Program-made: the position numbers and the translations under genes
Source of the DNA: Calditrichia bacterium
GTDB taxonomy: Bacteria > Calditrichota > Calditrichia > JAJRVZ01
DNA: 64,000 nucleotides
Assembly: GCA_963777955.1 (NCBI GenBank)
Contig: CAVZSQ010000001.1
Coordinates: 64,001-128,000 of the forward strand
Direction of reading: 5' to 3'
Part shown: one piece after another, positions 1-64,000 of the stretch
Layout: each line of letters begins with the position of its first letter
How positions within the stretch are numbered: the stretch's first letter is position 1
Notes under the pieces: generated by a model
Databases searched by the model: none
Told to the model about the DNA's origin: nothing
What the model saw: the letters and a program-made list of their open reading frames with translations, nothing else

Positions 1-1
1 T

Positions 2-79
2 GTGCACAATATCCTGGAAAAGATGGCGCTCAGCACCCGTCTGCAGATAGCGGCCTTTGTCCGCAAGGAAAAATCCTGA
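2..79 (+). CDS. 3' end of a LuxR/NarL-family HTH response regulator (partial)
   Basis: My translation of frame 2, VHNILEKMALSTRLQIAAFVRKEKS*, matches the typical LuxR HTH C-terminus (HVHNILEKL...RLQ). Confidence 0.75.
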   Translation: MHNILEKMALSTRLQIAAFVRKEKS

Positions 80-197
80 TGATCCGGGTCCCAATTTGAC
101 GGCCTTTTCCAGGATGAACATTTGCTGTAAAGCGAATTTTTTATGGCAGAATTTATTACTCATGAGGGGATAAAAACTTAACAGAAAGTAGAATATC

Positions 198-1950
198 ATG
201 AAGAAAAAAGAAGACCAATTCCGACATAAGGTCCTTCCCAAATCCCCCACAAGTATTCAGGGATTGGACGAAATCACGGGCGGGGGATTACCGAAAGGCA
301 GACCGACGCTTGTATGCGGCGGTGCGGGTTGCGGAAAGACCCTCTTTGCCATGGAGTTTCTCGTTCGCGGAGCAACGCAGCTACAATGAACCGGGTGTCT
401 TTATGTCGTTCGAGGAAACAGAGGAAGAACTCACGGCAAACGTTGCTTCGTTGGGATTCGATTTGGATAGACCTTATAGATCCGCAAAAAGATTTGGCTT
501 GAGCACATTCACGTTGAACGGGGTGAAATCGAACAAAGCGGTGAATACGATTTGGAAGGTTTGTTTATCAGGATCCATCACGCAATTGAGAGCATCGGCG
601 CCAAGCGTGTTGTGCTGGATACCCTGGAATCACTCTTTTCAGGAGCTGCCGAATCCTCTTATACTGCGCGCTGAACTGCGCCGGTTGTTGCACTGGCTGA
701 AAAAGAAAGGCGTAACAACAATAATTACTGCAGAGCGGGGTGAAGGTTCCTTAACGCGTCAAGGCATGGAAGAGTATGTCTCCGATTGTGTCATTCTGCT
801 CGATCATCGCGTGAACGATCAATCATCCATACGACGGCTGCGTATTGTCAAATATCGCGGTTCAACGCACGGTACGAACGAGTATCCTTTCCTTATTGAT
901 GAAGATGGTTTTTCTGTTCTGCCTGTCACTTCCCTGGGACTGAATTACTTTTCATCCAAAGAGAGAATTTCCACCGGTATTCCGCGTCTTGACACGATGC
1001 TCTCCGGCAAAGGTTACTTTCGCTGCAGTACAGTGCTTGTTTCAGGCACCGCCGGTACGGGCAAAACGAGCATTGCCGCGCAATTTGTTGAAGCGGCATG
1101 CAAGAGAGGAGAACGCGTTCTCTTTTTTACCTTCGAAGAATCCCCCAGTCAGCTTGTGCGCAATATGCGTTCAATCGGAATAAATTTGGAACCATGGGTG
1201 AAAAAAGGGTTGCTTCAGTTTCATGCAACACGTCCCACACTCTATGGCCTGGAAACTCACCTGACGACGATCATCAAATTGATCAATAAATTTGAACCCG
1301 ACATCGTTGTCCTCGACCCGATTAATGCATTCGTGATAGGAGATAACCAAACTGAGGTCAAAACAATGTTACTGCGCCTGGTAGATTTTTTGAAGATGAA
1401 ACGGATCACTGCATTCTTCACCAGTCTCACTTCCTCCGGTGAATAATATTGAGATATACCGATGTTTACATCTCATCCTTGATAGATACATGGCTGCTTC
1501 TGCGTGATATTGAAATTGGAGGTGAACGTAACAGGGGATTGTATGTGCTTAAATCGCGCGGTATGGCGCACTCCAATCAGATTCGCGAGTTCAAGCTGAC
1601 AAACCACGGCATCGAACTGCTCGATGTCTATGTGGGTCCGGAAGGCGTATTGACCGGTTCGGCGCGATTATCACAGGAGGCGAAAGACGATAGAGAACAA
1701 TTATTGCGTCAACAGGAAATCAGACGCAAACAATTTGGATTGGAACGCAAGCGTAAAGCAATGGAAGCTCAGATTGAATTGTTGCGATCCGAATTTGAAG
1801 CTGAAGAATCAGAAGCGCTCAAGAGTATTGAGAATGACAAAGCGAGAAATGAACGTTTCATCCAGGACACAGAAAAAAATGGCTAAGAGTCGAAAAGCGG
1901 ATGCACCCTTAATAAAAACAAGAACAACCAAGAAGAAAATAAAGATTTAA
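198..1950 (+). CDS. kaiC: Circadian clock ATPase/kinase KaiC (KaiC2-like, with C-terminal coiled coil); split by several frameshifts
   Basis: ORFs 198-389, 310-1446, 1449-1886 and 1735-1950 join up. CI Walker [12 protein letters not shown] Walker [12 protein letters not shown] motifs, KYRGS and KSRG arginine-finger motifs, ISSLIDT phosphosite region. Confidence 0.92.
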
Positions 1951-2330
1951 TGGAGCATTCTGTGAAAACCAAACAAGTAAAATCGAAAACCAGCCGGCGA
2001 AAGGAAAGGCCGGCCAAAACAAAAAAAGACAAATGGATCTTACGTTTGTATGTTGCCGGGCAGACTCCCAGAGCCATCACCGCTTTCAACAATCTCAAAT
2101 CAATTTGTGAAGAGCAATTAAAGGGCAATTACAGGATTGAAGTAATAGACCTTTTGAAAAATCCACAGCTAGGCCGCGAACATCAAATACTCGCCATTCC
2201 GACATTGGTGCGGAAATTACCCGTTCCGGTGAGGAGGATCATTGGCGATCTTTCAAATACCGAGCGTGTACTGGTCGGACTAGATCTCAAAGAACAGAGC
2301 GAGCTTAAGAATAAGCAAAAATCCGGATGA
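1950..2330 (+). CDS. kaiB: Circadian clock protein KaiB
   Basis: [12 protein letters not shown]...[12 protein letters not shown]...[22 protein letters not shown] is the KaiB signature. It directly follows kaiC. Confidence 0.95.
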
Positions 2331-2462
2331 TCGTATTTACAACCGGATAATCATTCCCTCCTTAATAAAGCCTGCACTGAACATCTCCTGCTCCGTATCT
2401 CCGTTATAACGGACTTACAGTTCAATTCCTTTAATTATTCCAGACAGATTTTTCTGCATTTG

Positions 2463-2584
2463 GAATTAGTTCTTTATAGTCCGAAAGAACTACTTCCTTT
2501 TTCATTCTTTCGGGCGATTTATTTCATGGTTGAATTTGATATAATTAATAGCATGAATTTATACAGAGAAACAGATGGTATTGT
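2463..2584 (+). promoter_or_regulatory. Duplicated promoter module, copy 1
   Basis: Near-identical to 6030-6151. Contains TATAGTCCGAAAGAACTACTTCCTTTTTCATTCTTT and an extended -10 TGATATAAT. Confidence 0.75.
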
Positions 2585-2623
2585 ACCAGGCATTCAAAAT
2601 ATATATTTGCGGAGGACTCATCC

Positions 2624-2836
2624 ATGATGACCAATAATATTTTAGAGAGTAAAATCGATATCAATGCTTTGTCTGATGAGACCGGAAGAAGATATTTTAA
2701 CATTAAAGTAATATTTTCTGAGAATGATGCACTCACGGTTTATCAGAACAGTATAGATGAATTATTAGAGGATTTACCGCAGGTCCTGGTTTCAGCTATC
2801 CGGGCCCGAATTGTTCACGATAAAAAATTATGTTAA
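2624..2836 (+). CDS. Small hypothetical protein (70 aa)
   Basis: GGAGGA RBS upstream; first gene after promoter copy 1. Confidence 0.65.
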   Translation: MMTNNILESKIDINALSDETGRRYFNIKVIFSENDALTVYQNSIDELLEDLPQVLVSAIRARIVHDKKLC

Positions 2837-2852
2837 TCGGGAAGAAAAACTA

Positions 2853-3239
2853 ATGAATGTTATAATTTGTGATAGTAATGCCGCGCGAACCAAGGTACTG
2901 AACGACGTGTTAAAGGTATACCGGTTAAATTTAATCACGATCAATAAAAATGCCAATTTATTCCAACAGATTGAGAATCATAAACCCGCCATTATTATCC
3001 TTAATGAAAAATTTGCACCGGACTCGGGAAAAGAGATGATCACCCGGTTACGTTCTAATCCCCTGAGCAAGGTAATTCCCATTATCTTTATATCCGAATC
3101 GGAACAAATGACTGACAGCCCCTGTCCCAGGTCGTCCGATTCACTGCTAGAAATTATGCAGGAACCAATTAGAATTAAATTCCTGCGCCATTGTATCGAT
3201 CGTTGGACTACTTTTAGAAGTCTGCATATCCAACAATAA
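2853..3239 (+). CDS. Stand-alone receiver-like (pseudo-receiver) domain protein
   Basis: CheY-like pattern (NVIICD...KPAIIILNE...DSGKEMITRLRSNP...IPIIFIS...QEP). Asn sits at the phospho-Asp position and Glu at the conserved Lys position. Confidence 0.7.
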   Translation: MNVIICDSNAARTKVLNDVLKVYRLNLITINKNANLFQQIENHKPAIIILNEKFAPDSGKEMITRLRSNPLSKVIPIIFISESEQMTDSPCPRSSDSLLEIMQEPIRIKFLRHCIDRWTTFRSLHIQQ

Positions 3240-3470
3240 ACAATAAAAGAAAACCAGAGCAGGAGGATAGAAAAATTATAAAATAGAATATAAACATCCC
3301 ACCACATGCCTCATCATACTGCTCCTGAAGGACTCTTTACTTCAGTGACGTTCATCAAGTCTGTTCAGGGATATCCCCAAATCTTTTAGTCCCTGATCAA
3401 GTATAAAGCGTAAAGAGTCCTTTCCTATATAAAAAAAGGAATTGCACTGCGATCGTGACAAAGAAAGGAG

Positions 3471-4859
3471 GTGCCAGAACATATGCAGAATAAGTACTCA
3501 CCAACCGACCAACGAAGGTTGTCTCCGCCGAAGCTATTATCGTATGCGGGCTGTGCCGCAGGAACAATCGGTCTGGTCTGCCTGCTGGTTCTCCTGCTTT
3601 TCCCCGATCCGTTTGTGAACAGGTTTATCAAGCCCAGGATTAGCAGGGCTTTTACTGAGGCGTATCCCGCGTACTCGATACACATTGCCGACATGAATTA
3701 CAGTTTCTTAAAAAACCGCTTTGGATTCGACTCCGTTGTGCTGAGTGCAGTCGACGGTAAATTCTCAGCCAATATCGGTCCGTTCTCTCTGAGCGGAATC
3801 AGCTGGCTGCATCTTCTTTGGGGAGGGAGTATTAGGCCTGATAACTTTGCCGGTGCAGTTGTCGATGCACAAGATATCGTGCTGAACTTCCTGCAGTCAC
3901 AGTATGAAATTCGTTGCGGACTGCTGCGTGTATCGGTGCCGGACTCAGAGATAGTAGTTGATACCCTGAATCTTCATCCTGTGGGTGATGATGAGCAATC
4001 TTTTGCAGGAAGCAAATTCCGAAAAACCCGGTTTCGCCTGGTCGTTCCGCATGCCAGCGCAGGGGGATTTGCCTGTCTCAATCTGCTGCAAGGGAAGATG
4101 TACCATACCCGCATCGTCCAAATCCATGATGCGTTCCTCGACGTGCTGGTCAACAAAGACAAGCCCAGCAGCGAAGAAGCATCAATTACCCTTATGCCGA
4201 ACGAGATTCTTTTTGCGCTAAAGGAAATCCTGCAGATCGATAGCCTGAGTATCATGAACGGACGGCTGAATTACGGTGAACGGTTTGCTGTCGGGTCGAA
4301 CCCGGCCTTGATAACGCTTGATAGCATGCAGGTGCTGGCAGAAGGAATTGCCAAACCCGACGGCAGTGGTGCCGCTTCAGTCATTCACGCACAGGGGAAT
4401 TTCATGAAGGCCGGGATGATGAATGTTCTTATGTCATTTCCCAGCGCATCGCCGGAGTTCTCGTTCCAATACTCTGGTTCGGTGAGCAGAATGGATCTGA
4501 GCGCACTCAATTCATTCCTTGAGACAGCTGAACAGATACGTATTACGACGGGTGTGCTTAAGGAAGCAACATTCGATATCAATGTTGTTTCGGGTTATGC
4601 CAGCGGTAATGTGCGGGCGGTGTACGAAGACTTAAACTTTGCGGTGATTAACAAATATACAGGAAGCGACAAGGGCTTTTCCGACGGCATCACTTCGTTC
4701 ATGGCCAACACCTTCAAGATCCGCGGGAGCAACGTGCCGGATAAATCGGGTTCGCTAAAGATCGGTAAGGTGGACTATGCCCGCAAGCGGGATGATCCAT
4801 TCTTCGGATTTGCCTGGTTCGCCCTGCGCAGCGGAGTGGGGGATGTTGTCGGGTTTTAA
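3471..4859 (+). CDS. Membrane-anchored AsmA/DUF748-like protein
   Basis: 462-aa ORF with an N-terminal TM helix and a beta-rich body; C-terminal ...KRDDPFFGFAWFALRSG pattern. Confidence 0.55.
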   Translation: MPEHMQNKYSPTDQRRLSPPKLLSYAGCAAGTIGLVCLLVLLLFPDPFVNRFIKPRISRAFTEAYPAYSIHIADMNYSFLKNRFGFDSVVLSAVDGKFSANIGPFSLSGISWLHLLWGGSIRPDNFAGAVVDAQDIVLNFLQSQYEIRCGLLRVSVPDSEIVVDTLNLHPVGDDEQSFAGSKFRKTRFRLVVPHASAGGFACLNLLQGKMYHTRIVQIHDAFLDVLVNKDKPSSEEASITLMPNEILFALKEILQIDSLSIMNGRLNYGERFAVGSNPALITLDSMQVLAEGIAKPDGSGAASVIHAQGNFMKAGMMNVLMSFPSASPEFSFQYSGSVSRMDLSALNSFLETAEQIRITTGVLKEATFDINVVSGYASGNVRAVYEDLNFAVINKYTGSDKGFSDGITSFMANTFKIRGSNVPDKSGSLKIGKVDYARKRDDPFFGFAWFALRSGVGDVVGF

Positions 4860-4880
4860 GTAAAGAAGAAACGGTTATTT

Positions 4881-5948
4881 ATGACTGAACAGAGTAATGC
4901 TCATCGCGGAACGCGCCTGCTCTTTATTGCGGCAGCGCTCGTGATCATTATCTATGGCATCAATCAGGCACAGTCGGTTGTTGCATTGTTCCTTTTTTCT
5001 GTTTTCCTCGCTCTTATCGGAACGCCGCCGGTACTCTGGTTGGAACGGAAAGGTGTTCCTTCTTTTGTAGCAGTGCTGTTCGTAATGGCGGGTATGATTA
5101 CTCTTCTGCTGGTTATCGGTGGAGTCGTCGGCGCGTCCTTCAGTACCTTTTCCGATGCGTTGCCTTTCTATCAGAAACGCCTGCAAGAACAACTCCTGGA
5201 GCTCAAGCCCCTGTTGGCAGGCAAGAATATCGTATTCACGGATAAGATCTTGCTTGAATACCTCAATCCGGGGCCGGTGATGGGTCTGGTTGTCAGCTTG
5301 CTCGCAGGGATGGGTTCAGCGCTTTCCAATATCGTCCTGATCCTGCTGACGGTAACCTTCATACTACTTGAAGCCTCCAGCTTCCCCATCAAACTACGCG
5401 CTGTACTCGGCAATCCCCAGCAGGCCTTTCCCCAGTTCACGACGTTTGTCAATGATATCAAGCGTTATATGGTCATCAAGACGATCATCAATCTGATCGC
5501 GGGGGTCATGATCGGGCTATGGTTGTTCATCCTCGGCGTGGATTTTCCTGTTCTGTGGGGTTTCGTGGCCTTTCTGCTGTACTACGTGCCCAATCTTGGC
5601 TCCATCATCTGCCCTATTCCTGCGATCCTCCTGGCACTCATTGAATTCGGGATGGGCTCTGCCGCGCTTACCGCTACCGGTTATCTGGTTGTTGGCTTTA
5701 TACACGGATACGTGGTTGAGCCGCGGCTGATGGGCCGCAAACTTGGACTGTCCACCCTGGTCGTCTTTCTCTCGCTGATTTTTTGGGGAAGCCTGCTCGG
5801 TTTGATCGGCGTGGTACTATGCATACCCTTTACCATGACCCTGAAGTTTGCCTTTGAGAGCAGTGACAACACGCGCTGGATTGCGATCTTGCTCGGTTCG
5901 GAAAAGTCACCTGATAATATTCCACCAGCATCAAAAAAGGGGAAATAA
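4881..5948 (+). CDS. AI-2E family (PerM/TqsA) transporter
   Basis: 355 aa, multi-TM, with motifs LYYVPNLGS and VEPRLMGRKLGLS...FWGSLLGLIG. Confidence 0.9.
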   Translation: MTEQSNAHRGTRLLFIAAALVIIIYGINQAQSVVALFLFSVFLALIGTPPVLWLERKGVPSFVAVLFVMAGMITLLLVIGGVVGASFSTFSDALPFYQKRLQEQLLELKPLLAGKNIVFTDKILLEYLNPGPVMGLVVSLLAGMGSALSNIVLILLTVTFILLEASSFPIKLRAVLGNPQQAFPQFTTFVNDIKRYMVIKTIINLIAGVMIGLWLFILGVDFPVLWGFVAFLLYYVPNLGSIICPIPAILLALIEFGMGSAALTATGYLVVGFIHGYVVEPRLMGRKLGLSTLVVFLSLIFWGSLLGLIGVVLCIPFTMTLKFAFESSDNTRWIAILLGSEKSPDNIPPASKKGK

Positions 5949-6029
5949 TGACTGCACGGTTTGTAAAGGTATATCGGGTGCCGGCCACCAAATATAATCC
6001 CGATAAGACGAATGGAGAAAAACCACATA

Positions 6030-6151
6030 GAATTAATTTTTTATAGTCCGAAAGAACTACTTCCTTTTTCATTCTTTTGGCCGATTGATTTCGTGGTCGA
6101 ATTTGATATAATTAATCTCACAAAGTCATACATGGAAACAGATAGTGTTGT
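6030..6151 (+). promoter_or_regulatory. Duplicated promoter module, copy 2
   Basis: Near-identical to 2463-2584; lies upstream of the baeRF-like gene. Confidence 0.75.
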
Positions 6152-6197
6152 GATAAACACTCAAAATTTAAAGTCTGGAAAAATAAAAGGTCAAACG

Positions 6198-6904
6198 ATG
6201 CAGCCGAGCATTCATTATTATGTCCTGTCATTAAGCGAACAAACGACCAGGCTTTACGAAGGATTTCGGGACAAACTCATTGATATTCAAAACTCGAATT
6301 TTCCGTTTGAATTTTCTATTGATGCCGGTAATCCGGCCTCTAAAGACACCCAAGTGAAAGAATTTTTCCACCAGACGGAACAGCATTTTGCCCATTATTA
6401 CGAGCAAGATCCGCTTCGATTGGTGGTGGTCGGCGAGAAGAGAAACCTGGCCATTTTTAAAACCTTGACAGACTTATCAGGATGTAATTATCGGAACGGT
6501 TGAAGGCGACTATCTCATGACTTCTCCACACGATTTGGGCAAGATTGTCTGGCCTGTCGTCAAGGAGACCATAGCGGGTGCAAATAAAAACGCCATGCGT
6601 GATCTGGCAACAGCAGCCAAAGGAGAAGAAAGTCGTCTCCGGAATTGAGGCTGTGGGGCAGTTCGTGGAAACAGGGACAGATGATTCCACTTTGTACGTC
6701 GAAGAAGATTATCATGTGAAGGGTAGCATTCGCAAAACGGATCATTCGCTGATACTCTCAAAGCATGTGGATATCTGGGAAGTGATCGATGACGTGGTGG
6801 ATATCATCATCGAAAAGGTACTGAAAATGGGCGGAAATGTGATTTTTCTGAATAGCGGTTCGTTGATAAAACTTGAGAGAATCGCTTTGATTCTGCGTGG
6901 CTGA
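6198..6904 (+). CDS. Bacterial archaeo-eukaryotic release factor (baeRF3-like/Balon-like) protein, frameshifted
   Basis: Motifs YYVLSLSEQTTRLYEG..., LRLVVVGEKR, TLYVEEDY and DDVVDIIIEKVLKMGGNVIF...IALILR across ORFs 6012-6503 and 6578-6904. Confidence 0.7.
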
Positions 6905-7026
6905 TTGTCAAACAAAGTCCGTTTTATATTGGTTTTTCATTAGGCAAAGGAAAAAATCTGGATCATGATGTAAACGTGGTCCATCGGGTATTAAACATAC
7001 ACTTTTAAATTTAAGGAGAACGAACT

Positions 7027-7278
7027 ATGAGTACGGAACATTTACTGATATTTCTGGGAATTGGGATTCTGGCAGGATTTGTAGCCGGACATATCTGGAA
7101 GGGCAGCGGATTTGGCCTGGTGGGAGATTTGATCGTCGGAGTGATAGGTGCCTTCATCGGAGTCTGGGTGTTCGGTCTACTTCACATCTCGAGCGCAGGC
7201 ATTATTGGTTTACTAATTGCGGCGGTTGTCGGCGCGCTAATCCTGTTGTACATAATCCGGCTGGTCAAGCGTAGTTGA
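7027..7278 (+). CDS. GlsB/YeaQ/YmgE (transglycosylase-associated) stress membrane protein
   Basis: GILAGFVAGHIWKGSGFGLVGDLIVGVIGAFIG signature; AAGGAG RBS. Confidence 0.9.
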   Translation: MSTEHLLIFLGIGILAGFVAGHIWKGSGFGLVGDLIVGVIGAFIGVWVFGLLHISSAGIIGLLIAAVVGALILLYIIRLVKRS

Positions 7279-7423
7279 TTCACGGGCTGTTTGGGCCGGC
7301 AATTCAAACAAAACATAACTAGAGTGATGTCAAGAGGGAGCCTTCGGTTAATTGATCAGGCCACCGAAGGCCCGTCCCTCACTCTAATCGATATTTCATT
7401 CATAATTTGAAAAGAGGTTTACT

Positions 7424-8101
7424 ATGAAAGCAAAAATGAATATTGTCATCACAGTGGCACTCTGTGTTTCGATTGCCCTCCTGATGGGGTGTGGAGCCAG
7501 CAACGCGCTGAAAGGTGGTGCGATTGGCGCAGGAGCCGGAGGAGTTGCTGGTGGCGTTATCGGAAATCAATTCGGGAACACTGCCCTTGGCGCCATCATC
7601 GGGGCGGCAGTCGGCGGAACGGCCGGGGTTACTCATCGGTCGTGCACATGGACAAGCAAGCCGAAGAGATGAGACAGGATATGCAGGGAGCAAAAATTGA
7701 ACGAGTCGGCGAAGGAATCAAGATCACCTTTGATTCGGGTCTTCTTTTCGAAATAGATAAATCTGATTGCGAGCCTGCAGGCGAAAACGAACATCGAGAG
7801 TCTCGCCAAGATTTTGAACAAATATCCCGACACGAACATCCTCATTGAAGGAGATACCGACAACACCGGCAGTGAAGACTACAACCAAAAGTTGTCCGAA
7901 CGTCGTGCTCAAGCTGTTGCCAACTATCAAATGGGTCTTGGTGTTGCCGGCTCAAGGATTTCCACTGTTGGACTCGGCGAGTTGAATCCGATCGCTTCAA
8001 ACGATACGGACTATGGTCGTCAGCAAAACCGACGCGTGGAAGTCGCCATTTTCGCGAACGACAAATTGAAGAAAGCCGCCGAGAACGGCAACCTTAACTA
8101 A
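7424..8101 (+). CDS. OmpA-family lipoprotein with glycine zipper (YiaD-like), frameshifted
   Basis: Lipobox LMGC, glycine zipper, ITFDSGLLF, EGDTDNTGS..YNQKLSERRA and NRRVEV. Confidence 0.88.
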
Positions 8102-8202
8102 ATCGGGCTCGAGCTAAATTCGTTAAGCTGATTGTCAAGCAAAGCGTACTGATGGAATGAATAATACATATTTATTAATCAATAACAAGAAAGGAGGCCA
8201 AA

Positions 8203-8396
8203 ATGCCTTTAATTCAATGTGGTAATAGTTCTGATCGTGGTCGGTGTTCTCTTATGGCTGGTCAATCAGTATATACCGATGGATCAGTAAGATTAAATCG
8301 ATCTTGAATGCTGTCGTGGTCATTGCGGTGGTTTTGTGGCTGTTGAATGCTTTTGGAGTGTTCGGTTCTATATCCAACATCCACATTGGCCCGTGA
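8203..8396 (+). CDS. Small 2-TM membrane protein (Thivi_2564-like), two indels; not in the ORF track
   Basis: AAGGAGG RBS. Reconstructed sequence MPLIQVVIVLIVVGVLLWLVNQYIPMDSKIKSILNAVVVIAVVLWLLNAFG... Confidence 0.75.
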
Positions 8397-8487
8397 CAGA
8401 TCAATTAAATGACACCACACCGGACAATTCGTTGTTACGGTGTAGGTAACCAATCAATTTCATTTCAATTTTATGGAGGAAACAACC

Positions 8488-8922
8488 ATGAAAGCAAGAA
8501 CAGTTCTCGGATTCATAGTCATGATGTTTGTTCTGGTTCAAGCGGGAAATGCGGGAGGGAAAGACGATATTCAAAAGTACTTCAACGACACCGCATGCAA
8601 AGTGAAGGCAACGACCGACCCGGTGCAAAAGCGTGAAATACTCAACAAATCATTACAAACCATGTCCACAGCGTTGGATAGAGTCGAAAGCTCAGGACTG
8701 ATTTCACAAGACGATCGCGCCGGCATTGATCGCTTCAAAGCAGCTCTTCAAGAGAAACAAGACGAGCTCACGGGCAGTAATGGCTATGAGCGCGTGGCCG
8801 ATGCGCAACTCAATGCCTTCTCTGATTACGTTGTGCAGGATATGGAGCAGGCCGATCAGACGATAACCATCAGCCTTGTCACGGCGCTCTTGATCATCAT
8901 CATTTTGATACTCATCCTGTAG
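8488..8922 (+). CDS. Secreted hypothetical protein with C-terminal hydrophobic anchor
   Basis: GGAGGA RBS, signal peptide, C-terminal ITISLVTALLIIIILILIL. Confidence 0.7.
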   Translation: MKARTVLGFIVMMFVLVQAGNAGGKDDIQKYFNDTACKVKATTDPVQKREILNKSLQTMSTALDRVESSGLISQDDRAGIDRFKAALQEKQDELTGSNGYERVADAQLNAFSDYVVQDMEQADQTITISLVTALLIIIILILIL

Positions 8923-8960
8923 TCGTATCGTCACCGGGCGAACATTCACAGGCTTTCGGC

Positions 8961-10083
8961 ATGCAAAGTTCGCACAACCGATCTTTCACGAGTGCCACGC
9001 AACCATACTCGATGCTCTTCGGGTGCATCGGCTGCGTGGTGCTCGTGTTATTTCTGTTTTCGTGCAGCTCCATTCCTCTTACTCAGCGGGAAACTCCGCC
9101 GGGGGAGGAGAGTGCGCTCCCACCACGCTACTCAATGGTATTCATCATCCACGGCGACGGTGACTACCTCTATCACGACCCCAGCGGCAATGCGCACAGA
9201 GCAGACGAGGAGGCTCTCGTTGGAGCAACAAGGGTGGCGGAGCGAAATCCGCAAGCCGAGGTGTTCATCTTTCACGAAAGACCCAGAAGGCACACCTTGC
9301 TCTTCTTTCCTCTCCGTGATGGAAAATTCTATTACTACCGGCACGGACGGCTGCTCGCCAAAGAATCGTACTGGCGCGATCAGGGACCATCGCACTTCGA
9401 TCCTGAAGTGGAACTCTATCACCGATTCCACGCGGAAGAGCAACCTCAGCCGGTGAGATTGTTCCTCTACTTCGGTCACGAAATCCCTGAATTCGGCGGT
9501 GCGGGCTACGATGCATCGTACTCGCATCGGACGTTCACTGTACATGATCTTGCCGACGGATTGAAACGCATCACACGTGATTCCACAAAGTTCGATCTCA
9601 TCGTGCTCTCCACGTGTTTCAACGGCACACCACACACCATTGCCGCTCTTGCTCCATATGCGCGAACCATCGTCGCTTCTCCCGACAATCTTCACCTCTC
9701 TTACTTCGATCTCCATCCATTTGAGCGGTTGGATGTCGGTTTGCGAGATGGAGATATGGCTGCGTTTGCGAAAAAGTTCGCACAGCCAGGCCTTCGACCG
9801 GCTGACAGAAGATATCCAGACAGCGGTCACTGTTGCTGTGTACGATGTGGATCGCGTGCAGGGATATTTGCACTCCGTCGACAGTGTCTACGATCATGCC
9901 TTGACCACATTGAAGGGGCAGAAACCGGGATCCTTTGAGCACTGCGATTGCGCCGAAGACTCTGCCTACGTGCTGCCGGGAATGAGCGAGGGGGTAGATG
10001 TCTTCTACCGCCCGCCGCGCTTCGGACGCTTAAAGCACAAACAGAACCATTCCGGATGGGAATGCTGGAGGCTTCTGAAGTAA
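8961..10083 (+). CDS. Putative lipoprotein with a clan-CD (clostripain/caspase-like) peptidase motif, frameshifted near 9785
   Basis: Lipobox-like LFSC; LFLYFGHE and FDLIVLSTCFNG fit a His/Cys dyad pattern. Continues in ORF 9577-10083. Confidence 0.5.
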
Positions 10084-10135
10084 TCCTTAGTCCATGAGGC
10101 TTGCCACCCAATGCACTTCATCTTAGAGAGACTGT

Positions 10136-10590
10136 ATGCTGAAATCCATGTTTCAAGGTCTGTTACTTTTCTGCATGGTTGCTGTAGAAGGCATACAGGC
10201 ACAGTCGAATTCCTCAACGCGCATCTGGCCATCACTCGAGGATGCAGGCATCAATGTCTCTGTCGATAAACCGCTATACTTTGCCGGGGATACCATGGAA
10301 TACGGCAAGACCAGTGCAATGATGCGATTTTATTATGTGAACGCGATATCGGGACATCGGTTCCCCGTCAACCTTGGAGTAGGAACATTCGGCGTGAACT
10401 CGCCGATCGATGTGGGTGTCGGCCAGGGCGGTTTTGCCGCGTCGATATTCCTGGATGTTGTCGAACTTATCAGAAAGTTCGGGGTCCATTTCGACATGAA
10501 AGTCAATGCGGCCTGGAATTGACGCCCTTTTTTCCTATCAAAAGGAGGTCACGGATATTGTTGAATGCACAGGTGGGTTTTTCAATCTGA
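10136..10590 (+). pseudogene. Probable internally deleted or frameshifted outer-membrane/secreted protein
   Basis: Signal peptide plus VSVDKPLYFAGDT. A shifted frame ends ...ILLNAQVGFSI*, like a beta-barrel C-terminus. Confidence 0.35.
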
Positions 10591-10724
10591 GTTCTTTTCA
10601 CCCAGGCATCTATTTACTGTTGTCTGGTGCATCGTACCGGCGGTTCAGCGAAACAGGATGCACCGTAACTGAAACAGATAACTTTAAATCTATTGATCAA
10701 TCACATAACCAAGGGATGTGAACC

Positions 10725-11528
10725 ATGAAAAAGTTACAAACCGGATTGTTTGCCCTTCTGATTGCGGCGCTTCTGTTCCAATCTTGCAGCCTCGTGCCGC
10801 TCACCGGAAGGCGTCAGCTCTCACTCGTCTCTGATGCTGACATGCTTTCTACGAGCTTCGTCCAGTACGACCAGTTCCTGAAGGAAAACAAGCTGAGTAC
10901 GAACACGGCGCAGACGAATATGGTTAAGGGAGTCGGCAGGCGCATCCAAAACGCAGTGACAACATATTTCGCCCAGAATAATTTGTCCCAGGATCTCAAT
11001 GGGTTCGCGTGGGAATTCAACCTCATCGAAAACAAGGAAGTCAACGCCTGGTGTATGCCGGGAGGAAAAGTGGTGGTGTACTCCGGAATCCTTCCGGTCA
11101 CACAGAACGAAACCGGGCTGGCCGTTGTGATGGGGCACGAGATCGCTCACGCCGTGGCAAAGCACAGCAACGAGCGGATGAGCCAGGCGCTGGTCGCCCA
11201 GTTGGGCGGCCAGACGCTCGCCGCTGCGCTCCAGCAGAAACCCCAGCAGACCCAGGAGATCTGGATGGCCCTTTTCGGTGTCGGGGTCCAGCTTGGTGCG
11301 GTCCTGCCGTACAGCCGTCTTCAGGAGAGCGAGGCAGATCACCTCGGATTAATTTTCATGGCCATGGCCGGGTACGATCCCAACGGCTCCATCGAGTTCT
11401 GGCAACGCATGTCTCAGAACGCGGGAGCGAAGCCGCCGGAGTTCCTGAGCACGCACCCCTCCGACGAGAATCGGATTCGGAAAATCAAATCAGAGATTCC
11501 AGAGGCAATGAAGTATTACAAGAAGTAG
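10725..11528 (+). CDS. M48 family zinc metallopeptidase lipoprotein (LoiP/Oma1-like)
   Basis: NAWCMPGGK, HEIAH, YSRLQESEAD and FLSTHPS motifs; lipobox. Confidence 0.93.
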   Translation: MKKLQTGLFALLIAALLFQSCSLVPLTGRRQLSLVSDADMLSTSFVQYDQFLKENKLSTNTAQTNMVKGVGRRIQNAVTTYFAQNNLSQDLNGFAWEFNLIENKEVNAWCMPGGKVVVYSGILPVTQNETGLAVVMGHEIAHAVAKHSNERMSQALVAQLGGQTLAAALQQKPQQTQEIWMALFGVGVQLGAVLPYSRLQESEADHLGLIFMAMAGYDPNGSIEFWQRMSQNAGAKPPEFLSTHPSDENRIRKIKSEIPEAMKYYKK

Positions 11529-11731
11529 CGGTGATAGGCAATATGTCTATGTCTCCCGTGATCAGGTATTCAGAGGTTAGATCTCCACTGGCTTGGGATG
11601 ACTTGGTGGTAGTCCAAAAGAACCAGTTCCTTTTTCATCCCTTTGGGCGATTGTTTTTGTGGTTGGAGTTTGATTAATTTAATTTTACAAATATAACAAA
11701 ACAGGTTTTATTCATTTTAGGAGGAAATGAC

Positions 11732-12379
11732 ATGAGAATTTCTCGAATCAAATCGTTCGAATCGTTTTTGTTGCAGTTTTCGGCCTGTGCTTCGCGCTGC
11801 CGGCCGCGGCTCAGTACATCGGTGTCCTGCAGTCCGCCGAGACGATGGACCGCGGCACCTTCAAGCTCATGGTTGCCCCGATCATGGTATTCGGCAAGGA
11901 CGGAGCAGATGACGAGTTCGGGGTCGCGGCTCGCGGGGGGTATGCATTCACCGAACACTTCGACGCCGAAGCCAAGCTGGGCTTCTTCGAGAATGGTACC
12001 TTCGTCGGCGCGGATGGCGAGTACTGGATTTTCAGGGGTGCGGAAAAGAATTCCGGCCTTGATTTCTCGTTGACGGGAGGCCTCCACTGGATGTTCGGGA
12101 GCGATAATCGTTCCGACACCATGGGATTCGAGATCACGCCGCAGTTGAGCGGGCACGTGACCGAGAACCTGGAGCTGTGCGGGGCTCTGGATGCCTCGTT
12201 CGAGTCGATCCAGGATGCCCCGGCGGGGGTCGACGATTCGTTCACGAGATTGCACCTCGTGCCCGGAATCGAGTACCGCCTGTCCGACACATTCGACCTG
12301 GTTGCCGAGTTCGGTATCGCGGATCAACGACAACTCGTCCAACTATGCGGGCGCCGGCATCACGTATTACGTCCGCTGA
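11732..12379 (+). CDS. Outer-membrane beta-barrel protein, frameshifted
   Basis: Amphipathic strands in 11845-12420; aromatic-rich C-terminus GAGITYYVR in ORF 12191-12379. Confidence 0.6.
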
Positions 12380-12420
12380 AATCAGGTTTTGTCCGACCTG
12401 CTGAGAGAAAGAGGTTTTAA

Positions 12421-12627
12421 ATGAACATGCTCAATTTTAAGGGAAACTGGAACGAGGTCACAGGTAAGTTCAAACAACAATTCGCCAGCCTGACAGACGA
12501 TGATATGCTCTATAAAGAAGGGAAGCATGAAGAATTGTTGGGAAGACTGCAGCGAAAGATTGGGAAAACACATACGGAAATCCGCCAGCCTGAGGCGGAA
12601 ATACGCCAGATGATTGAGAAAGTATAA
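12421..12627 (+). CDS. CsbD-family general stress protein
   Basis: KGNWNEVTGKFKQQFASLTDDD....GKHEELLGRLQRKIGKT. Confidence 0.9.
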   Translation: MNMLNFKGNWNEVTGKFKQQFASLTDDDMLYKEGKHEELLGRLQRKIGKTHTEIRQPEAEIRQMIEKV

Positions 12628-12757
12628 TGAGACTAAAAGCAATATTATCATAAATACGAGCCGTTGAATCTACAAGCCCAGCCGTTTCTTTAGATGCAAG
12701 TGGAATGCCGACGAACCGTTCTTATTTTAAACAATTCATTAATGTGGAGAATCTGAC

Positions 12758-13003
12758 ATGATTAAACACAAAAAAATATTTCCCCCGAATTCAGATGCGG
12801 TATTCGTCGGCTGGCAGGAAACACTTTCAGGAGATGTCTTTGCACTCTATACCATAACCGTAAAAGATCATGCGTCTTACGGTTCTACTGTTACGGATAG
12901 GACCTTACGAAATCTGAACCTGCAGATTCCTAAACAGCACCATCCCTGGAGCGAGAGAATAAGTCAGGATACTCAGAAAAGACAGAAGAGAGCAGGTGAG
13001 TAA
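12758..13003 (+). CDS. Hypothetical protein (81 aa)
   Basis: GGAG RBS; plausible globular sequence. Confidence 0.5.
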   Translation: MIKHKKIFPPNSDAVFVGWQETLSGDVFALYTITVKDHASYGSTVTDRTLRNLNLQIPKQHHPWSERISQDTQKRQKRAGE

Positions 13004-13050
13004 ATTTGTGAAAAGGAACGATGCGCCTGATATAAATACAAGATGAATCC

Positions 13051-13263
13051 ATGAAAAAGATACTATTTATTCTGGGGATATCGCTTTTCCTTTTGTTTGC
13101 TGCCATGATCGTTGTTCCGCTAATTGTAAAACCACAACTTATAGATCTTGTCAAAAAGGAAGCTAATAAAAATATCAACGCCACACTGGACTTTAAAAGT
13201 ATTGGCTTGAATTTATTTGAAAGTTTTCCGAATGCAGCCCTCAACATCAAACATGTGCTCTAA
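13051..13263 (+). pseudogene. Truncated N-terminus of an AsmA-family protein
   Basis: MKKILFILG...LVKKEANKNINATLDF..IGLNLFESFPN is a typical AsmA N-terminus, but the ORF stops at 70 aa. Confidence 0.6.
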
Positions 13264-13302
13264 TAAAAAACAATCAATCATTAATTTAACGGAGGTAATT
13301 TT

Positions 13303-13845
13303 ATGTGGAAGAAAATTTTGTTGATAGTGGGATTAATCACGGTGCTGATCGTCCCGGTGAAGGCACAGAGCGTAAGTGTGGGACCGCAGGTTGGTTATTA
13401 TAAAGCCCAGGATGCCGACCAGGGATCATTCATGGGTGGAGTAGCCTGGCGGTTCAAATTGATGCCGGTTCTTGGTCTTGAAGCATCCATCAATTATCGT
13501 CAGGAAAAATATGCGGATGACGCCTTGACGGTTCGCAGCTGGCCGGTGATGGTAACCGGTTTGATTTATCCCATCCCCATTGTTTACGGAGCTATTGGCG
13601 CCGGCTGGTACAGTGTAACTTACGATTATGACCAGAGCAAGTTACCGTTGTTTAAAGACGAGACAACGCAGGAATTTGGCTGGCATTTTGGCGGCGGCGT
13701 GGAACTACCCGTCGGTTCAACTTTCAAAGTGACCGGTGATATTCGCTACGTCTTTCTGAATTATGATTTTAAAGAAATCCCGGGCAGTGCTGATTTGAAA
13801 AGCAATTTCTATGTCATCACCGTCGGGTTCCTGTTCGGTCTGTAA
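13303..13845 (+). CDS. Outer-membrane beta-barrel (8-strand porin-family) protein
   Basis: Signal peptide, YGAIGAGWY, FGWHFGGGVE and a C-terminal VTVGFLFGL. Confidence 0.85.
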   Translation: MWKKILLIVGLITVLIVPVKAQSVSVGPQVGYYKAQDADQGSFMGGVAWRFKLMPVLGLEASINYRQEKYADDALTVRSWPVMVTGLIYPIPIVYGAIGAGWYSVTYDYDQSKLPLFKDETTQEFGWHFGGGVELPVGSTFKVTGDIRYVFLNYDFKEIPGSADLKSNFYVITVGFLFGL

Positions 13846-13854
13846 TCACTCACC

Positions 13855-13890
13855 AAGCTGAGCGGACCTGAAAGTCTGCTCAGCTTTGTT
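13855..13890 (+). terminator. Intrinsic terminator
   Basis: AAGCTGAGCGGAC-ctgaaa-GTCTGCTCAGCTT followed by a T-rich tract, right after the stop codon. Confidence 0.65.
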
Positions 13891-13943
13891 TCCAATATAT
13901 ATCTCTATCATTCGGTGACAGGATCAGCGGAAAGGAGCCAAAC

Positions 13944-14093
13944 ATGCTTTGGACCATCTTTGTGGTTCTTCTGGTTTTGTGGTTGTTTGCATTGTTCAGC
14001 GGCAATACTGTGGGTGGCTTCATTCATGTTCTGCTGGTGATTGCCATCGTCGTCATGCTGATCAGAGTCTATCAAGGACGTAAATCGGGGTAG
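13944..14093 (+). CDS. lmo0937-family small membrane protein (49 aa); not in the ORF track
   Basis: MLWTIFVVLLVLWLFALFSGNTVGGFIHVLLVIAIVVMLIRVYQGRKSG; AAGGAG RBS. Confidence 0.88.
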   Translation: MLWTIFVVLLVLWLFALFSGNTVGGFIHVLLVIAIVVMLIRVYQGRKSG

Positions 14094-14136
14094 CCGTCGG
14101 CACCCGCAAAATTTCTAATAAAAGGAGATTAAACAT

Positions 14137-14236
14137 ATGAAACAGATAATGTATATCGGACTGGTCCTGATCATTCTCGGCGGCCCTGGCACTGACCTAC
14201 CATGGTATTGCCTACACCACGCGCGAGAATATCATC
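14137..14236 (+). pseudogene. Truncated DUF3185-like small membrane protein
   Basis: AAGGAG RBS; MKQIMYIGLVLIILG.(fs)LALTYHGIAYTTRENII, after which similarity ends. Confidence 0.55.
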
Positions 14237-14277
14237 GGGCGTAAAAAGCCGTAGTCTGCAATCGGGGGAGAGTTTAG

Positions 14278-15573
14278 ATGAAAATATTAATTTTAATTCT
14301 GTCATTATGTTGTACGGTAAGCGGACAGTTAATAATAAATCATAATAATACCAGGTTGCCAACAAATACTCCGGAAATCAAAAATATGTTCAAGATTCAT
14401 TACGCGCATACATCCCACGGGTATCAAATAGTCAGAGGATTGCTTGAATTGGAAAAATCACCAACTTATAACGTTAATATAACCGCTGGTGCGCTTTCGT
14501 TCGAAGAAAATGCCCTTTGTATATTAGACGGTCAAAGTAATGGTGAAACATATATTCTGCCGGAAAAGTACTGGTCCGGCGATGCCGGACTTAATTTGAC
14601 CAGAAATACTCTGAACTCTTACAGGGCAATAAATATTTCAGAATGGGCCTGGTGTGTTCAACTTGATACCTGGGGCGCTTCGTATATAACTGTTTATCTT
14701 AACAATATTTCTGCACTGGAAAGTGAATTTCCCAATGTTACATTTATTTATATGACCGGAAACGCACAAGCAACCGGATCTGAAGGATTTAATAGATTTT
14801 TGAGAAATCAGCAAATTCGCAATTACTGCATTGCTCATAAGAAAATAATATTTGATTTTGAGGATTTGGACAGCTGGTGGTTTAATCCATCAACCAATCT
14901 TTGGGAGCAGGCCACGACAACATATAACGGAGTTGTTTTTCCCGTGGAACATCCACAATTTTACGGATATAGTCAGGGCGGTCATGCTACCCTGGAAAGT
15001 TGTGTGCAGAAAGCAAAGGCTTATTGGAACATGTTAGCTATTCTTTATGATAATTCGCTTCCGGTCAATATGGTAAATTTTGATTACGTGTTAAACAATA
15101 ATAAAATTACGCTGATTTGGAATACGTCAACCGAAGTTAATAATGCTGGATTTGAGATATATAAATCTCTTGACAATAAAGATTTTACATTGTTAAGTTC
15201 ATATAAAACAAACGACGGTTTAGTGGGAGGTAATTTCAGTGATAAACAAAATTATAGCTTTGCAGATAATATCAACAATAATACATGGTATAGTCTATAT
15301 TCCGTGAGCTATAATGGAGAGGTCGAACAGTGTGGTCATTTATCCGTTGAATTTATAAAACCGAATATATATCCCAATCCATTCAGGAACTATGTTAATA
15401 TAGAAATTCCGGAACCATATCGAGTGTATATATATGATATATTGGGAAGGAATATTGGTAAAATAAATAAGCAAGAAAGATGGGGAGGGCGTGTTTCCAA
15501 CGGAATTTATTTCTATCAGACTATATTAAATGATAAAATAATTAGCAGTGGAAAAATCATAAAAATAAAATAA
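14278..15573 (+). CDS. AT-rich secreted protein with a putative hydrolase-like domain and a C-terminal sorting domain
   Basis: Signal peptide, YAHTSHG motif, LPVNMVNF..W.TSTEVNNAGFEI linker, and IYPNPF...YDILGR...GIYFY C-terminal domain. Confidence 0.8.
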   Translation: MKILILILSLCCTVSGQLIINHNNTRLPTNTPEIKNMFKIHYAHTSHGYQIVRGLLELEKSPTYNVNITAGALSFEENALCILDGQSNGETYILPEKYWSGDAGLNLTRNTLNSYRAINISEWAWCVQLDTWGASYITVYLNNISALESEFPNVTFIYMTGNAQATGSEGFNRFLRNQQIRNYCIAHKKIIFDFEDLDSWWFNPSTNLWEQATTTYNGVVFPVEHPQFYGYSQGGHATLESCVQKAKAYWNMLAILYDNSLPVNMVNFDYVLNNNKITLIWNTSTEVNNAGFEIYKSLDNKDFTLLSSYKTNDGLVGGNFSDKQNYSFADNINNNTWYSLYSVSYNGEVEQCGHLSVEFIKPNIYPNPFRNYVNIEIPEPYRVYIYDILGRNIGKINKQERWGGRVSNGIYFYQTILNDKIISSGKIIKIK

Positions 15574-15621
15574 TGCGTCTATTATATTATTAAACGGCTA
15601 TTATAGTTTTGAGATCAGCAC

Positions 15622-15680
15622 CGTCGGGTTTCTGTGTGGATAGACCATAGGAAGGCTGTGGCTGCAGGCATTAGTGAACA
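15622..15680 (+). pseudogene. Remnant of a 'WIDHRKAV' (eRF1-domain/host-attachment-like) stress-island gene
   Basis: 15634-15660 reads VWIDHRKAV; no full ORF surrounds it. Confidence 0.4.
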
Positions 15681-15731
15681 ATTGCTCCGCTGGCAGGGAA
15701 TTGCAGCCAAGGAGAAACTTGCCGATAAATC

Positions 15732-17291
15732 TTATACAGTGTATTTCCTGGCAAGATTTAGATAATGCTTTATCTGTTCCATTTTCCAGGAAGAGTCCTG
15801 TCCCATTTCCTTAGCCATTATCTCCGCCACCCGTGGTGCCATTTCCATACTTGTTTTAACATCCAACAGCAACATCCGTGTACGTCTGGACAGGAAGTCT
15901 TCAACGGTTCTGGCCATCTCCTCACGCACAGCCCAGATAATTTCACCAATATATACGGGCGGATCGGCAGATAATTTTTGTTGGTATTCAGGCTTTTCAG
16001 CAAGCAGATTTAAAATCTCGGGAGCATCGCAACCATAAACCTGGAAATCACCGAATATTGTAGCATTACTATGATACCCATGAATGTTGAGATTTTTGCT
16101 GATACTGGGCACCGTATCCAGTTGGGCCAGGATGGCGGCCTGGTCAATGGTATCTTCAGCCATTTTGCGGTAGGTGGTCCATTTCCCGCCGGCAACCGTT
16201 ACCAGACCCGAACGGGAAATATGAATCAGATGATCGCGTGAAAGGGCAGCGGTATCCTTTAGGTTATCTGAATCTGTAACCAGTGGTCGCAGGCCGGCAA
16301 AAACGCTCAGAATATCGCTCTGCAGCGGATCCCTGGTCAGATAACGCGCGGCATGGGTTAATAGAAATTCCAATTCTTCCGGATATGGGGCAGGTTCCAA
16401 TTCGATCGACTGTACCGCTGTTTCGGTAGTCCCGACTACTATGCGATTATGCCAGGGGATAGCAAACAGCACCCGGCCGTCATCGGTCTGGGGAATCATG
16501 ATCGCACTGTCGCCGGGCAGGAAACTTTTATCCAGGACCAGATGAATGCCCTGGCTGGGCCGGATGATGGGTGCGGTTTCCGGTTCATCCATCCGGCGGA
16601 TCTGGTCGGTAAAAACCCCGGTGGCATTGATTACAACTTTTGCTTTTACTTCATATTCCTGGCTATTTTCACTATCCTGAACCCGTACTCCAATTACCAT
16701 GTCATTATATTTAAGTAATGCTTTAACTTCCATATAATTAACCAGGGCCGCACCCTGTTCGGCTGCGGTTTTGACCATGTTGATGATCAGCCGGGCATCA
16801 TCGAACTGGCCGTCAAAATAAATAACTCCGCCTTTTAAACCTTGAGTTTCAATCGTGGGCAGATGCTGAATGGTTTCTTCTTTGGAAAGTACTTTAGAAT
16901 CACCGAATCCCTCACGGCCGGCTAAGATGTCATATAATTTGAGACCGATACCATAAAACGGACCTTCCCACCAGTCATAGTTAGGGACAATGAAAGGTAA
17001 ATTATGTACCAGGTGCGGGGCATTGCGATGAAGAATACCCCGTTCTTTTAAAGCTTCCAGCACCAGGGAGAGATTGCCCTGTTTCAGATAGCGCACACCA
17101 CCGTGGATTAACTTGGTGCTGCGGCTGGAGGTTCCTTTGCCGAAATCGCTTTGTTCGACTAACAGCGTACGGTACCCGCGGGAGGCCGCTTCAATTGCTG
17201 CACCCACGCCGGTAGCCCCGCCGCCGATGATGATAAAATCCCATTTTTCCGCCGGATCAGCCAGGCGACTGATCATTTCAGCGCGATTCAT
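15732..17291 (-). CDS. glpD: FAD-dependent glycerol-3-phosphate dehydrogenase
   Basis: IIGGGATG, GTSSRSTKLIHGGVRYL and GGKWTTYRKMAE. Confidence 0.95.
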   Translation of the reverse strand: MNRAEMISRLADPAEKWDFIIIGGGATGVGAAIEAASRGYRTLLVEQSDFGKGTSSRSTKLIHGGVRYLKQGNLSLVLEALKERGILHRNAPHLVHNLPFIVPNYDWWEGPFYGIGLKLYDILAGREGFGDSKVLSKEETIQHLPTIETQGLKGGVIYFDGQFDDARLIINMVKTAAEQGAALVNYMEVKALLKYNDMVIGVRVQDSENSQEYEVKAKVVINATGVFTDQIRRMDEPETAPIIRPSQGIHLVLDKSFLPGDSAIMIPQTDDGRVLFAIPWHNRIVVGTTETAVQSIELEPAPYPEELEFLLTHAARYLTRDPLQSDILSVFAGLRPLVTDSDNLKDTAALSRDHLIHISRSGLVTVAGGKWTTYRKMAEDTIDQAAILAQLDTVPSISKNLNIHGYHSNATIFGDFQVYGCDAPEILNLLAEKPEYQQKLSADPPVYIGEIIWAVREEMARTVEDFLSRRTRMLLLDVKTSMEMAPRVAEIMAKEMGQDSSWKMEQIKHYLNLARKYTV

Positions 17292-18270
17292 ATTTTACCT
17301 TCTTCTCGCCCCAGATACGGTTAATTTTATCACCAATCCAGATAGAAACCTTAAACCGTTCGGAGTTCAGAAAATTGTCGATGGTTTCCGCTACCTGCTT
17401 CGCCCGCAGGTATCCGTATATTTTATGCGGATTCCTTTCTCCATGTAATTCATAATTGTTATGCACCAGGTAATCGAGTGGTTTAACACCAAGACGGTTT
17501 TCGGCAAAGTCCCCGGCCAGCTGGTAATCCATGGCTACCTTATCTTCCGGATCGGCAAAATTGAACCAGAACCTGCGGATGTTCTGGGGAGTGACCAGGT
17601 TAAAATTTTTTTTATTTCCCGATTGACTACCGGGGTGGAGGCGGCGCTGTATGGTGGACAGTCCCAGCGGGGAGCCAAGGGTGACCAGGGTATCGATCAC
17701 TAATTCAGTTTCCAGTTGTTTGAGAACATCATAGGCGATAATCGTACCCATGGAATGGGCTATTATCATGATATCTTTTTTACGGTGTTCCCGCAGGATA
17801 GAAATCAATTGAGATTGTATGCAATCCCGCGCAGCCAAATGAACATGCCCGGCATCCGGACAATTAGCCGAATAATATATATCCAGATCCTTGTAGAAAT
17901 AATGAATCACCATATCACTAAGTTGACTGTGGCGTATGGTGAAATCGGTGTCAAGCAGAATGTGACTCATCTGTTTTTTAAAAACTCCCGCCATTTTCTG
18001 GCGCAGGGAGGAAGATTTGTTGGACGGAGTGATAGCTGCCGGCAGATACGGATCAGGGACAAATAACGGATTTTCCGGATCGTTAAGTTGCGGATCAAGC
18101 GGCTGCTGATGCAAAAAACGGGACCAGTAAGCCAGGTGGAATTTAAAGAAATAATGCGGTTTGGCAATTGTGTTTAATCCTTCCTCGATGGCCAGACGCC
18201 ACCAGGAGGCCAGCAATGTATCAGGGGGCTTGTTGCCCAGGCCGTGGATACCGATGATTACTTTTGACAT
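17278..18270 (-). CDS. Alpha/beta hydrolase (lipase-like)
   Basis: GIHGLG oxyanion motif, AHSMG nucleophile elbow, VTLGSP, C-terminal PH. Overlaps the glpD start. Confidence 0.75.
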   Translation of the reverse strand: MSKVIIGIHGLGNKPPDTLLASWWRLAIEEGLNTIAKPHYFFKFHLAYWSRFLHQQPLDPQLNDPENPLFVPDPYLPAAITPSNKSSSLRQKMAGVFKKQMSHILLDTDFTIRHSQLSDMVIHYFYKDLDIYYSANCPDAGHVHLAARDCIQSQLISILREHRKKDIMIIAHSMGTIIAYDVLKQLETELVIDTLVTLGSPLGLSTIQRRLHPGSQSGNKKNFNLVTPQNIRRFWFNFADPEDKVAMDYQLAGDFAENRLGVKPLDYLVHNNYELHGERNPHKIYGYLRAKQVAETIDNFLNSERFKVSIWIGDKINRIWGEKKVKYESR

Positions 18271-18447
18271 TTTGCAGATAGTTTTTTCAAAAATATAGGT
18301 TGTATTTGGATATGAGGCAATATAGAAAATAGGGGCTAGTGTCATATTCGTTCCTGTTTCATTTATGAGGAAAGAAAAATTTTAATAAAACCTTTTTCAT
18401 ATAAGATAAATCTTATGTATAATTGGACAGGTAATAAGAGATAGGTT

Positions 18448-18849
18448 ATGTCTTATACCATTACGTTCGTTCAGAAAAAGGATTACCTGCATGCTCGGAT
18501 TATTGCTGATAGCACACCTGAAAATGTATTAAATAGTCTGAGCGAAATACAGCAAACCTGCCTGAATTATAAATACCGCAAAGTCCTGATCGAAGACGGA
18601 TTCAGCGGACCAACCATCAGCACCTTTGATATTTTCGCCATAATAGAAAAGATGAGTCCCACCATTTCACCCGAGATTCAGCAAATTGCCTATGTCGATG
18701 TGGAAAAAAAACACGATCCGGAATCATTGCGTTTTGCTGAGACCGTGGCTGTCAATCGTGGTGTTAATATCAAATATTTTATCGATATAAAACAGGCTGA
18801 ACAATGGTTGGTGAACCTGTTGCCAGCTGATTATATATCCGATCACTAA
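18448..18849 (+). CDS. SpoIIAA/STAS-SEC14-like small protein
   Basis: KVLIE...IAYV...FAETVAVNRG..IKYF.D...AEQWL pattern. Confidence 0.6.
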   Translation: MSYTITFVQKKDYLHARIIADSTPENVLNSLSEIQQTCLNYKYRKVLIEDGFSGPTISTFDIFAIIEKMSPTISPEIQQIAYVDVEKKHDPESLRFAETVAVNRGVNIKYFIDIKQAEQWLVNLLPADYISDH

Positions 18850-18984
18850 CAATTCGCCAACCGTTGATGTCCAGGACAGAAACCGCAGTCATAATTATCC
18901 TTCAATATAAGCATTATATTTTCGCCTCTATTTAACATATTGTTATTAAATAACTTGTAATTAGTAATTATGCATTCAAAAAAA

Positions 18985-19030
18985 TAACAAAAATATTTTT
19001 GTCATTTACTTGACAAAATATATTTTGTCA
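18985..19030. promoter_or_regulatory. Tandem palindromic operators overlapping a TTGACA -35 upstream of the Crp-family gene
   Basis: TAACAAAAATATTTTTGTCA (18985-19004) and the perfect palindrome TGACAAAATATATTTTGTCA (19011-19030). Confidence 0.7.
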
Positions 19031-19069
19031 TATATATTTTAGTTATAAATCATTAAACAGGGAGGTGGT

Positions 19070-19747
19070 ATGGAAGTCATTGCACTAAAAAGTATTCCTT
19101 TATTTTCTGATCTGTCGGATGCTGAACTGCAGGCGATTCATACTGATTCCTGCCGTCAATTTCATAAAAAGAATACCATGATTTTATTTGAAGAGCAGAT
19201 CGATTCGAAATTATTTGTAGTGCTGAAGGGGAGGGTCAAGGAGACCGGCATCAGTGAAGACGGGCGGGAAGCCATCTTTGCCTTCTACGCCGAGGGGGAT
19301 TTCTTCGGTGAAATGGCCATCTTCGGCGATCAGGGCCGTACCACCAACATCGTTACCTGTGAAGATTCTTATATTCTTTCCCTGCAGCATGATAACCTGC
19401 AATCCATACTCCGGAGGTGTCCGGGGATTTTCATTAATCTGCTTAAGGAGATGACTCAGCGCCTGCGGCGTAAAGGGGAACAGATTAAAAGTATGGTTTT
19501 TCAGGATGCTACGGGCAAGTTGGCTAATACCTTGCTGCAATTTACTGAAAATCTGGGCGATCTTAACCGGGGGCTGGTCGAAATTACCCGTTTACCGGCA
19601 CAAAAAGATATTGCCAGCATGGTCGGCACCAGCCGGGAAACGATTTCCCGCTCCATGCGCCTGCTGATTAACAAAGGTTTCATAACCAAAGACGGCGGTC
19701 GACTGGTGATCTGCGATTATGCAAATTTCAGGGCTAATTTTATATAA
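19070..19747 (+). CDS. Crp/Fnr-family transcriptional regulator
   Basis: cNMP-binding domain (GDFFGEMA..RT) and HTH QKDIASMVGTSRETISR; GGAGGT RBS. Confidence 0.93.
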   Translation: MEVIALKSIPLFSDLSDAELQAIHTDSCRQFHKKNTMILFEEQIDSKLFVVLKGRVKETGISEDGREAIFAFYAEGDFFGEMAIFGDQGRTTNIVTCEDSYILSLQHDNLQSILRRCPGIFINLLKEMTQRLRRKGEQIKSMVFQDATGKLANTLLQFTENLGDLNRGLVEITRLPAQKDIASMVGTSRETISRSMRLLINKGFITKDGGRLVICDYANFRANFI

Positions 19748-19780
19748 AGCTGACTGGTAATTGAGAAATCTAAATTATAA

Positions 19781-19872
19781 CCGGGATCCCGGCTCGGGGG
19801 CCGGGATGACGTTTTCCCAGTCTTGTCATCCCGGGCATGTCGAAGCCCTGGCGTAGACATGACCCGGGATCT
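19781..19872. repeat. REP-like palindromic element (GTCATCCCGG family), copy A
   Basis: CCGGGATGAC...GTCATCCCGG inverted arms. 19825-19872 recurs in reverse complement at 36375-36422. Confidence 0.75.
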
Positions 19873-19985
19873 GATTAATTTAGTTTTAAAGAAACTGAGG
19901 TAACCTCATGTTTATCAAGTTTTTTTGCTTCCTGCCGATCTTTATTGTTAATTTGGGATTGATTTAACCTATTCGACCAGGGTCC

Positions 19986-22313
19986 ATGCTCTATCACAAC
20001 TATAATATATTAAATATCTATAATCCGGCCAACCAGACCAAAAGCGAATTGCTGGAAAATTTCGTGGTCCGCCTGCGTGAATTTGAACATCTAGCCAACC
20101 AGATTAAATCGGATAAGATGAAAAATCCATCCAGGCACTATCTGCTGCTGGGACAGCGCGGCAGCGGTAAAACAACACTGCTGTTACGACTGTACCATGA
20201 AATCAGTGACGCCCCCGAAGTAAATCAATGGCTGATCCCTGTCCGCTTCGATGAAGAACAGTACCATATCCGCACCGTCTGTAAATTATGGGAAAATGTC
20301 GCTCTGCAACTGGAAGAAGAAAAGGATGAAAAATTTTTTGGTCTGTATGAACAAATGCAGAACCATATTGATGATCCGGATTACCCGCAGCAATGCTATT
20401 ACTATCTGAAGGAGTCCCTGCATCAGCAGAACAAGAAACTGATCCTGTTCATCGATAATCTCGGAGACATGATCAACAAATTTGAGAGTGCCGAACAACA
20501 ACAGTTGCGTGAGATTCTGATTAAAGACAATGATATACGTATCATCGGCAGTTCTTCGTTTACGCTCGATTATTATGCCCCCGTCTCCAAACCTCTTTTT
20601 GATTTTTTTAAAGTTATTCTTTTAAACGGCCTGGACCGTAAGGAAACCATCAATCTGCTGTTGAAACTGGGCGAGCATTACCAGTTGGATTCGATCAAAG
20701 ATATAGTACAAAACGAACCGGGGCGGATTGAATCGCTGCGCCGCTTAACCGGCGGGGTTCCGCGCACTATCGTGCTGCTTTTTGAAATCTTTGTTGATAA
20801 TGAAAGCGGTGATTCCTTCCGTGACCTGGAAATAATACTGGACCGGGTAACTCCGTTATATAAGCACCGCATGGACGATCTGTCGGCACAGCAACAGGAA
20901 ATTGTGCATACCATCGCCATGAACTGGGATGCCGTGGGGGTCAGGGAAATTTCCAGAGATATTCACATGGAGAGCAAGGCAGTATCGGCCCAATTAAAAC
21001 AACTCGAAGAAAATAATGTCGTGATTAAAATTCGTACCCGGATCAAGAATCATTTTTATCAGGTCAATGAACGGTTTTTCAATATCTGGTATTTAATGCG
21101 CTATGGCCGGCGCAAAGAAAGGAACAGGGTTCTGTGGCTGGTGCGCTTTCTGGAAAACTGGTGCAGTAAAGAAGAACTGATTCTAAGGGCCGAACGGCAC
21201 CTGCAGGCTTTGAAGTCTGGTGTGCTTTATGAAAAACACGCCCTGTATATGACCGAAGCACTGGCCGGTACTTCCATTCCGGACGAATTGCAGTATAATC
21301 TGATCCTGGAAACCAGAAAATTGTTAAGTGAAAAAAACAAGGATCTGATCACTGAACTGACCAAATCGGACCGTGAACTTTATAATGCTTTTACCCATAA
21401 TTATGCTGAAAAAAAATACCAGGCAGCCCTGCGTAATTTGCTGGATATCAGAAGTAAAACTGACTTTGTGGACGGCATGATCGGTTTTCTGTATGAAATG
21501 TACCTGAACGATATCAGCAGGGCCGAAGAGTATTATCTCTCGGCAATTGCCAAGGGCAATACCCGCATGGTCTTCAACCTGGCCAATCTGTATGATACCG
21601 GATTCAAGGATCCGAACAAGGCCGAAGCACAATATTTGCTGGCCTACAAGAAAGGAAATATCGAGGCGCTCTTCAGATTGGGATTACTATATGAAAGTAA
21701 ATTGAAGGATTTTAAAAAAGCGATTACCTATTATACCCTGGCTACCGAGAAGGGCAATGGCGATGCCATGAATAACCTGGCCCTGCTGTATCAGAAGATC
21801 TTCAAGGACTATGACCAGGCGATCCGTTATTACAGCCTGGCCGTGGAAATCGGACATATTCAGGCTATGAATAATCTGGCCTGGCTGTACTTCATCAAGA
21901 AAATAAATAAAACAGATGCCCTGCAACTGATGACCCGGGCAGTGAGTAAGGAAAATGTACCGGTCAATGAATATGTCTGTACCATGATTATGCTGTGGAA
22001 TAATCGTTTTGAGGAAGCATTACAGCGTGCCCGCGAATTCATCAACCAGGAGGAAATTCTGACCAATTTCAGTGCCGGGATTGAACCTTTCCTGATGCTG
22101 ATGATGGCTAAAAAACAATTTGACTATCTTTACCGGTTATTTACCGAAAACCGCTTTGATATTAAAGATAAATATAAACCTATCTACTACGCCCTGATGT
22201 ATTTCATGCAGGACTCTGTCCCGGATGAGTACAAACGCATGGGTACCGAACTTAAACAGACGGTTGACGAGATCATCGATCAAATTTACCAGATGGCCAT
22301 TGATTATTCTTAA
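19986..22313 (+). CDS. STAND-like P-loop ATPase with winged helix and Sel1/TPR repeats
   Basis: Walker A GQRGSGKT, Walker B LILFIDN, GGVPR (GxP) motif, wHTH, and repeated AMNNLA.LY Sel1-like units. Confidence 0.8.
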   Translation: MLYHNYNILNIYNPANQTKSELLENFVVRLREFEHLANQIKSDKMKNPSRHYLLLGQRGSGKTTLLLRLYHEISDAPEVNQWLIPVRFDEEQYHIRTVCKLWENVALQLEEEKDEKFFGLYEQMQNHIDDPDYPQQCYYYLKESLHQQNKKLILFIDNLGDMINKFESAEQQQLREILIKDNDIRIIGSSSFTLDYYAPVSKPLFDFFKVILLNGLDRKETINLLLKLGEHYQLDSIKDIVQNEPGRIESLRRLTGGVPRTIVLLFEIFVDNESGDSFRDLEIILDRVTPLYKHRMDDLSAQQQEIVHTIAMNWDAVGVREISRDIHMESKAVSAQLKQLEENNVVIKIRTRIKNHFYQVNERFFNIWYLMRYGRRKERNRVLWLVRFLENWCSKEELILRAERHLQALKSGVLYEKHALYMTEALAGTSIPDELQYNLILETRKLLSEKNKDLITELTKSDRELYNAFTHNYAEKKYQAALRNLLDIRSKTDFVDGMIGFLYEMYLNDISRAEEYYLSAIAKGNTRMVFNLANLYDTGFKDPNKAEAQYLLAYKKGNIEALFRLGLLYESKLKDFKKAITYYTLATEKGNGDAMNNLALLYQKIFKDYDQAIRYYSLAVEIGHIQAMNNLAWLYFIKKINKTDALQLMTRAVSKENVPVNEYVCTMIMLWNNRFEEALQRAREFINQEEILTNFSAGIEPFLMLMMAKKQFDYLYRLFTENRFDIKDKYKPIYYALMYFMQDSVPDEYKRMGTELKQTVDEIIDQIYQMAIDYS

Positions 22314-22422
22314 ACACACATAAATCTTTCGAATCACAAAATAAATTTCGTAATTTAAGCGTTGTAAAAATGTAAATTGAGATTCCGGCTCTCGCCGGGA
22401 TAGCACTATCTGACCAAAAAAA

Positions 22423-22450
22423 GTAGGGACAGGTCGCGACCTGTCCCTAC
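22423..22450. repeat. GTAG-type REP palindrome
   Basis: Perfect 28-bp palindrome GTAGGGACAGGTCGCGACCTGTCCCTAC. Confidence 0.8.
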
Positions 22451-22471
22451 GGTAAATACATTTTAATTCTG

Positions 22472-24747
22472 ATGTGGAGGATATTGATGAAATTCGGACT
22501 GATGGCGATTTATCTTGCTCTGGCCGCTACAATTATATCCGCTATTTTTTATTTCCAGCACGCCTGGAAAGAACAAAATAGTACAACTCGTGAAAAGAAA
22601 AAATCGGCTGCGAAATCCGATTCAAGTCTGCTTAATGCCCGTCTAACCTATTATCTGGCCTGCAGTTTTATTGCTGTAGCCGTTCTGTATCTCTTTTACC
22701 TGATCATCACGCATAATTTTCAGGTCAGCTATGTGTACCAGTATACTTCGCGGGATTTGCCTTTCGGTATTCTGCTCTCCACCTTCTGGGCCGGCCAGGA
22801 AGGTTCATTCTTATTATGGACCCTGTATACTGCTGTAATGGGGATCGTGCTGATCAGAACCAGTAAAATGTTCGAGAACGTGGCCATGGTGCTGGTAAAC
22901 ATTGTGCAAATCTTCTTTTTGCTCTTATTGATACAGGCCAGCCCGTTCCGCCTGATGGCCGAACATCACAGCGAAGGCGCCGGCCTGAATCCACTGCTGC
23001 AGAATTTCTGGATGATCATTCATCCGCCGATACTTTTTGTCGGTTATGCCGCTATTACTTTTCCCTTTGTGCTGGCCCTTGCTTCCTTGCTTAAAAAGGA
23101 ATATGACGCCTGGACCCAGGCGGCCCTGTCCTGGACGGTCTTTGCAGCCCTGACCCTGGGGGCGGGTATTATTATCGGCGGATTCTGGGCGTATGAAACC
23201 CTTGGCTGGGGCGGTTATTGGGGCTGGGACCCTGTGGAAAATTCCTCGCTGATCCCCTGGCTGACTACGCTGGCCTTGCTGCACAGCCTGATTATCCAAA
23301 AAAGAAGCGGTGCCCTCAGAAGAACCAATTACCTCTTAGCTATTTTATCATATCTGCTGGTGGTCTATGCCACTTTTCTTACCCGCAGCGGAGTGCTGGC
23401 TGATTTTTCGGTTCATTCCTTCAGCGACCTGGGTATTAACTCCTTCCTGATCATATACATGATTGCCATGCTGCTGATTGGTTTCTGGATATTCATCTTA
23501 CGCTCAAGAACGCTGCCCAAACAACCGGTTGATTTGTCAACTCCGAACCGCGAGAATGCCCTGGTGGGAAGTCTGTGGCTTTTCTCGGCCGCCGCCCTGC
23601 TGACCTTTATCGGTACTTCTTCTCCGCTGATCACGGGTCTGCTGGGTCAGGCCTCGCAGGTTGACACTTCCTTCTACAATAAGATGAATCTGCCCGTGGG
23701 TATTCTCATGGCACTCCTGCTGGGTATAACGCCATTCCTGTACTGGGCAGAAAAGGACGTGCGTACCATTCCCCGGCGCCTGATGGTTCCGGTTTTACTG
23801 GGACTTATTTCTGCGGTGGCGATCTGGCTGACGGGTTTGCGGGAATACCTGCTGATCCTGTTTATCTTTACGGCTGTGTTTGCCCTGGTCAGCAATCTGA
23901 TAGTCCTGTTCAGGCAGGGCAGAATCAGCTGGCAATCCACGGCTGCACCCCTGGCTCATTTTGGCGTGGGCATCATTTTTATCGGGATTATCGTCTCCGG
24001 CAACTTTGCCAGTAGTGAGCAACTCATATTACCCAAAAACCAACCAGTGAAAGCACTCGGTTATCAACTGACGTTTCAGGGATTGGACGAGGCCGCGGAT
24101 GGCAAGAATATCGCCACCGTCCACCTGAGCAATGGAAAAAAAGAAAGACTGGCCAGACCCAGACTCTATGTCTCGGCTTCTAATCGCCAGTTAATGCGTG
24201 AACCCGACGTTGTTGCCGGATTTCTGTACGATCTGTATCTATCACCGTTGGAGCACCGTTCTGGTCATACTCATGACCGGTCCATACAACTGAAAAAAGG
24301 GGAGCGGATACAAGTAGATGGTTATGATGTACTCTTTACCGGGTTTGAGGTCGCCAATCACCAGGAAACAGGCGCGTTCAGCGTCGGCGCGATACTGGAA
24401 GTGACCTTTAATAACCGGACTGAGGTAATCAAACCGGTGCTGTTAATCGGGGAAAAAGGGAAGCAATCCAGACCCGCGGTACTACCTGTGGAAAGAGAGA
24501 ATACCAGCGCAGCAGCACCGACCGTTATATTGAATGATCTAAATGCCGACCAGAAGATTGTGGCCCTGGTTTTCACCGGAACAGCAACTGCAGGCTGCAG
24601 CTGCGTGCTGCACAATCCGCAACGGTTACTGATGAACTGGTGGTGGAATTCAGTAAAAAACCGTTTATGAGCATTCTGTGGAGCGGAACAGTTTTACTGT
24701 TGCTGGGAACGCTGATTGCCTTCAGGAAAAGGGTAGGCGGAAATTAA
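22472..24747 (+). CDS. ccmF: Cytochrome c heme lyase CcmF/NrfE, C-terminal frameshift
   Basis: WAGQEGS, LNPLLQN..MIIHPP, WAYETLGWGGYWGWDPVEN (WWD domain) and TRSG..SVHSF. The final KPFMSILWSG segment lies in a shifted frame. Confidence 0.9.
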
Positions 24748-24781
24748 ATTACTTTATGAAATATATTTCACCAGCAGCGGA

Positions 24782-25624
24782 TCATTTAAAACGGATAGAA
24801 TCCGCCAGATAAGAACCGAGTATTTTTACTTCCACACAGAAAAAGGCCAGTTCTTCCAGGGCCAGCTGAACTGACTTATCCTTTTGGTGTCCCTGAAAAG
24901 TAACGAAGAAATGCGCTTTACGCGTGATATGCGGCGGGATGTAGCTTTCCAATTTTAGCAGATTAATTTTATTGGTGGCAAATCCGCCCAGGGCTTTGTA
25001 CAAAGCAGCAGGAATATGCCGGGTGGAGAAGATGACCGAGGTCACCACCTTGCCGCTGGCGGGATCCGGATCAACGGGTTCACGTCCCAGGCATACAAAG
25101 AGCGTTTTATTATCCGGACTGTCTTCCATGTTCCGTTTAATGATTTTAAGGTTATACTCCTGTGCCGCCAGCTCCGATGCCACGGCAGCTTTGCTCAGAT
25201 CCTGCCATTCGGCCACATCATGGGCGGCCAGAGCCGTATCGGCATAATCGTGCATCTGGATTTTCAACTGGCGCAAAGTCTGGCGGCATTGCAATAGCGC
25301 CTGCGGGTGGGAATAAACATGCCGCAGATCTTCCAGTTTCGACGCGGGAATTGCCAGCAGATGTTGTTCAATGGCTTGAATGTATTCACCGATAATGTAC
25401 AGGTCCATTTGTGGCAGCAAACTATGAATTTCCGCCACGCGGCCGGTTTGTGAATTTTCAATCGGTACCATACCCATGGCAGCCTGCCCGCTGCGCACGG
25501 CTTCGAATACATCTTCAAAAGAGGGCAGAGGCATAGTCTGTTTATCGGGATAAGCCTGGCGACAGGCTGCTTCCGAATGTGCGGCGCGTATACCCTGAAA
25601 GGCGATATAATTTGCTGGATTCAT
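24782..25624 (-). CDS. pheA: Prephenate dehydratase
   Basis: PIENS, VYSHPQALLQC and ACT domain (PAALYKALGGFA...INLLKLES). Confidence 0.9.
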   Translation of the reverse strand: MNPANYIAFQGIRAAHSEAACRQAYPDKQTMPLPSFEDVFEAVRSGQAAMGMVPIENSQTGRVAEIHSLLPQMDLYIIGEYIQAIEQHLLAIPASKLEDLRHVYSHPQALLQCRQTLRQLKIQMHDYADTALAAHDVAEWQDLSKAAVASELAAQEYNLKIIKRNMEDSPDNKTLFVCLGREPVDPDPASGKVVTSVIFSTRHIPAALYKALGGFATNKINLLKLESYIPPHITRKAHFFVTFQGHQKDKSVQLALEELAFFCVEVKILGSYLADSIRFK

Positions 25625-25795
25625 ATTTCCTTCTTATTCGTTAGCTGCAGAACAGCGGATTCCCTAATATTATAAAAAAAACTGTTAATAATGCAAACGG
25701 GATTATTAATTGTAGCACATTAATGCGCTGAGAATTAAATTTCTGTTTGTTAATGTATCAGTAATAACCGACGCCTTCAATAAAAAGGATTAAAC

Positions 25796-27768
25796 ATGCA
25801 GAATTTTACCGGAAGATCTTACGGGTTCCTGCTGATTTTGTTAATCGGATTCGCTTTCTTCTGTAAGAAAGCAAGCGAACAGGAATCGTTACAACAGGCC
25901 CTGGATTTAAAAGATCCGCAGCAGCGCAGCAGTGCCCTGAGGCAGTTTGTAAAGGATTTTCCTGAAAGCAAAAACATCAAGCGGGCCTTTCAGCATATCT
26001 TCAGGAATGAAGCGGCGTTGGGTCGCGGCGAGGCCGCATTAGACGCAGCTGTCCGGTATTTAGCCCTGGTTCCAGCGGATGCCCGTATGCAGGATTATAA
26101 CAGTATGGCCTGGACGCTGGCGGAAAAAGGAATAGCCCTGGATTCGGCCAGGGTCTATGCTGAACGGGCTGTGCAATTAGGCCGTGAAAGCAATTACCGC
26201 CGCCTGGGAATGATTCTGGATACCTGGGCTTACACCCTGTTTAAAACCGGTGATGCAGCGTCTGCCGAAAAGATCCAGGTAGAAGCGATGCCCGGATATG
26301 AAGATGATGGCGACTTTTTAAGCCGCCTGGCTGAGTACCAGCATGCTAATAATAAAGGCACGGTTGCAGTTGGCACCATGGCCCGGGCCATACTGCTAGG
26401 CGCAGAAATGCCAGCTTTAAAAAACTTTAATGACTGGCTTAGCGAAGCAAGGCCGCAAACCGAAACCCGCCAGGCGCTGGCTAAAGAAATTGTAGAGCAG
26501 ACCATTGACGATTTTCTCAGGCAGAATAATACCCCGATATCCCGCAGCCAGGCCGCAATGTTGCTAGTCCGCACCGGAATTAACCTTGATCGCGCCGAAA
26601 AGTGGGCCGGGGAAGCCGTACAGGCGCTTGACAAAAATGCTTCTCCTGATGAACAAATACTTTTAAATAAAAATCTGGCCCTGGTCTATAAAACCAGAAA
26701 TGATTATGTGAGAATGATTGAAATTCTTGAACCCTGGCAGCAATTGGCCCTGCCCTATGATCAGGATTATTGGTTCAATCTGGGACTGGCCTATCAACAA
26801 ACCGGCCAGAAAGAGAAAACATTTCGGGCGGTATTGAGTGGTCTGGTGCTGGAGCCGAACGAAGAATTGCTATCCCTGGCAAAAAATTCGGGTTACACGG
26901 AAGCAGAAATTAATAACGCTGCAGGAAAATATAAACAGGAATTAATCTCCTTTAATCCCGGACAACACCCTGTCGTACAAGCAATATCTCCGAACGTGCA
27001 GTATTGACGGAATTGTTTACGGGTGCGGAGTGCGGTCCATGTGTCGGTGCCGACAAAGCCCTGGATTTACTGGCTGAATATTACCCGCGGCAAACCATGG
27101 TACTTTTGGAATACCACCTGCATATACCCGGTCCCGATCCCCTGACTAATACATTCTCTGAAGCCCGCTATGGATTTTATGGCAGGGATTTTGGAACTCC
27201 CACCGTTTTTATGAATGGTCTGAGCAACCATGCCGGAGGTGGACCGGAACTGGTGAAAAAAAGTTTATTCTTCCGGTATGAACAGGTAATTGAGAAATAT
27301 AAAACTTTGCCGTCCCGGATTACACTTGTTCTTTCTGCAGAACAGCAGAATCAGTCGATCCAGATCAAAGGTAAAGTATCTTCGTCAGACAAAGCAGAGA
27401 AATCTCCGCTCAACCTCTACATCGCCCTGGCAGAAAAGAGTGTGAACTATACCGGTGCGAATGGAATATCACAGCATGCTTTTGTCGTAAGGTACATGGT
27501 TAACCAGGGAACCGGTATCCCGGTTATATTTAAAGATGGTGAAAGCTCAATTGCTGAAACGATCAATTTGCAGAATGTGAACGATAGTATTATTAAATAT
27601 CTTGATGACTTCGCTAAAAATCCGCCTGAACGCTATAAAAACTTTCCAGGCTGGAGTGTGCGACCCGACAATCCTGATCCGTTGAATCTGGCTGTGGTAA
27701 TCTGGGTTCAGAACGAAACGAGCAAGGAAGTTTATCAGGCTGCCTATCAGGAATTAAATAAACAATAA
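25796..27768 (+). CDS. TPR lipoprotein with C-terminal thioredoxin/Omp28-like domain, frameshifted near 27000
   Basis: TPR-like helices, then ELFTGAECGPC, YHLHIPGPDP and GTPT. Confidence 0.7.
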
Positions 27769-27797
27769 TTCAGGTTCAAAAAGTAAAGAGCATCATT

Positions 27798-28724
27798 ATG
27801 GAACAACAACCGGAAAAATTGGAACGAATTCAGGTGGCGGCCCTTGATGAAATCCTGGGCAAACCATTTAAAGTTTTAAATGATGGTTTCGTACGCCTGA
27901 TCGATTATCTGGGATCCGACTCGTCCATTGTCCAGGCAGCGCGGGTTTCTTACGGCAAGGGTACCAAAAAGATCCAGGAAGACCGTGGCTTGATCCGCTA
28001 CCTGTTGCGTCACGACCATACTACACCGTTTGAAATGTGCGAAATTAAATTGCATCTGCGGGTGCCGATGGATTGCTGGCGTCAATGGATCAGGCATCGT
28101 ACAGCCAACATAAATGAATATTCCACCCGCTATTCGGTGGCAATCGATGCCATGCAGACAACTCAACCGGATGAATGGCGGTTGCAGGCCCAGACCAATC
28201 GCCAGGGCAGTGAAGGCTTGCTGGATGTGCAGAAAGGAACAGAATTGAGCCAGCAGGAACAGGAGATCCAGGACCTGGCCCGTAAACTGTATGAACGGCG
28301 ACTCGAATTGGGAGTGGCCAGAGAACAGGCCCGCAAGGATCTGCCCCTGTCCACTTTTACCGAAGCCTACTGGAAAATCGATTTGCATAACCTGCTGCAC
28401 TTCCTGGAATTGCGCATGGCTGCGAACGCCCAGTATGAAATCAGGCAGTATGCTAATACGATCGGACAGGAAATCGTCAAGCGCTGGTGCCCGCTGTGTT
28501 GGGAAGGCTTCCGGGATTACCGTATCGAAGCATTATCCCTTTCCCGCCTGGAAAATGAAGTTATTAAAGCGTTGAACAGGGGAGAAAAGGACCAGGCCAT
28601 TAAACTGGCGGAAGAATTTGGCTGGCTCGCCTATAAAAATGGCAAGTTGACAAAGAATATCGAAAGAGGGGAAGTGGAAGAAAAACTTAAAAAACTGAAT
28701 TTTCCGATACCCTGGGCGGATTAA
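27798..28724 (+). CDS. thyX: Flavin-dependent thymidylate synthase
   Basis: AARVSY, HTTPFE, the RQWIRHR.....NEYSTRY ThyX motif and AQYEIR. Confidence 0.95.
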   Translation: MEQQPEKLERIQVAALDEILGKPFKVLNDGFVRLIDYLGSDSSIVQAARVSYGKGTKKIQEDRGLIRYLLRHDHTTPFEMCEIKLHLRVPMDCWRQWIRHRTANINEYSTRYSVAIDAMQTTQPDEWRLQAQTNRQGSEGLLDVQKGTELSQQEQEIQDLARKLYERRLELGVAREQARKDLPLSTFTEAYWKIDLHNLLHFLELRMAANAQYEIRQYANTIGQEIVKRWCPLCWEGFRDYRIEALSLSRLENEVIKALNRGEKDQAIKLAEEFGWLAYKNGKLTKNIERGEVEEKLKKLNFPIPWAD

Positions 28725-28867
28725 TATTTTTAACCATAATCCGGCACTATTTGTTTGAATCCGCGTTAAATACAATAATGGTTCTGATTTACCCGGAATA
28801 TTTAAAGCGGTAATGATTGTTATTAGCAGAACTGAACATTTAATTTAAATCAGGATAAAATTTTATC

Positions 28868-29920
28868 ATGCCGATACAGGCCGATACAGTCAACGAAACA
28901 TATATATTAATGCAGCGGAAGTTGCACCATTTGATACCGGATGCCGAGATCAGGTATAAATCTGAATTGGTTTTTCAGATAAACCGTCTGAAAAAAGAAA
29001 GAGGGGCAGTGATACTGGGGCATAATTACATGGAACCGGCACTCTATCATACCGTGCCCGATATTGTCGGTGATTCCCTGGAACTGAGCCGGGCGGCAGC
29101 CAGCACTACCGGTGATCCGATTGTATTCTGCGGTGTGCGCTTCATGGCCGAAACAGCAAAAATTCTGAATCCGCAAAAAACTGTACTGTTACCTGCCAAA
29201 AAAGCAGGGTGTTCACTGGCTGAAAGTATTACTGCCGCTGACGTCCGTCAATTACGCCATAAATATCCCGGCATCCCGGTGGTTACTTATATCAATACAT
29301 ATGCCGATGTGAAAGCAGAATCTGATATTTGTTGTACTTCCGGCAACGCGGCGAAGATTGTGCAGAGTTTAGGCAGTGAACGGGTGATTTTCCTGCCGGA
29401 TGAATATCTGGCCGGAAATGTGGCCCGGGAAACCAATAAAAAAATTATTTTTCCCTCTCATAAACCACGTTCCCGCAGCAAACATGAAAATCTGGAATTT
29501 GAGATATTGGGCTGGCATGGAAAGTGCGAAGTACATGAACGTTTTACGGTAGAAGATATTAAAAATATTCGTAAACAGTTCCCCGACGTCATGGTACTGG
29601 CTCATCCTGAATGCCGGCCGGATGTGATTGCCGCGTCAGATTTTTCGGGAAGTACTTCTAAAATGATTGCCTATGTCCAGAAAAGCAATGCACCCCGCTA
29701 TCTGTTACTCACCGAATGCAGTATGGGCGATAATATTGTGGCTGAAAATCCTGAAAAAGAGATGGTCCGTTTGTGCAATATTCGTTGTCCGCATATGAAT
29801 GAAATTACTCTGGAAGAAACGCTGGATTCCCTGCGCTATAATCAGTATATAATCGAAGTACCTGCGGCTATTATGGTAAAAGCCAGAAAAGCCATTGACC
29901 GTATGCTGGAGTTATCTTAG
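28868..29920 (+). CDS. nadA: Quinolinate synthase
   Basis: LGHNY, GDSLELS, FCGVRFMAE, AGCSLA, CEVH, HPEC and CPHM. Confidence 0.95.
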   Translation: MPIQADTVNETYILMQRKLHHLIPDAEIRYKSELVFQINRLKKERGAVILGHNYMEPALYHTVPDIVGDSLELSRAAASTTGDPIVFCGVRFMAETAKILNPQKTVLLPAKKAGCSLAESITAADVRQLRHKYPGIPVVTYINTYADVKAESDICCTSGNAAKIVQSLGSERVIFLPDEYLAGNVARETNKKIIFPSHKPRSRSKHENLEFEILGWHGKCEVHERFTVEDIKNIRKQFPDVMVLAHPECRPDVIAASDFSGSTSKMIAYVQKSNAPRYLLLTECSMGDNIVAENPEKEMVRLCNIRCPHMNEITLEETLDSLRYNQYIIEVPAAIMVKARKAIDRMLELS

Positions 29921-29936
29921 CCCGCTCATCAGTCTG

Positions 29937-31127
29937 TTAGAATTTGCGGACAATCAACACGAACAATACTGCCAGAGCTATTCCGGCCCCGGCAAAAAAA
30001 GCTGCATTTAATCCTGCCAGGGCATACACCAGGCCGGTTAAAACCGGTCCGAGGGTCTGTCCCAACCGCAGCATCATTCCGTTTAAGGACATAAACGCGG
30101 CCCTGTTCTCCAGGGGCGCCGAACCGGTCAGTAAATTCTGTAGACTGGGCATGCCCAGACCCATTCCCAGTCCAAAGATGCAGGTTGGCAGCAGGATCAG
30201 ATAGATGTTCCCTATAAAAGGGGTGATCAGCATTGAAAACAGGAAAAATATGAAGGCCCATTTGATCAGTGATTTTTCGGAAAAACGCGTGATCAGTTTG
30301 CCTGCCTGGGTGGCAGCAAAGGCATTCAGCACGGAAGAAGAAGACAGCAGCACACCAATCGTGAAAGCAGAGGCTGAAAAATTCTTGGACAGCAGCAAAG
30401 GAAAATAGGTCAGATAAGAACCGTATAGAATAATAAAGATGAACATGCTTAGCGAATAGAGTAACCAGATGTGCCGATTATTGATCAGTGAAAATGTGTG
30501 ACGAAGGTAATCCTTTAAATTGACTTTTTGGATGGGCTCAGGGTTTTTTAAATAGCACAACACCAGGATACCGATAGGTACAGCCACTATCGTCATTAAG
30601 AAAGGGTAATTCCAGCCAAGCAGGGTAAGCGCACCCCCCAACACCGGATAAGCAGCCGTGGCGATACTTAATATACCGGCATTATAACCCATTATGGCAG
30701 CCCGTTCCTTGCCGCGGTACAGATCACCGATCAGGGTCAGATTAAGTGAACCAAGGGCGGCGCCTCCGATACCCTGTAAAATCCGTAAAATCAGCAGCAG
30801 GTTATAATTTTTAACCCAGAAGCAAAAAGTCCCCGCTAAACCGAATAGCATCAGGGAGGGAATTAATATTTTTTTCCGGCCCCAACGGTCGGCCAGTACT
30901 CCCATTACCGGAGTAAGAATTACGCCGGGCAGGGTGAAGGCGGTGATGATCAAACCGATGGCCGAAGGCGGAATTTGCATTGCTTTAATCATACTGGGGA
31001 ATGCGGGCGTGAGGTTGGAGACCCCCATAACTGCAACCAGGGTGATTCCGAATATCAGATGCAGATTCGGATCGAGAATTAACGGCCTGGGTCCTGCTGA
31101 ATCAACTGGTTTGTATCTGTCTGCCAT
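29937..31127 (-). CDS. MFS transporter
   Basis: Motif A GVLADRWGRK, about 12 TM segments. The real start is probably MADRYK (31127). Confidence 0.88.
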   Translation of the reverse strand: MADRYKPVDSAGPRPLILDPNLHLIFGITLVAVMGVSNLTPAFPSMIKAMQIPPSAIGLIITAFTLPGVILTPVMGVLADRWGRKKILIPSLMLFGLAGTFCFWVKNYNLLLILRILQGIGGAALGSLNLTLIGDLYRGKERAAIMGYNAGILSIATAAYPVLGGALTLLGWNYPFLMTIVAVPIGILVLCYLKNPEPIQKVNLKDYLRHTFSLINNRHIWLLYSLSMFIFIILYGSYLTYFPLLLSKNFSASAFTIGVLLSSSSVLNAFAATQAGKLITRFSEKSLIKWAFIFFLFSMLITPFIGNIYLILLPTCIFGLGMGLGMPSLQNLLTGSAPLENRAAFMSLNGMMLRLGQTLGPVLTGLVYALAGLNAAFFAGAGIALAVLFVLIVRKF

Positions 31128-31281
31128 ATCTGCGGAGTATATTAATTTGATATTATATCTGTTTCTTTTAAAGGAACCAAATAATTTATAAATTAAAACA
31201 AAATAATAAAATATGGAATTCCCGGGCGGTTGATTATGGTTATATAAAATAAGATTGCTCGGACGAATTGAGAGAAAAATC

Positions 31282-32539
31282 ATGAATGTATATGCACTGA
31301 TTATTCTGCTGACCTTAATTGCCGGATATATTCTGGATCTATATATAAACCTGCTGAACCTGAAATGTCTGCAAACCGGATTACCACAGGAATTCAAAGA
31401 TATTTATGACGCCGAACGCTACGGTAAATCACAGACTGTATACCAGGGTTAATACCCGTTTTGGATTCTTAACCGCCGGAACAAGTTTAGCAATAACGCT
31501 GATTTTCTGGTTCAGCGGCGGATTCAATTATCTCGATCTGGTGGTCAGGGGATTCAATCTGTCTGAAATCTGGAACGGGTTGATCTATATCGGCACGCTG
31601 CTGGTATTGCGGGGTATACTATCCCTGCCATTCAGCATTTATTCCACATTTGTAATCGAAGCACGTTTTGGTTTTAATAAAACCACCGTCCGGACTTTTA
31701 TTCTGGATATAGTGAAAGGTCTGCTGCTTGGCATCGCCCTGGGCGGACCAATACTGGCGGGGATAATGTACTTTTTCCAGTATGCCGGTCCGCTGGCCTG
31801 GATCTATTGCTGGCTGGTGGTGACTCTGTTCGGGTTGATCATTCAATTTATCGCTCCAACCTGGATTATGCCCCTGTTCAATAAATTCACACCTCTGGCA
31901 GCGGGTGAATTACGCGAAGCGATTATGGCGTATGCTCAAAAGGTTCACTACTCATTACGGGATATTTTTATCATGGACGGGTCAAAGCGCTCGACCAAGT
32001 CCAACGCCTTCTTTACCGGTTTTGGCAAAAACAAGCGCATAGCCTTATTTGATACGCTGGTGCAAAAGCATACGGTGACTGAACTGGTAGCAGTTCTGGC
32101 TCATGAAATCGGGCATTATAAGAAAAAACACATTCTCAAATCGATGTTGATCGGTATTCTGCATACAGGGTTGATGTTCTACTTATTGTCCATATTTTTA
32201 AGTCACCAGGGATTATTTGACGCGTTTTATATGCAAAATATGTCCAGCTATGCCGGTCTGTTATTTTTTGGCATGTTGTACGCTCCGCTGGAAATGATTT
32301 TAGCAATATTTTTAAATATGTTTTCCCGGCGGAATGAATTTCAGGCTGATCGTTTTGCCGTTGAAACAACCGGTCAGAGTGATGCGCTGATCAATGCTTT
32401 AAAGAAGTTATCTGTGGATAATCTGAGCAATCTGACCCCTCATCCGCTGTATGCTTTTCTGAACTATTCGCATCCACCGGTACTGGAAAGAATCAGGAGG
32501 TTAGCGAAATTAACCGCAAAGGGCGCAGAGAAATTCTAA
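31282..32539 (+). CDS. Ste24/M48A zinc endopeptidase, N-terminal frameshift
   Basis: DGSKRSTKSNAFFTG, HEIGH, EFQAD and YSHPP. The N-terminus lies in ORF 31255-31452. Confidence 0.9.
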
Positions 32540-32760
32540 GTAAAATCTTTATCTGCGGTGCGAAGTTCATCGGTAGCAAGCCGCGGTTAATTATTTGTCG
32601 ATTTTGTATAATCCAAATAAGTCGTATATTCGACCGGTTGCAGTGACGGATGGTCAAGGGTAACTGTATTCATGCATCTTAATTTTAGTAAACTTCCGAT
32701 TATTTCCCCTTTCTGGTCATTAATAAATCATACTTTTAAAAAGTTCAGGAGAATTCATTG

Positions 32761-33798
32761 ATGAAGAAAATGAAGGCGCTGGTTAAAAAATTCAACAAGG
32801 TCGGCTTGTGGCTGGATGAGGTTCCCGTACCGGAAATGGGGATCAATGATGTACTGATTAAAATCAGAAAAACATCCATATGCGGAACAGATGTCCATAT
32901 TTATAACTGGGACGAATGGGCCCGCAAGACAATTAAAACCCCGATGGTGATAGGACATGAGTATGTTGGCATGGTGCAGGATTTTGGCAGCAATGTGCAT
33001 GACCTGAAAAAAGGGGATTTGATCAGCGGCGAGGGGCATCTGGTCTGCGGGCATTGCCGTAATTGCCAGGCCGGCCGGCGCCATTTGTGCAAGGATACCA
33101 AGGGCGTGGGGGTTAATCGTGACGGGGCCTTTGCCGAGTACCTGGTGATTCCGGCCAGTAATATCTGGGTTTGCAAAGCCAAAATACCGGAAGAAGTGAT
33201 CTCGGTTTTTGATCCCTTTGGAAATGCCGTGCATACGGCTCTTTCGTTTGATCTGCTGGGGGAGGATATCCTGATTACCGGTGCCGGACCAATCGGCTGC
33301 ATGGCGGTGGCAATTGCCAGACATGCCGGGGCCAGGTATGTGGTAATAACGGATATAAATCAGTATCGCCTGGATCTGGCCAAAAAAATGGGCGCAACCC
33401 GGGCTGTCAATATTCACAAAGAGAAACTCAGCAAGGTAATGAAAGATCTGGACATGAAAGAGGGTTTTGATGTGGGTCTGGAAATGTCGGGCAGCGAGCA
33501 GGCTTTTAATGAAATGATTACTAATATGTGTCACGGGGGAAAAATCGCTCTGCTGGGCATCCTTAAATCCAATACCGCCATCGACTGGGATACCGTCGTC
33601 TTCAATGGTTTAACTATCAGGGGGATTTATGGCCGGCAAATTTTCGAGACCTGGTATAAAATGACCGCCATGATTCAAACCGGACTGGATATTTCGACCG
33701 TAATCACACATCGCTTTCCTTATGCTGATTTTATACAGGCCTTTGAACTGATGCGCTCGGGAAAATCCGGGAAAGTCATACTCAACTGGGCCGATTGA
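32761..33798 (+). CDS. tdh: L-threonine 3-dehydrogenase
   Basis: [28 protein letters not shown] and GAGPIG; upstream of kbl. Confidence 0.96.
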
Positions 33799-33828
33799 CC
33801 GCCCGGCTGATTAAAGAGGAGTACTAAA

Positions 33829-35014
33829 ATGTTCGGATCCATGCAAACGGTAGTTCGGGAACAGATCGAAGCAATTAAAAACGAGGGTCTCTATAAAGAG
33901 GAACGCATCATTTGCAGCCCGCAGGATGCCCATATTGAGGTGAAGGGGGGTAAGCAGGTACTGAATCTGTGCGCTAATAATTATCTGGGTCTGGCTGCGC
34001 ATCCTCAGGTCATAGCTGCTGCTATGGACAGTTATAAACAGTGGGGCTACGGTCTATCCTCGGTGCGTTTTATCTGCGGTACCCAGGAAATACATAAGCA
34101 ACTGGAACAACAGATCTCGGAATTTTTAGGCACAGAAGATACTATTTTGTATAGCTCCTGTTTTGACGCCAATGGGGGATTATTTGAAACATTACTGACG
34201 GAACAGGATGCGATTATCAGTGATGAACTTAATCACGCCAGTATCATTGATGGTGTTCGTTTGTGCAAAGCCCAGCGTTTCCGCTATCTGAACAGCAACA
34301 TGGCTGAACTGGAGCAAATATTAAGGGAAACGCAGGCGAAACAGGTTCCGCATGATCGCCACGGATGGTGTATTTTCCATGGATGGTTATATTGCCAACC
34401 TGAAAGATATCTGTGAATTGGCTGAAAAATATAATGCCCAGGTTATGGTCGATGATTCACATGCGGTAGGTTTCATCGGCAAAAGCGGACGGGGATCCCA
34501 TGATTATAACGAAGTAATGGGACGGGTGGATGTGCTCACTGGTACCCTGGGCAAGGCGCTGGGGGGAGCCAGTGGCGGTTATACCAGCGGCCGGAAAGAA
34601 ATTGTGGAATTACTGCGTCAACGGTCACGTCCTTATCTTTTTTCCAATACTGTGGCCCCGGCTATTATCATGGCGTCGCTGAAAGTCCTGGAACTACTGA
34701 CCAGCACTGATCAACTGCGGAAAAAATTGATGGAGAATACAGCATACTTCCGCGCTGAAATGACGAAACTGGGATTTAATATTTTAGCGGGCATTCATCC
34801 CATCGTGCCGGTAATGCTTGGAGATGCTGTGCTGGCCAAGCAAATAGCGGCACGCCTGCTGGAGAAAGGTGTCTATGTAATCGGTTTTTCTTTTCCGGTA
34901 GTACCCAGGGGCAAAGCACGCATACGTACCCAGATCTCGGCAGCACACTCTCATCAGGATCTGCAATTTGCCATTCAGAAATTTGCAGAAGTGAAGGAAG
35001 AATTTAAAATCTGA
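33829..35014 (+). CDS. kbl: Glycine C-acetyltransferase (2-amino-3-ketobutyrate CoA ligase), frameshifted near 34345
   Basis: [25 protein letters not shown] and [10 protein letters not shown] (PLP lysine). Confidence 0.95.
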
Positions 35015-35067
35015 ATAGGTAACAGGGACAAGGACAAAGGCTCCGAAAGGTTAAAGGCTAAAGATCA

Positions 35068-36175
35068 CTACCTCGGAGGTATGTTCTTTGTTCCTTTTTC
35101 CTTTATCCTTATGCCTTCTATTTCAATCCAGCTCAAAACTTCTTTAATCCGCTGTTTCTGCTTCTCGTCCTTTGACCATTTCCAGCGCTTTGGTATAATT
35201 TTTAACCGCTGATTTTTTATCCCCCTGTTTGGCATAGGCTTCGCCCAGGCTGTCATAGGTATTCCAGGATTGCGGGTGGCGGGTGATATTCTGTTTAAAG
35301 ACTTCAATTGCTTTATCAGTGTTACCCTGATTCAGATACTGATAACCGAGATTATTCATTTCAGCTTCAGTGGCCAGGCCAAGGGCTTTATCCTTGAGTT
35401 TGGTTGCTTCTGCGGTCTGGCCCATTTTTTTCAATATTCCGGCTTTGGTGGAAAGATTGGTATAATTTTCATTCATACTGATGGAGCGATCGATCCAGGT
35501 TAAAGCTTCCGGGAAATTAACATTTTCCTGCAAACAGTAAGCGGCAGCCTGGTTCCAGCCTTGCCAGAAAAATTGGGGTATTGACTTCAATTCGTTATGG
35601 ATGCTTTTAAGTACCACGGCATGTACGTCTAGCTTGATTGGAAAACTGATTTTGACTTTTTCCCATTGCATTACGGCGTTTACGGAACTGTCTGTGGCAT
35701 CCTCAAAATAGTACAGCAGCCTCTCTTTAAAATCTCCGGCCGTCAATGGTTTTACTTTTATACGCGCAGCATCTTCTTTCTCATCATAAGCATAACTTCC
35801 CCAGGCGGTGTACGCGGTGCTGAAAATAAGGGTCCATTCATTTTCCGTGGGAATAAGATGAAATCCATAAGTCCCGGCAGGCAACTCTTTTCCACCGATC
35901 TGGACCGGATCACTGAAATTAAAGGTGGTATTTTCATTGGCTCCGGCCCGCCAGACTTTATTATAGGGAACCAGACCTCCCCATATTGGTCTGCCTTTCA
36001 CAGCAGGCTGATGATAGGTAATGGTGATTTCGGCTAAACCAACGGTCTGGGTGACCACCGCTTTGGGACTGGCTTCCGGCAAGGTCAGTTCTGGTTGGCC
36101 AAAACTTACCTGGCTTAAAATGAAAAGGAGTAAGAGTGGGGACATTAAAGAAGAAACAGCAAAACGATGTTTCAT
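35068..36175 (-). CDS. DUF2911-domain protein with C-terminal TPRs, frameshift at the C-terminus
   Basis: SPKAVVTQTVG...Y..P.VKGR.IWGGLVPY..VWRAGANE and TPR YDSLGEAY. Confidence 0.85.
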
Positions 36176-36374
36176 AAAGCCTCCTGGATCTAAAGTAATT
36201 ATTTAAGTAATGAATAAATATTTAAGGTGATTAATTAGGTATAACTACGAGAAGTCTGGTTAAAAGTTGCTATGAGTGGTCATTTCGGAAAAGTTATTTT
36301 TTAGTTTGTTTATAATGATCAACCTCCCGGCAGATTTCTCCGAAGAGTATATCTCTACTAATTTTGATCAATAT

Positions 36375-36544
36375 AGATCCCGGATTCTGTCTGCGCCAGG
36401 TCTTCGACATGCCCGGGATGACTCCTCCCGGATCGTCTCGACTCCGCTCGACGACCGGTCTATTGTTCCCCGAGCGAAGTCGAGGGGGCGCCGAATACCT
36501 CTATGCTTTTACTTTGTCTCTTTGTCCCTCTGTCCCTTTGTATC
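36375..36544. repeat. Cluster of REP-like elements and octamer repeats
   Basis: 36375-36422 is the reverse copy of 19825-19872. TCGACTCCGCTCG / CGAGCGAAGTCGA arms follow, then CTTTGTCT-like octamers at 36512-36544. Confidence 0.7.
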
Positions 36545-36548
36545 TTGT

Positions 36549-37922
36549 TTAAGCAATACTCCTCTTCCTCATCTCCATATCTTTTCCCATCCATTTCCTG
36601 GCCAGGAACAGGGTCAATGGACTGAGGATGGCAATACAGCCATAAACGAGCCACATGGTTTCAGTATTTAACTGTTCAACAGGAGTATCAACCGGGCAGA
36701 ATTTGGTCAGGAACCAGCCTGAATAAAGACTGGTGATGAATTTTGTGAGAAACCAGGGAAACTGGCCGATGCCCATATAGATTCCGGTCATATTTTTAGG
36801 GGCAATTTCAGCAATCCACTGTAAAAAGCGTGGCTGCCACATTGCTTCTCCTATAGTCATTATAATCAGATAGGCAAAAGCGTTGTAAATGGTTGGACCT
36901 GTAGCCAGAATAAAAGTAGGGACAGCCATGACCAGGGTTCCCAGAATCATCATCTTGTAAGTATCCTTTTTGGCGGTCAAAGCCGCGACCATGGGAGCGA
37001 GTATAAATATAAGAATGGGATTGAAATTCACAAAAAACTCAAAATTATTACTTACATATCCGGTAAAAGCGCGACTGAAATATTGGGGCAAAGTGAGCCA
37101 GTTGTGTGCGAACAGGGTTTGTACCGGGATCAGGACGAAAATAAAAAACATAAAACGGGCATCTTTGAGGGGTATATTCTTAATATAATACTTAACTTTA
37201 TCTTTTAAAGATTCCTGCTCAGCTGATTTTTGTTCAGATTCACTTTGAAAATTAACCGAAGCGGATTTGATAACCTTTTTGGTTAAAATTACCGCGACCA
37301 GGATGATCTCGATGGCAGTGAGAGCCACAAAAACCCAGTAAACTCCCAGAATGCTATAGGCATGGCGCACAGGCGGAGAAATCAGACCCGGTAAAAATCC
37401 GCCCAAATTCATCAGTCCATAGAGCATGGCATATCCCATGGCCGAAGTTTTTGCAGTAGTAAAACGTCGGATAGCCGAATAACAAGCCGGTTGGTATATA
37501 CCCAGACCGATAATTATACCCAGAATTCCCAGCATGGCAACCAGATGCGCTGATTTCCAAATCCCGGCAGGACCGATTGTGGGAGCCAGGGTTAATAGTA
37601 TCCTGCCGATTAAGAAGGAAAACAAGGCGATCAGGATTGCTTTGCGTACACCAAGCCAGTCAACTGTTGCACCAAGAAAAAGCATGGCCAGCGTTATACC
37701 CCAGGTTTGAATACCCACCATCAGTCCGGCATCGATGTCATCCAAACCAATGTAGTTGTTGAAGTAAATGGCCAGTAAACCCAGTACGCCAAAGTAGGTT
37801 AATCCCTCGATCAGATAGGTTAGATTTACACCCCACAGGGCACGGGGTGCTTTTAACAGATTAATGAATGGCTCGGTTATTTCTTTTAACGGACTCTTTT
37901 TTTCAATCGGATTGGTATCCAC
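36549..37922 (-). CDS. MFS transporter (POT/peptide-transporter-like)
   Basis: IEGLTYFG (ExxxYFG-like), about 12 TM segments, MTIGEAMWQP. Confidence 0.8.
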   Translation of the reverse strand: MDTNPIEKKSPLKEITEPFINLLKAPRALWGVNLTYLIEGLTYFGVLGLLAIYFNNYIGLDDIDAGLMVGIQTWGITLAMLFLGATVDWLGVRKAILIALFSFLIGRILLTLAPTIGPAGIWKSAHLVAMLGILGIIIGLGIYQPACYSAIRRFTTAKTSAMGYAMLYGLMNLGGFLPGLISPPVRHAYSILGVYWVFVALTAIEIILVAVILTKKVIKSASVNFQSESEQKSAEQESLKDKVKYYIKNIPLKDARFMFFIFVLIPVQTLFAHNWLTLPQYFSRAFTGYVSNNFEFFVNFNPILIFILAPMVAALTAKKDTYKMMILGTLVMAVPTFILATGPTIYNAFAYLIIMTIGEAMWQPRFLQWIAEIAPKNMTGIYMGIGQFPWFLTKFITSLYSGWFLTKFCPVDTPVEQLNTETMWLVYGCIAILSPLTLFLARKWMGKDMEMRKRSIA

Positions 37923-37940
37923 AGTGGTCTCCTTGGTTTA

Positions 37941-37977
37941 TTGTCTTAACCCGGGGCAATGCCCCGGGTTAAGACAA
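37941..37977. repeat. Long perfect hairpin (REP-like or IS200/IS605-end-like)
   Basis: TTGTCTTAACCCGGGGC-aat-GCCCCGGGTTAAGACAA. Confidence 0.7.
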
Positions 37978-37994
37978 CCTGTACAATTTCCCAG

Positions 37995-38023
37995 TTGACA
38001 TTAAATCGGCCAGACGGTAAATT
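37995..38023 (+). promoter_or_regulatory. Sigma70 promoter of tRNA-Ala
   Basis: TTGACA-17 bp-TAAATT, ending 11 bp before the tRNA. Confidence 0.7.
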
Positions 38024-38034
38024 TACATCATTCT

Positions 38035-38098
<64 letters not shown>

Positions 38099-38107
<9 letters not shown>

Positions 38108-39545
38108 CTCAAACTTTTTTGCCACCCTTGATCCGGCATAGCCAATTTCAATTCCCAGCATGCTAAGTTCATCCGCTAAGGTCAGGACATTATTAACGAA
38201 TCCCTGTCTCTCCCGGCGCGGAGCTCCGGGTTTGATCCATTCCGCTTCGGTACCCAGACAAAGTTCGGGGATGATCCCGTATCCTCCGGGAACCTTTCCA
38301 GAACGGTGAGAGGGTGAAATTGTATAGCCCAATTTTCTGGCTGTAGCAATGGTCTGTATGGTTCTGACGATGGTACCGGCCTGATTGGGTTTGATTAGGA
38401 TGGAATTAGCACAATCCGACAGTCTTTCGGTTTCCGCGGCATCGGTTACGAATAAATCGTCCCCCTGCAACTCCACATGACCGCCGATTTGTTTCATCAG
38501 CATATGCCAGCCCAGCTGATCTTCCGAGTTCATACCATCTTCGATAGAACGAATACTATAACGATCAACCATGGTGCTCCAGAATTGAACCATGCCTTCG
38601 GCATTCAGCGGTTTTTCACCCGGATTCAGGTCATATAGAAATTTGTCCGATCCCTCTTGCTCCGGACGCGAAAACTCTGATGCTGCTGCATCCGCTGCTA
38701 TTACGACTTTTCCGGTCAAGCCGGCTTTTTCGATCGCTTTTGCCGACAGTTCATATACTTCTTCCGGTTTGGTCAGAGCCGGAGAAATACCGGCCTCAAA
38801 TCCCACATTATCAACCTTGGCAATTTCAATAATTTTTTTCAGTACCTCAATGCCCATGAAAAGCGCTTCTTCAAAGTTTTTTGCCCCGATCGGTGCAACT
38901 TTTGTTTCCTGCAGCCAGATATAGGGTAATCCGTCAGGTCGTTTGGTTCCGGAATGACGGCCGAAGTTTAAAATATTAAATTTGGGCAAGGGCGCTACCA
39001 GACCTTGCGTATTGAGTTTCTTGCCTTGAATATGTAATAATATTGCCCGCATAGCCAGGGCAGCGGGCAGTTCGTAATAGGCAGCCTGGGCATCCAGCAG
39101 GGCCACTGTTGCAGCAATAGCTACCTCCGAGCCGATACCGCTGGTAGGACGTGCATTCTCAAGTTTCCTTTGTACAGCCAACTCCCGGTCTAAATCTAAA
39201 ACAATCTGGTCAACCACAAAGGGATTCAGTAATTCCGGTCCTTTTTTATTTAATTTTTTCTCCAGGGTAGCGACATGTTCAATGGCCGACTTGTAATTAT
39301 TCAGAGCTCTGTGGTTCCCTGACTCCCCCGGAGGTAGCCATCGGTGCCACACCGGTACCCATAAATATTTTTCCGTTTATTTCTAAAGCAGCCGTTACGC
39401 CGAATGTCCTGAAAGGCATAACCTTGGTACCCGCATATTCTCTGCCCAGCAATTTGACTTTGACATTGATTTTTGCTGTTTTACCGGCAACCAAAGATTG
39501 CATTGCCTCCAGCACATCCGGATTATAAACTCTTCCAAAAGACAT
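38099..39545 (-). CDS. Divergent enolase-family protein, frameshifted near 39320
   Basis: DAAASEF, SIEDGM, GDDLFVT, ILIKPNQAG and SHRSG. The N-terminus lies in ORF 39297-39545, which has an AGGAGG RBS. Confidence 0.8.
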
Positions 39546-39749
39546 ATTAAAATCCTCCTTTATTCTTCATTTCTTTTGAAAAAAATATAATAAACTGACC
39601 ATTAATATTCAAACAATGTGACTCTTTTATTCAGATCCCTGTATGACTGTATGTTCAGAGGAATATTATCCATTCATGATAATTAAATTGCGGTGATGAA
39701 ATAGAATTGATATTTTACTTAAGTAAAGAGTAAGCATCTGGAGAAAAAG

Positions 39750-40936
39750 ATGAAGATATTAAAGACTGCTATTATTGGTTCAGGATTTATGGGTTCTGCT
39801 CATGCGGAAGCGCTGCGGCGGATTGCCGGAGTGGAAATACTGGCTATTGCTTCGGATGATCTGCCCCGCGCCAGAGAACTTGCCGAATATTATGATATCC
39901 CTAATATTTTTGATAACTGGCGTGATGCTACTCATCATCCCGAGGTCCAGGTCATTCATAATTGCACGCCCAACTATCTGCATTACGAGATCAACAAGGC
40001 TGTCATCCAGGCCGGAAAACATATTGTGTCGGAAAAACCTTTAACTGTCAACAGCCGTGAATCTGCCGACCTGGTAAATCTGGCCAAAAAGAGAAATGTG
40101 GTTACGGCGATAAATTTTAATTACAGGTTTTATCCTTTAATTCAACAGATCAGACAGATTATATCCAGCGGGGAATTGGGCCCAATTTATTTAATCCATG
40201 GCAATTACCTGCAGGACTGGTTAATTTATGATACCGATTATAACTGGCGTCTGGAAACTGACCAGAGCGGAAAATCCCGGGCTATCGCCGATATTGGTTC
40301 GCACTGGTGCGACCTGGTGCAATTTGTCAGCGGCTTGACGATTGAAAAAGTGTGTGCGGATCTGATTACCATTCATAAACAGCGGAAAAAACCAAAACAT
40401 GCTATCGAAACGTTTAAGGGAAAAGAGGAATCCGCCAGCTCCGCCAGCGCTCCGCCGGCTCCGCCAGCGGAGAATTTGATTCCATTCCTATCCGCACTGA
40501 AGACGCCGGTTCAGTCCTGTTGCATCTTTCCAGCGGAGTAAGTGGTGTTTTTACGGTCTCCCAGGTGAGTGCCGGACGTAAAAATCACTTCAGCTTCGAG
40601 ATCGACGGGGCCCGAAAATCAGTTTACTGGAATCAGGAGGAACCTAACCAGTTATGGATTGGTTACCGCGAAAAGGGAAACGAAGTAATTATTAAGGATC
40701 CTTCTTTATTAGCTAAAAATGTGCGCCAGTATGCACATTATCCCGGCGGTCACCCCGAAGGATATGCGGAGGGGCCTAAAAATTTGTTTAATAATGTCTA
40801 TACTTATATCCGGCAGCAAAAGGATCCATTAAAAGATCCTGCTGATTTTCCGACCTTTGCTGACGGCTACCGGGCTAACAAGATTGTGGAAGCAATCATG
40901 AAGAGTAATACGAAGAAGGCGTGGGTTAAAGTATAA
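39750..40936 (+). CDS. Gfo/Idh/MocA oxidoreductase, frameshifted near 40450
   Basis: [23 protein letters not shown] and PGGHPEG. Confidence 0.9.
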
Positions 40937-40952
40937 ATAGGCTCAAAGGCAC

Positions 40953-41016
40953 TGACCCTCCCCAGGCCCCTCCCTATCAGCCAAGAGGCTGATAGGGAGG
41001 GGTAGGGGGTGGGTCA
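40953..41016. repeat. REP-like GC-rich hairpin
   Basis: CCCCTCCCTATCAGCC-aaga-GGCTGATAGGGAGGGG with outer TGACCC/GGGTCA arms. Confidence 0.65.
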
Positions 41017-41064
41017 CCCAGGTACACAAATTATACTTAGAATCGATATAATTAAGGGGATAAT

Positions 41065-41991
41065 ATGAAAATCGGCTTTTTAACGGCATGTCTGCCGCAA
41101 TTGAGTCTGGAGGATCTGTTAAAATGGGCGGCACAGCAGGGCTTTCAAACACTGGAACTGGCTGCCTGGCCATCGGAAACAGAGCGGGATTACCAGGCTA
41201 AACAAATTGATGTTGTCAATTTTAAAAAAGATGACGCCAGGAAAATGAAGGATCTGCTGGCTAAATATAATATGTCTGTCTCGGCCATGGCCTATTATGA
41301 AAACAATCTGCATCCGGATCTGCAGAAGAGGGATTTTTATATTAATCATTTACACAGGGTCATCGATGCTGCGGCCTTGCTTGGGGTACCCCTGGTCGGA
41401 ACTTTTGTCGGCGGGCGTGCCGATCTTTCAGCAGCAGAAAATATAAAAGAATTGGGAACGGTATTTAAAAAAATTACCTCCTATGGCAGTGTCAAGGGTG
41501 TAAAAATCATGATCGAAAATTGCCCGATGATAAACTGGCAGCAGTTTGGCCTGCCGGGCAACTATGCCTATTCACCGGAATTATGGTCAGCACTCTTCAA
41601 TGAAGTTCCGGCTGAAAATTTCGGACTTAATTTCGATCCCTCCCATCTTTACTGGCTGGGTATCGATTATATCCAGGCAGTCAAGTATTATTCCAAGAAA
41701 ATCTTTCACGCCCATGCCAAAGATACCGAGATATTGCCGGAAGGTAAGTTCCGCTATGGTATATTGGGCCGGCAGATCGATCCTCAGTCCTGGAAATCCG
41801 GCTGGTGGCGTTACCGTATCCCCGGTCTGGGTGAGATTGACTGGAATAGATTCATCGCCACCCTGCAGGAGCAAGGTTATGATAATGTACTATCCATTGA
41901 ACATGAAGATCCGGTGTGGGAGGGGACAGCAGAGAAGGTCAAACAAGGCTTGCAACTGGGCTTAAAACATTTAGCCCAATTTGTTCTATAA
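41065..41991 (+). CDS. Sugar phosphate isomerase/epimerase (xylose isomerase-like TIM barrel)
   Basis: MIENCP, NFDPSHL, HAHAKD and SIEHED. Confidence 0.9.
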   Translation: MKIGFLTACLPQLSLEDLLKWAAQQGFQTLELAAWPSETERDYQAKQIDVVNFKKDDARKMKDLLAKYNMSVSAMAYYENNLHPDLQKRDFYINHLHRVIDAAALLGVPLVGTFVGGRADLSAAENIKELGTVFKKITSYGSVKGVKIMIENCPMINWQQFGLPGNYAYSPELWSALFNEVPAENFGLNFDPSHLYWLGIDYIQAVKYYSKKIFHAHAKDTEILPEGKFRYGILGRQIDPQSWKSGWWRYRIPGLGEIDWNRFIATLQEQGYDNVLSIEHEDPVWEGTAEKVKQGLQLGLKHLAQFVL

Positions 41992-42002
41992 ATTTTTTAA
42001 TT

Positions 42003-42043
42003 TCGCCTTCGGCGACCTACTTTTTGTCTGGCCAAAAAGTAGG
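42003..42043. repeat. Double hairpin (repeat element or terminator)
   Basis: TCGCC-ttc-GGCGA followed by CCTACTTTTTG-tctggc-CAAAAAGTAGG. Confidence 0.5.
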
Positions 42044-42318
42044 CAAGTCGGGACTCAAACATAAATTCGCGAATAAAAAAATCATTCTGAGTAATTCTAA
42101 TATCCACAATATGGTAGAATTATATGATCAATTAAAAACAAAGTCATATTCTGATAAACATTTATTCAAGCCGATATACTTCTTGATCTCAAAGTAATTT
42201 TGACCATTCTTCTGGTAAGTTTTCACCAACAGCCTCAAAAAAGAGGTTAATCATCGTCGCAAGCGTACGCCTTGACCATATCCTTAATTCAACTAATGTT
42301 AACGCGAATAAAATTAGC

Positions 42319-42362
42319 TTGACTTTGCAATAGTTGTATAATACATTAGTTGCGTAATACAT
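42319..42362 (+). promoter_or_regulatory. Promoter and tandem operator of the marR-hgcAB operon
   Basis: TTGACT-17 bp-TACATT. Tandem 16-mers TAGTTGTATAATACAT and TAGTTGCGTAATACAT; the first contains the palindrome TGTAT-A-ATACA. Confidence 0.65.
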
Positions 42363-42873
42363 GGATAGGAATAATCAAATGGATATTCAAACCATACAGA
42401 ATTTCCGCCGGAGCCTGCGCAGTATCGAGCGGGAGGTGGAACAGCAAATCAAAAATGACACGGTCTGCTGCGGTGTCTCCCTGGCACAATGCCATGTACT
42501 GATGGAGTTGGGTCTGGGCGGGGGCATGACCATTGCTGAACTGGCGGAAATTATCAAACTTGATAAAAGCACCCTCAGCCGTACCATTGATAGTCTGGTG
42601 CAGACAGGCCTGGTAGACCGCACTATCGATCCCGCGGACCGGCGCTATATGCAGATTAAACTTACCGAACAGGGTCATAAGGTTTTCAATGACATCAACA
42701 CCGGTTGTAATCAACTTTATTTGAAAGTATTTGATTTGATCCCAACTGCGAAACACAAACAGGTAATCGATAACCTGGGACTCTTTGCCAGGGCACTCGC
42801 AAAGGTGCATAAAGATGAGTCTGCCGTTATTAACTGTTTCTGTGCGGTTGATGATAGAAAGGAGAAGTCATGA
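42361..42873 (+). CDS. Cys-rich MarR-family transcriptional regulator
   Basis: wHTH (TIAELAEIIKLDKSTLSRTIDSLVQTGLVDR...DRR...LTEQG) plus CCGVSLAQCH and a C-terminal CFC. Its stop overlaps the hgcA start (ATGA). Confidence 0.92.
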   Translation: MDRNNQMDIQTIQNFRRSLRSIEREVEQQIKNDTVCCGVSLAQCHVLMELGLGGGMTIAELAEIIKLDKSTLSRTIDSLVQTGLVDRTIDPADRRYMQIKLTEQGHKVFNDINTGCNQLYLKVFDLIPTAKHKQVIDNLGLFARALAKVHKDESAVINCFCAVDDRKEKS

Positions 42874-43949
42874 GCGATACCTGTGGACCCTCCTGCTGCG
42901 GCAGTCAGAATATAAACAGCGGGGTATCAATACAGCCGTTAATCGATGCCGACTGGATCAGCGGATACATGGCCACCAGTATAGGATTGGTTCCTACCAT
43001 CTCAACCGATCTTGACCGTAGTGATCGGTTAAGTGCGGTAAAAGTACGCTGGGGGATCGGACGAATGAATTATCAGATTCCGCCGGGTCTCTATGCAGTT
43101 GGTCAACCGGGAGCATCATCGCCGGTACTGGTCAGCGCCAATTACAAATTAACCTTTGACCGTGTACGTTCACAGTTAAAGGATATAAATGCCTGGATTA
43201 TGGTGCTGGATACCAAGGGCATCAATGTCTGGTGTGCGGCAGGGAAGGGGACATTCGGGACCAGCGAACTGATAAACAGAATCCGCTTGACCCGCCTGGA
43301 CCAGATAGTAAGCCATAATAAACTTATTCTGCCGCAACTTTCTGCTCCGGGTGTTGCCGCACATATCGTTAAAGAAATGACCGGATTTAATATTAAATAT
43401 GGACCGGTTTATGCCCATGATCTTCCTGAATATTTCCGGAATCAATCGCGGATTATCCCGGAAATGCGGCGGATCCGTTTTCCGCTTAGAAACCGTCTGG
43501 CCCTAATCCCGATGGAACTAGTACCGGCACTCAAGTATATTCCCATCTTTCTGATCTGGCTGGTGATCATCCAGTTCCTGCGTGACCGGCATTTGTCTTT
43601 TTCGATACTGACCGAATTTGTACCATATTTTATAGCCGTTCTCAGTGGATCTGTGTTGTTTCAGATCCTGCTGCCCTGGTTGCCGTTCAGGTCGTTTATC
43701 GTCAACGGCTGGTTGCTGGCTGCAGCATTGATTGTAACAACCGGTGTATGGACCGGAACGAATGTTCTATCCCTTCTGCCATTGTTGTTGATACTGCCGC
43801 CGGTTTCGGCTTATCTGGCGGTTAATTTCACCGGGTCAACTACTTTCACCTCATTATCCGGTGTGAAGAAAGAACTGGCCTGGGGTATCCCGCTGATCAT
43901 CGGTTCAATCATAGTCGGAATGGTCATCCAGATTGTCATGGTAGTGTGA
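42870..43949 (+). CDS. hgcA: Mercury methylation corrinoid protein HgcA
   Basis: Cap-helix motif INVWCAAGKGTFG, SANYKLTFD, LPQLSAPGVAAH, C-terminal TM helices and NFTGSTTFTSLSGVKKE. Confidence 0.97.
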   Translation: MSDTCGPSCCGSQNINSGVSIQPLIDADWISGYMATSIGLVPTISTDLDRSDRLSAVKVRWGIGRMNYQIPPGLYAVGQPGASSPVLVSANYKLTFDRVRSQLKDINAWIMVLDTKGINVWCAAGKGTFGTSELINRIRLTRLDQIVSHNKLILPQLSAPGVAAHIVKEMTGFNIKYGPVYAHDLPEYFRNQSRIIPEMRRIRFPLRNRLALIPMELVPALKYIPIFLIWLVIIQFLRDRHLSFSILTEFVPYFIAVLSGSVLFQILLPWLPFRSFIVNGWLLAAALIVTTGVWTGTNVLSLLPLLLILPPVSAYLAVNFTGSTTFTSLSGVKKELAWGIPLIIGSIIVGMVIQIVMVV

Positions 43950-43962
43950 GGAGGATTTTAAA

Positions 43963-44256
43963 ATGGCACTGATATATTTAAAAAATGTAGTGACGCTTAA
44001 ACTGGATACGGATAAATGCGATGGCTGCGGGATGTGCGTGCAGGTTTGTCCTCATGACGTTTTTCACATCGAAAAACGGAAAGCGCTGATAGGGGACAGG
44101 GATGCCTGCATGGAATGCGGGGCCTGTGCCCGGAACTGTGCAGCTGGTGCGCTGTTCGTTCAAGCCGGAGTCGGTTGCGCCACAGCGGTGATCAACAGTA
44201 AAATACATGGCAGCCAACCGGCCTGTGGCTGTTCCGAAACGGCTTGCTGTAATTAA
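43963..44256 (+). CDS. hgcB: Mercury methylation ferredoxin HgcB
   Basis: Two CxxCxxCxxxC motifs, the CMECGAC signature, GVGCA and a C-terminal CC; immediately follows hgcA. Confidence 0.97.
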   Translation: MALIYLKNVVTLKLDTDKCDGCGMCVQVCPHDVFHIEKRKALIGDRDACMECGACARNCAAGALFVQAGVGCATAVINSKIHGSQPACGCSETACCN

Positions 44257-44259
44257 AAA

Positions 44260-44286
44260 GCAGGGGCGTAAATTATACGCCCCTAC
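44260..44286. terminator. GTAG-type REP hairpin and likely bidirectional terminator
   Basis: GCAGGGGCGTA-aatta-TACGCCCCTAC between convergent genes. Confidence 0.6.
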
Positions 44287-44726
44287 TTGAAAAATCCCTC
44301 GCGAAGATTAATGCCATGTTCCAGATAAACTTTCAAACAACAGAGCATATGCATCCAGCCCTGGCAGTTGCCGTATGAAGCCTCCAGGGCTGTTGGAGTT
44401 TCAGGCCAACCCGCTTCGGCAATGCTGACCATGGTTTTCGCCGGATTGACAGATTCCAATTTGATTTCGACGACAGTATTATAACCACCTTCAGCCGAGC
44501 CCCATTCGAATTGAATTAATGAATTTTTCACCGCCTTTTTGATATAAACAGGAAAAGCGCCGGGATAGTCGGCAAAATCCCAGGTGACAGTTTTTCCTTC
44601 TTCCAGGCGTCCGCTTGCTCCTGCAGTAGTAAAATACTTACTTAATTGAGCCGGATCGGCAATGGCCTCAAAAACGACCGAAACAGGTTTATCGATTCTG
44701 CCCTGTACCTTGAATTTTAAATCCAT
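44283..44726 (-). CDS. SRPBCC/AHA1-like domain protein
   Basis: VFEAIADP.QLSKYF...EG.TVTW...GWMHMLCCLKVYLEHG. Confidence 0.88.
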   Translation of the reverse strand: MDLKFKVQGRIDKPVSVVFEAIADPAQLSKYFTTAGASGRLEEGKTVTWDFADYPGAFPVYIKKAVKNSLIQFEWGSAEGGYNTVVEIKLESVNPAKTMVSIAEAGWPETPTALEASYGNCQGWMHMLCCLKVYLEHGINLREGFFK

Positions 44727-44863
44727 CTATAATTCCTTTCCATTAACCATCTGAATTTTCCTGCCGGCAGATCTGTTTTTTTGACGAAGCCCAGAATCTC
44801 TGTATAAAACTTAAGCGCCTTTTCCTGGTTTTCTACTATTATACTGCTGAGTTTAATTTTCGT
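44717..44863 (-). pseudogene. Truncated VOC/glyoxalase family gene (start codon ACG)
   Basis: GGAGG RBS, then ACG-KIKLSSIIVENQEKALKFYTEILGFVKKTDLPAGKFRWL; only 48 aa. Confidence 0.65.
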
Positions 44864-44945
44864 ACGAACCTCCAGCTTGAAAATAGGTATCTTCCGAGAT
44901 CTGCTTTTTCTATCTTTGTCTCTTTGTCTCTTTGTACCTTTGTCC

Positions 44946-45380
44946 CTATTTAGTCGTCTCCACCAATTCCTTCAAACCATTGAGCACCATTTTCCAATTC
45001 TGTTCAGAATGATTTTTTTCCTCGGCTGTGGCATTATTGTCCTGTGTAATATTTAATCTGGTCCCCTGCTTCTCCGGTTTAAGTTCATAAGTGATGCTTT
45101 TATAATTTTCCGGAGCATCGGGCAAACCTGATAAACTGCTCCAATAAGTAGTTAGGAGTAATTTACCGGGAACAAGATCTATAATGGTACCTTTATCTAA
45201 ATATTCTTTGCCTTCCCAGGTCCCTTTATAAATGATTGGATTGCCAACTTTCCAGTCGGTCTGGACCTCCGTACCAAACAGGTACTGTTTGATCATGACA
45301 GGATTCACCAACGCTTCCCACACTTTAACTGCTGGAGCGTTTATGGTGATCGATTGTTTTGCTATATGATTTGTGTTCAT
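44946..45380 (-). CDS. SRPBCC/AHA1-like domain protein
   Basis: ITINAPAVKVWEALVNP...W.VG..I...NWKMVLNGLKELVE. Confidence 0.9.
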   Translation of the reverse strand: MNTNHIAKQSITINAPAVKVWEALVNPVMIKQYLFGTEVQTDWKVGNPIIYKGTWEGKEYLDKGTIIDLVPGKLLLTTYWSSLSGLPDAPENYKSITYELKPEKQGTRLNITQDNNATAEEKNHSEQNWKMVLNGLKELVETTK

Positions 45381-45597
45381 GATATTCTCCTCAGGTTAGT
45401 CTTTAAATGGTCGGATTGCTTAAGGCTGCATGAGCAGTATTTAAATTCGTATATTTTTGAATGAAATCTAGATGTTGTTTATATAACTATTAACCTGAAA
45501 GTATGGTTTTATATTTCATGAAATAGAAAAAAGAGGATTATTAATTCTACAGTCTTTATTCTAAAAAAACACTTGACCTGAATATATTTATTATCGA

Positions 45598-45619
45598 TAT
45601 TTAAGCAGATACTTAAATA
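45598..45619. promoter_or_regulatory. Putative ArsR operator 1
   Basis: Inverted repeat TATTTAAG-cagata-CTTAAATA upstream of arsR. Confidence 0.65.
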
Positions 45620-45640
45620 CTTAATATCAAATATTGTAAA

Positions 45641-46045
45641 ATGAAGTTGGAAAATAGCGAAATATTCAAAGCCCTGGCTGTACCGAACCGGTTGCACATT
45701 ATTGCCATTCTGAAATCACGCGGCCCGCACGGTGCGAAAGAGATAGCCCGTCTGATCGGTATCACCCCCGCTGCGGCCTCCCAGCATCTCAGGGTACTGC
45801 GACAGGCCGGTTTGATTCGCAGTGAAAGGAAAGGGTACTGGATACCCCATTCTATAGACGAAAAAGCTATGGAAAACTGCCGGTGCATCGTCGATGAGAT
45901 CTGTACCTGTCATCCCGGAGGGAAAACCGGTGTAAAAAAGGAGGAAATAAATAATCTGGAAAGTCTGAAAAAATATAAAAAAGAACTGGAACAGGAATTA
46001 CAGTCAGTCCTGAAGCGAATCGATGAAATAAAACAGGGAAAATAA
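45641..46045 (+). CDS. ArsR/SmtB-family regulator with Cys-rich coiled-coil tail
   Basis: FKALAVPNRLHII...ASQHLRVLRQAGLI.SERKG, then CRC...CTC and a coiled coil. Confidence 0.9.
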   Translation: MKLENSEIFKALAVPNRLHIIAILKSRGPHGAKEIARLIGITPAAASQHLRVLRQAGLIRSERKGYWIPHSIDEKAMENCRCIVDEICTCHPGGKTGVKKEEINNLESLKKYKKELEQELQSVLKRIDEIKQGK

Positions 46046-46060
46046 AAAAATTTATCTAAC

Positions 46061-46082
46061 TAGTTAAGTAGTAGCTTAAATA
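46061..46082. promoter_or_regulatory. Putative ArsR operator 2
   Basis: TAGTTAAG-tagtag-CTTAAATA, the same architecture as operator 1. Confidence 0.55.
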
Positions 46083-46128
46083 ATTAAATAGAAATTAAAT
46101 GTTATCTGAAAAGAGCAAGTGTGAAAAA

Positions 46129-46192
46129 TAGTAATTAGTAATTGGTAATTGGTAATTGGAATTTGGTGATTGGAATTTGGTAATTGGAATTT
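46129..46192. repeat. Heptamer tandem repeat (AATTGGT-like)
   Basis: About 9 degenerate units: gtaattagtaattggtaattggtaattggaatttggtgattggaatttggtaattgg. Confidence 0.8.
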
Positions 46193-46215
46193 TGTAAGAA
46201 AGGAGGTGAGACAAT

Positions 46216-46410
46216 ATGTTAGGATCAAAGACAGCACATCATGGAGATTCTTGCTGCAACACGGATCAATCTTCCTGCGGCTGCGGCACATTCTCCCGGC
46301 GCTTTGTATCAGCCAAAGAAGAGCAAACCTGGCTGGAAGATTATAAAAGCCAGTTGCAGAACGAATTAGCCGGAGTGGAAGAGCGTATGCAGGAAATTAA
46401 GAAGAAATAA
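46216..46410 (+). CDS. Small His/Cys-rich coiled-coil protein (DUF5320-like)
   Basis: AAGGAGGT RBS; HHGDSCC...CGCG...EEQTWLEDYKSQLQNELAGVEERMQEIK. Confidence 0.8.
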   Translation: MLGSKTAHHGDSCCNTDQSSCGCGTFSRRFVSAKEEQTWLEDYKSQLQNELAGVEERMQEIKKK

Positions 46411-46420
46411 GAACGCCAAT

Positions 46421-46448
46421 GTAGGGGCACGTCGTGCCGTGCCCCTAT
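46421..46448. repeat. GTAG-type REP hairpin
   Basis: GTAGGGGCACG-tcgtgc-CGTGCCCCTA between convergent genes. Confidence 0.7.
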
Positions 46449-46456
46449 GTATAATT

Positions 46457-48402
46457 TCATTCATCTGTTCGGAAAGGCGCGGCTGGTAATCCTTCTTTGT
46501 TATATAGATTCGCTCCTGCCGGATTATCAGCCCAGGCATATCTTACGGCAATAGGATTTGAAATATTGTCATTCCATACGACTACTTTGTCATTATCAAT
46601 CCTGGCCTTGGCCCATACAAATTTCTTATCCAGGCCGGCGATAGCAAATTGTTTAAGTTCTCCATTTCCTTTCACCATCAGACCACTGCCGGTATTGTTA
46701 AATGTCAAAATGATCTTATTACCATCAATCTGCATGGATTGATAGAGCGGCCCTGAATATACTGCTTGTTCATCACCATAGGCAACCTTTTGCGCGGCCA
46801 GAGCAAGCCTTCGGCCGACATCTTTTTTGTTCAGCGGGTGCACATCATTCCATTCACCGATGTCAATAGCTACCGCCATTGCCGGTATTGGGTAATAGCT
46901 AGCGATTTAAACTGGGCTTCTCTGAATAAGGCCCAGTCACTTTCGGAAGGTTGGGTCTTTTGCTTCCATAAAATTGGGCAGTTGAACAACAGAAACGGAA
47001 AATCTCCCTGAGCCCATCTTCTTCTCCAATCACAGACCAGGGTCGAAAACAGTCCGCGGTATTCATACGGCCTGCCGGCATTGGATTCTCCCTGATACCA
47101 GATTACCCCTTTTATATGATAGTTCAGCAGCGGGGCAATCATACCATTAAATAGACCGACCGGTTTCCACCTTACAAATGTTTCGCCGGCCAGAGGTTCC
47201 ATTACTGCGCCCAGACGGTATTGCCACTCGCCGGTTAAATTAATTTTTTGTTCACCTGACACTATCTCGTATTGCTTATCCGGGACGAATCCGCCGGTTC
47301 CGAAATTACTTATTATTCTGATTACAATTGTATTCTTGCCTTCTTTTAACAGGTTTGCCGGAAGGTCATACCTCCGCGGTGGATACTGGTAACTGGTGCT
47401 GCCTGCGAAACTTCCATTAATGAAAACTGAATCGGCATCAACTATCCGGCCCAAAATAAGTTTAGCCGGTAAGCCAACCATAGCTGCGGGTACATTTAAC
47501 TCTTTTCTGAACCAGACCGATCCGTTTACAACTCCAAGTTCTGTATTTGCCCAATATCCCGGTACCTTCATCGTGGCCCAGCCGGCAGTATTAAAATCCG
47601 GTTTACGCCATGTCCTCTGCGGGTCTTTGTATCCCAGATCCTTCTGTTCTAACTGATCATACCAATTCTGTATCCTGGTTCTGTCCTGTGTTTCAATTTG
47701 TTTGATCAGGGTGCTGTCTTTGAATCGTACTGCTTCCTGATAATATCGGGGGAATACCTTTATGGCCTCCTCGCTGATCCAGGCCTCGGCAGGCGAGCCG
47801 CCCAGGCTGGCATTGATCAATCCGATCGGTACCTGGTACTTGTCATATAGTTCGCGGGCAAAAAAGTATGCGGTTGCCGAGAAGTTCAGCACATTTTCCG
47901 GATTGGCACTTTTCCAGGCACCTGATACCAGGTCCTGCTGTGGTTCATTAAAATTATATTTCTGCGGTATAGCAAAATATCTGATATAATTGTTTTCTGA
48001 GTCAGCAATGTCTGATCCGTAGATTGGACTGACTCTCTTCATATTCAGTTCCATATTTGATTGACCGGAGCAGATCCAGACATCACCAACCAATATGTCG
48101 TTTATGGAAATTGTGTTACTGGCCTTTATTGTCAACGTATATGGACCACCCGCCGGCGATTTTGCCAGCTTTACTTCCCATTCTCCTGAATCATTGGCAA
48201 TTGTTTCATAGGCGGTATTATTAAAACTGAGCGTAATCTTTTCATTACTGGCAGCCCAGCCCCATATTTTAACATTCGCATCCCTTTGCAATACCATGCC
48301 GTCACTGATGAGTTTTGGCAGTCTTACCTGGCCGAAAACAGATATGGATATTGCAAAGGAAAAGAGCAATGTCAGAATGAATATACGGGACTTGTTTTTC
48401 AT
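46457..48402 (-). CDS. Sialate O-acetylesterase (SASA), frameshifted
   Basis: MVLQR, GDVWICSGQSNM, WYQGESN, DVHPLNKKDVGRRL and VRYAWADNP. Confidence 0.92.
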
Positions 48403-48427
48403 AAATACTCCAGTAAATTACGTGAAT

Positions 48428-50453
48428 TTAATTAACCTTGGCATGATAAAGAAATTCCGGTGGCAGTGGTAGTTGGGCTTTACCAGGTGAACTCCAGGAT
48501 ACTTTCAGTCCATCCCCGCCGCCACGCTGGAAAAAATATACGCTGATGAGTGTGAAATCCTCTGGCCAGTGCTTTTTCACCCTTTTTTTCGACCATGGCA
48601 TGCAAACCATCGTTATCGATTAATTCCTCTCCGTCGATCATCAATTTACTGCCGTCATCGGATTCCAGATAAAAAATGTAGATGTTATCAGCCGGCACAT
48701 CCGGAGCAATCCCGTTAAAGACAATACCATACGACTCATTCTGTTCTTTCAGGGCCAGGTCAAAATCATTGCAGATTCCGCTTTTAACAGGTTTAAGTAT
48801 GGTGAAATCGGGAAGAGTAGACCAGATCGCCCTGATAATACTTATAGCTTAGTCCTTGTTCAGGCTTTTGTACGCTGACGGCAGGAGCAGGAGTATCTTT
48901 CCGGAAAAATTTTACAGTGGTACCACTGACTGCTTTATTATTTACAAAACATTTAGCTTTGACCGTCAGGCTTTTACCCGGCGCAATTTTCAATTCACCA
49001 TTGTAGATATCACTGGCGGCATTGGGCTCGGAATCGTCAAGGGTATAGCGCAGTTCGACTGCCGGCAGGTTCGAGGAAATCTGAATCGATAAACTGTCGA
49101 TAAAAATATTCGCCGGCGCCGTAATCTCCGGAGCATCGTACACCTGCGGTGTTCCCTTGATTTCCATTACGATCACAGTGGCATAATCGGATTTTTTTAC
49201 TTTGGATCAGATCAACCGTTATGGTGGCATCATGTCTGGACGTCTTAAGCGACTCATGCCCGGGATCAGACAGAGCATAGACTTTAATAATTTCGTTCTG
49301 AAGTCCGTCCAATTTCAATTGACCATCCTCCGGGAAAGTAAAAATATGCAGGTATAATTTGGTAACATTTTTCTCTTTTCTCTGAGTACATCTTCCCCAC
49401 GGTATATAATTAAAGGGACTTGCCAGTGTTCCGTAGATGGCTTCACCGTTTGTATTTAACCAGGCGCCGATTTGTTTCAGGCGTACAATGGATGGTTCAG
49501 GGATTTCGCCCAAAGAATTAGGCCCGACATTGAGCAGGTAATTTCCTCCTTTGGAGGTGATATCGATAAGGTTTTGAATCAATGTTTCCGGACTTTTCCA
49601 ATTATTATCACCGCTTTTAAAACCCCAGGTATCGTTCATGGTCATGCAGGCTTCCCAATTTTTTCCGGGTATGCCGGTGGCAGGAATATATTGTTCCGGT
49701 GTTTGAAAATCACCTTCGATTTCTCCGCCCAGCCGGTTATTGGTAATTATACCGGGTTGAAGTTCAAGCAAAGGAATGAATTTCGCAGCCCTTTGCGGAG
49801 TCATACCTTCGGGAGTATCCCACCACAAAATGGAAATGGGACCGTAATTGCTTAAAATTTCCTTTACCTGCGGCACGGCAATTTTATCGATGTATTCATC
49901 CATATTTCCATCCTGAGCCCGGTCCCAGTGTCCGCCGATGGCCGATCCGCCGGCATGATGCCAATCCTGTGCCTGGGAATAATAAAAACCGAGGCGTAAT
50001 CCGTGTTTTTTACAGGCAGAGGCCAATTCCTGCAACGGGTCATGCTTGAATGGGGTAGCATCAACGATATTATACTGGCTGGCTTTCGAACCAAACATGG
50101 CAAAACCATCATGATGCTTCGAAGTAATGACGATGTACTTCATACCGGCTTCTTTGGCCAGTACCACCCACTGTTCGGCATTGAAATTAACAGGATTAAA
50201 CTGCGCTGCATAGGTTGCATATTCGCTTACCGGAATTTTCGCGTTATTCATGATCCATTCTCCGATTCCGGGTATCTCCTTTCCTTTATAAACACCGGCA
50301 GGAACTGAATAGATACCCCAATGGATGAACATGCCGAAACGGGCCTCATGCCACCAGGCCAGGCGGTCCTGATTAATAACCGGATCATTTTTACAGGAAA
50401 ATAGCAGGAGAATGGAAAATGTCAGAATGGTCAATTATCGTACTTTTTTTCAT
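48428..50453 (-). CDS. GH29 alpha-L-fucosidase with Fn3-associated and PA14 domains, multiple frameshifts
   Basis: RFGMFIHWG, TSKHHDGF, LWWD, WEACMTM and GGNYLLNVGP; RYTLD.SEP; PA14 SDDGSKL. Confidence 0.88.
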
Positions 50454-50563
50454 AAACATATACCCTTTATAGTGTATTTTAATCTTTATCAGACTGGATA
50501 CTTCAATTTAAATAAATTTTATTATTGTTCAGCAGAAAATAATGCCAGACTTGAAGAAAAATA

Positions 50564-51676
50564 TTAAACAGGCAATTTGCGATAGGACGACGGGGTAGAG
50601 CCGGTACTCTTTTTAAAAATTGTATTAAATGCTGATAACGAATTAAATCCGGCCTCCTGGGCAATCCCGGCAATACTGAGATAATCCGAATTTGCATCTT
50701 TCAGTAGTTTTTTTGCCTCTTCCACCCGCAGGCCATTAATATACTCGAAGAAATTTTTGCCAATTCGTTCATTCAGTATCTGAGATAAATGGTGCGTAGA
50801 GACAGCTAACTTCTGAGCTAAATCAGGCAGAGATAAATCGCTACTCAGGTAGAGTTTCTCTTTGATCATTATTTCGTTCAACAGGCTGGATATTTTTTCG
50901 GAATCTTCTGTTGATAAAGTTGATTTTTCATATTTTTTCTTTGTTTCCGGAATGATTCCCGGTAATTCCGTGAACCGGCTGCTGAAAATTGCCGGCTGAC
51001 GCAAGCCGAAATACCCCATGGCATAGATAAATATGGCGATCAACAGCCAGACCCAATCCCACTGGCGTGAATCTCCCCCCAATATTTCAGTTATAAAGGC
51101 AAACGGCCAGATCACCAGTTGTCCACCGATCAGAAAATACAGCCAGTGCAGATTTATCTTTTCCAATGCTGAAAAAGAATCTTTTATTTTCCACTGATGT
51201 AATTGCAGTAAACGCAGGGAAAAGTACAAATAAATGATCATCTGAATCATCAGCAGACAGGTAATGAAAAAATTCAGCTGGCTTATCCTTGAAGAGTCTA
51301 AGAGTAAAGGGTAAAGGGTAAAAGTTAATGTGAATATGATGATGAACAAAAAAAGATATATGTGCCGGTACAGATCTTTCCACTGCAATTTCAGGGATGG
51401 TTGGGTTAATGTCCTGACGTAGAAAAAAATCAATGGAGCGATAAGAGCGAATACGGCCTTGGCGAATAATTCATGACTGGTTTTGTTGACCACTAAATTC
51501 TGCAATCCGCTGGAAGCATGAAAAAAAAGCATTGTTGAGAAGATGGTCAGCAGAGCGGCTAAAATACGGTTTGCGGATTTATTACCATCTGTGGCAGCTA
51601 ATAACACTACCACCAGCAGTAACCCCTGGGCTGCCCCGATCATTAACAATATGCCGATAATCAATGTTTTATCCAT
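50564..51676 (-). CDS. AraC-family regulator with N-terminal multi-TM sensor
   Basis: About 7 TM helices, then NFFEYINGLRVEEAK and AGFNSLSAFNTIFKK.TG.TPSSYR. Confidence 0.92.
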   Translation of the reverse strand: MDKTLIIGILLMIGAAQGLLLVVVLLAATDGNKSANRILAALLTIFSTMLFFHASSGLQNLVVNKTSHELFAKAVFALIAPLIFFYVRTLTQPSLKLQWKDLYRHIYLFLFIIIFTLTFTLYPLLLDSSRISQLNFFITCLLMIQMIIYLYFSLRLLQLHQWKIKDSFSALEKINLHWLYFLIGGQLVIWPFAFITEILGGDSRQWDWVWLLIAIFIYAMGYFGLRQPAIFSSRFTELPGIIPETKKKYEKSTLSTEDSEKISSLLNEIMIKEKLYLSSDLSLPDLAQKLAVSTHHLSQILNERIGKNFFEYINGLRVEEAKKLLKDANSDYLSIAGIAQEAGFNSLSAFNTIFKKSTGSTPSSYRKLPV

Positions 51677-51794
51677 GTTAAAATATCATGTATAAACGTT
51701 TCGTGTTAACGGATTCATTAACCATGGTAAATCAGCATAAATAAAATTAATGTAATCCAGTATATATTTCAATTCCCGCTTCTCAAAACTCTCC

Positions 51795-51831
51795 CAAACC
51801 GATAGGATTGATATACTTTCCTATCGGTTTG
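51795..51831. promoter_or_regulatory. 13-bp perfect inverted repeat in a divergent promoter region
   Basis: CAAACCGATAGGA-11 nt-TCCTATCGGTTTG. Confidence 0.55.
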
Positions 51832-51900
51832 AGCGATTTCCCGGTTGGAATTCCCTATAATTCCGGCATAAACAGTAATCATTGACCGGAGGAATAGTAT

Positions 51901-53052
51901 ATGTTGTATCTTAATCGAAACCAGGTTGGTAAAAAAACATTGTGGACCGTTGGCGGAATTTATGCACTGATTGCACTTGAATTTCTTTATATGGCTACCC
52001 CGTTTGCCGCATTTTTCTATTCGGTATACAGTCCGATTCTGAATTTTACCAACCGCTACCCGTCATTGGCCTGGCTGAACAGTACGTTTTTACCTCATGT
52101 TGTCCAGGATACTTCATCTTCATTACTTAACCTGCGTGTACCTATCGGCATTGTACTTTTTATCACGGGTATACTCGGTTTTACTATCGGTGCCGTTCAG
52201 ATCTATTATACCAAAATATTCCGCAAGACAGCAGTATTGGGTGGCTTGTACCGCTTCATACGTCATCCGCAGTACCTGTTTCTGATGATCTGGGGATTAG
52301 GACTGGTACTGCTATGGCCGAGGAAAATTGTACTCATATTTTATGTGACAATGATATTTATTTATTACCGTTTAGTCTGCCTCGAGGAGAAGGAGTGCGA
52401 ACGGAAATTCGGAGAGGAGTATAAAAGATATAAAAATAAAACGGGTATGTTTTTTCCGGCAAATCTGGTCCCGAAAATCAAATTAACTGAAAATCCCCTC
52501 TTGAAACGGGCAGGACATCTGCCTGTTATAATAATATATATTCTGACTATCACCCTGACCGTCATGCTATCCTGGCTTGCCGGCAGCTGGTCTAGAAATC
52601 AACTGTACGCGTTTTATACACCGGATGCAGTTTATATTTCAATAACAAAGATTAATGAGCAGTCCGGAAAAGACATTATTGAAAAGGTTCTGGCTGATCC
52701 GCAGGTGCAAAAAAGGCTGTCACAGGAGAATAATTTCAAGAATACCAAATATATCAATTATATCCTTCCAGCTGATATGTATATGCTGGAGATTCCGATG
52801 AATTCTCCGAGAAATGGGCTATATGTGCATTATTTATCTCCTGTACATTCAGCAGAAAAGATTAAAATAATCTTTACACAGGCAGAAATAAGAGGCAACA
52901 GAGAAGTCCACGGCCGTGAAATATTAGAGCATGTTGCCGGCCTTAAGGCGGTTATGGAAGTGTACATTGATTTAATACAAAAAAATATAATAGAAATTAA
53001 AAATCCACCAGTTAACGCGGCACTGAAAGATATCACTATGCCGTTGTATTGA
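51901..53052 (+). CDS. ICMT/PEMT-family membrane methyltransferase with extra C-terminal domain
   Basis: GLYRFIRHPQY...EEKE..RKFGEEY..Y. Confidence 0.8.
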   Translation: MLYLNRNQVGKKTLWTVGGIYALIALEFLYMATPFAAFFYSVYSPILNFTNRYPSLAWLNSTFLPHVVQDTSSSLLNLRVPIGIVLFITGILGFTIGAVQIYYTKIFRKTAVLGGLYRFIRHPQYLFLMIWGLGLVLLWPRKIVLIFYVTMIFIYYRLVCLEEKECERKFGEEYKRYKNKTGMFFPANLVPKIKLTENPLLKRAGHLPVIIIYILTITLTVMLSWLAGSWSRNQLYAFYTPDAVYISITKINEQSGKDIIEKVLADPQVQKRLSQENNFKNTKYINYILPADMYMLEIPMNSPRNGLYVHYLSPVHSAEKIKIIFTQAEIRGNREVHGREILEHVAGLKAVMEVYIDLIQKNIIEIKNPPVNAALKDITMPLY

Positions 53053-53070
53053 ACAAATGCAACCAGTTCT

Positions 53071-53117
53071 CCTCGACTTGCTTCGGCGTCGCTCAGCACA
53101 GGCCGCCCGACGACCGG
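53071..53117. repeat. REP-like element, apparently nested
   Basis: CCTCGACT[TGCTTCGGCGTCGCTCAGCACAGG]CCGCCCGACGACCGG resembles 36436-36458 with an insert. Confidence 0.45.
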
Positions 53118-53136
53118 GAGTGCATATTAAATATGT

Positions 53137-54584
53137 TTATTTGAGTATTTCGAATGGCTCGTCGAATACGGTTTTATCTATACTGAAATAGTATCTGCCT
53201 TCCTGTTTTGGCACTGAGGCAGGAGGTAAAACAAACGAGGCGACATAACTGGCAATTAATTCATTAGTGAACAGATTGTAAACGGAAATCTCATCCGCCG
53301 TGACCTGGATAAGGTATTTCTCACCCTGATATGTTTTGTGCGGCAGAATTTCATTGAATTTCTTGCTGACATAACCGGGGAAATGCAGGTTTGCATGATT
53401 CAGAAGATACTCCTGCATCAGAAAATAATATCTCTGACCATCTTGAAAAACATTGACGGAGTCATTTTCGATAATTATTTGGGCTTGTGCTGGCGGCTGT
53501 TCGAGTGAAATTAATTCCCGTTTCAGTGATTTGGATACAAACAGGCGGAATAAAGAATTTGCTGGTAATTCTGTAGCCTGAATTTGCCTGACAGATGGAT
53601 CATTAGATTCACCATTATGGTTCCGGTATAGTTTAAGAAAATAATCGGTGCCTTTTGTTTCTAAAAGAAACCTCGTATACAATCCGGCCACGGGGTAACT
53701 GAGCGAAGCATCCAGTTGCAGGAATTCCTGCCGGTTGAGCAGAGCAACCGGATCTACAAATTGTGCATTGATTAAGAAATACCCAATCGGTAAGACAACC
53801 TGCCTGTTCAGCCCTCCCCGGCCGCCATAAGCTACAGCCAATCCTTCCTGCAGAAAAGGATGAGTGTAAAGCGAAAGATGACGCAATTTATAATTGATCA
53901 GGAGGTGTAGTAACTCATGATAATGTGTATTATATGTTGTAATTACAGCATCATAAGCCAGGCTATACATACCCCGGGTGCGAAAACCTGTAATTCGTTC
54001 GATTTCATCTTCGTCCCGGCAAAGATAGTAGTATATTTTATTATCCTGCAGAGTCCGCATCTCCGGCTGATTAAAACCAAGCATAGTGGCCATGTCCGAC
54101 ACGAAGAGCTCAAGTTGGCGGATACAGTAAGAATTAAAAAGGGTTGTATCGCTGAGTACGAATCTAAAATATTTACTCTCCCTGGTCCACCAGCGCCTGG
54201 AAAAATAAGTGAATGGAGAAATTGCTCGTTGATTTTTAAAATAGAAATCCCTGGACAACGAATATTTTCAAACCGAAGCAGGAGGTGAGTATAACCTTGT
54301 TCCATTGTGTCCAGTGTGATTGAATACTGCAAGCGTTTTTGTTTAATCAACTGTCTAAGACTGTCTTCCAGGTCATAGGAAATTAGATTCTTACAAACCA
54401 CTCCCTGATATTCAATTCCCAGCCGGTGTGCTGTCGACAAACTGTTTTCATCAAACCATGAATTCATTGAATCCGGATTCCAGATCAGATCATGAACAAA
54501 ATGCTCAGCATCGTTTCTGGTGAGTGTCTGAGCATTTAAGGAAAGACTGACCAGCAGCAGGGGAATAAAGACCCTGGATATCAT
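53137..54584 (-). CDS. Secreted HExxH (gluzincin/MA-like) putative peptidase, frameshifted
   Basis: Signal peptide in ORF 53943-54584; HELLH...FLQEGLA in ORF 53137-54258. Confidence 0.65.
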
Positions 54585-54585
54585 T

Positions 54586-55868
54586 TTACCTTTTTCCTCT
54601 GGCTTCCATGTAAAGTTGAGTGAATTTAAGTCTGTATTGGTATGGATTTTTAAGTTCTACATGTACGAATCCGCTCCTGACCAGGTGGGCATTAAGAAAA
54701 GTACGGTTCTTAAGATATACATAGGCCGAGCGCCGCCGCCGAAGGTCTGAATCGTCATCCATATCTTTTTCGAATTTCAGGTATACTTGCTGGCCTTTGG
54801 TTTTGTCCTGTAAAAAATTAATAGCCTGCTTACGCTGCCGGGGATCCTCGACTACGCCGAGTAGATGAATTAGGGAACCATTACTGAGTTTGATTTTTTC
54901 CGGACTGATGATTTCCTTTATTCTGAAATATTTTATTTGACTGCCGGGATCGTGAGATAGAAAATCCTTTTCGTCAAGTTTGTGGGATCAATAAACCGGT
55001 AGGGAAGTGCAGCCAGACTTGCTGCGAAATTCACTTTTTTTTGTGAAGCTGTCAGAAATTCATAGCTGGCCTGTGCGGAAGTATTCTTATTTGTGATATT
55101 CAGTTTATTTTTTATAACAGGGATAAAATCGGAATTAACCTCATAACCGATCGAATTTCTTTCTAAATTTCTGGCTGCCAGCGTCGTAGTACCACTGCCT
55201 AAAAAGGGATCGAGCACAGTATCACCACTGAAAGAAAACATGCGGATCAGGCGATGGGGCAATTCCAGCGGAAACATGGCCAGATGTATATCCTGTTTCT
55301 CTCCGGCAAATTTCCAGTGTCCGGCAAAATATGTATTCCAGTCTACTGTACTTAATTTTGATTTCTCTTTGATATCTTTGCTGACTTTGGGAGGTTGACC
55401 CGGCTTTTTAAAGATCAGAATGAATTCATAATCGATTTTTAATATGCCGTTGCGGGGATAAGGAAAAGAACCCATGACAGTGGCCCCGCCGCTGGTGTTC
55501 GTAGTGGTGATCTTCTGCCAGATAATCGCCCCCATGTAGTCCATGCCGATAGTCTCGCAGAATTTTATGATCTCCGTACGGATAGGAATGACCTTGTAAC
55601 GGCCGTAATAGACCGAACGGGCAAACTGGTCGCCGATATTTATACACATGCGGCAACCTTTGTGCAGAACTCGGAAACACTCCTGCCAGACCAGGTTCAG
55701 GTTATTGATATAATTTTCATAAGAATCATGAAATCCTATCTGTCGCCTGTTTCCGTAATCTTTGAGTTGCCAGTAAGGCGGGGAAGTGATGACCAGGTGG
55801 ACCGATTCATCGGCCATAAGGTTCATCCGGCGTGAATCTCCGGTTATGACTTTATGATGCGTGATCAT
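54586..55868 (-). CDS. Beta-class N4C/N6A DNA methyltransferase with C-terminal SNase-like domain (frameshift near 54965)
   Basis: TSPPY precedes DPFLGSGTT. The shifted frame reads IKEIISPEKIKLSNG..IHLLGV...VYLKF...AYVYLKNRTFLNAHLVRSG. Confidence 0.85.
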
Positions 55869-56515
55869 AATTGCTGTATAATCGCACCGGCGGTTGTCAC
55901 AAAAGCAAATCCGAAAGCAACATTAAGCAAACTGGCCAGATGCATCTCTGCGGTGATACTTCCGGTAGCATCGGCCAGGAAAAATACCCGGTAATCCCGA
56001 TAATAGGCATCACGTGTAGTTGACTCGCAGCACATGTTGGTCATGATACCGGAAATAACCAGATCTTCAATTTTGAAACAGCGCAGCACGGTTTCCAGGT
56101 CAGTGTTGTAGAAAGCCGAATAACGATGTTTTATAATAACTTTTTCACCGGGCAGCGGTGCAATTTCAGCAGGTATTTCGCTTTCCGGACTCCCTTCCAG
56201 GCACATTCCTTCCCACCACCACTGCATAATACCCGCATCCGACAAATTGGGATGATGAACATGCCGGGAATAAATTACCGGACGCCCGGCTTTCCGGAAA
56301 GCAGCCTGTAACCGTTTTACAGTCGGTAAAATTGCCGGTCCCCCGCAGGTAAAAGTAGGTGAATCCGGATTCAGGAAAAAGCGCTGCATATCGACGATAA
56401 GCAGGGCGGCCTTGTCTTTATTGAGTTGCATTCTATGCCGGTTGAAGGGTGCGATTTCATTAAGCCACTGCTGTGTTGCACTGGCCAGGTTCTCGGCTGT
56501 GACATATGGTTTCAT
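55865..56515 (-). CDS. Isochorismatase-family cysteine hydrolase
   Basis: ALLIVDMQ, KHRYSAF and TNMCCESTTRDA. Confidence 0.9.
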   Translation of the reverse strand: MKPYVTAENLASATQQWLNEIAPFNRHRMQLNKDKAALLIVDMQRFFLNPDSPTFTCGGPAILPTVKRLQAAFRKAGRPVIYSRHVHHPNLSDAGIMQWWWEGMCLEGSPESEIPAEIAPLPGEKVIIKHRYSAFYNTDLETVLRCFKIEDLVISGIMTNMCCESTTRDAYYRDYRVFFLADATGSITAEMHLASLLNVAFGFAFVTTAGAIIQQL

Positions 56516-56530
56516 ATATTGTTTTTATCC

Positions 56531-56893
56531 TTACCTGGCGAAAATCATTTTGAGGGAAATGAGCAGCAGCGCTACTCCGAAGATCTTTTCCAGAACTATA
56601 CTAGGCAAACCGGTAGCGAATTTTGCGCCAAAAAAACTACCGATAAAGAAGCCTGCGGCCAGCAGAGCAGCAACTCGCAGATCCACAAAACCTTGCTTAT
56701 AATACGTCCAGGCTGCCAGGATTCCGATAGGCGGAACCAGCATCGCCAGGGTAGTGCCCTGGGCCTGGTGCTGCGTAAATCCGAAGAGAAAAATCAGCAC
56801 GGGCACAATGATCACCCCTCCGCCGATGCCGATTAATCCGCTTAAAATACCTGCTAAAATGCCTAAAATTAAATAAGATATAAAAGTACTCAT
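56531..56893 (-). CDS. TauE/SafE (sulfite exporter) half-size membrane protein
   Basis: GILSGLIGIGGGVIIVP...QHQAQGTTLA. Confidence 0.85.
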   Translation of the reverse strand: MSTFISYLILGILAGILSGLIGIGGGVIIVPVLIFLFGFTQHQAQGTTLAMLVPPIGILAAWTYYKQGFVDLRVAALLAAGFFIGSFFGAKFATGLPSIVLEKIFGVALLLISLKMIFAR

Positions 56894-57082
56894 ATTCCCA
56901 ATCCTCATCTGCCAGGCAGGTTTAATGTAAACAGATTAAAGCTGATTTAAAGTTGTCTTAGTATTATCACGGGAATTTTTAATTAATATAACTAAAAATA
57001 TTTCAGGCCTTACGCACAATGTTGCCGGCAATGACAACTGCACAAAGTTTTTAATCGGTCATTGCTGGTATAGAAAAAGGCT

Positions 57083-57661
57083 TTAGTGCTCTGGCTGCTG
57101 ATGGCCTGATTCGGATCCGCTTATGGCTTTATGCAGATTTTCAATAAAATGCATGAAGGTAACATAGGCTTCAACATATTCTCTTCCGGCTTCAACACTG
57201 CTATTCGCCTGTTTCTTTTTCTCAATAACATCAGAGAATAATTTATTTATTCTTTTCGCTGTTTCATTATTGAGATCTTCGATCAGTTCATCAATTTTGC
57301 CTGTAGTCAGTGACTGATCGGACATTGCGACAATCGGCTCAACCGGTGTTGATTTTAAACCTGTATATGCTTCCCCTTCACCGGCACGGTGTAATCTGAC
57401 CAGAGTCTCAAAAAAATACAAATCAGCCAGTTCTTTTGCCTCGCTGCTTTTTACTCTGACCAGTAATGTCTTTTTGAATAACTCTGTGATCTGCTGTTCA
57501 TTTTCCGGTTTTAACCATTTAAGCACAGGAGTCACATCCCCTTTTTCCAGAGCATTCCTGGCATCTTTTATCACCGGCCCTGCGAAAGTATCACAGTGAG
57601 CACGGACAGTTACTGGTATCAGCAGTGCTGCAATCATAAGGATAACTATGCAATACTTCAT
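57083..57661 (-). CDS. DUF6448-like secreted protein
   Basis: Signal peptide, then AHCDT..GPV..A..AL, FFETLVRLHR.GEG..YTGLK and GREYVEAYV. Confidence 0.75.
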   Translation of the reverse strand: MKYCIVILMIAALLIPVTVRAHCDTFAGPVIKDARNALEKGDVTPVLKWLKPENEQQITELFKKTLLVRVKSSEAKELADLYFFETLVRLHRAGEGEAYTGLKSTPVEPIVAMSDQSLTTGKIDELIEDLNNETAKRINKLFSDVIEKKKQANSSVEAGREYVEAYVTFMHFIENLHKAISGSESGHQQPEH

Positions 57662-57680
57662 GGCGAATTCTCCCGGGGTG

Positions 57681-59368
57681 TTATTTCAGTAAAATGATTT
57701 TTTTGGTCAGATCATAATTTCCGGCCTGCAGGCGGTAGAAGTAAAGACCGCTGGGCATATTCAGCGCGTCCCATTCTTGAAGGTGCTGGCCAGCCGGCAG
57801 TTGTCCGGACACCAGCGTTGAAACCTCTCTGCCTAAAAGATCGTAGATCTTTAAAGTGACAAATAATCGGGAGGGCAGGGTAAAAGAAATCATTGTCGAG
57901 GCGTTGAACGGATTGGGATAGGCCTGTTCTAAGATCACCTGAGTTGGCAGCAGGCCGGATGAACCGGGATCCCCGATTGCTGTTGGATTGGTATCCACAA
58001 CAAGTGTATCCGACGTGCATTTGTAACCGTTCAAAAACGTGTGCACATAGTACTTGTAAATTCTGCCGATCCTGATGGATTCAAAAGGTGGGGAAAAGGT
58101 GCTGCCGGCCTGATACCCTGTCATGGCACTGAGTCCGGCGCTGCTGGAAATACGGTGCAGCATTTGCAATCCGGCCGAACTGTCCGGCCAGTGTACAGTA
58201 ATCGTATACCTTATATTGGATCCGCTTGTTCCAATCCTTTTTGCGGTCAGTACCGGGGCATGGGCACCATTGCTCACTTTGAGTGCCTGCAGTTCGGCAA
58301 CCGCTACAGTGTCACCGGCGGGATAACTCGCACCGGAAACGGTCAGACGGAGATAACGGGCGCTGACCGGGACAATTTTTTCATGAACAATGGCGGCGGT
58401 ATCGGTCCTGGCCGACCGGTCCAGAGCCGGCAGCCAGGTACTTGAATCTTCCGATGCTTCCACCAGGAATTTATACCCCACTCTGGAGGCCGTCCCGAAT
58501 TTTAACCGGATCAGATCAAGGATTTGAATCGAATCAAGATCCACCACCGCACTTGCCGGAAATCCCGTCGTTTTCCAGAACGTCAAGTCATCTTCGTCTA
58601 CCAGGTTGGCTGGACCATAAACGGACGGGATCGAGCGATCCGCTTCCGGCGACTGCACTGCCGGCCGCGGCATTGATATCTTCAACCTGGACGATTGGAT
58701 TGCCGGTCAGGGTTGAATAGAACAATTCTGCCATAAGGGCCAAACCGACTGCATTGGGATGAATTCCATCGGGAATAAGGTCGGAATGAGTTGACATGTA
58801 AGTATAAAAATCTATTACCGGACAACCTTTGTCCGCGGCAACCTGTTGAATCATGGGAATAATGTCGGTGACAATGATCGAATCATTAATATCGTAAGCC
58901 GAACTGAAAGCAGGCGGTGGAAGACATAACCATACTACCGGATTGCTGGATAATGTCCGGAAGGTATCGACCATCGCCTTGTAATCATTGACGAATTCAC
59001 CCTTATGATCGTCCCAGTTAAAGTACTTGCTGTCATTGGTGCCCAGCATAATAGTCACAATGTTCGGATTAAAATTAAGAGCGTCCTTAAAAAGTTGTTC
59101 ATTCCAGATGGGAAAATCGCCATTACGTAACATGGTACGTCCCGATACACCACAATTTTTCACCGACCAGCCATCCCCCAGGAACTTGCCAAGTTGTGCA
59201 GGATAACCATATATCGCAGGATCACCAGCTGCCGAACCTTCGGTGATACTGTTACCCACACAGGTCTACCCGGATTATATCGGTTTGGGCCTGCACGGGC
59301 ATCGTTATCATGCTACTAATTATTAAAAACAGTGAGCAGGTTAAAAGGACAAAGATTCGCTTTGACAT
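57681..59368 (-). CDS. Secreted GDSL/SGNH esterase with discoidin (F5/8C) domains and C-terminal sorting domain, frameshifted
   Basis: GNSITEG, MLGTND and DGIHPN; ARYLRL discoidin pattern; AYPNPFN...YDLLGREV...SGLYFY. Confidence 0.8.
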
Positions 59369-59584
59369 TTTTGTCTTCCTTTCCGGGTATTAAATTTGAT
59401 CATATAATTAATAGGTATTAAAAGTATTTTGTCATCGATTGATTAAATGCTTTTTAAAATACATATTCCCGGGTAAATGATCAATAACTTCTTCACTGAG
59501 CTTGGTCTTTCCAATCTTCTATAATTATCATACAGACCGCTTCTTTAACTGCTTCAAAAAATTGATTTGGTATTCCTTTCCGGG

Positions 59585-60400
59585 TCAGCCTGTTTTCAAT
59601 CCTTCGGCCCAGGAAACAGCGTACCACAAGGAAGCATCTGGTTTTTGCCGCCAGGTACCGAAGAAGTTTACAATCCGGTCAAATTTTGGTGCTTCAAACA
59701 AGTTTTGCTCCAAAATTTTTGCCCGGGCCCCGCTGATAACTGCAACCAGGTTATCGACATAGACATTAAAATTCTCAGCGCCGCTGCAACTGCCAAAAAA
59801 TATCCAGCTATTACGGGTGGGTGCAGCGCCTGCCTGGTACAGCAGAGTGACGAGTTTTTTACCTATGATAGGATCATTGCCGCTGTTGATATAGGTCCGC
59901 ATGTAGACTTTCCATAAAGCAGCGAGTCCGGGAATAACCGGATGCACACGCAGGATTTCATGATCATCATCAGCCAGGACAATACGGCCCCCTTTTTTAA
60001 CGGCAATTACCATCTGCTTCACTACATTCAGGGGATCGGGAACATGTTCCAGCAGAAAACGGGTAAAGACAACATCGAATGTGCCCCATTCCTGCTCCCG
60101 AAGCGGCAAATGCCGGGCATCACCCTGGCGGAATTCGATCAGTTTATCTTCTGATGATTTCCTGGCCTGCTGCAGTGCTTCATTAATTTGTTCCTTGCTT
60201 CTTTCTATGCCGAGTACCACCGTTCCGGCTTCTTTAGCCATAGCCCGCGAGAACTGACCAAGACCGCTGCCCACATCGAGGATCTTTTCTCCGCCTTGTA
60301 AAGATAACTCTTTTAAACAGGCCTGATTGAGCAGAATAGTATTTAACAAGGTCAGACGCTGCTGTTCTTCAGAACTGGTTCCGTGAATGTAATGTGACAT
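59585..60400 (-). CDS. Class I SAM-dependent methyltransferase
   Basis: ILDVGSGLG, GDA..LP and FDVVFTRFLLEHV. Confidence 0.9.
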   Translation of the reverse strand: MSHYIHGTSSEEQQRLTLLNTILLNQACLKELSLQGGEKILDVGSGLGQFSRAMAKEAGTVVLGIERSKEQINEALQQARKSSEDKLIEFRQGDARHLPLREQEWGTFDVVFTRFLLEHVPDPLNVVKQMVIAVKKGGRIVLADDDHEILRVHPVIPGLAALWKVYMRTYINSGNDPIIGKKLVTLLYQAGAAPTRNSWIFFGSCSGAENFNVYVDNLVAVISGARAKILEQNLFEAPKFDRIVNFFGTWRQKPDASLWYAVSWAEGLKTG

Positions 60401-60432
60401 TTATGTTACCTGTGTTAGTTTACTGTTTTAAT

Positions 60433-61104
60433 TCAGTCTTTTTGTTTTCCTGGTAATAGAAAGGAAGTTTTATCTTTGTAGGCCAAATAGGATGCGCCGA
60501 AGCGGAACTCCAATTCACGTTCTTCATAAACTTTGAGAAAGAAAATCAAGGCCGGTGCAATCAGCAAGACAACCCAAATTATATAAACAAGAGACTGGAA
60601 ATATATACCTGCCGAAACCAGCGCTGCTAATGTACATAAAACCATTGGATTTCTGGTGTAAGAATACATCCAGCGATTGGCCAGACGCCTGCTTAAAGCG
60701 ATGGCAAAAGGTGCCCCGAATCCACTGATGGCAAGATTTAATACAGTCAAAGCCAGAAAAAATCCGGTTATGTATAGTAAAGTAAGTCCGATCCCAAGCG
60801 GTAGCGGTATGAGTTTATCTGACCATACTGAAAAAAGTTTGACCGAGGCGATGATAGAAGCACCGAAGAGAATCATCAGCACCATGTGCAGAATGCTTGT
60901 TGTCCAGGCAAAACGGTCAGGGGCAGGTTTCCGGTCAACTATTTTCCTTGCGGCCCAGACAACAGGAAAAACCAATGTAATCGGAATAATCAAGATGAGT
61001 GATGTACCAAAACGATTGAAATCATGAGATTGAACTATTCGCCAAACAGCCAGTGTGAAGAAAAAACCAATAAAACGAAAAATATTAAGCAGGGCAGTTT
61101 TCAT
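60433..61104 (-). CDS. ICMT/PEMT-family membrane methyltransferase
   Basis: YSYTRNPM...YEERELEFRFG..Y..Y. Confidence 0.8.
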   Translation of the reverse strand: MKTALLNIFRFIGFFFTLAVWRIVQSHDFNRFGTSLILIIPITLVFPVVWAARKIVDRKPAPDRFAWTTSILHMVLMILFGASIIASVKLFSVWSDKLIPLPLGIGLTLLYITGFFLALTVLNLAISGFGAPFAIALSRRLANRWMYSYTRNPMVLCTLAALVSAGIYFQSLVYIIWVVLLIAPALIFFLKVYEERELEFRFGASYLAYKDKTSFLLPGKQKD

Positions 61105-61227
61105 ATTTCCTTTCCTGTACTTAAATTCCGGTTTGCAATATTAATATACCACATACTCTGGAATATCGCAGCTGATCCATTTGTTTTATTAAATTAAATA
61201 TATGTTAATTTTGGTGATGACGACTGA

Positions 61228-62478
61228 ATGAACTCAACAGGCAGCGCACAAGATCAAAAATCTAATCAAATTATGTATCTTATCTGGTTCACGATCGTAT
61301 TTTTGGTTTTAAGTCTCGGCTATGCTTATCTAGGCTGGCGACTTATCGTCCCGATAAGACTCGGATCGCCATGGAATATACTGATCTGGACCGGCCTGGC
61401 TGTTTTATTGATACTTCCGCTGCTGTCGACATTGCTGATACGCCATTACGAAAAAATGACCGATCCATTGTCCTGGATTGCCTATGTGGGACTGGGGTTT
61501 ATTTCTTTCATCATCACTCTATTGCTGGCCCGTGATATTTTCTGGCTGCTATGGTCGGGACTGGAAAAAGGATACACCCTGGTACATAATCTTTTTTCTG
61601 CGACTTCGGTTGAATCACCCTCGGATCCAGCGCGGAGAGATTTCCTGCTGCAAATGACCAATCTGGCTGTAGTCGGTATTTCTGCCACACTTACAGCCTA
61701 CGGTATTTTTGAAGCACGGCGAAAACCGGGGATTGTCAGGATCACTGTACCTATCCATGGACTTGACCACAATTTACATGGATACAGGATTGTACAGATC
61801 ACCGACCTTCATGCCGGTTTGACCGTCAGGCGGAACTGGATTGAAACAATCGTCGCCGAGGTGCAGACCTTACGGCCTGATCTGATCGCCTTTACCGGTG
61901 ATTTGGCTGATGGCACTGTTGCGCATCTCTCGGCTGATGTTGCACCCTTCGGAAAATTACAGGCCGCCGGCGGAAAATATTTTGTCACCGGCAACCATGA
62001 ATACTTTACCGCTGTAAGGCCCTGGCTCGAGGAGATAAAACACCTGGGATTTGATGTACTTATTAATGAACACCGGGTGATCAGGCATAACGGTTGCTCA
62101 TTTGTGTTAGCTGGTGTAACGGATTCCATTGCTGAACATTTCCTGCCAGAGCATAAACCTGATCTGGAGGCTTCGCTCCGCGGTGTTCCGGCAGCGACTG
62201 TTCGAATTCTGCTGGCGCACCAGCCGCATACGCTGTACCAGGCAAATAAACTGGGATTTGATCTGGTCATCAGCGGGCATACGCACGGTGGACAGTTCTT
62301 CCCCTGGAATTTTGCTGCCGCGATCGGTCAACCGTATATATCGGGATTGCACTGTTATAACGGGACCTGGATCTATGTAAGCAAAGGAACAGGTTACTGG
62401 GGACCGCCGGTCCGTGTAGGTGCCCGTTCCGAAATCACGGTTATCACACTGGAACAAGGAATTGAACAAAAAACATGA
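61228..62478 (+). CDS. Membrane-anchored metallophosphoesterase (YkuE-like)
   Basis: DLH, TGD, TGNHE, LAHQP and SGHTHGGQ. Confidence 0.92.
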   Translation: MNSTGSAQDQKSNQIMYLIWFTIVFLVLSLGYAYLGWRLIVPIRLGSPWNILIWTGLAVLLILPLLSTLLIRHYEKMTDPLSWIAYVGLGFISFIITLLLARDIFWLLWSGLEKGYTLVHNLFSATSVESPSDPARRDFLLQMTNLAVVGISATLTAYGIFEARRKPGIVRITVPIHGLDHNLHGYRIVQITDLHAGLTVRRNWIETIVAEVQTLRPDLIAFTGDLADGTVAHLSADVAPFGKLQAAGGKYFVTGNHEYFTAVRPWLEEIKHLGFDVLINEHRVIRHNGCSFVLAGVTDSIAEHFLPEHKPDLEASLRGVPAATVRILLAHQPHTLYQANKLGFDLVISGHTHGGQFFPWNFAAAIGQPYISGLHCYNGTWIYVSKGTGYWGPPVRVGARSEITVITLEQGIEQKT

Positions 62479-62491
62479 AAGGAAAATAATT

Positions 62492-63182
62492 ATGTCTAAG
62501 AATATAGGGATACTCGGAACCGGCGTAGTGGCTCAAGCCATTGCCGGCAAATTGAACGAACTGGGGTACTCAATCACCATCGGTACCCGCGATGTAGCCA
62601 AAACACTGGCATTTACGGAACGCAATCAGTATGGTGGTCCACCTTTCGCTGAATGGCATCAGCAGTACAAGATGATAAAACTGGGTACCTTTTCAGACGC
62701 AGCTCAATTCGGTGATATTATTTTTAATTGTATAAAAGGGGATGCTGCGTTGGAAGCATTAAAACTGCTGGGAACAGATACGGTTCAGAAATAAAACAAT
62801 CATCGATATTTCTAATCCACTGGACTTTTCCAAGGGGATGCCTCCATCGCTGGTACCTGAATGGACTAACACCAATTCCCTGGGTGAGGAAATACAGGCG
62901 TTATTGCCTGGTGCCAATGTGGTCAAGACGTTGAATATCGTTAATTGTGAGGTCATGGTAGACGCAAAAAAATCGGGGGGTGATCCGACCATGTTCATCG
63001 CCGGCAACAACGCTCAGGCCAAGGAGGAAGTTAAAAAACTCCTGCGGCAGTTCGGCTGGAACGATATCATCGATCTGGGCGATATCAGCGGCGCCCGCGG
63101 TATGGAGATGTTGCTGCCGATCTGGCTGAGAGTCTGGGGTGCTACCAGGAACGGGCATTTTGGATTTAAAATTGTACGATAA
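62492..63182 (+). CDS. NADP oxidoreductase (F420-dependent NADP reductase-like), frameshifted near 62790
   Basis: IGILGTGVVA, IDISNPLDF, SLGEEIQ, VVKTLN and DLGDI..AR. Confidence 0.85.
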
Positions 63183-63244
63183 TCCTTGATTTAATAATAG
63201 AATAAATTCCCGCTGTAATTTCCCGGCAGCGGGCTTTAGAACGA

Positions 63245-64000
63245 TTACCTGATCAGGATCAATTTTTTTACCAGTAATTTTTGACCCGCTTCCAGACGGC
63301 AGATATATATTCCACTGGCAAATCCGCTGGCATTCCAGGTAGTCTTATAATCTCCGCGTGATAAAGGCTGCTCAAGGAGAGTGGCTACCAATTCACCAAG
63401 AATATTAAAAATCTGAATCCGCACCTGTGAATGCTGCGCAATTGAGAATTCAATGGTCGTAAGCGGATTGAATGGATTGGGATAGTTTTGATACAAATAA
63501 AATTTGTTCAGGCTGACAGTTTGGTCTTCAATAGCGGTACCCTGGGAGAATTGCAGCCAGTTTAATTGGAAGCCTCCCTGCACAGCCTGCATTCTCAGTA
63601 TTTGATCTCCTGCGGAAAGTTGAACGGTGCTTGATACGGTTTCCCAGGTATTAAATGATCCGGTGACCGGTAATGTTAAGATTGATATGGCAGCGCCGCT
63701 GATCCATAATTGAATCTGGCCCGTATCGGCAGCACTTGATACACGGTATTCCACTGTATATAAACCGGATTGAGTGACGTTTACATAATAATCGGCCCAA
63801 TCCCCGTCATTGATACTGGACAATGATTTTCCAGCCCCAATATCAGAACAGATCTTTGTCGAAATACCCGTCTGGTAATAATACATCTCTGCTTCGATTT
63901 TATTCGGGATGAAATGAATATATTTATAATCATGCAATAGGTTGTAAACAGGAAAATTTTCAAACGCACCTAACTGACCTCCATCATAAGCCTGGACATT
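63245..64000 (-). CDS. C-terminal part of a secreted protein with CBM6-like domain and C-terminal sorting domain (runs off the window)
   Basis: IEAE.Y...GDWADY.VNV..SG.Y.VEYRV...TGSFNTW; YQNYPNPFNP...ASGIY. Confidence 0.8.
   Translation of the reverse strand, partial: NVQAYDGGQLGAFENFPVYNLLHDYKYIHFIPNKIEAEMYYYQTGISTKICSDIGAGKSLSSINDGDWADYYVNVTQSGLYTVEYRVSSAADTGQIQLWISGAAISILTLPVTGSFNTWETVSSTVQLSAGDQILRMQAVQGGFQLNWLQFSQGTAIEDQTVSLNKFYLYQNYPNPFNPLTTIEFSIAQHSQVRIQIFNILGELVATLLEQPLSRGDYKTTWNASGFASGIYICRLEAGQKLLVKKLILIR

Follow-up and report, generated by a model that had tools for sequence, protein, structure and literature searches.

A MarR_ars-like regulator with a predicted tandem operator at the head of the hgcAB genes in a probable Calditrichota genome

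HgcA acts in cobalamin-dependent methyl transfer, with HgcB in a reducing role. Arsenic-responsive control of the genes for this pair is known from Pseudodesulfovibrio mercurii ND132: according to the accessible part of the report, hgcAB is arsenic-induced there under ArsR2 (DND132_1054), a cysteine-rich regulator of the ArsR/SmtB family that is encoded directly 5' of hgcAB, is co-expressed with it, and has close homologues only in Desulfovibrionaceae (10.1101/2022.10.17.512643). In a lake, arsR-like genes accompany lower hgcA expression (PMC11984097, accessible text). The presence of a MarR gene ahead of hgcA is likewise known: it was mentioned in passing for two isolates, linked to neither an ars operon nor a TA system, in a paper that gives no operator, ligand or prevalence for this MarR (PMC10349881). 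Furthermore, an unnamed “putative transcriptional regulator” lies 5' of hgcAB in 112 genomes across phyla (PMC7438021); the available part of that text names no family for it, and “MarR” occurs there 0 times. A MarR regulator is also not mentioned in the accessible parts of PMC11653729, PMC10504345 and PMC11984097, and among the papers found on hgcA or hgcAB together with MarR, ArsR or arsenic, none gives an operator, a MarR_ars link or a prevalence, a statement on which subscription papers and supplements may bear. In Achromobacter deleyi As-55, in turn, the MarR protein AdMarR_ars, founder of the MarR_ars subfamily, keeps arsenic genes repressed until As(III) or Sb(III) releases it via C36, C37 and C157; the paper reports no operator sequence and lists neither hgc genes nor arsM as targets (10.1101/2021.08.12.456183).

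The locus described here lies in a 64,000-nucleotide stretch of DNA (“the window”; contig CAVZSQ010000001.1, positions 64,001 to 128,000), in which marR, hgcA and hgcB follow each other (Table 1). As a first-pass annotation had proposed, hgcA and hgcB are complete, the reading frames of all three genes are open on the plus strand, and the stop of marR and the start of hgcA share an ATGA (42870-42873); hgcB begins 13 nt past the hgcA stop. The marR start that had been placed at 42361 was not upheld: the protein's ten nearest homologues measure 164-165 aa and align from the Met at 42379, and since an AGGA precedes this codon by 8 nt, translation most likely starts there. Hairpins border the unit on both sides, and those on the upstream side likely insulate the marR promoter. 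The neighbours of marR in the window are hgcAB, isomerase and AHSA1-domain genes, with no ars gene in the unit.

Table 1. Features of the marR-hgcA-hgcB unit and its borders (window coordinates).
Feature	Position	Strand	Basis or remark
Two hairpins closing the upstream sugar-phosphate-isomerase operon, likely terminator	42003-42043	+	Terminator-like 42003-42015 plus inverted repeat 42016-42043
Candidate third box, weak and uncertain, over the -35 in the same 16-bp register	42314-42334		4.6 bits only
Predicted sigma-70 promoter: -35 TTGACT (42319-42324), 17-nt spacer, -10 TACATT (42342-42347)	42319-42347	+	Same geometry in 39/74 box-bearing relatives
Candidate operator box 1, imperfect palindrome ATAGTTGTATAATACATTAGT, over spacer and -10	42330-42350		22.7 bits; second-best single site in the genome
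Candidate operator box 2, 16 bp downstream, over the predicted transcription start	42346-42366		11.8 bits
Likely ribosome-binding site AGGA, 8 nt 5' of the marR ATG	42367-42370	+	Sequence
marR, 164-aa MarR-family regulator, MarR_ars-like	42379-42873	+	PF12802, PF01047, AlphaFold/Foldseek, Cys conservation
hgcA, corrinoid methyl-transfer protein, 359 aa	42870-43949	+	NF040863, 421.9 bits; groups with HgcA on tree
HgcA cap helix coding stretch	43224-43247	+	NVWCAAGK, residues 119-126
hgcB, 2x[4Fe-4S] ferredoxin with C-terminal CC, 97 aa	43963-44256	+	NF040864, 125.1 bits; motifs
Hairpin (13 bp) separating hgcB from the AHSA1-domain gene that converges on it	44258-44288		Likely shared terminator; T-tail called on minus strand only

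In the profile search called for by the annotation, both proteins exceed the NCBIfam cut-offs: HgcA reaches 421.9 bits against 275, and HgcB 125.1 bits against 99. Assignment of HgcA to the fused HgcAB-like paralogues (210.7 bits against a cut-off of 285) or to CdhE-type proteins (76 bits against 306) was rejected by score as well as by tree. On a tree of 39 rows, the window HgcA lies among HgcAs, and three paralogues from its class, which carry NVWCAS(T/A/C)G, branch separately. The annotated cap helix was found at residues 119-126 and fits the HgcA signature, N(V/I)WCA(A/S)GK; for the transmembrane tail, the C-terminal half contains four segments of high hydrophobicity (Kyte-Doolittle >1.8). 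HgcB has two CxxCxxCxxxC motifs (residues 19-29 and 49-59, the latter including the annotated CMECGAC) and a vicinal pair, C95-C96, followed by one last residue. The pair has all the hallmarks of the NF040863 and NF040864 families, with no difference of kind, and HgcAB are predicted to form a mercury-methylating pair.

The host, annotated as FCB-type, probably belongs to the Calditrichota, which we take to be an FCB-allied group: the named RecA matches (2 of the 120 listed) are from Calditrichia, at 87-88%, and the placement also draws on the phylum being a one-class set of 86 genomes, fewer than in the KSB1 sample. HgcA was found in 4/86 genomes of this phylum, and hgcAB was reported from Calditrichaeota before (PMC8163782, accessible part). 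The window HgcA groups with sequences of the KSB1 phylum (97% SH-aLRT), and a clade uniting it with the other two HgcAs from its phylum, a group named after the tree had been seen, is rejected by the AU test (p=0.0001), which points to a separate acquisition of the window hgcA.

The regulator gene encodes a MarR protein, with 61.1 bits on PF12802 (cut-off 27) and 55.6 bits on PF01047 (cut-off 24.6). The predicted fold agrees: the AlphaFold model has a pLDDT of 85.4, and its top Foldseek matches are the MarR proteins YusO, MepR, MexR and ST1710. Unlike ArsR2, the protein fails the ArsR cut-offs (NF033788, 20.7 against 55; PF01022, 20.5 against 22), and together with the MarR fold this led to rejection of an ArsR assignment. 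The cysteines that the first-pass annotation had listed (CC, C and CxC) are present, but a further one, C110, had been overlooked, so that the protein has six: the vicinal C30-C31, C38, C110, and C153-x-C155. Both CC and C38 are invariant in an alignment of 45 sequences (the window protein plus 44 picked among the 120 matches listed), and 107/134 MarR proteins retain the CC pair, the residue equivalent to C38 and a cysteine in the tail. Among 86 relatives, nearly all have a tail cysteine (81/86), and C110 is kept in 32; the presence of C30, C31 and C38 in 86/86 loci is circular for the 80 that were fetched with that peptide pattern. Near kin excepted, all relatives share <50% identity with the window protein.

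The cysteine layout resembles that of AdMarR_ars. Both proteins have a CC before the second helix and a cysteine in the C-terminal tail, their lengths are similar (164 aa, against about 163 aa for AdMarR_ars), and C30, C31 and C153/C155 would correspond, with near-identical spacing, to C36, C37 and C157; this comparison uses motifs and their spacing, the local context in the founder having been taken by eye from the paper's primers, and not a full alignment. The likeness extends to the MarR fold, the autoregulatory layout, and relatives beside arsN and arsP. However, AdMarR_ars targets arsV, arsN and arsP, whereas the window protein adjoins hgcAB and has additional cysteines (C38, C110, and a CxC). 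Since it does not lie beside ars genes, and since the founder is not on the tree, the window protein is said to work like MarR_ars and is not filed as a member. The two isolates' MarR proteins (PMC10349881) show an early CC and a C-terminal CC by eye, and therefore probably belong to the same family as the window MarR; the regulator seen in 112 genomes (PMC7438021, accessible text) may belong to this family too, entirely or in part.

The annotation had also proposed tandem 16-bp sites over the -10 and the transcription start, and a direct repeat is indeed present (42328-42343 and 42344-42359), in which each 16-bp unit is itself an imperfect palindrome, making the element a tandem of dyads. Motif discovery over the marR neighbourhoods, as suggested there, was carried out as a palindrome-constrained EM search of upstream regions (79 after dereplication) from which the window was excluded; one of them is that of an 87%-identical relative. 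It gave a 19-bit palindrome, ATAGTTGYA-N3-TRCAACTAT, with a 16-bp period, which scores the window boxes. Secondary boxes in the relatives lie at +16 bp (30) or -16 bp (24) among 57 secondary matches. The right arm of box 1 is at the same time the -10 of the predicted promoter, and the right arm of the box doubles as the -10 of a TTG-type promoter in 39/74 box-bearing loci; a consensus promoter match alone is near chance (8 found, 4.6 expected). An inverted 10-mer at 42290-42299 was rejected as part of the operator, lying within no scoring box. Throughout the 4.24-Mb genome, the window boxes are the best tandem pair (34.5 bits, with the next independent pair at 15.1), and box 1 is at one of two positions of 4.24 million that exceed 20 bits. 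The other is a single box of 23.7 bits 5' of a ParD/ParE pair on contig C2 (C2:2426), the sole further site above 20 bits in a search of the genome that found no wider MarR regulon. Counting a pattern that was derived from the window itself (2 matches against 0.01 expected) is circular and carries no weight here.

Within the training set, and therefore with partial circularity, the region upstream of marR exceeds 8 bits in 81/86 loci and 10 bits in 79/86, against 1.1% of dinucleotide shuffles above 10 bits. A held-out sample of hgcA-first loci separates more sharply: a box above 10 bits is present in 40/42 MarR-headed loci and in 0/74 others, ArsR-headed loci being among those without a box. 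These loci are what remains of 129 after removal of 7 that overlap the training set, 2 that are short and 4 with marR at a contig edge; the Fisher P of 4e-29 for the co-occurrence overstates it, as kin are not independent. The box is missing in two held-out MarR loci (L118 and L236). In all four training loci without a box before marR, the best box of the locus stands in front of the run of genes to which marR belongs; the box thus tracks the head of the operon, as is typical of an operator used in autoregulation. When marR is last in the run (L081 and L082), the box lies directly before hgcA, so that hgcA itself would be under the box, and one further locus (G036) has one box 5' of marR and another 5' of hgcA. 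A separate box in the marR-hgcA gap was found in none of 22 wider gaps, which is consistent with a single promoter. These comparative tests on relatives back both the layout for co-transcription and the conserved operator over -10 and start that the annotation had described.

Together, the layout and the operator suggest that the marR-hgcA-hgcB unit is very probably autorepressed. A single transcript would run from the promoter at 42319-42347, and MarR, which functions as a homodimer, might place dimers on boxes 16 bp apart, blocking the -10 and the start. By analogy to AdMarR_ars, the C30-C31 pair and a C-terminal tail cysteine could form a metalloid site, at which binding of As(III), as arsenite or methylarsenite, or of Sb(III) would release the repressor and raise HgcAB; in the MarR model, the cysteine-bearing loop (27-29) and the tail (156-163) are below pLDDT 50. 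Such a ligand-released, As(III)/Sb(III)-responsive, MarR_ars-like repressor is, on balance, the probable reading of the unit.

Trivalent arsenic or antimony is regarded as the likeliest signal because of the MarR_ars cysteine layout and because relatives without hgc genes head arsenic genes, and this narrows the earlier “metal(loid) or redox” proposal. Of the 24 genome loci that lack hgc genes, 14 carry an arsM, arsP or arsN1-like gene first or second downstream of marR, behind the same box (arsM called above the NF008823 cut-off, arsP by PF03773); the others have a smaller SAM methyltransferase (4), a MATE pump (2) or other genes (4). Another four relatives, on plasmids, are located within or next to ars-type genes (targets arsN2, arsN1-like-acr3-arsC-arsD-arsA, and arsP-family genes); three of them have the box, two of these also before an arsP-family gene. 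One fully supported clade of Acidobacteriota (100%) includes marR-arsM (4), marR-hgcAB (1) and the combined marR-hgcAB-arsM (1), and mixed units elsewhere carry acr3 between hgcA and hgcB (L060) or arsN2 before hgcA (L156). A Deinococcus marR-arsN2 relative (34% identity), before which no box was detected, and L156 form long, poorly placed branches on the tree, which lacks the AdMarR_ars founder. The genome has a separate ars operon, led by ArsR and including arsP, arsC-like, arsE and acr3 genes; no strong box was found at it, the best (9.8 bits) lying outside the operon.

The same repressor and operator could, however, serve another signal, such as Hg(II) or methylmercury, Cu, Cd or Zn, or thiol oxidation or persulfidation. 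The six cysteines exceed the MarR_ars triad, with C38 and C110 conserved to the extent given above, sensing by cysteine oxidation is frequent among MarRs (PMC11672702, accessible part), and most hgc loci lack ars genes: in 47/54 marR-hgcA genome loci, none was found in the fetched flanks with eight queries. Moreover, in the window's own large MarR clade 48/56 rows are linked to hgc, so that specificity may have drifted. On the other hand, the nearest non-hgc relatives head arsM, arsP or arsN, and no mer or peroxide-defence gene was found among the 50 of 95 neighbouring ORFs that were scanned. The hgc and ars targets on the MarR tree are clustered yet interleaved, with 8 changes between them, and hgcA transcription is unaffected by Hg in ND132, as far as the available source goes and with a different regulator there. 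A signal of this other kind is thus considered rather unlikely, if worth keeping in view, and arsenic or antimony remains a fairly probable inducer.

A more far-reaching idea, speculative and rather doubtful, is that hgcAB might at root be an arsenic-response pair, in which HgcAB would natively be a cobalamin-dependent methyltransferase acting on trivalent (organo)arsenic, with mercury methylation as a side reaction. Touching on this idea are the observations that two unrelated arsenite sensors (ArsR2 and the MarR_ars-like protein) would control hgcAB and that arsM swaps with hgcAB behind the same repressor and operator. The host has its ars operon, and no ArsM above cut-off was found in the genome.

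Collection of marR-hgcA neighbourhoods, as the annotation had advised, revealed that the arrangement is a cross-phylum cassette and not peculiar to the window host. Genome loci were fetched by the marR peptide pattern alone, and in 54 of the best 80 of 131, hgcA follows marR within about 330 nt on the same strand; hgcAB lies just upstream in 2 and is absent from 24. In metagenome loci, hgcA is next in 5/6, the sixth ending 128 nt past marR. Record titles include KSB1, Desulfobacterota, Acidobacteriota, Spirochaetota, Bacillota, Bacteroidota and Wallbacteria. Starting from hgcA instead, even samples from five phyla, taken best-scoring first (30 of 33, 24 of 24, 30 of 51, 18 of 18 and 30 of 44), gave, minus three centre genomes, 129 loci; these phyla were picked for holding marR loci, and the frequencies are not global. 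A gene of this MarR family lies within 1.5 kb upstream of hgcA in 52/129 loci (36 close, 16 divergent or truncated), an ArsR gene ahead of hgcA in 19 (one of which has MarR too), and an AbrB-like gene in 6, making the MarR family the commonest regulator ahead of hgcA in the five sampled phyla; in the Desulfobacterota sample it is found in 4/29.

Alternatively, hgcAB could be seen as a passenger behind an autoregulated ars-type marR, either co-regulated by accident or driven by its own or a leaky promoter, with no selected role for the control. Indeed, hgcA stands behind many kinds of genes, 53/129 loci have no MarR, ArsR or AbrB within 1.5 kb (two on short contigs), marR and hgcA distances correlate weakly (Mantel rho 0.24), and a weak promoter-like match lies within marR (42560-42587). 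However, the pairing persists in six or more named phyla, where the two genes overlap or are separated by short gaps, hgcA is headed by several distinct subclades of MarR, MarR and HgcA share their nearest neighbour in 30/54 loci, and the box shifts to the front of hgcA when marR is last, all of which makes a mere passenger improbable. That some other factor binds the boxes, or that MarR is an activator or a ligand-dependent co-repressor resembling AdcR or ZitR, is very improbable: zinc-sensing MarRs do bind DNA better with metal (in the sources available) and an equally strong single box precedes the ParD/ParE pair, but the window boxes lie over -10 and start in the position of a repressor, the box and the MarR family co-occur almost perfectly, and the AdcR model gives 27.7 against a cut-off of 175.

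Beyond the arsenic-responsive ArsR control and the MarR ahead of hgcA described before, what appears to be new is a predicted operator for a MarR_ars-like regulator heading hgcAB across phyla, together with the link to MarR_ars. As far as the accessible literature goes, the only tested hgcAB regulator so far is an ArsR with close homologues in one family. With an operator sequence, specific cysteines and, probably, two methylators in culture, the MarR family makes arsenic control of the methylmercury genes testable, and the box might serve to assign environmental hgcA genes to regulatory classes. Should arsenic be the inducer, co-contamination with arsenic could help explain why methylation is poorly predicted from hgcA gene counts.

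Besides the window's Cys-rich MarR with its predicted operator palindrome (the box), other loci hold mixed units, in which arsM, acr3, arsN2 or an ArsN2-resembling gene is joined to hgc genes. Two divergent Cys-rich MarR subclades likewise head hgcA with the box retained, their early cysteine being single or the pair shifted. A further class of regulator, AbrB/MazE-like, precedes hgcA in six of the sampled hgcA loci (five from Desulfobacterota, one from Spirochaetota), and several of these six proteins carry N-terminal cysteines; this class has been reported mainly for archaea (PMC10349881).

Features in the window, elsewhere in its genome (G000) and in loci (L) of other genomes
Feature	Location	Remark
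marR-hgcAB-arsM	L048:4968-7722	
acr3 between hgcA and hgcB	L060	
marR-box-arsN2-hgcA	L156, L244	
marR-box-hgcAB, then ArsN2-resembling acetyltransferase	L245 (genome G036)	likeness by eye
Divergent MarR subclades	L110, L127, L180, L192, L229, L231, L235; L140, L141, L143, L153, L165, L170	
AbrB/MazE-like gene immediately 5' of hgcA	L111, L112, L113, L137, L138, L189	bacterial
HgcA N-terminal extension	window:42870-42905	3 Cys within residues 1-10
Two AHSA1/SRPBCC-domain genes	window:44283-45380	minus strand, convergent with hgcB
ArsR/SmtB regulator, Cys-bearing tail	window:45641-46045	NF033788, 75.8 (cut-off 55)
Small Cys-rich ORF	window:46216-46410	follows ArsR/SmtB gene
Split aminotransferase-, enolase- and oxidoreductase-like genes	window:33829-35014, 38099-39545, 39750-40936	named by eye
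ars operon: ArsR, ArsP-family permease, ArsC-like, ArsE-type thioredoxin, Acr3, thioredoxin-like, membrane protein	G000:C22:832404-837238 (L242)	
Single box	G000:C2:2426-2446 (L243)	23.7 bits
ParD-like/ParE-like toxin-antitoxin pair	~50 nt downstream of C2 box	
Divergent regulator and suf-like gene run	C2 box ~480 nt upstream	named by eye

The window HgcA begins with a Cys-rich extension, which is present in the same-genus genome G001 too; the AHSA1/SRPBCC neighbourhood beside hgcB is also conserved there. The ArsR/SmtB gene and the small Cys-rich ORF, which matched no family in the profile search, lie 1.4 kb away from hgcB. Three neighbouring genes each seem to be broken into overlapping ORFs, which suggests frameshift errors of assembly; the hgc unit is not touched by them.

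The window's genome encodes a separate ars operon, in which the scan found no MarR box, and a profile search of the genome returned no ArsM above cut-off. The top single box of the genome in the matrix scan lies on contig C2, without a tandem partner; it may serve the antitoxin itself as operator, or else be one more target of MarR.
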